The translations under genes and the position numbers were made by a program. DNA of 64,000 nucleotides from Hypanus sabinus (lineage: Eukaryota). The stretch lies in assembly GCF_030144855.1 (NCBI RefSeq), contig NW_026781634.1:62001-126000 (forward strand). Direction: 5' to 3'. This document shows positions 1 to 64,000 of this stretch, in pieces; the first letter of the stretch is position 1; every line of letters begins with the position of its first letter. The notes under the pieces were generated by a model. It was not told the origin of the DNA. It was given only the letters and a program-made list of their open reading frames with translations, and did no database searches.

Positions 1-3000
1 AAAAGAGAATCATGTCATCAGCATATAAGGATATTCTATGTTCCTGCTCTCCTAGCTGGATGCCTGACAGGACTGTCTGCTTTCTTATTGCCATAGCCAG
101 GAGTTCTATGGCCAGTATGAGCAACTTCGGTGCCAAAGGACATCCCTAGTGACGGCCTGAACAAACTTGCACGCATGTCATGCCCACATTCATTAGTTTT
201 CTCTTCAAACCAACACTGTACAGGGATAATGCAGTTAATGCACACAACATCCTCCCCACCCCACTATCAATCTGTTCCATCTGCTCCAGAGGCCACTAAC
301 TCTAACTGAGGGGAAGTGACCCGAGAAAGAAAAACGTACACCATTCCCTGCAGATCCTGTGGGCTGTTCCTTGCAACAGAGAAAGTAGCTCTCCAAAAAT
401 GACCAGAACAGGAAACAACAGACTCAACTTTAAATACTGGGAGTCTCCGTCTGACAAATTACTGTCTTTCCAGTACCTCCTGGTGTAGTCAATAAATCCT
501 CCGATATTTCCATTTCTCAGAAGTAACTCAGTGAGGACAACAGTTTGGGGAAGTTAACGGGACTCACTGAGACCTGCTGACTCGAAACTGGCATCAATAC
601 TCAACGATGGGAATCTGATTTTCCCCCAGCTGCCCATCGCAGAGAATATTCCGTCTCGGGCTCTCCGCCCCAGGGGCGAGGTCACCCTCCCGAATCCCAC
701 CGCCGATCTGCTTCCACAAAGAAAATTCATCACCCATCCCGGACTGAGCATGCGCGTCGTGAATTGCATCATCAGGGCGGTGGGCAAACAAACCTGCCGA
801 CGCTGGAGCTCTGTGGCAAAATGAAATGACGTGTGGTGGGTCTCCCATGTGATCCCGTTACTCCGCTCCTCGCCCCTCACACGCTGCCCAACCCATCGCC
901 CCATTTTCTACATGATTTCGTATTTACACTGAGCTACATTTTTAATTTTCCCTCTGTATTTCCCCGTCCCCATCACTCCACCCGACTGGATCACACATCC
1001 ACGGGTTCGAATCATATCCCGGTCCAGCACACAATCCAGACCCAAACCAGAAATGTGGAGGATTCATTTAAATCAGTCTATATTTATAAACACTAATTTC
1101 TATTCACAATCCTCCAGCCTTACTGGACAGGAACACTGAAATATCAATTTGGAAACAGCAGGTGGTGGACATTCAGCACCTCCAGTGATTAACAAGATGG
1201 CGGCTGCTCTCCCATCTTAATTACATATTCCTTCCCAATCCGTATTTCCTCGATCCCTTCGTTCTCCACATACCTGCCGGCCTCTGTTTTAGGTGAGGAC
1301 GATCACTGAGTCTTCACCGCCCTCTGTGGTGGGGATTTACATACATTTCTCAGCCTCGGAGTGGAGACATTTCCCCTCATCTCAGTCCCGAACAGTCCAC
1401 CCCCTTTTTCAGAGACTGGGATCCCTGGTTCAACCAGCAATGATGTTGTGCATTTCGATGTGTTCACCTCTCAGTCCCCGATTCTCTAAATGAAAGGATT
1501 ATCACATTTGATCTTTCTTCATATGATGACCCCACCACTCCAGGGATCAGTCTGGTGAATCTTCATTGCACTCTCTATAACAAATACTCTCTAACCTCTT
1601 TGTTAATCCTCTATGGAATCCCCACGTTGGCCCAAACACTCAACTCCCACCCCGTCGCTATTTCCACCTTCCCACCTTCCCCCTCATCTGGATCCACCTC
1701 TTTCCCCAACCCCACCCCTCACCTCTTTTCTCTGACTATTTCCAGTCTACTCTTAGTCCGGAGGGAGGGTCTCAGCCCGAAAAGTTGACAGTCCATTTCC
1801 CTCCACAGATGCTGCCCGACCCACTGAGTTCCTCGGGCAGTTTGTTCTTTGGTCTGTATAACCCGTGTTATTATGGGGAGCGGAATTTTACACCATATTC
1901 CAGGTACATCTCAACAAAGTCCAAATAATTGTTAAAGTCATTTTCACTCTTATATCTAATAACTCTTACAATAAATACAATGTACATTCTACCTCCCTCC
2001 CGACCCACTGCACCTCAGTCCCTCGCCATTTAAACACACAGAGGATGCAGGAGTGGATTACCAGGATATTGCCTGGATTCATGGGCATGAGCTATAACAA
2101 GAGTTTGGACAAACTTGTGTTGTTCTTTTTCTGGGGCAGCACAGGCTGGGGTGAGACGATAGACGTGTATATGATTATGAGAGACATAGATGGAGAAGGC
2201 AGACAATATTTTTTATCCTGGTTAGAAATGTTTAATGCAAGAGGCCATGTATTTGAAGTGAGAGGGGGTAGTTTGAAAGGAGATGCGAGGGGGAAGTGTT
2301 TTTAACAGAGAGAGTGGTGGGTTGCTAGGATGTCCTGCCCCGGGTGATGGTTCTGGCAGACACAGTGGTGACATTTAAGTGACATCTAAATTCCTCATGA
2401 ATGTGAGGAAAATGCAGACTTTGTGTCGGCAGAAGGAATTAGTTGGCCTTTTGATTTCAAATTTAATCAGCTGAGGAAAACATTTTGGGCTGAAGGGCCT
2501 GTTCTGTTTGATGTTCTATGTATTTTGTCGAGGGGTTTCCGAGGAGACAGAAGCAAAAGGAGTGAGTGGGAGCAACAGGTCAGCTGGAGCCCAGAGTCGG
2601 AAATGTGAGATCACCCACTACTGTAGGAGAAACAGAAATTGAATGTATTGTCTAGTGCACAAGTACGGGAGGGTACAGGTCCAGAGAAACACTCAGCATC
2701 ACAGGCAAGTACATTCAGATAACAAATTATACAATTTTGTGTCATTATCAATATAGAAGTACACGTTTTATGTCATTAACAATAAACAAGTATATATGTT
2801 GTCAATAATCATAAATATACATTTTGTGCATTAACAATGTATAAAAATACGATTTATTTTACAAGTGCTGACTAGGAAATGTCAAATTTAGTCCCTCAGC
2901 CGAACTGTTGACAGAGTTTGGGAACAACTGGGCTCCAAGCGCCAGACCCTACAACACCCACTGGGAAATCCTGCAGACCGAAGAAGGGTTAGGTTATTCC

Positions 3001-6000
3001 TTTTCTTTAAACACACAGACAACAAGAACTGGAGCAGGCCACTCAGCCCATCCGGAATATCCTGTCCTTCAATAAGACCCAAGACCAGTCCACTCTACCC
3101 CCCCCCAACACCACTCCAATCCACTTCGCCCAGACTATTGGCCCCAATTGCTCTGTTATCTCTGTTTGTCACCACCATGGGCTCAGACATTTCCACAGAT
3201 GAGCTGCTCATGTCCCTTCCCCACTGTCAATGGGCTCCTTCACCCAGTCGGTTCCTTGATTCCCCACTGGGACAAACATCCTCTCAGACTCCACCCTGTC
3301 CACCACTCACACACCATATATATCCTCTCAGTAAAATCCCTTACCACGTCCTTCTGCTGGATCACTCACTCCGTGAGTAGCCTGCATCAAGCCAATGGGC
3401 CATGTAGTCTCGTCCTACTTGTCAGAAATAGATTATAATCTGGCCGTAGAAGTCACTTCACAAATGCACCCAACTTCCCATGGAGGGAAATATAAATAAA
3501 TAAAAAGGAGGGACATTTACTTTGAGGTTTGTTCTGCTTTGACAGGGAGTTTGGGGATGGGAGTGGGAGTCGGATTCATGCGGGGGTAACGCCCTCTTGG
3601 CTGGCCCATCTCCGCTATTGGGTGTAAGCAGTGATCGACATCACTCCTCTATTGACAATAGGGTGGGGTGGGTGGGTCAGGTAATTGTTACGTCAGTCGG
3701 TAAAATTCAACCATCTCAGCGCCCGTGTGATGTAAGGAACTGCACACGTGACATCAGATCCTGGTGTGGGGAGCGCACTCGTGACATCAGGCATGTGGGG
3801 GCGCAGAGTTACGTCACGTGTGGGCGAGAGCTTGCTTTCAAAAGCTGTTCAAAGGACTGTTTTAATGATTTCAGAGGAACAAAGAAGGAAACTTAACAGG
3901 TTTCTTCGCTGAATCAGTAGAGTCCCCTGCTGTGTGACCAGATTTGCCATGTTGTTGATGGAATGGGCGTCGTGGCCCTTTGTTCGAGCTGGGTCACAAA
4001 ACCCCTAATGCTTCTGGGGAGGACTTTACCATGTGATCTGGATTGGGGTGTGTCAGTCAGTGCAGTATCCTGTTGTTTACTAATTTCATAAACAATGGCT
4101 TTACTGATGTGAACCGGATTTGGCTGCAGTGTGAATACAGATTTGTATCAGTTAAGAGAAAACCTCTCGGCCCTGAAGTCTTTGTCTACTGGTAAACTAA
4201 ACACTCTGACAATGTGGACCACAGATACCCCTTCCTCTATGTCAGTGTATCATTCAAACAGCTGATCACTGAGAAGAACTATATTTGTTGGTCACTGAAG
4301 TTCGTCCAGACATAGGTGGATGGAGTTGATGGGGATTTCAGGGATGCCACCTTGAAAGGATGGCTCAGCCAAACCCTCTGTGTTGTCCACCAGCACTCCG
4401 GGATGCCACGGGGAGCTCCTGCAAATCGCAGCAGAGTGGTGACTCCAGCTGACATCAGTAGTTTTCCTGTTCAGGCAGCGGTGAGGAAGGTGCTGATCCT
4501 GGGTTTGCATAAATCGAGCGCTAGTTGCAGTGGAAGTGAGCCGGGACAGAGCCGGACCGCTGGAGCGTCCGGGCTGTCTGGTCTTGCAACGCTGGGTTTA
4601 GTTTCGTGCCCGATCCGAGATTGTGGGTTCCATTAGTTGTGATTCCCCAAGCTGGGAGGGAAGATGTGGGTGATGTGGATCAGTCTATGTGGTGGGGTGG
4701 AGGGAGGTTGTGGTTTTGGGTTATCAGACGCAGCGTGATCGAGAAGGATAGGTCCCAGGAAAATCAAGATGTAAACAAGGGAGGAGGTGGTCCATTGAAT
4801 CAGCCAGGATACGTGACCTTTCAGGAAGCAACAATTCTCTTTTCACGTTAATTACTGACTAATCTTCCTGTTAACATTGTGTTTGTGACAGAGCCCCAGT
4901 GTCTTGGAACAGCTGAATGGCGGGAAACAGAGGGTGATGCTGAGAGGCTGTTTCTTGGCCTCAAGGCCAGTGCCTAGAGATGTTCCACCTATTGTTACTT
5001 GTCATCTGTATCAATCATTTGGCTGGGAATATATAGGGTTGTAAGTTAGAACATGGAACATGAAATCTACAGCAGATTACAGGCTTTTCAGCTCACAATA
5101 TTCTGCCAACCATTGTCTAGAACTACCCAACTGCATAACATTATTTTTCTGAGCTCCATGTACCTATGTAAGAGTCTCTTAAAATACCCTATTGTGTCCA
5201 CAGCCAGCACCGTCACCAGCAATGCATTTCACTCCCACCACTCTGTGTGGAAAAACCCCTGACATCCCTCCTCTGCCTACTTCCAAGCAACTTAAAAATA
5301 TGCCCCCTCATGTCACTCATTTCAGCCCTGGGAAAAAGCCTCATGTTATCCACATGATCAATGCCTCTCATCATTTTGTACACCTCTATCAGCTCACCCC
5401 TACTTCTCCGTCACTCCAAGGAGAAAAGGTCAAGTAAGTTTGCAGCAAGTAAGTTCAAAGAATTACATTTTTGAAAGATATTAAGTATAAACGTTCCCCT
5501 TTGTTTCAATCTCCACACTCAGAAGTGACAAAGAGCTACTTCAGAAGAAGCAAGACCTTGAAATTAGCAAACTCTGAGGGAATGTGATTGACTTTAAAGA
5601 GCTGTGATACTCAGAGCGCATCAACAGACCTGGTGATCACAACTCGGTCTGACAGAGGCATAACTGGTACTTCTGGGCACATTCAGTATCAGTCCAACTA
5701 TTTCCTACCTTTCTTTGTGCAGGTATGTAATGTCTAAAGGACCAGTGTTTGAGTAAACACTCAGCAAACTTTCTCCTGACTGAATCACCGGATTCTCAGA
5801 GTCAGGTGGGTTCTCTCCAGTTGATGCTCTCAATCCTCGGGCTGGTTCACTTGCTGCTTTTCCCTCAGCTTCGGTCGTGGTTTGTTTCCAGTTGTGGAAA
5901 CAAATGTTTCTTCAAATAAATCTCTCACCGCAGGTCTAACTTTAATATGAAAGATATTGAAGTATGTTAACAATGCAAAGGAGAACAAAACATTACTGTT

Positions 6001-8300
6001 CAATGTTCCTAAAAATAAAACCCACTGAAATTTAAACGTTAAGACAAATATAATGCTCTGAGTGAACTAATCTGTAATTGTCCCTCACACGTCACAAAAC
6101 AATATGGGATAAGAAGGAGCCATCATTCAGTCATGGTAAGACATAAGACACAGGAACAGAATTAGGGGATTCGATCCATCTGGTCTGCTCCACCACTCAT
6201 CCATGGCTGATTTTTATTCCAACACCATATTCCTGCCTTCCTCCTGTAACTCTGAAGCTACTTGGAGCAATCACAAATCTTTTAATCTCTGCCATAAATA
6301 TACCCTAATGGCAGCTTCATTCACCCTCTGTGGCAACAAATTCCACAGATCAGCCACCCTTTACTTAAGATATTCTCCTCATCTCATCTCAGTTTTAAGG
6401 GGAAGCTTCTTTATTCTGAGTCTGTGCTCTCAGATCCCAGACTCTCCACATAGAGGAAATATCCTCTCCATGTCCACTGTATCCAGGCTTTTCAGCATTC
6501 GGTAGGTTTCCTTAAACAAGCACCACCTCCACCCCCACCGTCCCTCTGAACTCCATTGAGCACAGGTCCAGGACCATTGACTAACAGACATGTGATAGTG
6601 AGGGGAAATTTCCAAACACAGTTTGAACACTGAACCCCTGGGTCCAATTCTATTGCTGCAAACATTTAATGACCATGAGAGGGATGGAATAGGAACTCAT
6701 TCTCTCCTCAGATTAGCACTCACTGCCTCCAAAGGAACTCCAGAAACAAACAACTGAGACCAGACCGGAAACACTTGATCAACACCTCATGAGCCCGAGA
6801 TCCATGATCCATTTCACCAGAGTCAAAATCTGCATTTCACCAAGGTCACGCAGCTGAATGTGCCACTTACCGACCCCAGAAACCTCGCACATCGTCCCCA
6901 CATCAGGGATTTCCCAACAACCAATGTCCAGCAGCCCCGGACCTGATTCACTGTGGAAGGAGGAACATTCAGCCCCACCGACAGAAGAGCTGACCTGGGC
7001 AAATCCCAAATACTGACAGTTCCATATTCCCGGAGGCGGCATCTCAGGATTGCAGTCCAAGCACTAATTTGCTGCCAGTAACACGCTGCAGTGTGTCGGC
7101 CATTCAGAGTTCAAAAACTAACACTCTAACATTAACCTATGGTAGAATGGGAAATGACTGTGCCAGATATTGAGCTGGAAACCTGGGCATGGGCCAGCAG
7201 CAGGCATGGATTCGTTTCACATGGTCTCCAGCAGCTAAACTGAACACATTTTATCATTATATCGTAACATGGGATCTTGTCCAGCACAATTGGCCGTAGC
7301 ATTTCCTGTAGGCTAACAGGAATAACAGGCTTTTCATTTCAAATTGAAATTAAATGCTGGAAACTCGGTACATCAGATTGGATGTGTGGAAAGAGAAACT
7401 GTGGAAGACTCAGTATCAGAACTGATGCTGCCCGATCTGCTGAACGTTTCCAACATTTTCTCTTTTTACTTTAAATGATGCACAACTACTGACTGATTAC
7501 AAGATGTTTGTGAAAGCCTGAACAAAGTTGCACAAATGTAAGTCCCACATTCTCTTCATTCCAACACAGGGTTAATACAGTCGGTACAGTCAATGCTCAC
7601 AACATCCTCCCCACCCACCTATCAGTCTGTTCAATCTGCTCCCTAGGCCACTAACTCTCAATGAGGGGAAGTGACCAGAGCGCGATAAAAATATGCACCA
7701 CTCCCTGCAGATCCTGTGGGCTTTTCCTCTCCAAGAATGATCAAAACAGGAAATAACAGACTCAACTTTAATCGTCTGATTAAGATTAACACAACGGCCA
7801 TTTGGTAACATTGAAACTAAAATTGTAGTGACTGTCTTTATCCTTCCTCATTCTGCATTAAATAAATCCTCTGGTAGTTCAGGTAACAAATACTGATTTC
7901 AGAAATTATTCAGTGAGGCAAAAGACAACGGTAGAAGAGGTATTGTTGATATATATCATCGAGGTCGTGGGGTTAGGAGACTGGACAGACATTGAACAGA
8001 GATTGCAGGAGATGTGCAAATAGAAACTTGTGTAAGCAGGTGGGAGAAGGGATCAAGGACGATCATTGATGGTCCTCCAGCAATACACAGATACTGAATT
8101 AACAGTACATACTATGTACTAATATCACAAAGATAAAACAACAGGAACTTTGGCATTAACCCTTCTCTCCGAAATATATTTTATCAAACACCATGGAAAG
8201 TATCCCCAGGTTGGGTGTGAAAGTCTCAGAGCCCGGACCGACCCCGGCAGGTTCTGTCCAGGAAACGGGGTGAGACCGCCAGTTCGGGAAAGTTAACGGG

Positions 8301-8640
8301 ACTCACTGTACAACATCGCTCGGGATAGAGTACTCACACATGGATCTTGTCGACCTCGCTCCGGAGAGAATGATCCGAACCCCCGGCTCCCCGCCCGAGG
8401 GGGCGAGGACACCCTCCCGATCTGGATTCCGCAGACGAACCACCGCTCCGGACCTGCTTCAACAAAGACGGGGGGAAACAAGTCGCAGCCCATCCCCGGC
8501 TGTGAGCATGCGCAGTTTTCGTATTGCGTCATTAGACCGGGGCGGGGCCACGGAGACAAACCCGCAGATGTTGCCGATCTGCGGTAAAAGAGAATCACGT
8601 GACGGTGAGGGTCGCCCACGTGACACGGTGTTTGCTCCTC
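8301..8640 (-). promoter_or_regulatory. CpG-rich promoter/first-exon-like element
   Basis: Two CACGTGAC E-boxes (~8596, ~8617), GC box GGGGCGGGGC (~8539), NRF1-like GCGCATGCTC (8504-8513) and donor CA|GTGAGT at 8306-8301. Paralog at 562-860. Confidence 0.45.
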
Positions 8641-9439
8641 GCCCCTCACACTCTGCCCAAACCATTTTCCACATTATTTCACAACCCTCCCATCTCAGAC
8701 ACATGTTTCTGTCCGATCCTCATTTCCTCGATCGTGGATTTAATTTCCGTCTTCTGCAGCCCCGTGTTGCCCCAACCACTCACCTCCCACCCAGTCACTA
8801 TTTCCAACTTCCCACCTCCCCCCTCAGCTGGATCACCTCTCACTCTCCAGCTCTTGCCCCATTTCCCCCCCTCACCTGTTTTCTCTGACTATTTCCCGTT
8901 GACTCAGTCCAGAGGGAGGGTCTCAGCCCGAAATGTTGACGGTCCATTTCCCTCCACAGATGCTGCCCGATCCACTGTTTGGTCTGTATAACCCGTGTTA
9001 GTATGGGGAGCGGGATTTTACACCATATTCCAGGTACAATCTCAATAAAGCCAAATAATTGTCACTTTGCCCGGATCACTGGCCCCGCTTGCAGGGCAAC
9101 AGTCTGTCGGTATTTCCCCCAATATGGTGAATCCCTCTGCTCGTACCACCGTGGGCTGAGACATTACCATAGATGAGCCCCTCCTGTCCCCACGGGGACA
9201 AACATCCTTTCCGCCCACTTCACACCATCATCATGCTTTCAATAAAATACGCCCCCCGGGGAACCGGCATCAAACCGACGGGCCGAACGGTCTGCTCCTA
9301 CCTCTCAGCGATACGTCAGACTCCGGACACAAGAGACGCTTCACAAACGTTTCAGCTTCCCTCGGAGGGCAAGTTTACTTTGAGATTCGTTCCGCTCTGA
9401 GGGAAGTTCGGCCGGAGCGGGAGACGAACTCAGCGGGGA

Positions 9440-9720
9440 TAACGCCCTCTCCGCTGGTCCGCCTCATCTATTGGATGTAATCAGTGATTGACATTTCTGC
9501 GCACCAATGGCAATAGCGCAGCTCCTGCTGCGTCGGCTGTCAGCGGTGGGGGGGGGGGGGGGAGGGCTGGTCACATTATTAGTTGCTCAGCCGTTAAACC
9601 GATAAAGCTCGAGCTCACCAGTGCGTGGATGACGTAAGACACCGCGCACCCGTGTGTGATGTCAGCCGCGTGAGTGCGCCTGTGTGACGTCACCTGTGGG
9701 GGAGTGCTCGTATTTAAAAA
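9440..9720 (+). promoter_or_regulatory. Promoter-like element (CCAAT, CRE, TATA-like)
   Basis: ATTGG/CCAAT, TGACGTAA, TGATGTCA, TGACGTCA (9685-9692) and TATTTAAAAA (9711-9720). Paralogs at ~3600-3845 (+), ~30890-31130 (-) and ~36465-36810 (-). Confidence 0.4.
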
Positions 9721-10930
9721 CGCATAAATGGACTATTGCTATGTATGTGCCTTGGGAGATCAACGAACATGTTTCTGCCCAGCGCGCACGCTCTTCAACT
9801 TTTATATCATTCCATAAGATAGACTGTGTTCTGTCTCCGGACTTATAGGTAATACTGCATTGGTCTCTGCAGTCTAGATCCTCTATCCAGTATCGAAGAT
9901 TCCGAAAATCTTGGAAAAGTTGTTTCTCTGGAATTTCCCAATCATCTCTAATATCCATGTACTTATCAAAGTCTGTGAACCGATTAGCACCAAATGTGTG
10001 CTGTTTGTCTAATTTATATCAATCTGCATTTTTACAGCATCCACACCAAAACCTGCTGAACTGCATTCCAAGAAAATGTGCCTTTTAGTCTTCCCATCTG
10101 TTTCTGGGTAAAATTCATTTGTAATTTCCCCAAACTTGGAAAATATCTTCTGGATAACATTTCGAAGTTTCTCTAGCCGATCTGGTCCAACTTGTGGTAC
10201 ATTATCCACAACAATAACAGAATCTATTCCATCAGCTTTTCGAGGTTGATCGTTTAAAATAGCACCCAGCAATTCCTCGTCGGGGAGATCATCCACGAAA
10301 CCTTCGTCTGGTTCCTCCAACTCCTCCAACGCTCAGAGCTCCGTGGAGGTGCTGACACCGACAAGCTGGGCAGTAAAGTTGATGATTGGGAGGAAGAGGT
10401 TGCTGAATTTTTTGTGACAGAAGAAATTATCTCTGTTGGAGATCAGGAGTAACCTTATACGGTGTCACCACATTTTTCAGCGAAGTTGATTTCTCCTGTG
10501 TCACCTGGAAGTTCAATGTGCTCCACTCTGCAAAGATCATCACAGTGCCGTTTCCTGTATCAGTCTCCGTTGTGCTGATAAAGACGCTGCCTTCACTTTT
10601 ACTAATTGTGAATATATTTCACGAAATAGCAGCAGCCCTGGAGTTTACTTTGTGTAATTGTCACTAGTTACTGTGGAAGCTGTCATTGGTTTAAGTAAGA
10701 ATATTATTGAGGCATTCTTTCCTGTAGCCATGATCTATTTTTACACCATGGTAAATTAACATTACATTTTGTATGGAGCAGTATTGAGACTACAAAGAGA
10801 ATTATTACGTATTTTAGTGTACACTTAAGACACGACAGTGGACTGTAGTCAGTTTATCCAGTCAGTTTATATCTGACATCAAATGGGATAAAATAAAGCT
10901 TAGTAACACAGAGAAAACACATAAGTGGAC
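9717..10930. pseudogene. EIF3B: eIF3b processed pseudogene with 5' inversion
   Basis: Minus strand ~10329-9734 encodes intronless eIF3b RRM and downstream region ([24 protein letters not shown]...KLDKQHTF...EERARW) with a frameshift and a TGA near 10020-10035. Plus strand 10327-10452 encodes the eIF3b C-terminus (ELRGGADTD...[23 protein letters not shown]). AATAAA at 10892-10897. TSD copies at 9717-9733 and 10914-10930. Confidence 0.93.
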
Positions 10931-11357
10931 GTTTCTTATGATTTCAGTGGGACAAAAACATTAATCACGGGTTTCACCACTGAATCCAGAGTTGTGAGAC
11001 GTAAAGTCCCCTGTTACGTGTCAGGCTGTGCGGTGTTGCTGGTGGAGTGGGCAGCGTGGTGTTTGTCTCGATTCGGGTCACACACCAGAATTGCCAGCGG
11101 GGTCCACTCACAGTGTATTAGTCAACAGAAAACCTCTCGTCCCTGCAGTCTTTGTCTCCTGGTAAACTCAACATCCTGACACTGTGGAACATAGATACCC
11201 CTTCCTCTTTAAAGTCAGTTATTCATTCAGACAACTGATCGCTGAGAGAAATTAAATTTATTGGTCATTAAAGTTCACCAGTTTCGTTTGGACAGATTTG
11301 ATGAGGAGTTCGGGGTGTCACAGTGAAAGGGCCGGACGGTCGAACTCTCTCCGTTGT

Positions 11358-11878
11358 CCAAACATCCTTCCAGGTGAGGCGACACTTTACCTGTGAATCT
11401 TCCGGGGTCGCCCGTTGTGTCCGCTGCTCCCCATGCGGCCGCCTCTACACTGGTTACACCAGCTCCTCCGCAGTTGTGCGGGGTATGGTTGTTTTATTTG
11501 GGGGGGGGGGGGGGCGGATCGATGTTATTGTTCCCTTTTGTGCGGGAGGGGTGAGTTTTGGGGGTTGATGATCCGGATGCCTTTCTTTTTGATGCGGGGG
11601 GTGGGGAGGGAATTTGAGTTTTCTCTCTGAACGTCTTTCATGCTGTTTCTTTGTTTTGTGGTTCTCTGGAGAAGATAATAAAACGCAAGAGTTGTTTATG
11701 GATACCTGCTTTGGTAATACAGTGACCTTTGAACTGTCCGCTCCCAGCTGGTGTCCAAACATTTTCATTCCGATTCCCATTCCCGTTCCGATGTGCCTCC
11801 TTGTGTCAAGATGAGACCACCTTCGGGGTTCAGGATCAGCTCATAATAATCCGTCTTGGTAGCCTCCCAACTACATGA
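11358..11878 (+). mobile_element. Penelope-like element GIY-YIG endonuclease remnant, interrupted by another repeat
   Basis: SFQVRRHFTCESSGV..CVRCSPCGRLYTG at ~11365-11455. Resumes at ~11770 with HS.SD...IIRLGSL. Confidence 0.75.
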
Positions 11879-12000
11879 TGGCGCTGTATGGACCTCCGGC
11901 ATAGGTGGCGCTCTATGGACCTCCGGCACAGGTAGCGTTGTACGGAACTCCAGCCACCTGCAACGATGTAAAGACCTCCGGCCGAGGGTGGCGCTGCCGC
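11879..12000 (+). repeat. 27-bp tandem repeat, about 4.5 degenerate units
   Basis: Unit tggcgctctatggacctccggcatagg starting at 11879, 11906 and 11933. Confidence 0.8.
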
Positions 12001-12160
12001 AAACCTTCTGCTAAGCGCATGCTCGGTGCCGTGTGCGTGTATCTGTTGCTGGTGTTCGGGTGGGGTTGAGTGGGGGGCTGATCCCGGGGTAGGTTTGTGT
12101 AAATCAGGGGCCGGTTGCATTGGGAAAGGGCCAGACCCGCGCTTTGCCAGACGGCTGGAG

Positions 12161-12942
12161 CAGGGGTGCAGTGCAAACATTTTTACTTGCGAGTGTACGA
12201 GCGGTGATTGATAAGTACGTACCTAAGTTAGAAGGCCTAAAATTATACATCTCTCGGTACATGTACGTCCAGTTCAACTCTTTGAGTGATCATGCAGAAA
12301 TTTTGAAGTTAATAACTGTTCCGGTATTTCTGTTTCAGATAATTGAAAATTGCTATGTTTTGTAAAATTGACTCCTTCCACCTTAGGCCACGAACTTATC
12401 AATCGCTCCTCCTGTGTCACTCCGAATTGTGTACCTGCTCATTTCATGTACTGGGCAACTTCCTCACCTATAACATATTTATATATAAATAGAGCTTCTT
12501 ATAATGTTAAGCACTAAAACAAGATGAAGGAAATACATGAATTCCAGAGCTCCACAAAAATATAGTGATAGTACAGACATTAAGAAAATTATAGCCTATC
12601 ACTACATTTCAGCTTATAACTGGTGCAAAAAACATATAATAATTTAATAAGATGATAAAGTATTGCATGGTTGCATTCAATAATTATCATAAAATATAAT
12701 TATCAAGCAAGTGAAGCAATGTTTGCTTAGAAGCCATAGGGTTGTTAGTGAGAAAAATTAAGTTTTGTATTAGCGAGTAATCCATGGACCCCCACAGTTA
12801 CACCTCCAGGATTTCACCAAAAATTATCAAATATCCTATTCAAATGTAATTTCCCGCTTGTTTATTTTGACTTTTTTTTTACAGAGATGCTGAAGTGGTG
12901 CTCCGGTGAGCTCCGGCGAGCTCCGGCAGCTCTGCACCCCTG
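12161..12942. mobile_element. Non-autonomous hAT-like DNA transposon
   Basis: 11-bp TIRs caggggtgcag / ctgcacccctg, AT-rich interior, subterminal ctccgg repeats at 12901-12930. No matching 8-bp TSD. Confidence 0.6.
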
Positions 12943-15900
12943 ATTAGATCCAAGTAACATGGACCCGGGGATCTGAGGAGAGAATGAGTTTGTATTCCAT
13001 CACAGAGAGGCTGCGAGTAAATGGGCTGTTCTGTGTTGGAACTGGTAGAAATAGACCTGGGGGGGGGGGTTCAGTGTTTGAACTGTGTTTGGAAATTCCT
13101 TCTCACTGTCAGCTGTCTGTCAGACAGTGAAAATCAAACAGAAACTCAAGTTGCTGGAAATCTGCACTAAAAATGAAAAATTCTGAATCCATTCTGAAAA
13201 AAGATTGCGAACCTGAATCGTTAAATTTGTTGCTCTCCCCACAGCAGTTCCTTAACTTTTGAGCGATTCTGATGATTCCGGTTTATTTTTATTACATTCA
13301 CTCTGGAATGGTTTAAATTTCCTGAGAGTTGTGGGAGTTGTGGAGGGATGTATGGTTAAGTAAAGCTACCGAATGCTGGAAAGACTGTATACAGGGGACA
13401 TGGAAAGGATGTTTCCTTCAGACGGAGAGTCTGTGATCTGACAGCACAGTCTCAGAATAAAGATGCTTCCCTTTAAAACTGAGATGAGAAAAAAATCCTC
13501 AGCCAAAAGACGTGTGATCTGTGGCAATTTTTGCCACAGTGAATGGTTGAGGACATTGGATTGGAGCAGACTCGATGGATCGAATCACCTAATTCTGTCC
13601 CTACATCTTATGTCTTACCATGAATGAACGATGACTCCTTCCTATCCCATATCAGATTTTGTGACGTGTCAGGGACAGATTTGTTCACTGAGATCGTTAT
13701 ATTTGTCTTCAATGTTTAGATTTCAGTGAGCAGAAATATTTTGTTCTCCTTTGTATTGTTAATATGCTTCATTATCTTTAATGTTAATGTTAGACCTGCG
13801 GTGAGAGAAGAAAAACCCAAAACTGGAAGCAACCCGCGACTGAAGATGAGGGAACAGCACCAAGTGAACCAGCCCGAGGACTGAGAGCACTGACTGGAGA
13901 GAAACCCTTCTGACTCAGGGTTTCCATTGATTCAGTCAGGAGCAAGTCTGGTGAGTTTCATTTACTCAAACACTGGTTCTTTAGACATTACAAGCCGTAT
14001 ATTCCGGAGTGTAAGCCGACCCCTTTTGTAGATGTTTTTGATTTAACCAGAAACAATCACACGATCTCACATGCCGGTACTCAGCTTTGCAGGATCCGGA
14101 ACCTGGAAATTTTGTGAACCGGGACCTGCTAAGAAAACAGGCTTACACATTGAAGAGCGTTATAAGCAAATTCTTAATAAATAAACCAGGGAGGGAAATT
14201 TTGGATTATGTCTCCAAGGGTAAAGAAGCCTCTGAAAAGCGCCCCCGCGAAACCATTTGGCACCCATCGTAATATCGTTAAAACATAACACGGGGTGGCG
14301 TGATCAATACATGTATTCAGTTTTGAGTTTGCGACCACCATGTACAAAAGATTAAAACGAGTGCGATATGGTGCTGGCTTCAAGCTGAAGGTTGTTGATT
14401 TTGCGAAAGGAACGAATAACTCTGCAGCTGCTGAGAAGTTTAGTATAAACGAGAAACAAGTGAGAGAGTGGAGAAAGGCAGAGGACACGCTGAGGGAAAT
14501 GCCAAAGTCGAAATGTGCAAACCGCAGGAAAACATGCCAGTGTCCAGAACTGGAAGAAAACGTTTTAGAGTGGGTGAATCACCAGCGATAGTCCGGTTAC
14601 ATTGTTACCGGAGAAATGATTCGAGTTCAAGTGTTGAAATCGACCGAAAGCCACCGTGAGGGCAGCGAAAATTTCAAAGCTACGCGAAGTTGGTGCACCC
14701 GATTTATGAATAGATGTGATCTTGGGTTGAGACAAAAAACACAGATTGCTCAGAAAATTCCCTCGGGGTGGTGTTTATGTTCAAGAGCGCTGCTGGATAG
14801 ACGAAGCCGGTTGCTTGACGTGGGTTAAAGAGGTGTGGCGTCAACGTCCCGAAGATTTTGGGAGGGAAAAGTTGCTACTTGTCAGGTGAGACAAAAGCAG
14901 CATCGAAAGCTGAAAATAGAGACATTGCAGTTATCCCCGGTGGTTTGATCTCCGTGCTCCAGCCACTAGATGTGAGTTTAAACAAACCAAAGGATTCATG
15001 CGTTGAGATTGGAACGAATTTGACTCAAAAGCAACCAAGAAATCCGACCTGTCTTCCCTGTATTTGATTTTCCAAATTTGGCACCCTCTGTATAAGCCGA
15101 CCCCAAACATTGGAATTTACGGTATCTGTACAAAATAAAGTAGGGAATAGTTGAGGTGAGAATGAATGTATCAGTTAAGTCTGTCTGACCCAGTTGCAAT
15201 CTCTCCAGGTCTGGTAATGTACTGTCAGTATACCTGCTCTTTAAAGTCACTCACATTCACTCAGTGTTTGTTCATTTGAAGATCTTGCATCTTCTGAAGT
15301 AGCTTTTGGTCAGTTCTGAGTGTGGAGAGGGAAAGAGGGGTGTTTATATTTACTATCTTGCAAAAAGAAGTAATTGTTTGTAATTACTTGCTGCAAACTC
15401 ACTCCCCATATCCTGTACATTCTCCACCGGATTATTGACATAGATGACAAGCAGCAATGGGTGTCACCCTGGGGAGCTCCAGGAGGCACGGGCCTTGACT
15501 CCAATAAACAGCCTCCATTCATCACCATCTGCTTCCTACCATCGAGCTGTTCCCAGACGCTGGGCTCTGTGACAAACACAGTGTTAGCAACGAGATTAGA
15601 CAGTGATCAATATAAAGAGAGATTTGTTGCTTCTTGAAAGCTGTCTGATGCAATGGACCAGATCCTCCCTTGCTTACAACTGATTCTGCCCTAGGATCCA
15701 TCCTCCCAGGTCACACTGTGTCCGATAACCCACATCCTTAACCTCCCTCCACCCCGCCAGTAACCCCACAATTTTCCCACCATTTACCCCACACCCGTAC
15801 ACGCAAACAGATCCACATCACCAACATCCACTCTCAGAGCTTGGGGAACCAGAAGTAACTGATCCTACATTCCCCGGCCCAAACTGCAGCTGTCTGGCTC

Positions 15901-15975
15901 GGTCCCGGCCCTTTCCCACTACAACCTACCGTCGATTTACGTAAACCCGAGATCAGCTCCTTCCTCATCACCACC
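12943..15975 (-). repeat. Inverted copy of module segment ~4480-6750
   Basis: For example 13790-13995 is the reverse complement of 5725-5940, 15170-15390 of 5445-5670, and 15480-15640 of 4820-4970. Confidence 0.85.
13995..15122 (+). mobile_element. Internally deleted pogo/Tigger-family (Tc1/mariner) DNA transposon
   Basis: Brinker-type HTH (RYGAGFKLKVV...AAAEKFSINEKQVREWRK), CENP-B HTH (PELEENVLEWV...SWCTRFMNR) and DDE C-terminal motif IPGGLISVLQPLDVSLNKP, with stops and deletions. Ends ccgtatattcc / ggaatttacgg followed by TA. Confidence 0.9.
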
Positions 15976-15994
15976 CAACCAGTCTCAGAGCTCG

Positions 15995-16565
15995 TTAAGA
16001 AGCCTCATTTTTGGTACCTTATCAAAGGTCTGAAAATCCAAGTACACAACATCAACCAATTCTTCTTTGTCTACCCTGGTTATTATTTCTCAAAGCATTC
16101 CAACAAATTCATCCAGCAAGATTTTCCCTTGAGGAAACAATGCTGACTCCGTCCTATTTTATCTTGTGCCTCCAAGTACCCCAAACTCAGATCCTTAACA
16201 ATCGACTCCAACATCTTTCAAACCACTGTCAGTCTAAGTGGCCTATAGTTTCCTTTCTTCTGCCTCTCATAATGCCTCTCATTATCTTATACACGTCTAT
16301 CAGGTCACCTGTCAACCTCATTCGCTCAAGGAGAAAAGGTTCTGTAGTCCTTCCTGTAGTGAGGCGACCAGAACTGAGCACAGACTCCAAGTGGTGTCTG
16401 ACTAGGGTCCTGTATAGCTGCAACATTACCTCTCGGTACCTTAATCAATATAATGATTGATTACGACCAATGCACCGTATGCCTTCTTAACCACCGAGTC
16501 AACCTGCGTAGCAGCTTTGAGTATCCTATGGACTCGGACCCCAGGATCCCTCTGATCCTCATATA
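15995..16565 (-). mobile_element. CR1 LINE fragments
   Basis: MLQLYRTLVRHHLESV and GDLIDVYKIMRG on the minus strand. Confidence 0.8.
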
Positions 16566-16664
16566 TAAAGAGCATTACCGAGGATCTGTCACCTACACAG
16601 ATCCCAGTTACAAATGCCACTTGCCATTTACATATTGTTGATGTATGTTGGGATGAGGTGAAGA

Positions 16665-17120
16665 GCATGGGGTGTGACGAGAGGGAGCAAGAGAGAGACG
16701 GAGAGAGAGCGCACAAAGAGGGAGAACGCGTGATGTGAGCAGTGCATTTAGCGGGCGAGAGAGAGGGGAAAGTGGGATATGGGAGTCAGCAGGGAGAGTG
16801 TTTGGGAGAGCGAGGAGGAGAGGGTGGGACATATGGAGAGAGAAAGAGAGGGAGAGAGCTGGAGATGCAGGTGGTTACAGAGAGGCGGGGAGATGGAATG
16901 AGGGAGAAGAGTAAGAGGGAGGAGAGGGGTGATGGAGAGGAGAAAACAAAATTTGATTGAGATTGACAGTGAGATGGCAGGTGACAGGGGTAGGAACAAG
17001 GATTGTGAGATGGGATAGAGAATAGAAGAGAAAGAGAAACAGAATGGGAGAGAGTATGAGAGAAATGAAGAGAGGCATGGGGGAGTGAGGTGATGAAGAG
17101 AGACAGGAGAGAAGAGTACG
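16665..17120 (+). repeat. Polypurine (GA-rich) low-complexity tract, continuing at 18385-18650 after the Rex LINE
   Basis: Base composition. A polypyrimidine counterpart lies at 24140-24410. Confidence 0.8.
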
Positions 17121-17136
17121 ATTTGTTTTAGGTTCC

Positions 17137-18375
17137 ATTAGATTAGATGCAACTTTATTGTCACTGTGCCGCGTACAGATACAAGGCCAATGAAATGCAG
17201 TTAACATCTAACCAGAAATGCAAAGAATAGTGTTATTTACAAAATAACTGCGAATAGAAAGTAAGTGCTTAAGTGCTACGGCACACAAATATAAAGTTAC
17301 TGAGACAGGACAATATGGGTGCAATATTGCTTAGCGCTGTGATGTGAGGTTCAGCAGGGTCACAGCCTCAGGGAAGAAGCTTTTCTTGTGCCTGCTGGTG
17401 CGGGAGCGGAGGCTCCTGTAGCACCTACCGAATGGGAGGAGAGGCAAAAGTCCATGGTTAGGGTGAGATACATCCCTGATAATGGTTTTCGACCTGCCCA
17501 GGCAGCGTTTATGGTAGACTTTTCAATGGTGGGCAATTGGGTGCCGATAATCTGCTGGGCAGTTCTCACCACACGCAGTGCTTTGCAGTCCGAAACGGGT
17601 CAATTACCATACCACACTGAGATGAAGTTGGTGAGTATGTTCTCAATGGTACAGCGGGGAAAGTCCGTCAGTTTCCTGGGACAGAGGTGAGTTTTCTTGA
17701 TTCTCCGCTGGATATAAAGGCTCTCTTGCGCCTTTTGAATCATGGTGGACGAGTTCAGGGACGAGGTGAGATACTCGGATATGTGGGCACCAATGAATCT
17801 GAAGTTTGATACACGCTCCACTCCTGCTCAGTTGATGTAGCTGGGGATGTAAGTGTAGCTCCTAGCATGCTTGAAGTCCACAATGGGCTCCGTGGTGTTC
17901 TGGGTATTAAGGGCCGGATTGTTGTCGGCACACCACGCGGCCAAGTGCTGGGCCTCGTCCCTCTAGGCCGTCTTGTCATCCCCTTTGCTCAGGTTAATCA
18001 CTGTGGTGTCGTCTGCGAACTTGATTATGGAGTAAGAACCATGTAGAGGAACACAGTCATAGGTGAAAAGGGAGTACAGAAGAGCGCTCAGCACACAGCC
18101 TTGAGGCACACCTGTATTCAGGGTGAGAGTGGAGAGGTAGAGGTTGTCTAACTTAACGGATTGGGGTCTGTTAGTCAGTAAGTCCAAGGTCCATCTGCAG
18201 ACGGATGAGCTGATACCAAGCTGGCAAAGTTTGGCGATCAGGTTAAAGGCAACCACAGTATTGAAAGCTGAACTAAAGTCAATGAACAGCATTTTGACGT
18301 GAGGGTTGGGGTTTTCCAGGTGGGTCAGGGCAGAGTGAAGTGCCGTGGAGATGGCGTCCTCTGTTGACCTGTTGA
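17137..18375 (-). mobile_element. Rex1/Babar-type LINE, 5'-truncated
   Basis: RT motifs [30 protein letters not shown] and KFADDTTV, C-terminal IENILT..ISVWYGN, 3' AATAAA and (TCTAA)n tail. Confidence 0.9.
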
Positions 18376-18889
18376 TGATCGAGTAGTAGAGAGGGGGGTG
18401 AAAGAGAAGGAAAGAGCGAGAACAGGGGTGGAAGAGAGTGGGAGACTGGTTGAGTAGGGGTGTAACTGAGAGGGATAGGGAAGGGGAGGGAGAGAGAGGC
18501 GGTGAGGAAGCAAGGATGATTGAGAGAGGCGATGATAAGGAAGGGGTGAGGGAGAGGCGAGACGTTCAGGGAGACAGTGAGCAAGAAGGGAAGTCTGGAG
18601 TAGAGGGCCGGAAGATGAAGAGGGACTGAGAAGAGGGAGTGGTGAGGGAGACTGTATATTCCGGGGTTCCGTTGTTTTAGACGCCACAGAGCGGGCGGGT
18701 GGGGTTTAAAGGAGAAGTGGTCGCGTTACCGGCACGGGAAAATACCGTGGCAGTGCTCCATCAGAACAGACTGGAGAATTCCTCCAGTGAGGCGGTAAGG
18801 GTGAAAAGGTCGGACCACGTTACTGGGGCTACATTACGGACTACCCAGCAGTCCGAGGCATTTCGAGGAACGTACTTGTAGCGAGATCC

Positions 18890-21110
18890 CAGATTGTATA
18901 AGGAAACATAACTTTGTGAAAGTAGCTGATTTTAAGTTTCCACACATTCACTGGGCCTCCCATGCTCAAAATTCCTAGGTTGGATAGTGTTTGTTAAATA
19001 TGTTCAGAAAAGTTTCCTTCATCAGTACGTGGAAGTCCCATCGAGAGAGTGCGCGAGATTTGATTCCCGATTAGATACTGAGACACGGCTGGTGACAGAA
19101 GATTGCGTAGGCGAAATCTTAACACCTAGCGATCACAATGCCGTTATTTTAAAAGTAAATATAGATAAGGAACAGTCTGGCTTGTGGGGTCTAAGAAGGC
19201 TTTGAGAACTGTGCTTTGGAACACGCTGTTATCAGGCAGTGGTGTACTTGGCGAAAGGGAGGCCTTCAAAAGTGACATTTTGAGAGTAGCGGGCTTGTAT
19301 GTGCCTGTCAGAAAAAAAAGGTAAAGGTAACAGATTTAGAGAACTTTGTTTTTCAGAGATATTGAGGCAGACATTGAAGAAATACATGAAGTAGCTTACA
19401 GGTATTGGCAGGTAGGGACAAATGAGGTACTTCTGGGGTATGGGAGATGCAAGAGAAAACTAAAGAAAAGATCAGGAAGGTTAAAGAAGACACGGGGTTG
19501 CCCAAGGAGACGATATGACTAGAATCCGAAGGGGATTTCAGAAAAGGAAAAAAGCAAAATAATTGCAAGGGACAAAATTTGTATCCTGAACGGTCATCAG
19601 TGCATGAAGCCAATTGTTAGCGGGAGCTGTGGGTGTTACCTGTTTCATTCGGGAGACGGAGGCAGAATCTGAAGAGGCGAAGCAGCTCATTGACCATATA
19701 CTTATCACAGAGACGGACATGTTCCTGCCTTGAGGCAAATTCAGTTGACAAACTCCCAGGTCCTGCCAAGATGCTCCCTCCGAAAAGGCAGATGCAGAAA
19801 CTGCTCGGGCTCCAGCAGAAATGTTTCAATCACCATTAGCGGCGGGTGAGGAAACGGGAAACTGGAGAATAGCGAATAAGGTGATAAGGTATAAGGGCAG
19901 ATTTGAGGAATTTGCCCCATGGAGTCGGCACTGCCATTTCATTCTGGCCGATTTAATTACCCTCTCTGACTCAAGAACACGACCATACTATAATTGATCA
20001 GAATTAGGTCACTTGCCCCATCGTGTCGATGAGTAATGTGTAAGTTGTTCCGCTGTTTAAGAAAGCTGATGTGAGCTTGACATCAGTGTTGGGAAAGATA
20101 GTGGACGGTATTCTAAACTATCAGCTTTGTGAGTATTTGCATGGACAGGGGCTGATTACGGATAGTCAGAACAGTTTTGCGTCCTGCAGGTCAAGTCGAA
20201 TGAATATGATAGCTTTTTAAGGGCAATTTACTAGGAACGTTGATGAAGGCAAAGAAGTGGACGTTATGTGCATGGATTTTATCAAGATATTTGACAAGGT
20301 CCCGCATGGGATGCTGGTCAATAAAGTTCAGTGGCTTGGCATTCAATGAGAGGTAGTAAATTGTATTAAGTATTAGCTTTGTGGGAGAAGCGAGGAAGTA
20401 ATTGCCTCTCTGACTGGAGGCCTGTGACTAGTGGAGTGCCAAAGGGATCGTGCCGGTTCCGCTGTTGCTTGACATCTATACCATTGATATGGATGATAAT
20501 GTGGCTAACTGGATCCGCACATTTGCGGATGACTCCAATATTAGGGGTCCAGTGGACAACAAGGAAGTCTATTAAATTCCAGTGGGATTTGGACCAGCTG
20601 TACAACTGGTGGATGGATTTTAATGCAGACAAGTGCGAGGTGCTGCATTTCAGTAGGACCCCCCCAGGGTAGGATTTACACAGTGAACAGTACGCTGGGG
20701 TGTGCGATGGAACAAACGGATCTGGCAATACGGGTCCTTAGTTCATTTAAATGTTGGCAGAGGTATAGGGGTTGAAATGAAAGCCTTTTGCGCACTGGCT
20801 TTCATAAATCAAAGTACTGATTACAGGAGACAGGATGTAATGTTGAAGTTGAATAAGACGCCATTGAGGCCTGACTGGGAGTACTGTGCGCAGGTTTGGT
20901 CATCTGCTAACAAGAAGGATATAAATCAGGTTGAAGCAGTCCAGAGGAAATTTCAAAAGACCTTGTCGGATCTGGAGGACCTGAGTTATAAGGAAAGAAG
21001 GATAGGTTGGCATTTTAATTCTTGGAGAGTAGAGGGAGATTTAACAGAGGTATAATAAATACTGAGGCATACGTATAGGACAAATGCAAGCAGGATTTTT
21101 TCACTGAGCA
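18890..21110 (+). mobile_element. Old CR1 LINE, ORF2 remnants
   Basis: Endonuclease SDHNAV, RT fragments (FDKVPH, WRPVTSGVP.GS, FNADKCEVLHF) and LRPDWEYCAQVWS, with many stops. Confidence 0.85.
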
Positions 21111-21334
21111 ACACCAAATTCTGGAGGAACTCCTCAGGCCAGACAGCATCTATGCACAATGTAAGCTGTCGATGTTTCGGGCCGAGATCCTTCATCAAGA
21201 CTGAGCCTGAAATGTTCAATCTTTTCAATAAATGCGACCTGGCCTGTTGAGTTCCAGTGTGTGGAATTCACATTGGAATTGCATTGTGTGCCTGTTGGTT
21301 TGACTTCCAGCATCTGCTGATTTGTCCACCGAGG

Positions 21335-23635
21335 TTGGGCGAGACTACAATGAGTAGTCTTGAAATATATTGACTTGACCTCTTGGTGGGGGAGCATTTT
21401 GGAGAGAGTGACCACAACTCACTTAGCTTCAGCATAGGTGTGGAAAGGGATAAAATCAGACAAAATGGTAAAGTGCTTAACTGGGGAAGGGCTAAATTTG
21501 AAGGGATGCGGCAGGAGCTAGCGAGAGTAAATTGGAAACAGATGTTCAAAGGGGAAAGCACAGAAGTAACGTGGGAGAAGTTTAGCGACAACTTGAGCTG
21601 GGTTCAGGATAGATTTGTCCTACTGAGGCAAGGAAAAATGGTAGGAAAAGGGAACCGTGGCTGACGAAACATGTGAGGCATCGTCAAGAGGAAAACAAAA
21701 GCATATGTTAGATATAAGAAACAGGAAATAGGAGGAGCATATGAGAAATATAGGGTAGCCAGGCAGGAGCCAAAGAAAGGACTTAGGAGAGCTCGAAGGG
21801 GGCATGAGAAGGCCTTGGCTTGTAGAATTAAGTAGAACCCCAAGGCGTTCTCTGCGTATGCGAAGAATAGGAGGATGACGAGAACGAAGGTGGGAACATG
21901 GACATCATGCACCTGGAGGCGGACGAGGTTGGAGAGGTCCTAAGTGAATACTTTGCTTCAGTATTCACACGTGAAAAGGATCTTGATCTGGATGAGATCG
22001 AAGTAGAGCAGGCCTGTGTGCTGGACAATGTGGAGATTAAGGAAGAAGTAGTGCTGGATCTTCTTAAAAACATTAAGATTGATAAATCCCCAGGGCCGGA
22101 TATGATACACCCCAGGTTGTTGTGGGAATTAAGAGAAGAGATCGCAGGAGCATTAGCTATGATCTTTGTATCCTCTTTGACTGCAGGGGAATTGCCAGAA
22201 GATTGGAAATGGCAAAGGTAGTTGTCTTGTTTAAAAAGGTTATAAGGAGAAACCTGGGAACTATAGACTGGTGAGTCTTATGTCGGTGGTTTGCAAACTA
22301 CTGGAAAGTATTCTTAAGGATAGGATCTACGAGCATTTGGAGAAGTACAGTCTACTCATGGATAGTCAACATGGCTTTGTGAAGGGAAGATCATGCCTCA
22401 CGAGTCTGATTGAATTTTTTGAAGAGGTAACAAAAGAAATGGATGAGGGTAGGACAGTGTATGTGGTCTACATGGACTATAGCAAAGCATTTGACAAGGT
22501 CCCTGATGAGAGACTCATCCAGAAAGTCATGAGGCGTGGGATAAGTAGAACCTTGGCTGCTTAGATAAAAAACTGGCTTAAAGGAAGAAAGCAGAGTGTA
22601 GTTGTGGAAGGAAAGTATTCTGCCTGGAGGTCGATGACTAGTGTAGTGCCGCAGGGATATGTCCTGGGACCCATGCTATTTGTGATTTTTATAAATAACC
22701 TGGATGTCGAGGTGGAAGGACGGATGAGTAAGTTTGCGGCTGAATCGAAGATTGGAGGAGTTGTGGATGGAGCTGTAGGTGATTGAAGGTTACAAGAGGA
22801 TATAGACAGGCTGCAGAGTTGGGCAAAAAATGGCAGATTGGAGTTCAATTCGGGCAAGTGTGAGGTGATGCATTTTGGAAGGACTAACCAGAAGACTGAG
22901 TACAGGATTAATGGTCAGTTACTTAAGAGTGTGGATGAACAAAGGGACCTTGGGGTTCAAATCCATATATCCCTCAAGGTCGCTGTACAGGTTGATAGGG
23001 GCGGTTAAGAAGGCCTATGGGTTGCTAGGCTTCATCAACAGGGGGATTGAGTTCAAGAGTAGAGTGGTCATGTTGAAACTCTACAAATCTCTGGTGAGAC
23101 CGCACTTAGACTATTGTGTTCAATTCTGGTCACCTCATTATAGGAAGTATGTGGAAACTATGGAGAGAGTGCAGAGGAGATTTACCAGGATGTTGCCTGG
23201 ATTGGAGAACAAGTAATATGAAGCAATGTTAGCAGAGCTGGAACTTTTCTCTTTGGAGTGTAGAAGGATGAGAGGGGACTTGATAGAGGTCTATAAGATT
23301 ATGAGAGGCATAGACAGGGTGGATAGTCAGTACCTGTTTCCCAGGGCACCAATAGCAAACACCAGAGGGCATATGTAAAAAATTTAAGGGAGGGAAGTTT
23401 AGGGGAGACATCAGGGGTAAGCTTCTTTCCTCAGAGGATTGTGAGTGCATGGAATGAATTACCAGGGATGGTGGTGGAGGCTAAAACATTAAGGGTATTT
23501 AAGAGCCTCTTGGACAGACATATGGATAAAAGAAAAATGGTTATGGGTAGTGTGGGTTTACTGTTTTGTTTAAGGATTATATGGGTCGGCACACCATGGA
23601 GGGCTGAAGGGCCTGTACTGTGTTGTAGTGTTCAG
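21335..23635 (+). mobile_element. CR1 LINE, 5'-truncated and comparatively well preserved
   Basis: GESDHNSL, KSPGPD.IHPRLL, QHGFVKGRSCLTSLIEFFEEV, YMDYSKAFDKVP, VPQG.VLGP.LF, LVRPHLDYCVQFWSPH, and the CR1 3' motif gggctgaagggcctgt. Confidence 0.95.
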
Positions 23636-24819
23636 GGGCGACGGATGAACGTTGAAAAGCTGAAGAGGAAAATTAGCTCGTTTTCAACGTTTCAGAGGAG
23701 GTTGGATAGACACATGGATGGCAGGGGCATGGACGGCTGTGGTCCGGGGCAGATCGATGCGAATAGGCAGTCCTTTTCACAGAATAGATGGGCCGAAGTC
23801 TGTTTCTGTGTTGTACGTCTCTATGACTCCGAGAATTTGCATCTCGTTATTGGAAATCAAACCCACATCCAACTTCCATCAGTTCCCACTCTCACCACCC
23901 TCTGATCGAAGAGTTTCCCCTTATATTCACCTTAATTATTTCAGCTTGCATGTCACACTTAACCCATGACCTCTAGGTCCAATGACACCCAACTTAAGTG
24001 GAAAAAGCCTGCTTGCATTAACCTTGCCTTCACCCCACAGAGTTGTATGTACCTCTGCACTGTTCCCTACGCCCAGTCCAGGTCTCCGTAGCCCACGCTG
24101 CAAACTCTTTCCTTGAAGCTAACTGTTTCGCAATCTCTTGCATCCTCTCCCCCAGCGTTCTGTTCCTCTCTGCCTCCACCTGTAACCACCCTCTCCCACT
24201 TTCACTCACCCTCTTCAACATGTTCCCTTTCACTCTCTCACCGTCTATCTCCTCCTTCCCTCCACCCTCTCCCTCTTCTACTCACCAATCTCCACTTATT
24301 TCTGTTTTCTCTCTTCCTTTTCAAATCTCTCTCCTCTCTGTCTCTATTTCTCTCGCCTCCCCCACTCTCTCCATTCACTACAGTCTCTGTCTTCTCCACT
24401 CACTCTTTCTGCCTTAGGTCATTGTCAGTTTGCGAATGTCATCAGCGCTTTGGCCTGCACTCCCTTAAATATTTTTAAATTGGAAATCATTCCAATTGGG
24501 TCCCATTTTCCCTACCACATAACTCCCTGACTGGTTCCAATTTTCAGTCACTCCATCTTTCCCCCCTGACAGCCAGGTTAACTGCAGTGAAGTTTGTCAG
24601 TTTCCCTGTCTCTCCCTCCCCGATGGCCATTCCAATAACAGTGAGGACGCCCATCTCAAGGTCGTGCGTCACCCCCTCAATAGCGCCCATTTCCAAACAA
24701 CCTCTCACTCCTTACATTTGCACATTTTCTGTCCATTTGGAATGGGTGTCTGTTAAGAAAGATAAATTTCTCAAATCTTTCAGGCGCAGTGTAAATCAAC
24801 AACCCGCTCGTTAACCAAA

Positions 24820-26935
24820 GCCAAAGGTGTTTCTTGTGGCAAGAAACTGTTCACAATACTCAAGGTGATGCCTCACCCGGGCCTTGTTAAGCCTCAGCAT
24901 CACATATTTGTTCTTGTATTCTAGACCTTTTGAAATAAATGCTAACATTTTACCTTCTTCAATACCGGCTGAACATGCAAAATAAACTTCTGGGTGTTCT
25001 GCACAAGTCCAGCTGCATTTCAGATTCCTGGATTTTCTCCACTCGGCGTTATAAAAATATAGTACGCACATATATTTCTACTACTAAATTGCACGACCAT
25101 GCATTTTCAAACATTTCCCACTTACTTGCCCATTCTCCTAATATTTCTAAGTCCTTCTGCATCAGAACTGTTTCCTGAACTCTACCTGCCGCTCCATCAA
25201 CCTTCGTATCATCTACAAACCATCTATTCTACCATCTAAATCGTTAATGTACATCAGAAAAAGAAAAGCTCCCAACACCGACGCCCTGCGGAACACCACT
25301 GGTCACTGGCAGCCAAACAGAAACTGACCCTTTTATTCCCACTCCTTGCCTCCTACCAATCAGTCAATTCTCTAACTGTGTTAGTACCTTTCCTGTTATA
25401 CTAGGGGCTCTTAACTGGGTAAGCAGCCTCATGTGTGGCACCTTGTCAAAGTTCTTCTGAAAGTCCAAATATACAACATCCACTGCATCCCCTTTATCCA
25501 TCCTACTTGTTATCTTCTCAAAGAATTCCAACAGGTTCGTCAGGCAGGACTATTGTGTACTGTGTCACCAACTACATTATCATTTCTCTTTTATTTTTAA
25601 CATACTTAAAAAAAGTTTTTACTATCTACTTTGATATTATTTGCTGGCTCGCTTTCGTATTTTGTCCCTTCTAAAGATTTTTTCGTTGCTTTCTGTAAGT
25701 TTTTAAAAAACCTCCCAATATTTTGCTTTGTTGTGAGCCCTTTCTCTTGATTTTGTAATAGCTTTGACTTCCCTTCGCAGCCACGGCTGTATTAGTTTGC
25801 CATTTGAATATTTATTCATTTTTGGAATGCACATGTCCTGCGCCTTCCTCACTTTTCTCCAGAAACGCACGTTTTGCCATTCTGCTGACACCCCTGTCAG
25901 CAGCTCCTTCCGATTTACTTTGGCCAGCTCCTTTCTCATAACACGGTAATATACCTTATTCCACTGAAATACTGCTACATCAGATTATCATTCCGCTCTT
26001 CCAGTTGTATCCCTTGCGATCCTTTTGTTCTCATCATGTTTGTGGAATCCTCAATAATTCTCCTTCACCTTGTCTATTAGAGGAACTTCATGCCTTCTAG
26101 CCTCCCTTATTTCTTTCTTCAGTGTTCTCCTGCACGTATTATACTGCATAAAGGCCTCATTCTATCCAACTTGCCAATCTCTGCCATGCACCACCTTTCT
26201 TCTTTTAACCGGCACTTCAGGAACACTTGCATATCACGGTTTCTACACTTGTTATCCTGACCTTTCATTCTGCCAGGCACTTGCAAGCTTGCAGTCTCCA
26301 TATTTCGTTTTTGAAGGCCTCACACCTTCCAAGTACACTTTTGCCACAAAGCAGCAGCCTGTCTCAATCCACACTTGCCAGATCCATTCCGATACCATCA
26401 AAATTGCGCCTTCTTCAATTTAGAATCTCAACCCACGGGTCAGGCCTAACTTTCTGTACATTTACGTGGACATTACGGGCATCGTGCTCACTGTATGCAA
26501 AGTGTTCCCATACGCAAACTTCTGCCCCCTGCCCTGCCCCATTCCTCAATGGAAGAGTCAGTATTGCACGCTGACTGTTGGAACTTCTGCGTACTGGTGA
26601 AGGAGAAGTTCTTCGACACATATGACAAACTCTATCCCACCTGGTCCATTTACAGTATGAGATTCCTAAGTCATTATGTGGAAAGTTAAAATCACCAAGT
26701 GTTAACAACCTTACAACAATCTGCGATCTTACAAATTTGTTCCTCGAAATCGCTAGGGCTGCTGGACTGTCTTTTATATAGCCGCTTTAATGTGGCCATA
26801 CCTTTCTTATTTCTCAGTTTCACACATATTGCTTCGCTAGCTGAGTTCTACCGTCTGTTTTGACAGAGCACTGCCTGGTAACGCCACTTCTCCTTCATTA
26901 ATCCTGCTTCGTCATGTCTTAAATAATTGCCCTCG
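24820..26935 (-). mobile_element. Adjacent CR1 LINE fragments
   Basis: VRHHLEYCEQF, MRKELAKVN and LGDFNFP (endonuclease) on the minus strand. Confidence 0.8.
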
Positions 26936-27409
26936 AAATAGCTGTGACGGGTGTGGGGTGTTTGAGTTGAACCTCGCCCTGCAGCGGATATCCCCGTTGA
27001 TAAAGGGGGTGGAGCCCGAACCTGGCTGGATCAAATTCACAGCTGGGACAGGCTGAATTAAACAGAGAAGCTGGTTGCGACAGGAGAATAAGGAGGAAAA
27101 GTAAGATCTGTATGGAAAGTCCAGACAGAAACTACTTGCGACGGCGAGGGAAGGTTCACACATTCTCTGTAATTCTGTCTGTGTTTGCTGCATTTGTCCT
27201 AGTCCCATCTCCTCCCGCTGACCGACTTGTACCAGACCGGTGAGGAGCTGTGCAACCAGAACTGCGGACTGCCTCATTAACCCCGGATCATCCGGACCTG
27301 TCTATCTGTAATCAGCGACTGACTCTCCATAACCGAATAGTCCTGGGAGCAGCAGCACCGGCTGAATTCTCGGTGCATGGTCGGCACATTTGTCATCCAG
27401 ACAGCACTG

Positions 27410-27616
27410 AACTCCGACTGGTTTCAACATCAGAGGTAAATTCTGTCTCCGATTCTGCAACTCACTGAGAGTTTACAGCGGGGCTCGGCTTTTGTCGGGA
27501 CTGGAAATCCACACCGAACTAAACTCCGACCGGTTTCAACATCAGAGGTAAATTCTGTCTCCGATTCTGCAAATCAGTGAGCTTTTACAGCGGGGCTCGG
27601 CATTTGTTGGGACTGG
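27410..27616 (+). repeat. 112-bp-period tandem duplication
   Basis: aactccgac.ggtttcaacatcagaggtaaattctgtctccgattctgcaa...gggactgg at 27410 and 27522. Confidence 0.9.
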
Positions 27617-27802
27617 GAGGAGTTCTGGCAAGATCAATGAACTAATTATTGACCAAATGCATTAAAGGAAGCGACCTTGTTACCTTCAATCATACACATT
27701 TTCTAGGGCGGTTTCCACTGAGTCAGTGCAGATCAACCTTGCGCACGGTTAGTGATATCCAAAATATTCCCTGCGACAAGGCTGGGTCCTCTCTCCGATT
27801 TT

Positions 27803-27852
<50 letters not shown>
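27803..27852 (+). repeat. (CT)n(CA)n microsatellite
   Basis: Read directly from the sequence. Confidence 0.95.
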
Positions 27853-29519
27853 AAACTAACTACTCAGAATAACAGAGCGACTGTGAGATTTTACTGTTTG
27901 GGACGTCGCAGTGGAGAATGCCACAGAGCAACTTATTTAATTAAATTGCTAATTATGATATTAAAGCTACACATGATAGGTGTTTGAGGTAAAATTAAAT
28001 GCTAGAATCTCACAAAGTCTATTAGCAATTGTAACAAGTAGTCATTCAGATTGCAGACACTGTGGAACTTTCTTTTCCCTACCATCGGGTATTTATTGCT
28101 TTATTTTCTGTAACAGAAGTAATTTAGTACAATATCAAGCCAACTTGGTGCAGTTTAAGGGGAGTGTCGAACTGTTCTGTTTAGTTTCAGCAGAGGATCC
28201 GCCCTGTGGACAGGCAGCAGCTTGCACACAGAAATATGCCACGGGTCAGTGACTCGTCACCGATCTCTCTCAAACAAGAGAAAATCAGCAGATGCTGGAA
28301 ATCCCAGCAACACACACAAAATGCTGGAGGAACTCTACAGGCCAGGCAGCATCAATAGAAGCAAGTAGCGTCGACCTTCGAGACCCCAGCTAATGTACTT
28401 CACATCGCGTCATTGGTTCTATCGCTTTTACCTGTAGCAGAAAGGCTTAAACTTTCTTCACATTTTAATGACAGTGTTTTGCTGCACCGGTTTGGATTTG
28501 ATTTGAGCAGAACGGCCGCTCCCTGTTCTGAAGAATGTGCGTGGACAGGCTGCTGCTTGCTCGCAGACCCTGAGCACCGAGTCTCACAGAACAACAAGCC
28601 GCTCTTTCCAAATCAGTCGATGCTCTGCCCTCTTCCCCTTTCCATTCTAGTCCTGACGAAGGGACTCGGTCCGTGACGTCGATTGTTTATACCCATCCAT
28701 AGATGCTGCCTGACCTGCTGAATTCCCCCGGCACCCCATGTGTTGACATGGTTACGAGAGATCCGTACGGGGAGGTGGGCGGGGCTATTTGTAAGAAACG
28801 ACACACAGTATTCTTGGGGAATTAATGTGAGAATAATTCCGCTTCTGATATTTATTGCAGAACTTTATTTTCAGTCAACCAGTTGTCTGTGCATTGGATC
28901 AGCATTCAAGGAGATATTTGTTTCTTTTTAAGCCACTGGCTGTGATGCCTTTTGCGTTCCAACTGTTTCCTGCTGGCATGATTTACGTTTTCCACAGGTT
29001 AGGTAAAAATCATGATCAGCTCTAGAACAACGGCCACCTGTTTCAAAGCAAGGGTGCAAGCTCTGTACAGCAAACGCCTGTCCCCTTTCCATAGTTTCTG
29101 ATTTCAGACAAATACATCTATTGTTCCTGTGTTGATTGTGTTCAATTTGAACTCTTCTTCTGAATGGCCAGTGGAAGAAAAAAACTGTAATTCTGTTTCA
29201 GCCCGGGATTCTTGATAAACAGTGGGTTTGATGTGTTACAGGGATGGATATGAGGGAATAAGTAATGACACTTTAGATTTGATCACCCATGATTCAATGA
29301 TCTTTAGCAATCTTGAGGGTTCGTGTGGTCCATTAAGCGTATGGATATCTTGACTAGAGAAGGTCTGAGGATTTATTTAATGTTAGCCGTTGTAATGACT
29401 GTATGCGAAGGGAGGTACTATTTTATTTATGTATTTGAACTGAAATCAAACATTAATTATTTACGTCCAGCTTTGTGCGTTATTTATGTGCCCCAGCTGC
29501 GTTAAGGGGTCGAACTGTT

Positions 29520-29920
29520 GACTAACTTGGAGTGCTGGACAGCACGGTATCGGACCGAGAGAGTTCCCTGTTAACCCCATTGCAAGCTCCCTGGGGCTGT
29601 CGTGGCTCCGGCTCACCGCCCCGCCCCCCCACCCCCCCACTGCCCGACACGCGCTCTCTCGCAGAGCTCGTAACGCTCGCGCCCCCAGGCTCACACTGAG
29701 ACGATTTGGGAAATCTTGCGCACCCGTCATCTGCCAGACATCTGTCATCAGGTGATGTGCGAGTTATTTGGTTCCCATTGGTGCCGGAAAATGTCAATTC
29801 ATGCCTTATCTCAGTCTGAACTGTCCGTGCAGGTTAAGCACACCGGGTCAGATCCATTGTCGCTCACCCGGGAAGTCAGACTGTGGTTACCCGGAACCGC
29901 ACTGAACGCCATCCGGTTAC
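29520..29920 (-). promoter_or_regulatory. CpG-rich promoter/first-exon-like region
   Basis: ETS-like CCGGAA motifs (~29784, ~29891), a CpG-dense tract and a minus-strand donor GCG|GTGAGC near 29616. Confidence 0.35.
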
Positions 29921-30379
29921 AGCATCCTATATCAGGTTATAGGCTTTATCGTTTTCCTTGCAAGAGAAAGGGTCAAAGCGAATTTGCCCATTCCCGAATG
30001 AGAGTTAGTCGGTGGATAAAGTGGATTTAATTTCAGTAGAAAGACCACTCTTTTGTGAGGAATGAGCGCGGACAGGCAGCTGCAGAAACACAGCCCCGAG
30101 TCCATCAGAACCACGACCGACGCCTCCCTAATCAATCAATCAACTGGCCCTTCCCCCTTCCTTTCGTGATTAAGTTTCCGACCCGGTACGTCGACTGTTT
30201 CTATCCACGGATGCTACCAGGACTGCTGAGTTCTTCTTGCAATTCACGCATTGCCATGGTTACGAAAGAACAGGGAGGTACCGCGTGTGGGGCAGAGTGC
30301 AGAAAAAGATGAAATTAGGAGAAAGGAACGATGGATATTGAAATCATACCCACACTGTCAGAATATTCCTGGGAAATTA

Positions 30380-33300
30380 AGAAGAGATCTCCGCGGAGCC
30401 CCCAGTGGCCGGACGTCCCCACATTGGTCGAAAGCCGGAGAGACAAGATGTGGGCTCGGCTGTCCGGCCCTTTCTCTGCGACACTCCCGGCTTCTACATC
30501 AACTCCATCCATCCGACTTTGGGAAAACTTTAACAATCAAGAAGCGTAATTCCTCTCAGCGATCAGCTGACTGAATGGATTTTAGGACTTAAACGCTGCA
30601 GGACTGAGAATCTTCTGTTGTCTAATACACGATGTGCAGACCTGGCTGGCGTTTCTGGTTTGCATTGGTAAGCAGTTGTTTTTCAAAATACTGAACAACA
30701 AGATACTGCACCAGTTAAAACGATAAGAAACAGCATCAGCCTGGAAGATCCTCCCCCAAAAAACTGGGATTTTGTGACCCAACTCGAGACAAACAGCACA
30801 CTGCCCACTCAACAAGTAAGATAGTTCAGCCGGGCGATTCCCATGATTGATTTTGTTTTCCTTTGGAAATCAAATTAAACATCCATTCAGGTATTTTAAA
30901 GCACAAGTGCCCCTCTCCCCACACCGAGATCTGTCGTCAAATGTGCGGTATCATACACTCGCTACCCAGCTCGCGCAGAGACGAGTTAATGGCTGAAGTA
31001 CTAATCAGTAACTTCTCCTCCAAAAGCGCTCTCACAGAGTATTCACAAGCCGTGTAATTCACCTTGATGCGAAGAGAGGTCATTACTGGTTACACCCAAG
31101 CGGAGGCGGAGTAGCCAAGAGGGCGTTATCTCTGCTGATCAATATCTCCTCCCCCCACCAACTCCCCGTCAAAGCGGAACAAACCTCATAGTGAATGTCC
31201 CGATTTTTGACTTATTTTCATTTCCCTCCGAGGGAAGTGGGGGAGTTTGTGAAGCGTCTCCTGTGGCCGGAGTCTGATGTATCACTGAGAGGTAGGAGGA
31301 GACCATTCGGCCCATCAGCCTGATTTTGGCTCCACGGGGAGGGAGGTATCCCGGAAGAACAAGGAGGGAGACAGGGGGGATCTTATTGAAAGAATAAAGA
31401 TGGTGTGAGAGGGGGCGGACAGGATGTTTGTCCCGGTGGGGGCAGATGGGACTCATCTGTGGAAATGTCTGAGCCCATGGTGGTGGCGAGCAGAGGGATT
31501 CGCCTCATTGGGGACAAAAACCGGCAGACTGTTGCCCTGCAAGCGGGGCCAATGGTCCAGGAAAAGTGGGGATTGGAGTGGTGTTGGAGGGGGGGCAAGG
31601 GTGGACTGGACTAGCGTCTTATTGAATGACAGGGCAAGCTAGAAGGGCCGAGTGGCCTGCTCCTGTTCCTGTTGTCTGTGTGTTTAAAGAGAAGGAATAA
31701 CCAGACCTTTGTTGGCCTTCAGGATGTCAAAAAAATGTGTGTTGTAGGGACAGTTCGGATCCAGTCAACTGTGTCAACAATTTGGCTGAGAAGGAAATTG
31801 AACATTTCCAGTCTGTTAGACTACACCTGGAGCATTTCATACTGTTCTGATCGCCCGAGTCTGGGGTTTGGAGAGGGTGAGAAGAGGATTACCAGGATAT
31901 TGCCTGGATTAGAGGGCATGAGCTATATTGAGAGGTTGGACAAACTTGTGTTGTTTTCTCTGGAGCAGTGCAGAAAGTGTCAGGTTACTTCAAGTAACAC
32001 AGTGTGGTGAGCTTTCCATCTTATCACACTGGGGGCATTCAGTTTGCTTATAACAGCAGAATGGAAACCGTCCTTGAGCCTGGTGGTACATGCTTTAAGG
32101 GTTTAATGTGTGAGGTGAGAATGTCCCAGGTTGTGGTGATTTTTGAGTACAAGGCCTGTTTTACTGAGGCGGTGGGAAGTGTAGCCAGAGGCCGTGGAGG
32201 GGAAGTTGGTTTCTATGATATACTCAGCTGTGTCCACAGCTCTCCACTGTTCCTTGCAGTCATGGGCAGAGCAGTAGCCAGACGGAGGTGTCAGGTATTT
32301 GGACGGGATACTTTCCATGGTGCGTTAATAACATTTGGTTGAGGGAGAAGGGTATTTGCCAAATCCCCTGTTGTTCTATCTTGGTCATTTTAGAATGACC
32401 AAGTACCTACTATTAATGTAGTCTCTGTGTATTGCTGGGGGAGCATCAGTGACCATCCTTGATTGCTTTCCCATCTGCTTCCATCTGCTTATCCCCTTCC
32501 CATCTTGTTCAATCTCTGTCCAGCCTGTATCTCACCACCTCTGTGGTATACAGCAATCATCTTGTTCAATCTCTGTCCAGCCTGTATCTCACCACCTCAG
32601 TGGTATACAGCAATCATCTTGTTCAATCTCTGTCCAACCTGTATCTCACCACCTCAGTATTCAGCAGTCATCTTGTTCAACCTCAGTCCAGCCCGTATCC
32701 CGTCACCACAATGATAAATATCAACAGTCTCTCTTCTACCGTTGTCTTCATTGTGAAGTATTTTGTCTCTCTGAGTTATTTCTGAAATCGGTGTTTGTTA
32801 CCTGAAATTACCAGATGATTTATTCAATACAGCACGAGGTAGGGTAAAGACAGCCATTACAATTTTAGTTTCAATGTTAACAAATGACCGCTGTGTTAAT
32901 CTTTCTCAGACGGAGACTCTCAGCGTTTAAAGTTGAGTCTGTTATTTTCTGTTTTGGTCATGTTTGGAGAGTCACGTTCTCCGTGGCCAGGAACAACCAC
33001 AGGATCAGCAAGGAGTGGTGCGCATTTTCCTCTCTGTGTTCAATTCCCCTCAGGGGGAGTTAGTGGCCTCGGGAGTAGAAGTAACAGATTGATAGTGAGT
33101 TGGGGAGTATGTAGGGAGGACTGTATTAACCCTGTATTGGACTGAAGGGAAAACTAATGAATGTGGGACTTACATTCGTGCGACTTTGTTCATCACAAAC
33201 ATCGTGTACTCAGTCAATAGTGCATCATTTAAAGTAAAAAGAGAAAATGCTGGAAACGTTCAGCAGATCGGGCAACATCTTGGACAGTTCCAGTTCTAAC

Positions 33301-36300
33301 ACAGGGTCTTCTACAGTTTCTTTTTCCACACATCCAATCTGATGTACCGTGTTTCCAGCAGTTTGCATTCAATTTTGTGTTAAAACCATTTTATTCCTGT
33401 TAGCCTGCAGGAAATGTGATCGTTGCGTAGGACAAGATCCCATTTTCTTCAACTCCAGATATGCCGCCAGATCTGAACCCACTGTGAGGACATTTATATC
33501 TCACACGAGGCTGTAATTCTCCGTGTCCTGACACCTACTAGCCCTTCCCAATCTGCACTCGCTGACAATGACGGTGACAGATGTCCCAGACTCTGGGGCT
33601 CAGTAACAAACACAAAATTAACAACTAGATTAGACAGTAACTAATATGAAGAAAGTAGTGTTGCTTCCTGAAAGGACACACGAGCTGAGCTGTCTGATCC
33701 AACTGACCAAATCCTCCCTTGTTCACAACTTAATTGGCCAAGTGCCCATCCTGCCCGAGTCACGCAGCATCTGATACGCCCAGTATCCCACCCTCCCTCT
33801 ACGATGCCAATCGCCCCACCATTCAGCCCAGACCAATACACGTAGACTTATGCCCTTCACCCACATCCACCTTCCCAGCGAGGGGACACAGAATTAACTG
33901 ATCCCACAATCCCGGCTCAGGCGCAAAACTAAAATCGGGGCTACAAGACTGGAGAGCCCGAAACTTCTAGCTGTCCAGCAGAGCTCGATCCGGATCATTT
34001 CTCTTTGCAGACGGCCCTCGATTTACACAGACTCGAGATAAGCCCCTTCCTCACCGGCACCGGCAAGAGTACTGTACCGCCGGTGACACCGCGCATGGAT
34101 TTTGCAGGAGGTTCGCCGCGGCATCATCCGTGGCCAGAACGTTCGGCTGTCCGGTTCCTTCACTGTGGCACCCGAACTCCACATCAACTCCATCCATACC
34201 ACCCTGGGCAAACTTTAATGGCCAACAAACATAATTCCTCTCAGTGATCAGCGTTCTGGATGATTCACTCACTTTTAGAGTAAGGGCTACCTACAGTCGA
34301 CATTGTCAAAGTGTTCAGCTTCTCAGGAGACAAAGACCAAGGACGAGAGGTGTTCTGTTACCTGATGCAATCTGTGATTTCCCTGCTGGCAATTCCAGTT
34401 TACATCAATAAAACTGTCGTTTATGAAAATCCTGAACAATGAGACACTGCAGCCAGTCCATCCAAAAGCAGACTACCCTGGACAGTCCCTAGACCACTCT
34501 GATGACGCATTGATCACATTGCCATGCTCATATTCCCAGATGGACGGTGGTTTCTATTGCATTCATTGTTGAAGCGGCTCGGCGGCCGATGATCTGCAGT
34601 TTCGGGATCGCGACAAGCCCCTCGCTCCTGGGTGAAGGAGCCGGGGGTTGGATCACTGACTGCATGGCAAAGGCATAAAGTTCACATCGTTGAGTATTGA
34701 GACCAGTCCCGAGTGAGGAGGTCTGATGCTGGGCAGGGAGTCCCGTTAACACTCTCGAACTGGAGGCCTTCGCCCCGCTTCCTGGACGGAACCTGCCGGG
34801 GTCCCGGGACCTTCACACCGAAACACCTGGGATGAGCTGCCGTTCAGCCCCTTTTGTTCTGCTATTCGGTAGGGGTGGAGATGAGGCGTTGATGCTGGAA
34901 GCACACCCTTCTCTCGCCCGTTTGGACAAGGCAGTGAGATCTACATCCGTCACGTCCTTTCGTTGTGGGTGGGGAATATGCTTTTCTTGACTCCATTCCA
35001 CTCTTATGGCCTGCCGAAATGCAGCCAATGTTTCTGGGTGTATTACCCATTTATGTGAGAATTTAGCCTTTTCTATTTTTCTGAGCTTCTCAGAAAGGTG
35101 TACACATCTGAGTATTGAGACCAGTCCCGAGTGAGGAGGTCCGATGCTGGGCAGTCCCAGGATCCTGTGTCCCACAGTGGGTTTGATTTCACTCCTGCTC
35201 ACCGCACCCCCACCCCGGCACTGATGATATAACAGCCAATATCCGCATGCTCACTGTTCCTCGTTGGGCTGCAGCTTCCTTTCCATTCTGCGTTGGGATT
35301 GTCTGTGAAGTCGGGATTGGGAGAGGACCCTCGGCCCCGGGGGCAGTGAGCCGGGAGAAGCATTACCAGCACAGGGTGAATTAAATGCAGCACGAAGCAG
35401 GGTAACAGGAGCCATTACAACTTTATTTTCATTGTTATGAATTCAGCCGCATTACTCTTGGTAATGATTAAACTCACAGTTTACAATGAAGAGCTTTGTT
35501 ATCTGCCTTTTTTTGTTTTTGGTGAGCCACGTGTTCATTGACAGCCGACGAAGGACAGTTGCATGATTTTTTTTGCTCTCTGATCACTGCCCCTCTGTGA
35601 AGAGATAAGTGAGCTCAGGAGCAGATGAAACAGATTGGCAGTGAGGTGGGGAGGGGGGAGTATGTGGTGAACTCTGACTGTATGGAATGAAGAAAAGACT
35701 AATGAACATGGGCATTGCAAAATCTGTTCAGGACGTCACAAACATCTTGAAATCAGTCAGTGTTTGTGCATTAATTAAAATAAAAAAGAGAAATTGTTGA
35801 AGATTGTGGCGGACCTCCAACCTCCTAGATAACCACGTCTGCACCAGGTGCACCAAGCTGCAACTCCTCAGAGAATGCGTTAAGAAACTGGAGCTGCAGC
35901 TCGATGTCATTTATCTCATAAGGGATGCTGAGGAAGTTCAAAGTAAAAATTATCGGAGTACCTTTAAAATGATCATCCCCTCAAAACTAATCAGTAAACT
36001 CCAAGATCTGACCGCAACACCTCCTTGTGCAGCTGGATCCTGGATTTCCTCACTTGTAGAACCCACTCAGTTCAGATCCGCAAAAACATCTCCAACACAA
36101 ACTCCATCAGTACCAGAGTACTACAGGAATGCTCTACTCGCTTTACACCTGTGACTGTGCCCAGCTCAACTACTATATATGTTTGCTGATTATACCTCTG
36201 TTGTGGACTCTGTCAAAAGGGTTGATACAGCACTGACTGAACCACCTCAGATCAGATCACACTGGTAAGTCCTCACCAGAAACATCTGAGGTTTGGTGAC

Positions 36301-37200
36301 CCAACTCAAAAAAGAGGCCACACTGCCCACTCCATCAACAACATGGTGAAGCCGGGCACATAGCAGGGACTTTCCCTAACACAACACTGGCTTCAGTGAT
36401 GAATACTGTTAATGTTCCTTCTTTTTTCCCCTGAAATCTTTAAAAAAAAAAGTTCATTGAACAGCTTTTGAAAACAAGCTCTCACTCACGCGAGACGTCT
36501 CTCTGCGACACCACACTGGGATCTGGCAACAGTTTGCAGCCTCATATGCCTAATGTCACGTATGGGTTCCCCACAACTGGATCTGACGCCCGTCTGCGCC
36601 CCCACATGCCTGACGTCCCGTCTTCAGTTCCTTCATTCACACTGGCGCTGAGACAGTTGAACTTTACCCGCTAAGCTAACAATTACCTGACCAACTCATC
36701 CCACTCCATAGTCAACAGAGGAATTGCATTCTTCCCATTAGTGCGAAGAGATGTCAATCACTAGTTACACCCGATAGTAGAGGCAGACCAGCCGAGAGGG
36801 CATTACCCCCGCTGATATCGACTCCCGCTCCCGGGTGGTACTCACCGTCAAAGCGGAACAAATCCGATGTCCAGCATTTTGAATTATATCCATTTTCCTC
36901 CAAGGGAAGTTGGGGGTGATTCTGAAGTATCTCCTGTGGCCAGTGTCTGATGTATCACTGAGAATTGCTCAGCCCATCGGTTGATGATGGTTCCCCCGGG
37001 GAGGGAGTGATCCCAGCAGGAGGAGGCAAAGGGAATAAATGTGGTGTGAGAGGTTGGTTAGGATGGAGTCTGAGAGGTGATCAAGGAGTAGGATGGGGGA
37101 AGGAGCCCATTGTCAATGGGGAAGGGACATGAGGGGCTCGTCTGAGCCCAGGGTGGTGATGAGCAAAGATATTCACCACTTTGGGGGCAAACTCTGGCAG
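30380..37200 (-). repeat. Further inverted and rearranged module copies
   Basis: 30460-30570 and 34145-34255 match the reverse complement of 4260-4340 and 11235-11340. 31080-31820 matches 2880-3640 and 9080-9490. 32400-33450 matches 7270-8110. 36460-37200 matches 3160-3850. Confidence 0.85.
32501..32705 (+). repeat. 57-bp minisatellite, about 3.6 units
   Basis: catcttgttcaa starts at 32501, 32558, 32615 and 32669. Confidence 0.92.
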
Positions 37201-37774
37201 ACTGTATTTTCATATTGTTAGTGACACAGAATTGTATAGTTGCTGTTCTGTGTGTTATCTGAATGTACTTGCTTGCAATCCTGCTACACACCAGCGTTTC
37301 TCTGTACCTGTACTTACTGTACTTGCTCACTTGGCAATAAATTCAACAGGACCTGAGATAACTCGGTGAGATTAGATTAGTGATGGCCATCTTTGGCACC
37401 TCGGTAGGTCAAATGTAAAGAACATAGGAATAGAAATCTTCAGCACATAACAAGCCCTTCAGCCCACATTGTTGTGCTGACCATGTAACACAAAGTATAC
37501 TGCAGATGCTGTGGTCAAATCAACACGTACAAACAAGCTACAGGAACTCAGCAGGTCGAACAGCATCTGTTGAAACGTACTACTGTTTCTGTCTTGTGGG
37601 TGATATAAAAAATGCAGGACTTGTACGTTCCACCCCACCAGAAGAAGACCAATGCTATTCTACCCTTTATACGAAAAAATAATTTGTCAGTGGAGGCAGT
37701 GGAAAGTTTCAAATCTGTTGTAAAAGCACTTTTCGATCAGGATTGGTTTTCCACCTTCCCCCCAGGTTTTTTTA

Positions 37775-38487
37775 CAAGGTGAGGGCAAGGGTGCTGGGAG
37801 AGGACCCACAAGCTGGACACAAACACGTCTTTTTTGGTTCAATAAAATAGCGTTTATTGCTCGCTACACAGAGAAACGGGAAATCGAGTAGGTCAAGGGG
37901 TACACGAACTTTGGGCTAGGAAGCTAGGGACCGCGGACCTGGAAACTGGGGACGTGGATCGTCGCGGCCATGACTGGGACCCTGGGCTTGGAGACAGGGA
38001 ACTTGGATCGCCGCGGACCTTGGGCCTGGAAACTAAGGCCTTGAATCGCCCCAGCCAGAGACGTGGAAACTTGGACCTGACACACCGAGCCAGGACTCCG
38101 CTTTCAGGTCAGGTATCGAGCCGGGACTCTTCTTCGAGGGCTGGACACGGAACATCGAGCCAGGACTCCCACCTTCAAACTCACCCCTGGCAGTTGAGCT
38201 TGCCCGGACCCACCCTGGCGAAGGAAGGCGAATTTCCGGCAGTGCAATGTGGGGGTGGATAACCCTGACCTGTGGCGGCGACGGTGACTTGCTAATGCTT
38301 CATAACGCTCTCGCCCCGAACAGCTAAAACGAGGGGCTTATAAGCTGCCGGTTTGGGTCAAATGTAAATTACCCTAATGGCCAAGCTCAAGGGACACGTG
38401 AAACGGGATTAGAAGCGAATGAGGAGTCAATGGTCCGGATTATAATGCAACCAAACTAAATTTAAAGGGGAACGGATCCGGACCATG
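37775..38487 (-). mobile_element. Probable solo LTR (Gypsy-like)
   Basis: Non-coding, with internal short repeats (ggacctggaaact, cgagccaggact), minus-strand AATAAA at ~37853-37858, TATA-like cttataag at ~38338 and a gatccggaccatg end. TSD not resolved. Confidence 0.55.
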
Positions 38488-38489
38488 CC

Positions 38490-40065
38490 CTTTATTTTGA
38501 TACGTGCTATGTACCTGTCTAAGAGTCTCTTAAAAGACCCTATTGTATCCGCCTCTCCAATCGTCACTGCCAGTGCTTCCCACACACCCACCACTCAATG
38601 TTAAAAAAAACTTACCCGTGACATCTTCCTTGCACTTACCTCCAAGCACATTAATACTATGCTCCCTCTTTTTATCCATTTCAACACTGGGAAAAAGCCT
38701 CTGGCTATCGATGCAACAAATCCCTCATCTTATGCATCTCTGTCAGGCCACATCTCATCCTGCGTTGCTTCAAGGAGAAAAGGCGAAGTTCACTCAAACT
38801 ATTCTTATCAGACATGCTCCCCGATCCAGTCAACATCCTTGTAAATATCCTCTATACGCTCACTATAGCATCCATATTGTTTCCTGTAGAGAGGTGACCA
38901 GAAGTGAACACAGTACCTCCCAAAAGGAGTGTAATCAAGGTCATATATAGCTGTAACATTACCTCACGCTCTTGAACTCAATCCCATGGCTGATGAATGT
39001 CAACACACCATATGATTTCTTAACAACACTGTCACCGTGGGCAGCAGCTTTAGGTGTTCTATCGACACAGAACCCAAGATCTTACTGATCCTTCACTTTG
39101 CCAAGCGTCTTACCATTAATATTTACTGTCTTCAAATTTTAACTACCGAACTGACCCACTTCACGCTTCTCAGTATTGAACTCCATCTGCCACTTCTCTG
39201 CCCAGTTCTGCATCCTATCGATATTGCACTGTAATATCTGACAACCCTGCAGACGATCCACAACACTCCCAACTTTTGTGTCATCAGCAAACTTACTAAC
39301 CCATCCTTCAACTTTCTCATCCAAGTCATTTGTAAAAATCACAAAGAGAATGGGTGAACACTATTTGTCACCATCATTCATGCAGAATACAAACCATCTA
39401 CAATCGTCCTTTGCCTTCTGTGTGCATGCCTGTTCTGGATTCACAAAGCAATGTCTCCTTGGATTACATACTCATTATTTTCTGAATGAGCTTTCAATGG
39501 GAAACCTCAGCTAACCTCTTAATGAAAGCCATATACAGTACTTTCACTGCTCTACCTTCATCAATGTGTTTTTTACATCCTCAAAGAACTCAATCAGGTT
39601 CATAAAGCATGACCTGCCCTCGGCAAAGCTATGCTGACTATCCCTAATCAGATTATGCCTGTCCAAATGTTCATAAACCCTGAGTCTCAGGATCTTCTCC
39701 AAAACTTGTCCACAACTGAAGTAAGACTCACTGGTCTATAATTTCCTGGGTTATCTCTATTCCACGTCTTGAACAAGGGGACAAGATTTGTAACCTTCAA
39801 TCCTCTGGTAATTCTCCCATCCCTATTGATGATGAAAAGATCATCACCAGAGGCTCAGTAATCTCCTCCCTTGGTTCCCATAGTAGCCTGGCGTATATCT
39901 CATCCAGTCCCGGCAACTTATCAAACCTGATGAATTTCAAGAGCCCCAGCACATCCTCTTTCTTAAAGTCTATGTACTCAAGTGTTTCAGTCCACTGTAA
40001 GTCATCCCCACAACGTCCAAGGTCCTTTTCACCTGTGAATAATGAAGCAAAGTATTCATTAATTA
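38490..40065 (-). mobile_element. CR1 LINE
   Basis: IFTNDLDEKVEGWVSKFADDTKVGSVVD...WAEKWQMEFN plus flanking ORF2 sequence. Confidence 0.9.
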
Positions 40066-41279
40066 CATCAGAATATTTTAAATGATCGGCTGATTGAGAA
40101 ACATCTGTTGAGGATGCGGCAGTGAATTCTAACCAAACTAATGTGCGTTGCCTGGTACGCCACGGATTTGTTATGGCGTCCTCTCAGCTCCAGTGATGAT
40201 TGTTGCAAATGTCGGTGATATGTACTCAATCCTTTCTTAGCAATCAGCAAACATACAAACTTGAAGCGATGAAACTGAAGTATACCCAAGTATAAGTCCA
40301 GCGTGTTTGAGATAATAATAACAACAGAGATGACTTCCGTCAGTCCCCAGCAGTGTACCGCACAGAATAAAGAACAAATGTATAACTGATTCCCTTTGCG
40401 TTTCTGATACAGGGGCTTCCACCTGAAATATTCACATACTGTATGTCTTGTTGAATAATTCCAGCATTTTGTTTTATATATGTCAAATATTCTTTTCCAA
40501 ACTTGCTGTTTCGGATATATTGTGGGTCTACATTGTGCTTAACAAGGTGCCATGTAATTGTCTGATAATAGGTGATATGGTCAAAGAAATCGTGACCGAG
40601 TTTAGGTGATAATAATGGTCTTAAAGTCCTGCCAGAGAAAATGTGGTGGTTCAGGACAAGATGTTGTAATGGTATATGTGGCATTACATTGTTTGGGATG
40701 TCAGAGTGTCTCTGTATAGACTCAACCCGTGTATTGCCATAGGTGTCAATGCCAGGGGATGTTAAACTGTAAGGGTGAGAATCAGGTATGACTGAGAAAT
40801 CTGTATAATTCAGTGACGAGAGGAGTAGATGTCCCTTTGGTCAGCAGAAATGATTCACCCCACACTGCTGTAACAGCTGTCCATTACTCTCCATAGCGCC
40901 ACCAGTGGTAGGAGGACCAAAGCAGTGGGCGCTCTCTGCTCAATCTGTCTTGTCATTCCATTGACACATCACTGCCAGTCCAGGATACAAGACTGGTTCC
41001 TAAAAGCGAATTGCCTGCAATATAGCGAGAAGATACCCTGGAGAAACCTGGCCCAGTGTACAGTCCATGGAGGGAGTGGAAATGGACTTGTGAGACTGTG
41101 GGTGGATGGGCGCAGGTGGACCAAGCCATGTCAAGGCTTCAGTGGACAGGCCCAAGATGTTTGGAGGTGTTTGACTCTGTTTAAAAACAAAACAGGGTAC
41201 TCCTTGCAATCCCAATTAATATCTGACCCACTTTTTGTTTGTTACAGAGCATCAGAAACTGATCACACCTGTCCTCAAA

Positions 41280-41340
41280 ATGAGTCAAGCTCCGAGCAGT
41301 GGAGGCGATCCAGTGACGTCACCATCGGGAAAGGACACGG
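41280..41340 (+). CDS. NLR first coding exon (MSQAPSSGGDPVTSPSGKDT)
   Basis: Acceptor ctttttgtttgttacag ends at 41247, ATG at 41280. The phase-1 end matches the next exon only if the non-canonical donor G|GCATGT at 41341 is used. Confidence 0.55.
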
Positions 41341-42176
41341 GCATGTTGTCGAAATATTTTAATTTATAAATACTCTGTTGAGTCTGCGTCTGGGTTTAAT
41401 TCATAGCGGCAATTCACAAAACTGAGCAGAGAGATGGGAGAGAAGTTAACATCTCCGGGGGGAATCACAGACACATGTGGAAGGAGTACAGTTACCGTCT
41501 GCTCCTGCTCCTCTAGCAGATTGTGATGCCCATTAAAATAGCGGGTTACTCCAGAAGACAAGACATTCTCCAGATGCTGAAAGATTTGGGCAATGAGAAG
41601 ACGCATAATATATTTGCAAAACTCAGCAGGTCAGGCAGCATCCGTGGAGAAAAATAAACATTTGAAGTTTTGGATTAGGACCGCAAGGAATAGAAAGTAA
41701 TGTGGCAATACCTAGAATTTCTGTCCCCTTATTTCCAGTCCGATGAAGGGCCTTGTCCTGCAATTTTGACCGTTTATTCTCCACCATAGATGCTGCATGC
41801 CATGCTGAGTACCTCCAGCATTTTGTGAGTTTCTCCAGAGATTTTCCAAGGAAGGGCTTGACCAGGCAGGCAGACAGCAAACCAGAGCAAAGCGGTGGTG
41901 ATGGGCAGGACCAGGAGAGTGATGGTGATGGTTTACTATATTCTCAGGAATAAGCAGATTACTTTCCAAACAGAGCGGTATATTCCCGGGGACATGAAAG
42001 AGCAGCTTCAACACATGGAACTATACCCTCTCCTATGCCCCTGGCACCACCACAAGCCCATTCCTCCTACCACCTCCCCACCTGCATATGCATATTTTGG
42101 ACTGAGTTTGGTGATCTTTAGTTACTGCCCAATATGGCGTCAGTAATTTATTTAATTTCCCCATTGTGCTTCACAG

Positions 42177-42343
42177 TCCCGTGCTCAGTGATCACCGAGC
42201 TCCTGGCAAGCTGGGACGATTTCCAGCTGCTGCAGTTGACGGACTTCTACCGGGACGGGCTGGAGCAGGCGATGGAAGGAGGGGTGCACGGAGTGAGCCT
42301 GGCGTTAACGGCCGAGAATCAGTTCAGTGGAGAGGAACATCGG
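42177..42343 (+). CDS. NLR exon, N-terminal half of a CARD-like death-fold domain
   Basis: ttcacag acceptor and CGG|GTGAGT donor. Encodes PCSVITELLASWDDFQLLQLTDFYRDGLEQAMEGGVHGVSLALTAENQFSGEEHR. Confidence 0.85.
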
Positions 42344-43246
42344 GTGAGTGGAAGGGGGAATGGGTTTGAATTTTCACACATCACAGGACTGATGGGTGTT
42401 GGAGCTCTGACTCATCGGATATTAAATTAGACAAAAGAACAACTGGGAAACAAATACTGTACATACAATCGCACACATGTGAATCTGAACCAGTGATAGA
42501 AAGGGGTGAAAAGACCGCGTGGACTGCTGGGTAGCTGCTCAGTGTTCAGAGTGAGTTGAGCAAGTAACAGTTGTGTGTGCTTACAGTATGAAATGGAAGT
42601 ATGACGGGAGGTTTCGGTTTGGGAATAACATGCAGCATGGCGGCAGGATGTCAGTGAGAACCAGGGCATCACCTGTGGGTGCCAGAGGAGCTCGAGTGTG
42701 CCCTGTTCTGGGTGGAGATGATTGTGTTACGATCTGCAACTCCAAACTGTGTGGATCGGGGAATACTGCCATGTTGTAATGTGTAATCAAAGAATAAACC
42801 TCCACCGGAAAAGGCAAAGGAAGGGTGTCAAGTGTCAGCCAGTAATCCGCTATCACTGGCAGATTGAGGAGATGAATCATATCACCTTTTGTGCAACTTC
42901 CACTCCGTTGTAAAAACCCTCCTGTTTTTATTTCTTCATCTGTGATCGTTATTTTATGATTTCTGTTTTACACCGTCAAATCCAGTGAGGAATTATTTAT
43001 GGATTTGGAGCCACGTCAATGAAGCGGTCACAGACCAGCCAGGATCTCATTGACTGGTGGACCAGGTTCACGGTGAATGTCCATCCCTGTGCTCTGTACT
43101 CAGAGAAGGTACAGTCCATGTCCAGACAGGTTCAGCACCCGTCCGGGTGACTGCTCAGTGTGATCCCGTTACACAGCACATCATTTACTTCTCATTCTCT
43201 GTGTGAATCTGTCAGTCCCCAATATGTTCACCGTTACTCTTCACAG

Positions 43247-43418
43247 AAAATCTCTGATCTCGCTGATAAGGGAGAGCGGGCGGACAGTTCTAAACTCCTC
43301 CTGAGCCTGGTGATGGAGAAAGGCTCCCGTGCCCAGAGGGTGATGTGGGAAACCTTTGTGAAAATGCGGATTGGTGTCCCAAATTTGGACAAAATACTGA
43401 AGGAAATACAGATATATG
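43247..43418 (+). CDS. NLR exon, C-terminal half of the CARD-like domain
   Basis: tcttcacag acceptor and G|GTGAGA donor. Encodes KISDLADKGERADSSKLLLSLVMEKGSRAQRVMWETFVKMRIGVPNLDKILKEIQIY; LL..V.EKG..A....WETF resembles CARD helices 4-6. Confidence 0.85.
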
Positions 43419-43517
43419 GTGAGATAATATCAGACATTAATTTAAATTTGGATCGCAACACAGCTCACTTTACAATTTTACAAAAATGATTTCCTCAATT
43501 TGTTTAAATTCAATCAG

Positions 43518-43583
43518 GTTGTGATCCCTCCCATCGACCAAATCCCGGTCAACTTTTACAAGAGGTTCTCAGTGAGCTGAAAG
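43518..43583 (+). CDS. NLR linker exon (GCDPSHRPNPGQLLQEVLSELK)
   Basis: caatcag acceptor and AAG|GTAAGT donor. 66 nt, phase 1-1, bridges the CARD exons to the NACHT exon in frame. Confidence 0.8.
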
Positions 43584-43684
43584 GTAAGTGAATGTGCTTT
43601 GAACATTGAAGATTATAACACTGGAATAAGCCATAAGGCAAATAATATTGTGCCGAAAGAGCTAAGATGTAAATCAAACATATC

Positions 43685-44180
43685 AATCACTAACCTATCC
43701 CTCCTACACCATGTCCCTATGCCTCCATCCTTCTTACATCCATGTGCCAGTCCAAACGTCTCTTAAAAGCTTTTAATAATTTGCCTCTATCATCTTACAG
43801 GGCAATGTGTTCCAGGCAACCACGACTCTCTGATTATCCCTGACATCCCCATTCATTCTGCACACTCTCAACTTCAAAGTATTCCCTCTGGTATTAGACA
43901 TTTCAACCGCGACAAACCAATTCTCTCTGTCTACTCTATCTATGCCTCCCATTATGTTGTCAACCTGTGTCTGAGCTTCCCTCAGCCTCTGATGATCCAG
44001 GGAAAACAAACTAATTTTATCCTGCCTCTCATGATAGCACATGCCCTCTGAACCAGGCAGTATCCTGGTAAACCACTTCTGCTCCCTCTCTAAAGCCTCA
44101 CAATCCCTCCGGTAGTGGGGTGATCAGAGCGTTACGCACTGGTCCAGACAAGGCCGAAGCAGAGTTCATCAAGTTGAAAC
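43685..44180 (-). mobile_element. CR1 LINE 3' fragment, intronic
   Basis: LFSLDHQRLR...GIDRVDREN...TRG..LK...QRVVVAWNTLP. Confidence 0.8.
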
Positions 44181-46005
44181 TTGACCTCTGTTTCCACCAG
44201 CGGTTGTAATTTGGGCAGGGCCTCTAAGTTGTTCCGCCATGCGGATCTGACCATGTAAATGTTGGCACTGTGACAGGGAGCACAGGGAGACACAGGGAAA
44301 CGTGTTTGGTATAGGGAGAGTTTTTAAAGGACATTTGAGCAAAGGGACAGAGATCTGCCGAGTTTGAGGAAAGTGGTCAGACCGCTCTGGGGCCTGCAAA
44401 TACAGATCTCTCCACCGGAGTCTGAGTGGAGAAGGGGATGATCTGGAGAAAGGAAAAAAACAAAAACAACTTATATTTCCTCACACCAAAAAGTCAAAAC
44501 CTTCCCTTGTCAGCCAGTGCCCCCTCCTGAACAGCCTCACCCTTAACCAGTTTCTAAAATCCCCCGGTTCCTGCAGATTATCGTTTCTTAGAGTTGGGCG
44601 TCACTGAAGTTCCAGTCACAGAATAGTAATAATAGCATCACTTTAATTAGAAAACCGGGTAACATCCCAACTGGTCTGTTCAACCACAGAGTAGCATATG
44701 AACACACTGTGTTCACATATACACTCCCTAGTACAATCACTGCTACAGTATTACAGAGGGTGAGACTGGGGGACATATTCCTCAGCTCAGTCCACAGAAG
44801 CTGAAATTCCTGTCTGCCTGTGTTGTGTGATGGACACTGTGGGAGGGTGAGAGATGGGAATTAGGACAGGGAAACCCAGGGGTGTGGGATTGCGGCAAGA
44901 AAATTGCAAAGGACTGAAAATATCTATAAATAGTATTGCAATTAGTTATATTGTGACCATCTGGATTGGAAACTTCACTACATCCATAAGCCCGTCTTGT
45001 CTGTGAAAACGGAGCCCGGGGCAGTGCATGGGCTCAGAGATTGTGAGGCTTCATCACTGCAGACTGAGTTAGATCACCCAACTGCACATTTAACAGAGGA
45101 AAGAGCGTAGGAAAGACAAATATCACAAAACATATTAATATTGCATCAGCTCATGTTTTATCTGATTATTAGAAACTTTTAATAGAAATATAAGGAATCC
45201 TGGTCAGAACCCTGGTTCAGTCTCTCTCATTTACACAAACAAATCGCAAAGACGATAATTTAAATATGGGTCCATTGATAGAAGCTTACAAACTACTCAA
45301 GTCCCTGTCACCACTGTTAATGTTGTTCCAGTTCAGTTCCGGTCAATGAAACCCCTCAGTTTCCCTGCACCATGGATTTGGTAAATTGCTGCAAGCCTGT
45401 TCTTCACTTTTCCTTATGTTGTTTGCCGAGAGAGCAGACTCAACTGTGAAATATGGACTGTTCCAGAGAGATGTTGAATATATCTGTTAGCAACTCAGTT
45501 AGCTGGGCTGCCCAGTCTTTCAGAACCCCACCTGGTATATTATCGGGCCCTGCAGATCTGGATGGGTTGACTCTGGCCAGGGTCGTCCTCACCTCAGCTT
45601 CAGCCAGACAGAGGATCTACTGATTATTGAAGAACATAATTTCTGCCACTGTCACATTCTCTAAAGTAAGTATGTCCACAATCACTGTTTTCCTACGCTC
45701 CCCATCACAGCCGAATACATTGAATGGAGACCCCACACATACACAGGGTCAGGAGCCCACACAGGGTCCTGACACACTGTGAGATCCCACACACCTCTGT
45801 TATGGTCCTGACAGACTGTGAGATCAGATTTATTAGGGAGATGAATGTAAATGAACCCCTAGGAGGAATCTAGGGACTGCATAAATGAAAAGGAAATGCA
45901 ATATAATGTAGCGAAAGTGAGTGGGAAGTTAGTTGATTGGGAAACTTTTAAAATCTAACAAAAGGCAACAAAAAATATGAAGAAAGCGAAAGAATTGAAA
46001 TTATC

Positions 46006-46930
46006 AGCAAACACACAGAAAATGCTGGAGAAACTCAACAGACCAGACAGCATCTATGGAGAAAATACAGTCAACGTTTCGGCCTGAGAAAATCCGGTGG
46101 GACTGGAGATAAAACGCTGAGGAGTCGGTTTGAAAGGTGGAGGTCGGGGGTGGGAGGGGAGAGAGAAACGCCAGGTGGTAGGTGAAACTTTGAAGGGGAG
46201 GGATGAGCGAAGAGCTGGGAAGTTGTTTAATGAAAGAGACAGAAGGCCATGGAGAAAAGGAAAAAAAGGGTGTGGGGAGAACACCAGAGGGAGGGGTAGA
46301 TGATCTCGGTGTGGCCTCTTGTACATCGGTGAGACACGACGTAGACTGGGAGACCGAGCATCTACGCTGTGTCCGCCAGAACAAGCGGGATCTCTAGAGG
46401 CCACCCATTTTATTTCCACTTCCCATTCCCATTCCAATATGTCAATCAATGGCCTCTTCTAATCTCGGGATAAGGTCACACTCAGGTTGGAGGAACAACA
46501 CCTTATGTTCCGTTTGTGTAGCCTCCAACCTGATGGCATGAATATCGATTTCTCAATCTTCCAGTGAAGCTTTCGCTCCCCCTTCACCGTTCCCCATGCC
46601 CTCGTACTTCTCTCGTGTTATCTCCTTGCCACCTTCCTCTGGTGCACCCATTATCTTTCTTCCAGGGCCTTCAGTCTCTATCAAGAATCAACTTCCTAGC
46701 GCTTTGCTTCATCCCTTCCCATCCAAGTTTCACCTATTGCCTGACATTTCTCTCCTCCCCCCACCCCAGCTTTCAAATCTTCTCCTCAGCCTTTTACCTC
46801 CAGTCCCGCCGACGGATCTCGGCCCAAAACGTCAACTGTCCCATAGATGCTGCCTGGCCTGCTGAGTTCCTCCAACAGTTTGTGTGTGTTGCTTGGATTT
46901 CCAGCATCTGCAGATTTTCTCTTGTTTGTG
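46006..46930 (+). mobile_element. Penelope-like element fragment with inverted pseudo-LTRs, in NLR intron 4
   Basis: 46305-46560 reads SRCGLLYIGETRRRLGDR..EHLR...HSHSNMSI.GL...RLEEQHLMFRL.SLQPDGMNIDF. 46006-46300 is the reverse complement of ~46600-46900. Confidence 0.85.
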
Positions 46931-47810
46931 AAACTATAGGCCAGTTAGCCTAACCGAAGTGATTGGGAAACTGTTGGAGACTATAAATTATTTTAAATTT
47001 CTGGGATTGCACATACGGATTGCTATGTTTACTCTGATTGCAAATTTAGATGGAGACGTAACGTAACGATTTTTACTCCTCATGTATGTGAAGGATGTAA
47101 GAAATAAAGTCAATTCAATTCAATTATTAATGTTCAGGTTTCAAGGTATTTAGAGCCTAATGATAAAATAAGTCAAAATCAAGATAATTTATATGAAGGC
47201 AAATCTTGCTTTACGAATTTGCTAGAGTTCATTGAATAAATACGAAGCAGAGTGTACAAAGGAGAGACAGAGGATGTCATTTACTTGGATTTCAGAAGGC
47301 GTTTGATATGTTGCCATACATGAGGCTGCTTAACAAGATAAACTCCAACGGCGTTACAGGAAAGATACTGGCATGGACAGCGGAATGGCCGACAGGCAGG
47401 GGGCAGCAAGTGGGAGTAAAAGGAATCTTTTCTGGTTGGCTGCCGGCTTTCCTCAGGGGTTAGTATTGGGTCCGCTACTTTTCAGATGGTTTGTTAATGA
47501 TTTAGATCATGGAATTGATGGTTTTGTGGCAAAGGTTACAGATCATATGAAGATAGGTGGAGGGATCGGTAGTTCTGAGGGAGCAATGCGATTGCAGCAA
47601 GACTTAGACAAATTAGAAGAATGGACAAAACCTGGCAGATGGACTACATTGTTGGAAAACATATGATAATGCATTTTGGTAAAAGGAACGATACTACAGA
47701 CTGTAATCTAAATGGGTTGAATGTTTAAACTTCCGAGTTTAATGTGGCATTATGCTGGCATCAATGTTGTGGGCCGAAGGGCCTATTCCTGTGCTGTTCT
47801 ATGTTCTACG
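46930..47810 (+). mobile_element. CR1 LINE fragments, intronic
   Basis: GFPQGLVLGPLLF..FVNDLD...LQQDLDKLEEW and 3' gggccgaagggcct. Confidence 0.8.
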
Positions 47811-49748
47811 CAGGAACTGAGACAGTTGAAATCCTGAACCACCTGCTACCGAAGTTCCTCTGTCTCTGCTCTCTTCTACACCACCCGACCTGTAATCGGC
47901 ATGGTTTTCAAACTTGTATTTCAAGTCACAGACCGGTAGCATCTCCCCTTTCTCCCCTTTCCACAGACGTTGTCTGATCTGTACTCACATCTACACTCCC
48001 GTCCTTCTACAGCTGTGCTGCAGAGGACAGGCCAACATGCTGCATATCTGTGGCGGACTGAAAGGCCCTACAACGGGTTGTCAAAACTGCCCAGTGCATC
48101 ACCGGCACCCCCAGCCTACCTTCTATCAGGGACGTACATACAGAAAGGCTCCGGAAAAGGGCCAGCAGCATCAGGAGGGTTACCACCTATCCTGGTATGG
48201 GCTGTTTGCCCCTCTCCGGTGAGGGGGCAGACTACATAGCATGCACAGAAGGGCAACCAGACTCAAATTCAGTAACTTTTCCCAAGCAGTAAGACTGATC
48301 AACACCTCCAACTGTCAAAGGCGGATCGACCCGATGCAATAACGCAAGGTACCATGAATTCAATAAAACCATAATATGGGGGGAGTTACAGATGTTCTCC
48401 CAAAGAGACAGTGCCCTCCCCCGAACACAATTCCACACAATTTATAACAGCAATCATTACAGGAAATATTATAATTACGTGAGTTAATACAGTTTTAGAA
48501 TAATTTCAATCACATGCTAAGATACAATTAGATGTAAAATCATTATTGGTTAGTTATAATTATTCCTGCCAAGGCCAGCCTGGATGCAGCCAAACTTGCT
48601 CATATTGGTACCTCCCCCTGACATTTCCCCCTGCTCTCGAACATGATGTCCCATATTTAGTTATGCCTTAAGATGTCCATTCAATCATACCATACCCATA
48701 TTTAGTTATGCTAAGCACTTTGACCGAACATGCCTTGTGCGTCACCTGTTGCTGGGTGGAGTTCCTTTCTGACTGATCAGTAACATAAGGTACCTATAAG
48801 ACTATTGTTCATAAGCTAATCATACCCCTTAATCCATTCCCCCATCTACCTATCCTTCTACCTAAGTTTACCTTTCCCTTCATCACACAGACTAAGCCTC
48901 CCCTCCATAACTGACAACCCCCACTCCACCACCACCACCTGAGTTCAGAGTGACTCCTGTACCGTATATATTTATATTTATTGTGTTTTCCATTGTGTTC
49001 TTTATCTGAGTTTCCTGTGCTACATCAGATCCAGAATAACAATTATTTCCTTCCCCTTTTCACTTGTGTATCTTCAATCTTGAATCTTTTGAGTATTTGC
49101 AACATGGACACTTTCGGAGACACCAGACTGCAGATCTGCGTCTCGAACCATTTTCTGGAGGAACTCAGTAAGCTGAGCAGCATCTGTGATGATAGGGGGT
49201 GGGGGGGGGGATTGTCTGCATTCTCTGTCAAGATGCTGACTATCTCAATCCCCTGAGCAAGACAGTGACATTTTCTCCCCCAACAACTCCCACCCACAGT
49301 GCAGGAGCTAATCAACAAATATACTTTGTGCTTTGAATCAGTGACGGTATGAGGGGGAGCTGTGGTTACCAGTCCTGTTCCTTTGACGGAATGCCCACAA
49401 CCCTTTTCTCCATCTCCATATCAAACATCGGGCTTTCAAAGTTCCTCTACAGGAACGAAGATAGCTCTGGGTAATCGTTGTTTTCCAGTACAGGACAGTC
49501 GGTGGTCAGTAAACTACCAGGGCAATACGCATCTTCACACCACAATTAATCTGGAAATGTGATGATCTGGTGTTTATCTGGACCAGGCCTCTCTATCCAG
49601 TCAGGAGTCTGTTAATAGAATTTACTGTACGAGCCTCCATTGATGAATCCAATTAATGAAATAGCTTTGAACTAATTCTTGAGTACTTAAATACTGAGTT
49701 CTGAATTGAGGCATCTAAAAGTTTGTCCACTGTCTGTTCCCATTGAAG

Positions 49749-51474
49749 ATGTTCAACAGAAACACAAGGAGACTCTGCGGGCAAAAACTGAAACACTGAG
49801 AGTGAACACAATCCTGATGAGGGAGAAGGTGAAGGTTTTCCAACTGGTTGATCGATAGGCTGAGCTCACGGTCATTTCTACTGTTCGAGATCGGACACTG
49901 GTGGAACATGAGCTGCTGGCAAGAGGCAGAGACCACGAGGAGTGGAGAGAGAAATATCTCCGTGGAGAGCTGGAAAAATTCGGGACTGAAACATTGTTCC
50001 AGAGCAGTAACTCCAAATCTGGGAGCTCGGCAGCAGTGGCTGGAGCCCCGGGGATCGGGAAAACAACGATGGTACAAAAGATTGTTTACGACTGGGCCAC
50101 AGGGAAAATATACCAACAATTCCAGTTTGTGTTCAGTTTCAAATTCCGGGATTTAAACTCCATTAACCGTCAAACAAGCCTGATGGAACTGATTCTGGAT
50201 CAGTATCCTTACTTTGGGAATATCCTGAGAGAGGTCTGGAAGAACCCAAAGAGATTGCTGTTTATATTTGATGGTTTGGATGAATTCAAGCACAGAATCG
50301 ATTTTGCTGACAGTCAGAGAGACACAGAACGCAAGCACCAGTGCCCAGATCCCGAGTGCTGGTGTGAAGTGTCTGACATTGTGTACAGTTTAATCCAGGG
50401 CAAGCTGCTCCCAGGGTGTTCAGTGCTGGTGACCACCCGCCCCACTGCGTTACATTTATTGGAAAAGGCTGAGATCAGTGTCTGGGCTGAAATCCTGGGA
50501 TTTGTTGGTGAGGAACGGAAGCAATATTTCATCAGGCATTTTGAAGATCAGACGGTGGCTGCAGCTGTTTTCAAATACATGCAGGAGAACGAGATCCTGT
50601 ACACCATGAGCTACAACCCCTCCTACTGCTGGATCCTCGCTCTGGCATTGAGCCCCTTCTTCACACAAAATGTCAGGGACCCGCAGAAAGTACCCAAGAC
50701 CATCACCCAACTGTACTCCTACTATATTTACAACATCCTGAAAAACCACGGCCGAGAGATCGAGAACCCCCGTGAAGTGTTACTCAGGGTTGGTCAGATG
50801 GCCTTCAGAGGAGTGTCCGAGAAGAAGATTGTGTTTACGGATGGAGATTTGATCAAGTACAATCTGCAGCCTTCCCAGTTCCTGTCCGGGTTCTTGATGG
50901 AGCTTTTGGAGAGGGATGATTCTGGCCGGTGCGTGGTGTACACATTCCCACACCTCACCATCCAAGAGTTTATAGCTGCAGTTGCACAATTCCTGACTAT
51001 ACATCCCGGGGATATCCTGAAATTTCTCACTGAAGCCCACAAGACGACAGATGGGCGATTTGAGGTATTTCTCCGTTTTATTGCTGGTCTCTCCTCCCCA
51101 CTGACAGCTCGGGGCCTGGAGGAGCTTCTGGGTCCATTTCCTCATCAAACAACCTGCCGGGTGATTGACTGGGTGAGGGAGGAGGTTAAACGCCAGAGTG
51201 GTAACACGAGGAGCGAAGCTGGTAAAAGGAGCCTCCTGAACACATTACACTACCTGTTTGAGTCTCAAAATTGTGGGCTGGCTCAGGCCACAATGGGATC
51301 TGTGGAAACACTTTCATTCAGTCGAATGCTACTGACCCCGATTGACTGCGCGGTCCTGTCTCATGCCATCGGAATCTGTGATACAATAAAACATCTCGAC
51401 CTTTTGGACTGCCACATTCAGTGTGAAGGAATCCAGCGGCTGGGGCCCGGGCTGCACAAGTGCCAGGAGTTGAG
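49749..51474 (+). CDS. NACHT exon (pre-NACHT/FISNA-like region, NTPase, winged helix, HD2, first LRR), containing the premature stop
   Basis: Walker A GAPGIGKT at 50042-50065, Walker B LLFIFDGLDE, sensor VTTRP, winged-helix YTFPHLTIQEFIAA. Acceptor cccattgaag ends at 49748, donor AG|GTAACT at 51475. The frame continues upstream of the listed ORF as DVQQKHKETLRAKTETLRVNTILMREKVKVFQLVDR*AELTVIS. Confidence 0.95.
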
Positions 51475-52039
51475 GTAACTTCATTTGTCTCTCACTCTGT
51501 ACTGTGATACTGTTCCAATTCAAGGTTATTTCAATGTTAAGGAATTTGGATGAAACTGTAGTGAATCAGATAGTAAAGAACTCTGTCAAATGAGCAGGGG
51601 ATCTGTCAGTAATTCCCCAGTCAGGAAGGTTCTGTGGTTTCTTTGTGAGGGGATGTTAGACTTCATCAGATCAGTGAACAATGGCCATGAGTTTAATGGT
51701 CGTAAATGACAGGGATGGCAGTGTTTTTGCTGCCTGTGACACGTCCATTGACAATGCCCATGTCACTGTTTCTGACACCCAGGCCAACACTGATTGCAGC
51801 AGGTGGTTTGGAGATTTACACCCACTTCCCCTGAAGGTCAGTGTGCTGACCCAGTGAAAGCTATTGTCTCCCCCTTCCCATGTGTGACTGTCACCATAAC
51901 TCCACCTGCGTCATTTTGCTCTTTACCACCATATACCCAGACATCACGTGGCCATCTCCTCTCCGATTGTGGGTCTCAGTTCAGGACAACCTTTCCCGCG
52001 CAATATATGTCCAGATCACCTCCCTAGTGGGACAGATAC

Positions 52040-52770
52040 TTCATTGATCTAAAAGGGAATTACAGTGTTACACTGGCATTAGAAGTGCACAAACATGTAA
52101 GTATACAAATATGAGAAGAGAAGCTGAAAAGAATAAAAATTAAGCAACTGAAACAGTCTAACAGGAGAGAGTAATCACATCCCCGGCTACAGATTGACTT
52201 ATTATAGAGTCTAATGACCGAGGGTAAAGATGACCTCATATAGCGCTTTTTGGAACAGCATAGTTGTCTTAGTCTAGTACTCAGAGTACCCCTATATTCA
52301 GCCAAGGTGACATGCAGAGATGGAGAAACATTGCCCAGAACTGCCAGGATTTTCCGAAGGGTCCTTTGTTCTACCACAGCCTCCATGTGTCTAGTGTGAC
52401 TCCTATAACACTGTCAGCATTTCTGTTCAGTTTATTGATCCTGTTGGCATCACCCGTGGTGATCCCATTCTCCAGAACACCATATATAAGAGATTATACT
52501 AGTGACACCAGACTGGTAGAACATGTGAAGGAGAGGCCTGCATGCGAAAAATGAACGCTATCTCCTCAGGAAGTAGAGGCAACTCTTTCTTTTCTTGTAC
52601 CCAGCCATGTGTTGGCTCTCCACTCTAGTCTGTCATCCAGGCTCTTGTCCTCACCACATCCACGTTCTCACCATCAGTAGTAACAGGGAGCCGTGAAGGT
52701 CTGGTCTTCCTATGGTATGTCAACATCTCCTTTGTCTTACTGAGTTGAACTGCAGATCATCTTTTCTGAT
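52040..52770 (-). mobile_element. Rex/Babar-type LINE 3' fragment, intronic
   Basis: VVEQRTLRKILAVLGN.S.SLH...RLRQLCCSKKRYMRS.LP.VIRLYN is a typical ORF2 C-terminus. Confidence 0.7.
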
Positions 52771-52779
52771 TACTATCCT

Positions 52780-53290
52780 CCTAAGGGATCTCCGTACCCC
52801 ATCTCCCATCCTCCTGTGGGATATCACTTCCCTCGTCACGTTCTTCCTGTTAGGATCTCTCTTCCCCATCCGCCTTACTTCTGTGTGATCTATTTCTCTA
52901 CCTCTTCTTCCTGTTGGGATCTCTCAGCCTCATCCCCCATTCCTTTTAAGAGATCTCCCTCCCCATCCCACTTCCTCCTGAGAGATATCTCTCCCCATCC
53001 CCTTTTCCTCCTGAGGGATCTCCCTCCAAATACCCCTTTCTCCTCTGGGATCTCCCTCCCGATCCTCCTTCCTGCTGAGGGATTTCTTTCCCCATTCCCT
53101 TCCACCTCTGGGATCTCTCTCCCTCACCCCTTCTGCTAGAGGATTCTTCCCAATCCCCCTTCATCCTGAGTGATCTCTGTCCCAATCCCCCTTCCTCCTG
53201 AGGGATCTCACGCCCCCCAACCCCTTTTCTCCCATGGGGATCTCACTTTCCCCATACCCTTTCACTCCTGTTGAATCTCTTCCTCGATCA
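52780..53290 (+). repeat. Degenerate pyrimidine-rich ~30-bp repeat upstream of the LRR exons
   Basis: Recurrent cctcctgagggatctc(cc/tc)tcccc units. Confidence 0.75.
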
Positions 53291-53589
53291 TCCCGTTTCC
53301 TTTGTTATCTATCTGTTCCAGTGCTTTTACTCTGGTGGAGTCACTTACACCATCACCTCTGGACATTTTCCCACCCACAACTCCTTGTTGTGGGAAACAA
53401 AATGTGGTAAGTTTACAGGGACAGAACGACAGACTAAATTACTAACATTCGGTGACTAACCTGGAGCTGAGCAATTCCGATCAGTGATTATCAGAGGTTT
53501 TAATGTTTCCTCATATCTCCAAGTGATGAAAATCCCTCAGACCCACCGTTGGAATCACTTGATTCATCAAATTGTCTGTTTGAGTTTAG

Positions 53590-53676
53590 ACTTGGGTGGA
53601 ATGAACTGGGAGATTCAGGAGTGGAACTGGTGTCTGCGGCTCTGATGAACCCGGAGTGTAAAATACAGAAACTGTG
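53590..53676 (+). CDS. LRR exon 1 (87 nt, RI-type LRR)
   Basis: tttag acceptor, TG|GTAAGT donor. LGWNELGDSGVELVSAALMNPECKIQKL. Confidence 0.9.
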
Positions 53677-53805
53677 GTAAGTACCAGACTGTGGGAGATT
53701 GTGTTTACCGTCACTGGGTGTCTAATACTGAACATTAATATGATCAGTTGTCAGTACCATCTCCTGTCTCTCTGTGTCCTGCCCCTCACTCTCTCTCATC
53801 TCCAG

Positions 53806-53976
53806 GCTAAACCACGTGGGTATCACCGATTCTGGTGCTGAGGATCTCATCTCCGCACTCAGTACAAACCGGTCACTGACAGTTCTGAACCTGAGTGGTA
53901 ATGACCTGGGAGATTCAGGAGTGGAACTGGTGTCTGCGGCTCTGAGGAACCCAGAGTGTAAAACACAGAAACTGGG
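53806..53976 (+). CDS. LRR exon 2 (171 nt)
   Basis: ctccag acceptor, GG|GTAAGT donor. LNHVGITDSGAEDLISALSTNRSLTVLNLSGNDLGDSGVELVSAALRNPECKTQKL. Confidence 0.92.
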
Positions 53977-54130
53977 GTAAGTACCAGACCGTGGGAGATT
54001 GTGGTTATAGTCACAGGGTGTCTGACACTGACCATGAATGTGCTCAGTAAATGTGTTTTGATAAACACTGGGGATTTGTACCGTCTCCTTTCTCTCTGTG
54101 TCTGTCACTCTCACTCTCTCTCATCTGAAG

Positions 54131-54301
54131 GCTAAGGGAGGTCAGTCTCACAGATTCTGGTGCCGAGGATCTCTCCTCTTCCCTCAGTACTAACCGATCA
54201 CTGACGGAACTGGACCTGAGTCGGAATGAACTGGGAGATTCTGGAGTGAAACTGGTGTCTGCGGCTCTGGGAAATGCAGAGTGTAAGATACAGAAACTGG
54301 A
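54131..54301 (+). CDS. LRR exon 3 (171 nt)
   Basis: tctgaag acceptor, GA|GTAAGT donor. LREVSLTDSGAEDLSSSLSTNRSLTELDLSRNELGDSGVKLVSAALGNAECKIQKL. Confidence 0.88.
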
Positions 54302-54324
54302 GTAAGTATCAGACTGGGAGGTAG

Positions 54325-54723
54325 TGACACCAGAGATACCACACTTCCCGGCCCCTCCCTGTTTGACCAGCTGCCTTCCAGAAAAAGGTCCAGAACACTA
54401 AAAGCCAGAATAAATAGACTGAGGAACAGCTTCTACCCCGGAGCAGTGGCCACCATCACACCACTCCCACAGAACAATGACTGAAACTGTGAGCACGCAC
54501 ATGCACACACAAGGACTCAAATACTTGCAATAGAGGCACTTTGGGCATTATTGTGATATTCCGGTGCTGCAGCAACTTATTTACTGCTACTTATGTAGTT
54601 AATACTGTTTTTCTATTACTGTCTTGTTTTTATCTACCGCTTTACTTAATTGCCTGAGAGGAAGCCAAACAGAGATTCATTGTATCTATGTATAATGACA
54701 ATAAAGATCATTCATTCATTCAT
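54325..54723 (+). mobile_element. LINE 3' end inserted in the intron between LRR exons 3 and 4
   Basis: HPGPSLFDQLPS.KR.R.LKAR.NRLRNSFYP.AV-like C-terminus, AATAAA and (TTCA)n tail. The sibling LRR introns lack it. Confidence 0.75.
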
Positions 54724-54846
54724 AGTCACTGGTTGCCTGACACTGAATATTAATGTGATCAGTGATTGTGTTGCTCATAAACACTAGGGATCTGTACCGT
54801 CCACTATCTCTCTACATCCTTCACCCTCACTCACTCTCATCTCCAG

Positions 54847-55017
54847 CCTGGACGATGTTGGTCTCGGAGACGCTGGTGCGGAATATCTCGCCTCCGCTCT
54901 CAATACAAACAGGTCACTGACGCAGCTGAACCTGAATGGAAATAAACTGGGAGATTCAGGAGTGAAACTGGTGTCTGCAGCTCTGAGGAACCCGGAATGT
55001 AAAATACAGAAACTGCA
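54847..55017 (+). CDS. LRR exon 4 (171 nt)
   Basis: ctccag acceptor, CA|GTAAGT donor. LDDVGLGDAGAEYLASALNTNRSLTQLNLNGNKLGDSGVKLVSAALRNPECKIQKL. Confidence 0.92.
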
Positions 55018-55151
55018 GTAAGTACCAAACTGTGGGAGATTGTGCTTACATTCTCCGGGTGTTTGACACTGAACATTAATGTGATCAGTAATAGTGTTAC
55101 TGATATCGTCTCTTGTCGCTGTGTCCTTCACTCTCACTCTCTCACATCCAG

Positions 55152-55319
55152 GCTGTGGGGTGTTGGTCTCACAGATTCCGGTGCTGAAGATCTCGTCTCC
55201 ACTCTCAGTATGAACCGGTCACTGACAGGGCTAAACCTCGGATGGAACTCACTCAAAGACCGATCTGCTCCCGCTCTCTGCCGCCTCATAGAGACCCTCC
55301 CGAATCTGGAGCGGATCGA
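55152..55319 (+). CDS. LRR exon 5 (168 nt)
   Basis: atccag acceptor, GA|GTGAGT donor. LWGVGLTDSGAEDLVSTLSMNRSLTGLNLGWNSLKDRSAPALCRLIETLPNLERI. Confidence 0.9.
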
Positions 55320-55631
55320 GTGAGTGTTTGTGTTAATATTCAGTGTGGTAAAATATCTGCAGATCCGCGAGATATCTGCCGATACTTGTCTATGAGTGTT
55401 GTTGAAAAACTTTTTAAAAATTGATACATTTACGGGATGTGGAATGTGGGCGTCACCAGCTGAGCCAGGATTTATTGCTCACCCGCAGTTGCCTTTGAGA
55501 AGGTGGTGAGGACTTCTTGAAGCACTGCGGTCCCTATGGTGCGGGTATACCCACAGTAGATTAACCCCAGTCCCTGTTACTGATACTGTTTTATAAGCTG
55601 TTTATTTCGCTGATTGTTCCATCTGTTTCAG

Positions 55632-55719
55632 GCTGCGGTACAATCAGTTCAGTTGGAATGGAAAGGAGGAACTGAGGTCTCTGCAGGAACGCAGACCTGG
55701 ACTGGACGTGATCCTGTGA
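55632..55719 (+). CDS. NLR terminal coding exon
   Basis: ctgtttcag acceptor. LRYNQFSWNGKEELRSLQERRPGLDVIL then TGA at 55717-55719. Confidence 0.85.
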
Positions 55720-56200
55720 ACATCTGCTTGTGGGATGGGAAGATTTTACCCTCCCTTTTAATGGCAGCCCTGTAGATTTAACTCCCAATGGTTGTAATGG
55801 ACCCTGTCTCCAGACAAGACCTCGGCGATGACTGAAGTGATCTGCAGACACGTAGTCCCACATTCCCTGCGGCGGCACAGCTTTCGCTAGATGTCCGGGT
55901 GCAGGTTTCGCCAGGGGGACCCTTGGGAATTACACCACGAGGGTTGGGAGTCTGGCCGATATAATACCTCGACAGTGACCCTGGATCTGCAGCAATCTCA
56001 GACGCTGCCCTGATGTGTGATTTTATAATCATCAGTTCCCCGATGCAGAATGACGGTGAGAAACGGGAGTGATTATTCAACCTGTCACTCGTTGTCACTG
56101 TTCAGTTTATTGTGAGTGACTCTCAGTAAATCGGCAGCAGCTTATTTATTCCCCCAAACCGGTAGGACACATGTTGTTTAATACATATTTGACATGATAA

Positions 56201-56206
56201 AATAAA
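56201..56206 (+). promoter_or_regulatory. Probable poly(A) signal of the NLR gene
   Basis: AATAAA about 480 nt after the stop codon, followed by GT/T-rich sequence. Confidence 0.55.
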
Positions 56207-56889
56207 TTAATCTTCCTGTCTTGATGTCTGACCTGAGTTGTATTTGATGCATAGTGACCTGAGGTTACTGCTGACCCATGAACCACATTCACTGCAACAG
56301 TTGTCCTGAGCTCCTCACAGTGGCACAGCACAGTCTCACCTCCAGGCTGAGGGAGGTCAGTCTCACAGTATCGCGTCCCTCTCCCCGTCTCAGAAACTCC
56401 TTTCTGAAGAGGAAGGATGAGTGTAAGCGGTTTTTAGTTTCTGTACCCCTCTCACTGGAAGTTTTACCACACGTGGTTCCTGGTCTTCATATGGCAAACA
56501 GTGAAATTTACCGGGGTGGTTCCTCATCTGTCTACTCACCTGGAGTTTTACTGAGCATGTTTCCCAGCCTCTGGATTCTCCCTCCACAACGCTTGGAGTA
56601 ATAACTCACAGAATCTGGAGGTGATTTATATTTATATGAAGTATATTTATTATTTCTGATAAACAGTCCTTGAATTCCAGTGGAGGGTGGTCAAGAGAGT
56701 CTTTCATTTCAGAGACCCCCGATTGAAAATGGTCTCTAGGGAGAAAACAAAGCAAGGATATAAAACGTTCACCTGGGAGGGAGGGAAAAAACTGTCTGAA
56801 GAAGGCTGCCAGGGAGAGGGTGCTGGGCTAATTGAAAATGTTGGTCATGGAAGAATCGATGGGCTGATTGACAATGGGCATCATTGCCA

Positions 56890-57720
56890 ATCGATGACTT
56901 ACAAAGTAGCCGAACAAATAGTGGATGTATTAGTGATAATTTTTCAAAACTTTAGATTCTATATTAGTTTCTGAGAATTGGAGGGCAAACGTAACCCCAC
57001 TTTTTAAGGAAGGAAGGAGAGAGAAACCGGGGAATTATAGACCGGTTAGTCTGACTTCGGTGGTGGGGAAAATGCTAGAGTCAGTTATCAAAGATGTGAT
57101 AACAGCACATTTGGAAAGCGGTGAAATCATCGGGCAAAGTCAGCATGGATTTGTGAAAGGAAAATCATGTCTGACGAATCTATAGAATTTTTTGAGGATG
57201 TAACTAGTAGAGTGGATAGGGGAGAGCCAGTGGATGCTGTATATTTGTATTTTCAAAAGGCTTTTGACAAGGTCCCACACAGGAGATTAGTGTGCAAGCT
57301 TAAAGCACACCGTATTGGGTGTATGGTATTCATATGGATAGAGAATTGGTTGGCAGACAGGAAGCAAAGCGTGGGAATAAACGGAACCCTTTCAGAATGT
57401 CAAGCAGTGACTAGTGGGGTACCGCAAGGCTCAGTGCGGGGACCCCAGTTGTTTGCAATATACATTAATGATTTAGACGAGGGAATTAAATGCAGCATCT
57501 CCATGTTTGTGGATGACACAAAGCTCACACCAGCCTGCGCCGCTCTGGAGAAAACAACACAAGTTTGTCCAGCCTCTCGTTATAGTTCATGCCCTCTAAT
57601 CCAGGCAGTATCCTGGTAAGCCTCTTCTGCGCCCTGTCCAAAGCCCCGATATCATTCCGAAAATGGGGGCAACAAGAACTGTATGAAACACTCCAGATGT
57701 GGTCTAACTAGTTTTATGAA
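56890..57720. mobile_element. CR1 fragments (+ strand RT, then - strand 3' part)
   Basis: [31 protein letters not shown]...[19 protein letters not shown]. Confidence 0.88.
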
Positions 57721-57724
57721 ACCG

Positions 57725-58489
57725 TGTCACGAACTGTAACGTTTTAGAAACGAACCAGCAGCAATAGAGTTCGCACCGGAGTCTGGTTTTGATGTTAAAA
57801 TCACTCTCTTTATTAGTATCTACTTATAATATTGTAACTTAATGAAATAAATGAAAGTTAACAGTGTTATGTGTAGATACGTGTAAATGTATCTCACAGA
57901 CTATCGAGCGTGAGGGAACAAAGCTTAGAGTCTTGAGATGGTAAAGTAGGAAAGTTCAGTAATCCACGGAATAAATGATGGGACAGAGATATTTGTAATC
58001 CAGGGTGAAACGTAGAGAAAAGGCCGTTACTTCGACATAACCGTCGACGAAGTTCTTATCCGCTGAATCCGTCCAGATACGAGTTATCAGCGAAAGTGAC
58101 CTGTCACAGGAATACCGTCTTCCCGGGGTTACCACACAACATACCCAGGCGAGGGTTAATACAAGATATTCCCAAATCCACTGTTATGGATTATACGAAG
58201 TGACAGCCACACACATTCGTTGTGGTTCCGTGTACCGATGATCAACGCTCTCTTGCGGGCATAGCAGAGTTCCAAGCCTCAGCTGCGACTAACTGAAGCG
58301 ATCAGCTTTTCCGGTCTCTCTCTCTCTCTAAGTCTGACTGACTGCCTGTCTGCAGATCGCTCTCTCTCTCATGGTTAATCCACAGTCAGCGCTGTCAGCC
58401 TGTGACTGACGTCATAGTCCCGCCTCCTCACGCCGGCGCTCTTAAAGAAACAGTCACAGTACGACCGCAGGCTCGGAACGGCTGCAACA
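57725..58489 (-). mobile_element. Probable solo LTR interrupting a CR1 fragment
   Basis: TG...CA termini (tgtcacg ... tgcaaca), minus-strand AATAAA at ~57810, ctcttaaagaaacag near the other end. CR1 sequence resumes on both sides. Confidence 0.65.
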
Positions 58490-60247
58490 CAACTTCCCGA
58501 CTTTTGAACTCAATGCTTCAACTAATAAAGACAACCACGCCATTTGCCTTCATAACCACCCGATCAATCTGTGCAGTCTCTCTCAGGGAGCGATGAACTT
58601 GGAGTCTGAAATCCCTCTGATCATCAACACTTCTGGATTTTGCATTTAACAGTGTACTGTCTCATACATTCGACCTACCGAGCTGCCGAGATGATCATCA
58701 CTAATCAAATCTCACTGAGATTTCTCAGGTCCTCTTGAATTTATTGCCAAGTGCACAAGTACGGGAAGGTACAGGGACAGAGAAATACTGACTTGTGGCA
58801 GCATCACAGGCAAGTACATTCGGATAACACACGGAACAGAAATATACGATTCTCTGTCAGTAAAACTCTATAAATATGCAATATGTCATTAACAATATAA
58901 AAATACATTGTGTCATGATCAATATTAAAATGTGCATTTGTGTCAATAACAGACTTGGAAATGTTGAATTTGGTCCCTGTCTCCATTCCCCCTGTAATCC
59001 ACAGCCAGCTCCTTTGTTTTTGTCACAATGAGGGAGAGGTTGTTTTCTTGACACCACTGTGTCGGGGTGATGTCTTCTTCTCTATACGCTGCCTCGTTAT
59101 TTGGATTCAATGTAGTGCAGCCAGCAAATGTAATTAGCAGATTGGAACCCGCCACTGCAGTCCCACAGTGCACTGAACTCTGGGGAACTCCAAACGCTAC
59201 CTCCTTCCAGTCTGAAAACGACCCACTCATCCAGACACACACTACCGGCAGTTTATCGATCTCCAACGAAAAAGCCTAATCACCTACTCCCGATGTTCAA
59301 TACCATTGCTGTCTCTGAGTTTACTACTGTCAAATGCCGGGAGGGACATAATAATCAGAAAGTCTCCAGTCACAGCCGTGTATATAAAATGTGATCTCAG
59401 TAGGTGTGTGGCGCATGCTCAGAATGCGAAGGAGACAGACAAACAGCCAAGTCACAGACTAATGAAGGGGAGGAATGATTCATTTTGATACAGAGAGAGA
59501 AGCAGAGAGTTTGATATTGTGCCTGATGCCGGAACTGTGGCCAGTTAGAGGATGAAGTCTTTTTCCTCCGCAACAAGGAGGGAACGACCACGTGTCCATG
59601 TCCGTGATCTGACTTGATCCATTGCCATGACGTTGATAGCCGTTTGACGTCATTCATCGCAGATACACCAACAACTTCGCCCTGGGAAGCGGCCGTTCAA
59701 CTGCTCCGTGTGTGTGAAGAGACTCATTCAGTTAACCCACCTTGTCATGCTCCGGTGAGTTCGCAATAAATAGAAGCCACATTTCTGTCCGGAGTGAGCA
59801 AAGAGATTTACTCAATCATCCCAGCTGCTGCAACACCAGCAACTGCACGTCAGGGAGGAAGTTCAAATCATCTGTGTGTTAAACGTTTAACCATCACGGT
59901 GACTAAAGGCAGCTGCAGGTTCATAAGGGACTGTTACTGTCAAATTCTGCAGTTCTTGCGACTGCTCATCGCCCCCAGGACTGAACCCTGGTCATTGAGC
60001 ATTGCAGGGGTCCGTTCTGCTGATGTTAGACGTAAACTAGACTGGTGTTTAATATTCTGAATCTGTGAAAGATAAATCACTTCTGTATCAAATTCCATGT
60101 CTCACTGGAGAGGCCACTTGGCCCATCTTGCTCCTGCTCATGTTTCTGTTCCATATCAGTATATGAAAATCTACCCCTGCCGTTCCCCTCTCACCCTCCC
60201 TGAGATGACAGGTTGCAACTAGTCACCACTCTATGGGATAGAAGATT

Positions 60248-60525
60248 TGTTACGTACCCCGTAACTGGGTGTTTAAACAGCAGAGGAAGAAGAATTCGTT
60301 GGAGTCTGGTGGTACCAAACTAAAGATGTTTATTTATAAAAATAAGCAAAACCATAACAATAATGCAAAGATACTTATAAAACAAGTTGGCAGTAATAAG
60401 CCTCAAAGTGTAGGAATAATATTAAGCAATAATAAACAAACTCTATTGATGTCTAGGGGTAAATGTATTGTCATAGAAAAGTATGAAGTTCAGTTCAGTT
60501 CATGAGTACTGATGTAGTTATGGTT
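60248..60525 (-). mobile_element. LTR-like end running into the assembly gap
   Basis: Begins tgttacg and shares cagcag...ggagtctgg...tttatt with the 57725 element. Confidence 0.5.
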
Positions 60526-60708
60526 NNNNNNNNNNNNNNNNNNNNNNNNNNNNNNNNNNNNNNNNNNNNNNNNNNNNNNNNNNNNNNNNNNNNNNNNNNN
60601 NNNNNNNNNNNNNNNNNNNNNNNNNNNNNNNNNNNNNNNNNNNNNNNNNNNNNNNNNNNNNNNNNNNNNNNNNNNNNNNNNNNNNNNNNNNNNNNNNNNN
60701 NNNNNNNN
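60526..60708. other. Assembly gap (183 N)
   Basis: Run of N. Confidence 1.
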
Positions 60709-61199
60709 ACAGAACGAAGGAGGGATAGAAACTAATGTATTCATATCCTGTTCAGTATCAACACGGCGCTGCCAACACGGATCCGCCGCAGGACAGAGAA
60801 TATTCGAATAAAGAATACCGTCAAACACCTGATGTGTAGAAAAACATATCACACGGTGCAGACAACAAAAGTAAGCAAATATCATTCATAAGTGAAGCTC
60901 CTGAAAGTGATTCCACAACCACGAAGCCACTCATCACCGCAGCCGATTCAGGAGTCCATTAGATGCAGGCCAGCGCCGATATCAGTAAACCTGATCGAGC
61001 GGTGAGTTGAACCAGCCCTTCCCTCGCTCCCAGCCCCGACACCACGACGGGTTCAATCTGACACGGCAGTTAAATTGTTCAAATTGCCGATCGTTCTTCG
61101 CTTACAGCCCAGGGCCCTGCCACTTGCACATTTTGACTACAAAGTTAACCAGGAATGCAACAAAAATAAAACGAGGTACAGATATAAAAGATGATATAT

Positions 61200-63420
61200 C
61201 AGGGTAATCCAGTCAGTTACATTAAGGAATAAACCAAAAGTCTTTGTCAAGTATTCAGTATGAGAGAGGCAAGAATGGATATTGGCAGTGCTGAGGCAAT
61301 GACAATGAGAATGGGAATGACAGTGCTGAGTGTGTAATGCAGTTCAAAGAAATGTCGGATGAAAATAACTATTATGCCTCAGCCTTCACTGTTAAACACA
61401 CCAGCAATATACTTAAAAGTCGCGAATGTCAGAGCGCAGGGGTGGGTGTATTTGCTCTTGGTAACGAGTAGGTACTTGGGATGCTGAAAGGTTTGACAGT
61501 ATATAGGTCACCTGGACAAGATCGAGGAAACACCAGGGTTCGAAAAGGGATTTCTAAGGAGATGCTGAAGCTATTCGTAATGACCATTCAAGAATCACTA
61601 AATTCGGGAATTGTTCCAGCGGAATGGGAAATGTCAAATGTCCGTCCGCTATAAGAATGTGCTCGAGGCAGTAAATAGGAGACTATAGGTGAGTTATCCT
61701 GTTCTTCAATGACCCAGTCAGAGTCCTGACCTTAACCCAGTCGAACAGACCTGGGAAGTCCATAGGAGTGTTAAACACTGGCGCTCCACAACCAACCTGG
61801 CATAGCTTGAACAGTTTTGCGAGGTGTAATGGGGCATATCTTCCTTCATTCTGCTGTGTAAAGTTCATAGAGAATTATCCCAAGCAATATACTGGCTGTA
61901 ATATCATTAAAATGATTGAACTAGGTACTGAGAAAGGTGCTATGAATACTTTCTATCTGCTAACACTTCAGTTGTTGAGGTTTTTTTTATGTCTTTTACA
62001 TTTACAATAATCTCCGCTTTTAGGTGATTCTGTGGAAAAGAAAAACAGAAAATTCACAAATAAAGACTCTCAGTTCAATTGATCAAACTCTCTGTATGCA
62101 ATACGCAAAAATGTGAATGCCGTTTTGTTTTTAATCACTTCTTTCCGAGGGAAGCAACTATGCTTTCATCTTATCTATGTCAGTCATGAGCTGTTAAACC
62201 TGTATCAGCTCACCCTTCAAACTTCTACGGTCCATGGAATTTGCAAAGTTCTTGTATTTCAGACCCAAAAGTAAGGAACATCCTGGTAAACCCTTTATGT
62301 TTTAATGAAATCTTAACTTCAGCACAATGATCAACTCTGTACCGAAAAGTCAAAGTGCGCCACATCCACGTATTGCATAAAAGCAACAAAACTTCCTAAT
62401 TCCTACCAACAGACAATCTGCAAATGCTGCAAATCCTAACAACACCACAAACTGCTGGAGGAACTCAGCAGGCCAGGCAGCAGCGATGGAAAATGTAGAG
62501 TCCATTTTTCGTAGCCGAGGTCGTTCATCAGGAATACAAACACCTCAGTTTTTTTTTTCCTTCCTGTCCTAATGAAGGGTCTCGATCTGAAACATCGACT
62601 GTAACCTTTTAGATAGATGTTCCCTGGACTGCTGAGATCCCTCAGCATTTTGTGAGTATGTCTCGAATCCTATATTTATTAGTCCTCTGAATAAAAAAAA
62701 GTATTTCATCACTCTATCTAGCTGTGCCATTGTTTTCAGTAAACGATGCTTTTGCATCCTCGGCCCCTCCCTTTCCCTGGATTCCATTCTTCACTGTGTA
62801 CATCCTACACTGGTTTTAAGTTCCACGATGCAATGCTTCACATGTAGTTGTCTGAACTCTATTTGCCAATCCACAGCCCACGTTGCTAAATAATCCCCTT
62901 ATGTTTTTTTTTCATTGTCAGCTAAACTAGTATAACAACAGCAACTTTAGTATCATTTGAAAACTAAGCATGCCTCACATATCCACACTCAAATAATTAA
63001 TATAATGTTTAAAGCACAGATGTCCTGGAACTAGCCCCTGTGATACAACATTACAGTCAAGTCTCATTTCTGAGAAACAAACTTCAAGTATCATCCTCTG
63101 CTTCCTCCCGCGGAGGTAATTGTGAACCCAATCGGCTCAGTCTTTCAACTATCATCCTCTGCTTCCTCCCACTGAGGTAATTGTAAACCCAATCCGCTCA
63201 GTCTTTCAACTATCATCCTCTGCTTCCTCCCACTGAGGTAATTGTAAACCCAATCCGCTCAGACTATCAACTATCATCCTCTGCTTCCTCCCAGTGAGGT
63301 AATTGTGAATCCAGTCCGCTCAGTCTTTCAACTATCATCCTCTGCTTCCTCCCACTGATGTCATTGTGAACCCAATCCGCTCAGTCTTTCTCGATCCCAC
63401 GCTATCTAACCTGTTAGACT
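61200..63420. mobile_element. Highly decayed CR1 fragments with a Penelope-type palindromic repeat at ~62415-62660
   Basis: Residual KSPG.D / W..ANV.PL-like sequence on +, RT-like sequence on -, and an inverted gctggaggaactcagcagg pair. Confidence 0.55.
63089..63390 (+). repeat. 61-bp minisatellite, 5 units
   Basis: tatcatcctctgcttcctccc starts at 63089, 63150, 63211, 63272 and 63333. Confidence 0.95.
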
Positions 63421-64000
63421 AATGTGAACACAGGGATACGTTAACCCTTTCCCATAATCAGAGAAGAACGGAATTATTGCAGATACATCGACACAGGAGG
63501 TGCATCATATGAAACATCCGGTGCCCGTTCTGCCCAGAGTCTGCACCGCTGCGGCGCCGACAACTCAGGCGGTCAGACAGAAGTGGCCTGTGGCCTTCAT
63601 CTTCCCCAGTGTGTCCCCCGAGGAAACACAGACATCCCCTCGAACTCCAACCATCAATTTGCGTTGCCCGGGGTTTTCGATGTGTTCCTGATCTCACTCG
63701 TGCATCAGGAATGAAAAAAAGACTTGGTGGCAGGACAGCTCTGTCTGTTCACCGTGGCGCGGATCCCCAGGCCAAGAGGAGTACGGTCTTCTCAGGGCAC
63801 TATCACCGTGGTCCGATATTCCTGGGTCGGTGGAGGACCATGGTGGCCGGATGTCCCCAGAACTGGGATCCTAATATAACCGCATGAATCTCATTGTGAG
63901 AGTGGGTGATGATCCCACACTTGTTGGTAATTGGGTGCCGATGCCAGGCTGGGAGAACTGGCCAGTGCTTTGATACTGAGAGTCGATGTTGGGAGCGGTG

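Follow-up and report, generated by a model that had tools for sequence, protein, structure and literature searches.

An EIF3B retrocopy with an inverted 5' half in a ray genome and its probable origin by twin priming

How can one spliced mRNA come to lie in a genome as two pieces that point in opposite directions? EIF3B-derived DNA at positions 9717-10930 of the window, by which we mean the whole 64,000-nt stretch that was analysed, consists of two opposed pieces, the first on the minus and the second on the plus strand, and a sequence-only reading of this stretch had proposed that they are an eIF3b retrocopy with a complete signature of L1 twin priming in a probable cartilaginous fish. Insertions of this 5'-inverted, or twin-primed, kind were reportedly described by Ostertag and Kazazian in 2001. 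Here, we ask what was inserted at this locus, what the insertion site looked like before, and by which route the inverted half is likely to have arisen.

A spliced EIF3B mRNA in two opposed halves

The parent gene was represented by the little skate, with protein P0212 and gene locus L001, and all breakpoints given here were read against this one skate ortholog. Window positions 9734-10913 form a single 1.18-kb insertion that contains exclusively EIF3B mRNA sequence, with 78-89% DNA identity to the skate EIF3B exons and 3'UTR. Its parts are as follows, in window coordinates.

9728-10330, minus strand: inverted EIF3B cDNA segment, skate CDS nt 450-1074, residues 150-358 of 819
10275/10274, 10082/10081, 9963/9962, 9905/9904 and 9785/9784, minus strand: exon junctions without intron sequence in the inverted half, from the skate alignment
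10327-10452, plus strand: sense EIF3B coding segment, comprising the last 22 nt of exon 17 and the last coding exon, with the junction at 10348/10349
10453-10913, plus strand: EIF3B 3'UTR, 78% identical to the skate 3'UTR, with homology ending near 10908

Read from 10330 down to 9728, the inverted half is colinear with its stretch of the skate CDS, with 512 of 629 aligned columns identical, and two antisense stretches within it match solved eIF3b chains: 10329-10033 corresponds to residues 156-247 (E 3e-39) and 10018-9719 to residues 253-353 (E 1e-35). These two minus-strand pieces differ in frame, and the stretch between them contains an in-frame TGA at 10021-10019 and, near 10030, the deletion of a single nucleotide; the other indels of the inverted half measure -12, +3, -2, and -1. 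The half is an internal fragment of the mRNA, with neither a 3' end nor an A-tail of its own. It derives from a region of the mRNA that precedes the sense half, sits on the 5' side of the insert, and touches the 5' copy of the target-site duplication (TSD) with the base that is 3'-most in the mRNA.

The sense half starts at about nt 2335 of the skate CDS and runs to the mRNA 3' end at 10913. Its coding part, 10327-10449, holds the last 41 codons (matching residues 774-814 of solved eIF3b chains, E 1e-13) and is followed by the stop codon TAA at 10450-10452, and an AATAAA signal at 10892-10897 precedes the end of the mRNA by 11-16 nt. The sequence-only reading had described an antisense N-terminal piece joined head to head to a sense piece with the last 41 codons and AATAAA, with the middle of the CDS missing; this arrangement stands in all respects except for the term "N-terminal", as the inverted half covers residues from about 150 to 358 of the 819 in the skate protein.

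Seven skate introns are missing from the insert, as the inverted half crosses five exon junctions and the sense half two, and relative to the skate ortholog each of them is absent precisely; the check for lost introns that had been suggested thus found the copy colinear with spliced skate EIF3B over all seven junctions. One of the two junctions in the sense half lies in the 3'UTR, at 10462/10463, where the first 10 nt of the 3'UTR are joined to a downstream 3'UTR exon. The skate has a matching 3'UTR intron (GT-AG, 2,394 nt, L001 24235-26628) at the same distance of 10 nt past the stop. The called skate gene on L001 stops at the stop codon (L001 24224). The retrocopy is in this sense a fossil of a ray EIF3B mRNA, which records a spliced intron 10 nt past the stop that is common to the skate gene. 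Together with the three matches to solved eIF3b chains, the loss of the seven introns bears out the proposed eIF3b origin, and at the level of sequence comparison the insert is confirmed as an intron-free EIF3B retrocopy, or processed pseudogene.

Among the 279 eIF3b sequences retrieved, the best protein matches of the copy are those of bamboo shark, skate, and chimaera, and the best matches of the insert as DNA and as protein are elasmobranch, in agreement with the cartilaginous-fish host that had been suspected. Word-index searches with teleost and then with skate eIF3b returned no further batoid protein. The searches also brought up protein P0270, a sequence of 1,012 residues labelled 'UNVERIFIED_CONTAM' from an Acipenser sinensis assembly, whose match to skate eIF3b spans 47% of the skate protein at 90% identity and scores above the skate self-match; judging from this score, a duplicated or chimeric eIF3b may be present in it.

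The insert has no second copy in the window. It leaves out the 5'UTR and the first ~450 nt of the CDS, and about 1,260 nt of CDS (skate numbering), roughly 40% of the mRNA, are missing between its halves. An internal gap of ~1,260 nt seems unusually large for twin priming. The copy carries one stop codon and several frameshifts; it is a dead pseudogene and has no coding function. At positions invariant across six jawed-vertebrate eIF3b sequences, 30 of 156 residues are changed in the copy, and both halves are equally decayed. Sequence comparison suggests that the nucleotide decay of the copy is roughly 8%, a value consistent with the two differences found in the 17-nt TSD.

The insertion site, its uninterrupted counterparts and the junctions

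The boundaries of the insert, the junctions within it and the related sites elsewhere in the window are listed below.

9711-9716, plus strand: T-rich side of the endonuclease target, TATTT/A, read directly; with the A-run, TTT/AAAAA
9717-9733, plus strand: 5' TSD copy, AAAACGCATAAATGGAC; the start is possibly one base earlier, at 9716 (17-18 bp)
10914-10930, plus strand: 3' TSD copy, AAAACACATAAGTGGAC; nothing resembles poly(A) except the A-run with which it opens
9728-9732, plus strand: microhomology at the 5' junction, ATGGA, the reverse complement of TCCAT (Phe-His codons)
10327-10330, no strand assigned: inversion junction, CAAC, common to the parental sequences of both halves (skate)
3839-3859, plus strand: empty site 1 (paralogous), a single TSD-homologous copy with contiguous flanks
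30877-30900, minus strand: empty site 2 (paralogous), a single TSD-homologous copy with contiguous flanks
36450-36470, minus strand: empty site 3 (paralogous), a single TSD-homologous copy with contiguous flanks
149-4389, 7266-11360, 30456-33446 (minus) and 34141-36864 (minus): four copies of a duplicated unit of ~3-4 kb, 70-80% identical

The two TSD copies are identical at 15 of 17 positions and bracket both halves of the retrocopy, and their length lies within the roughly 7-20 bp expected of an L1-type insertion. A repeat search passed over the TSD pair, in which the two mismatches leave no exact 6-mer seed, and returned a chance match of 13/17 inside the 3'UTR; given that chance match, the TSD was tested against controls. 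Shuffling two 51-nt boundary windows 2,000 times never reached 15/17, the best score being 14, and the same best score was obtained from ~1,980 pairs of real sequence at the same spacing, again with no pair at 15/17. Allowing up to 2 mismatches, these are the only two copies of the 17-mer in the window, so that the 17-bp duplication with 15 identical positions that had been claimed is confirmed as unique in the window and unmatched in the controls.

TATTT at 9711-9715 directly precedes the TSD and yields a target of the form TATTT/AAAAA, or TATTT/AAAAACGC over 9711-9723, in line with the TT/AAAA-type target that had been read here before. As the TSD opens with an A-run after TATTT, the bottom strand reads TTTTT/AAA, which is a site of the type cut by L1 endonuclease, whose nick-site consensus is of the TT/AAAA type (PMC2912911). 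The sites in paralogous units read TTTCAAAAG and CTTTAAAAT. At the other end of the insert, the 3' TSD copy, which starts with A, adjoins the mRNA 3' end of the sense half, as predicted by first-strand priming on a T-run. No remnant of a poly(A) tail is recognisable at the insert 3' end, where there are just 4-5 A that also begin the 3' TSD copy. An L1-type event normally leaves a poly(A) tail, and the tail of this retrocopy may have been short or may have been lost.

With the insert taken out, the two flanks joined through a single TSD copy can be aligned, without a break, to each of the three remaining copies of the duplicated unit. The possibility that the 17-mer occurs twice in uninserted paralogous modules was looked for, and it is present once in each of the three. 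These empty sites are 70-78% identical, and they are paralogous, neither orthologous nor allelic. Since the retrocopy is carried by one unit only, it is younger than the duplications that produced the four units. The unit gave no match in Rfam, and its ORFs gave no match in Pfam. Elsewhere around the locus, an inverted duplication (4619-6713 versus 12971-15874, 74-83% identical) encloses the retrocopy region.

The region of the insertion site at 9653-9720 is promoter-like, with paralogous sites near 3780-3860, 30880-30960, and 36450-36530. Upstream of the insertion there is a 28-nt direct repeat with the CRE-like palindrome TGACGTCA at 9686-9693 and TATTTAAAAA 18 nt later, and ACGTC together with a T/A-rich box is retained in the paralogues. 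It is our guess from these motifs that the CRE and TATA region could be a promoter; if so, the retrocopy would have separated a TATA-like box from its downstream sequence. About 160 nt upstream of the insertion lies a G-rich run (9543-9561, with 14 uninterrupted G within GGTGGGGGGGGGGGGGGAGGG) that is absent from the paralogous units.

Both junctions show short homologies. At the inversion junction, CAAC opens the sense half (CAACG, exon 17) and is also the reverse complement of GTTG at skate CDS 450-453; it would supply the complementarity needed for the annealing of two cDNA 3' ends. At the 5' junction, the alignment to the skate CDS ends at nt 1074, equivalent to window 9728, and EIF3B homology reaches 5-6 nt into the TSD. 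An overlap between the 3' end of the TSD and the end of eIF3b homology had been claimed and is borne out by ATGGA against TCCAT; in an alignment of eight vertebrate eIF3b sequences, every one has Phe-His at this internal priming site. The C at 9733 is target-derived, because it is present in the 3' TSD copy and in two paralogues, and it makes a terminal mismatch of the primer unless the ray gene differs here or a later substitution occurred. Checking the junctions for microhomology against the skate thus returned CAAC and ATGGA, and as read from the skate ortholog the exact lengths would be 4 nt and 5 nt. The copy agrees in this with human 5'-inverted L1 insertions, of which 95% carry microhomology at the 5' junction, about 70% of it of 2-5 bp, and whose TSD lengths peak at 14-16 bp (PMC2912911).

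Twin priming and its alternatives

The best explanation, and in our view the probable one, is that a fully spliced EIF3B mRNA, ending at its polyadenylation site, was inserted in one event of target-primed reverse transcription that involved twin priming, the enzyme being one of the L1 clade that acted in trans. The event would have begun with a nick of the bottom strand at TTTTT/AAA (top TATTT/AAAAA) by an endonuclease of the L1 clade (L1/Tx1-type), after which the T-run would have primed a first cDNA from the mRNA 3' end, copying ~590 nt of 3'UTR and the last 41 codons. This first cDNA would either have stopped early, after ~590 nt, or have lost sequence later. A nick of the top strand 17-18 bp downstream would have freed a 3' end (...ATGGAC) able to anneal to UCCAU in exon 6 of the same mRNA, from where it could prime another cDNA, about 625 nt long, that reached back as far as the 3' end of exon 1. 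Both cDNAs would then have paired at their 3' ends via CAAC/GTTG and been sealed, and the product would be an inverted piece from exon 6 back to exon 1 followed by a sense piece from exon 17 to the mRNA 3' end, with a TSD copy on either side.

The locus matches the structure expected of twin priming in that two opposed segments lie within one TSD pair, the inverted one comes from further upstream in the RNA and occupies the 5' side of the insert, and internal RNA sequence is lost. Insertions by twin priming have been described as containing an internal deletion (PMC2837659), and 5' inversions accompany TSDs of 10-20 bp (PMC4245944). The signature had been called complete: the geometry, the TSD and both microhomologies justify much of this description, whereas the missing poly(A) tail and the gap of ~1.26 kb do not let the word "complete" stand.

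An enzyme of the L1 clade is indicated by the TSD of 17-18 bp, by the motif at the nick and by the fact that a polyadenylated mRNA was captured. A Pfam scan of 28 ORFs found no L1-clade element in the window, and returned only a NACHT gene, one RVT_1 fragment and DNA-binding domains of pogo/Tigger type. Because no L1 is recognisable in the window, the enzyme step is one that we infer, as is the order of the steps. The proposal of an L1-clade enzyme that mobilised mRNA in trans and made a 5' inversion therefore holds for the structures that it predicted, while the identity of the enzyme follows from TSD length and target motif.

The RVT_1 fragment, a piece of LINE reverse transcriptase at 57167-57619 (plus strand, E 1e-13), has no match among solved structures, and an atlas search assigned it to no clade. 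In a remnant of a pogo/Tigger-type DNA transposon at 14340-14828 (plus strand), a DNA-binding domain of the Brinker/CENP-B kind (E 6e-13) precedes a Tc5 transposase HTH domain, whose score (E 2.5e-4) falls just short of the curated threshold. The NACHT gene is an ORF of 525 residues at 49901-51478 (plus strand) with NACHT, NOD2 winged-helix and NLRC4 HD2 domains, and has no paralogue elsewhere in the window.

Of the alternatives, an insertion resembling twin priming by a LINE of another clade (CR1, L2 or RTE) fares best and is still unlikely. The absence of a poly(A) tail would suit such an origin, as it is what 'stringent' LINEs that do not use A-tails would leave, and so would a window without L1. 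Enzymes of the CR1/L2 type, on the other hand, select their own 3' ends, and the TSDs that they leave are short, ~5 bp in the case of ZfL2-1 (PMC4245944), whereas a TSD of 17-18 bp, a nick at TTT/AAAAA and an insert end at the mRNA cleavage site, 11-16 nt past AATAAA, are features of the L1 type.

Dual priming, in which the nicked strands would be primed on two separate EIF3B mRNA molecules and yield the same geometry, seems to us quite improbable. It has been put forward for primate L1 loci with a comparable architecture (PMC2837659), and with a gap of 1.26 kb nothing ties the two halves to one RNA molecule. Both halves come from the same gene, so that one RNA is a more economical source than two copies of an mRNA in one complex, and the upstream/downstream order of the halves is required by twin priming on a single RNA and not by dual priming. 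The end product of the two processes at the locus is identical.

A third possibility, that a 5'-truncated EIF3B retrocopy later underwent an internal inversion and deletion, has very little probability left. Inversions and deletions do occur in the region, the inverted duplicates at 4619-6713 and 12971-15874 being an example; a later rearrangement would nevertheless have needed a breakpoint exactly at 9733/9734, would have had to leave the TSD intact and would have had to create 5 nt of homology besides, and the microhomology at the junction fits annealed cDNA ends. Least probable, to the point of being barely credible, is an artefact of assembly by a wrong join of reads or haplotigs at about 10327: the region is repetitive at a scale of several kb and the junction is known from the assembly alone, and yet the insert is unique in the window, one TSD surrounds both halves and has its empty form in the paralogues, and both halves have decayed equally, features that a false join would not create. 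Two independent retrocopies are ruled out by an inverted half that has no 3' end of its own and by the single TSD pair.

Relation to known insertions

If the copy arose by twin priming, as we think probable, its closest counterparts are in primates, where 5'-inverted retrocopies of mRNAs are known (PMC2912911). Like the 5'-inverted pseudogenes and L1 copies described there (PMC2912911), the EIF3B copy has one TSD pair of the 14-18 bp class at a site of the TT/AAAA type, consists of a 5' inverted and a 3' non-inverted segment of one RNA with internal loss, and shows microhomology at both junctions with no extra nucleotides there. It differs from them in its ray host, in a poly(A) tail that is absent or at most 4-8 nt long, in its gap of ~1.26 kb, and in having an enzyme that we infer. 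With the primate twin- and dual-priming loci (Srikanta et al. 2010, PMC2837659), it shares an inversion-deletion within one TSD pair and a first reverse transcription that stopped early. Those primate loci have inverted poly(A)/poly(T) at the 5' end (PMC2837659), whereas the EIF3B copy has no A/T homopolymer and its first cDNA would extend ~590 nt into the mRNA.

Retrocopies as such are common in this group of hosts, and 14,081 of them have been counted across the cartilaginous-fish genomes of the 244-genome Vertebrate Genomes Project set (bioRxiv 10.64898/2026.06.26.734816), a study in which twin priming and 5' inversions are unmentioned. The EIF3B copy resembles the conventional processed pseudogenes of cartilaginous fish in being intronless, dead, species- or lineage-restricted, and derived from a housekeeping mRNA, and is unlike them in being split into two opposed halves. 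A limited literature search, which is weak evidence of absence, found no description of twin priming in cartilaginous fish.

In cell culture, 5' inversions were seen neither for L1 in chicken DT40 cells nor for zebrafish L2, and the conclusion from the experiments was that their formation depends on the LINE species as well as on the host (PMC4245944). We consider it an even chance that many natural 5' inversions exist in the ray genome, the EIF3B retrocopy among them, and that twin priming is old in the L1-clade enzymes and host repair of jawed vertebrates. If this is true, it would contrast with the suggestion from cell culture that such inversions are a peculiarity of human L1 in human cells (PMC4245944). 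The EIF3B copy is a clean example of a known by-product of insertion, formed by a mechanism known in mammals and with no sign of function, and it provides a data point that retrocopying of mRNA with a long TSD, a TT/AAAA target and a 5' inversion occurs in a cartilaginous fish.
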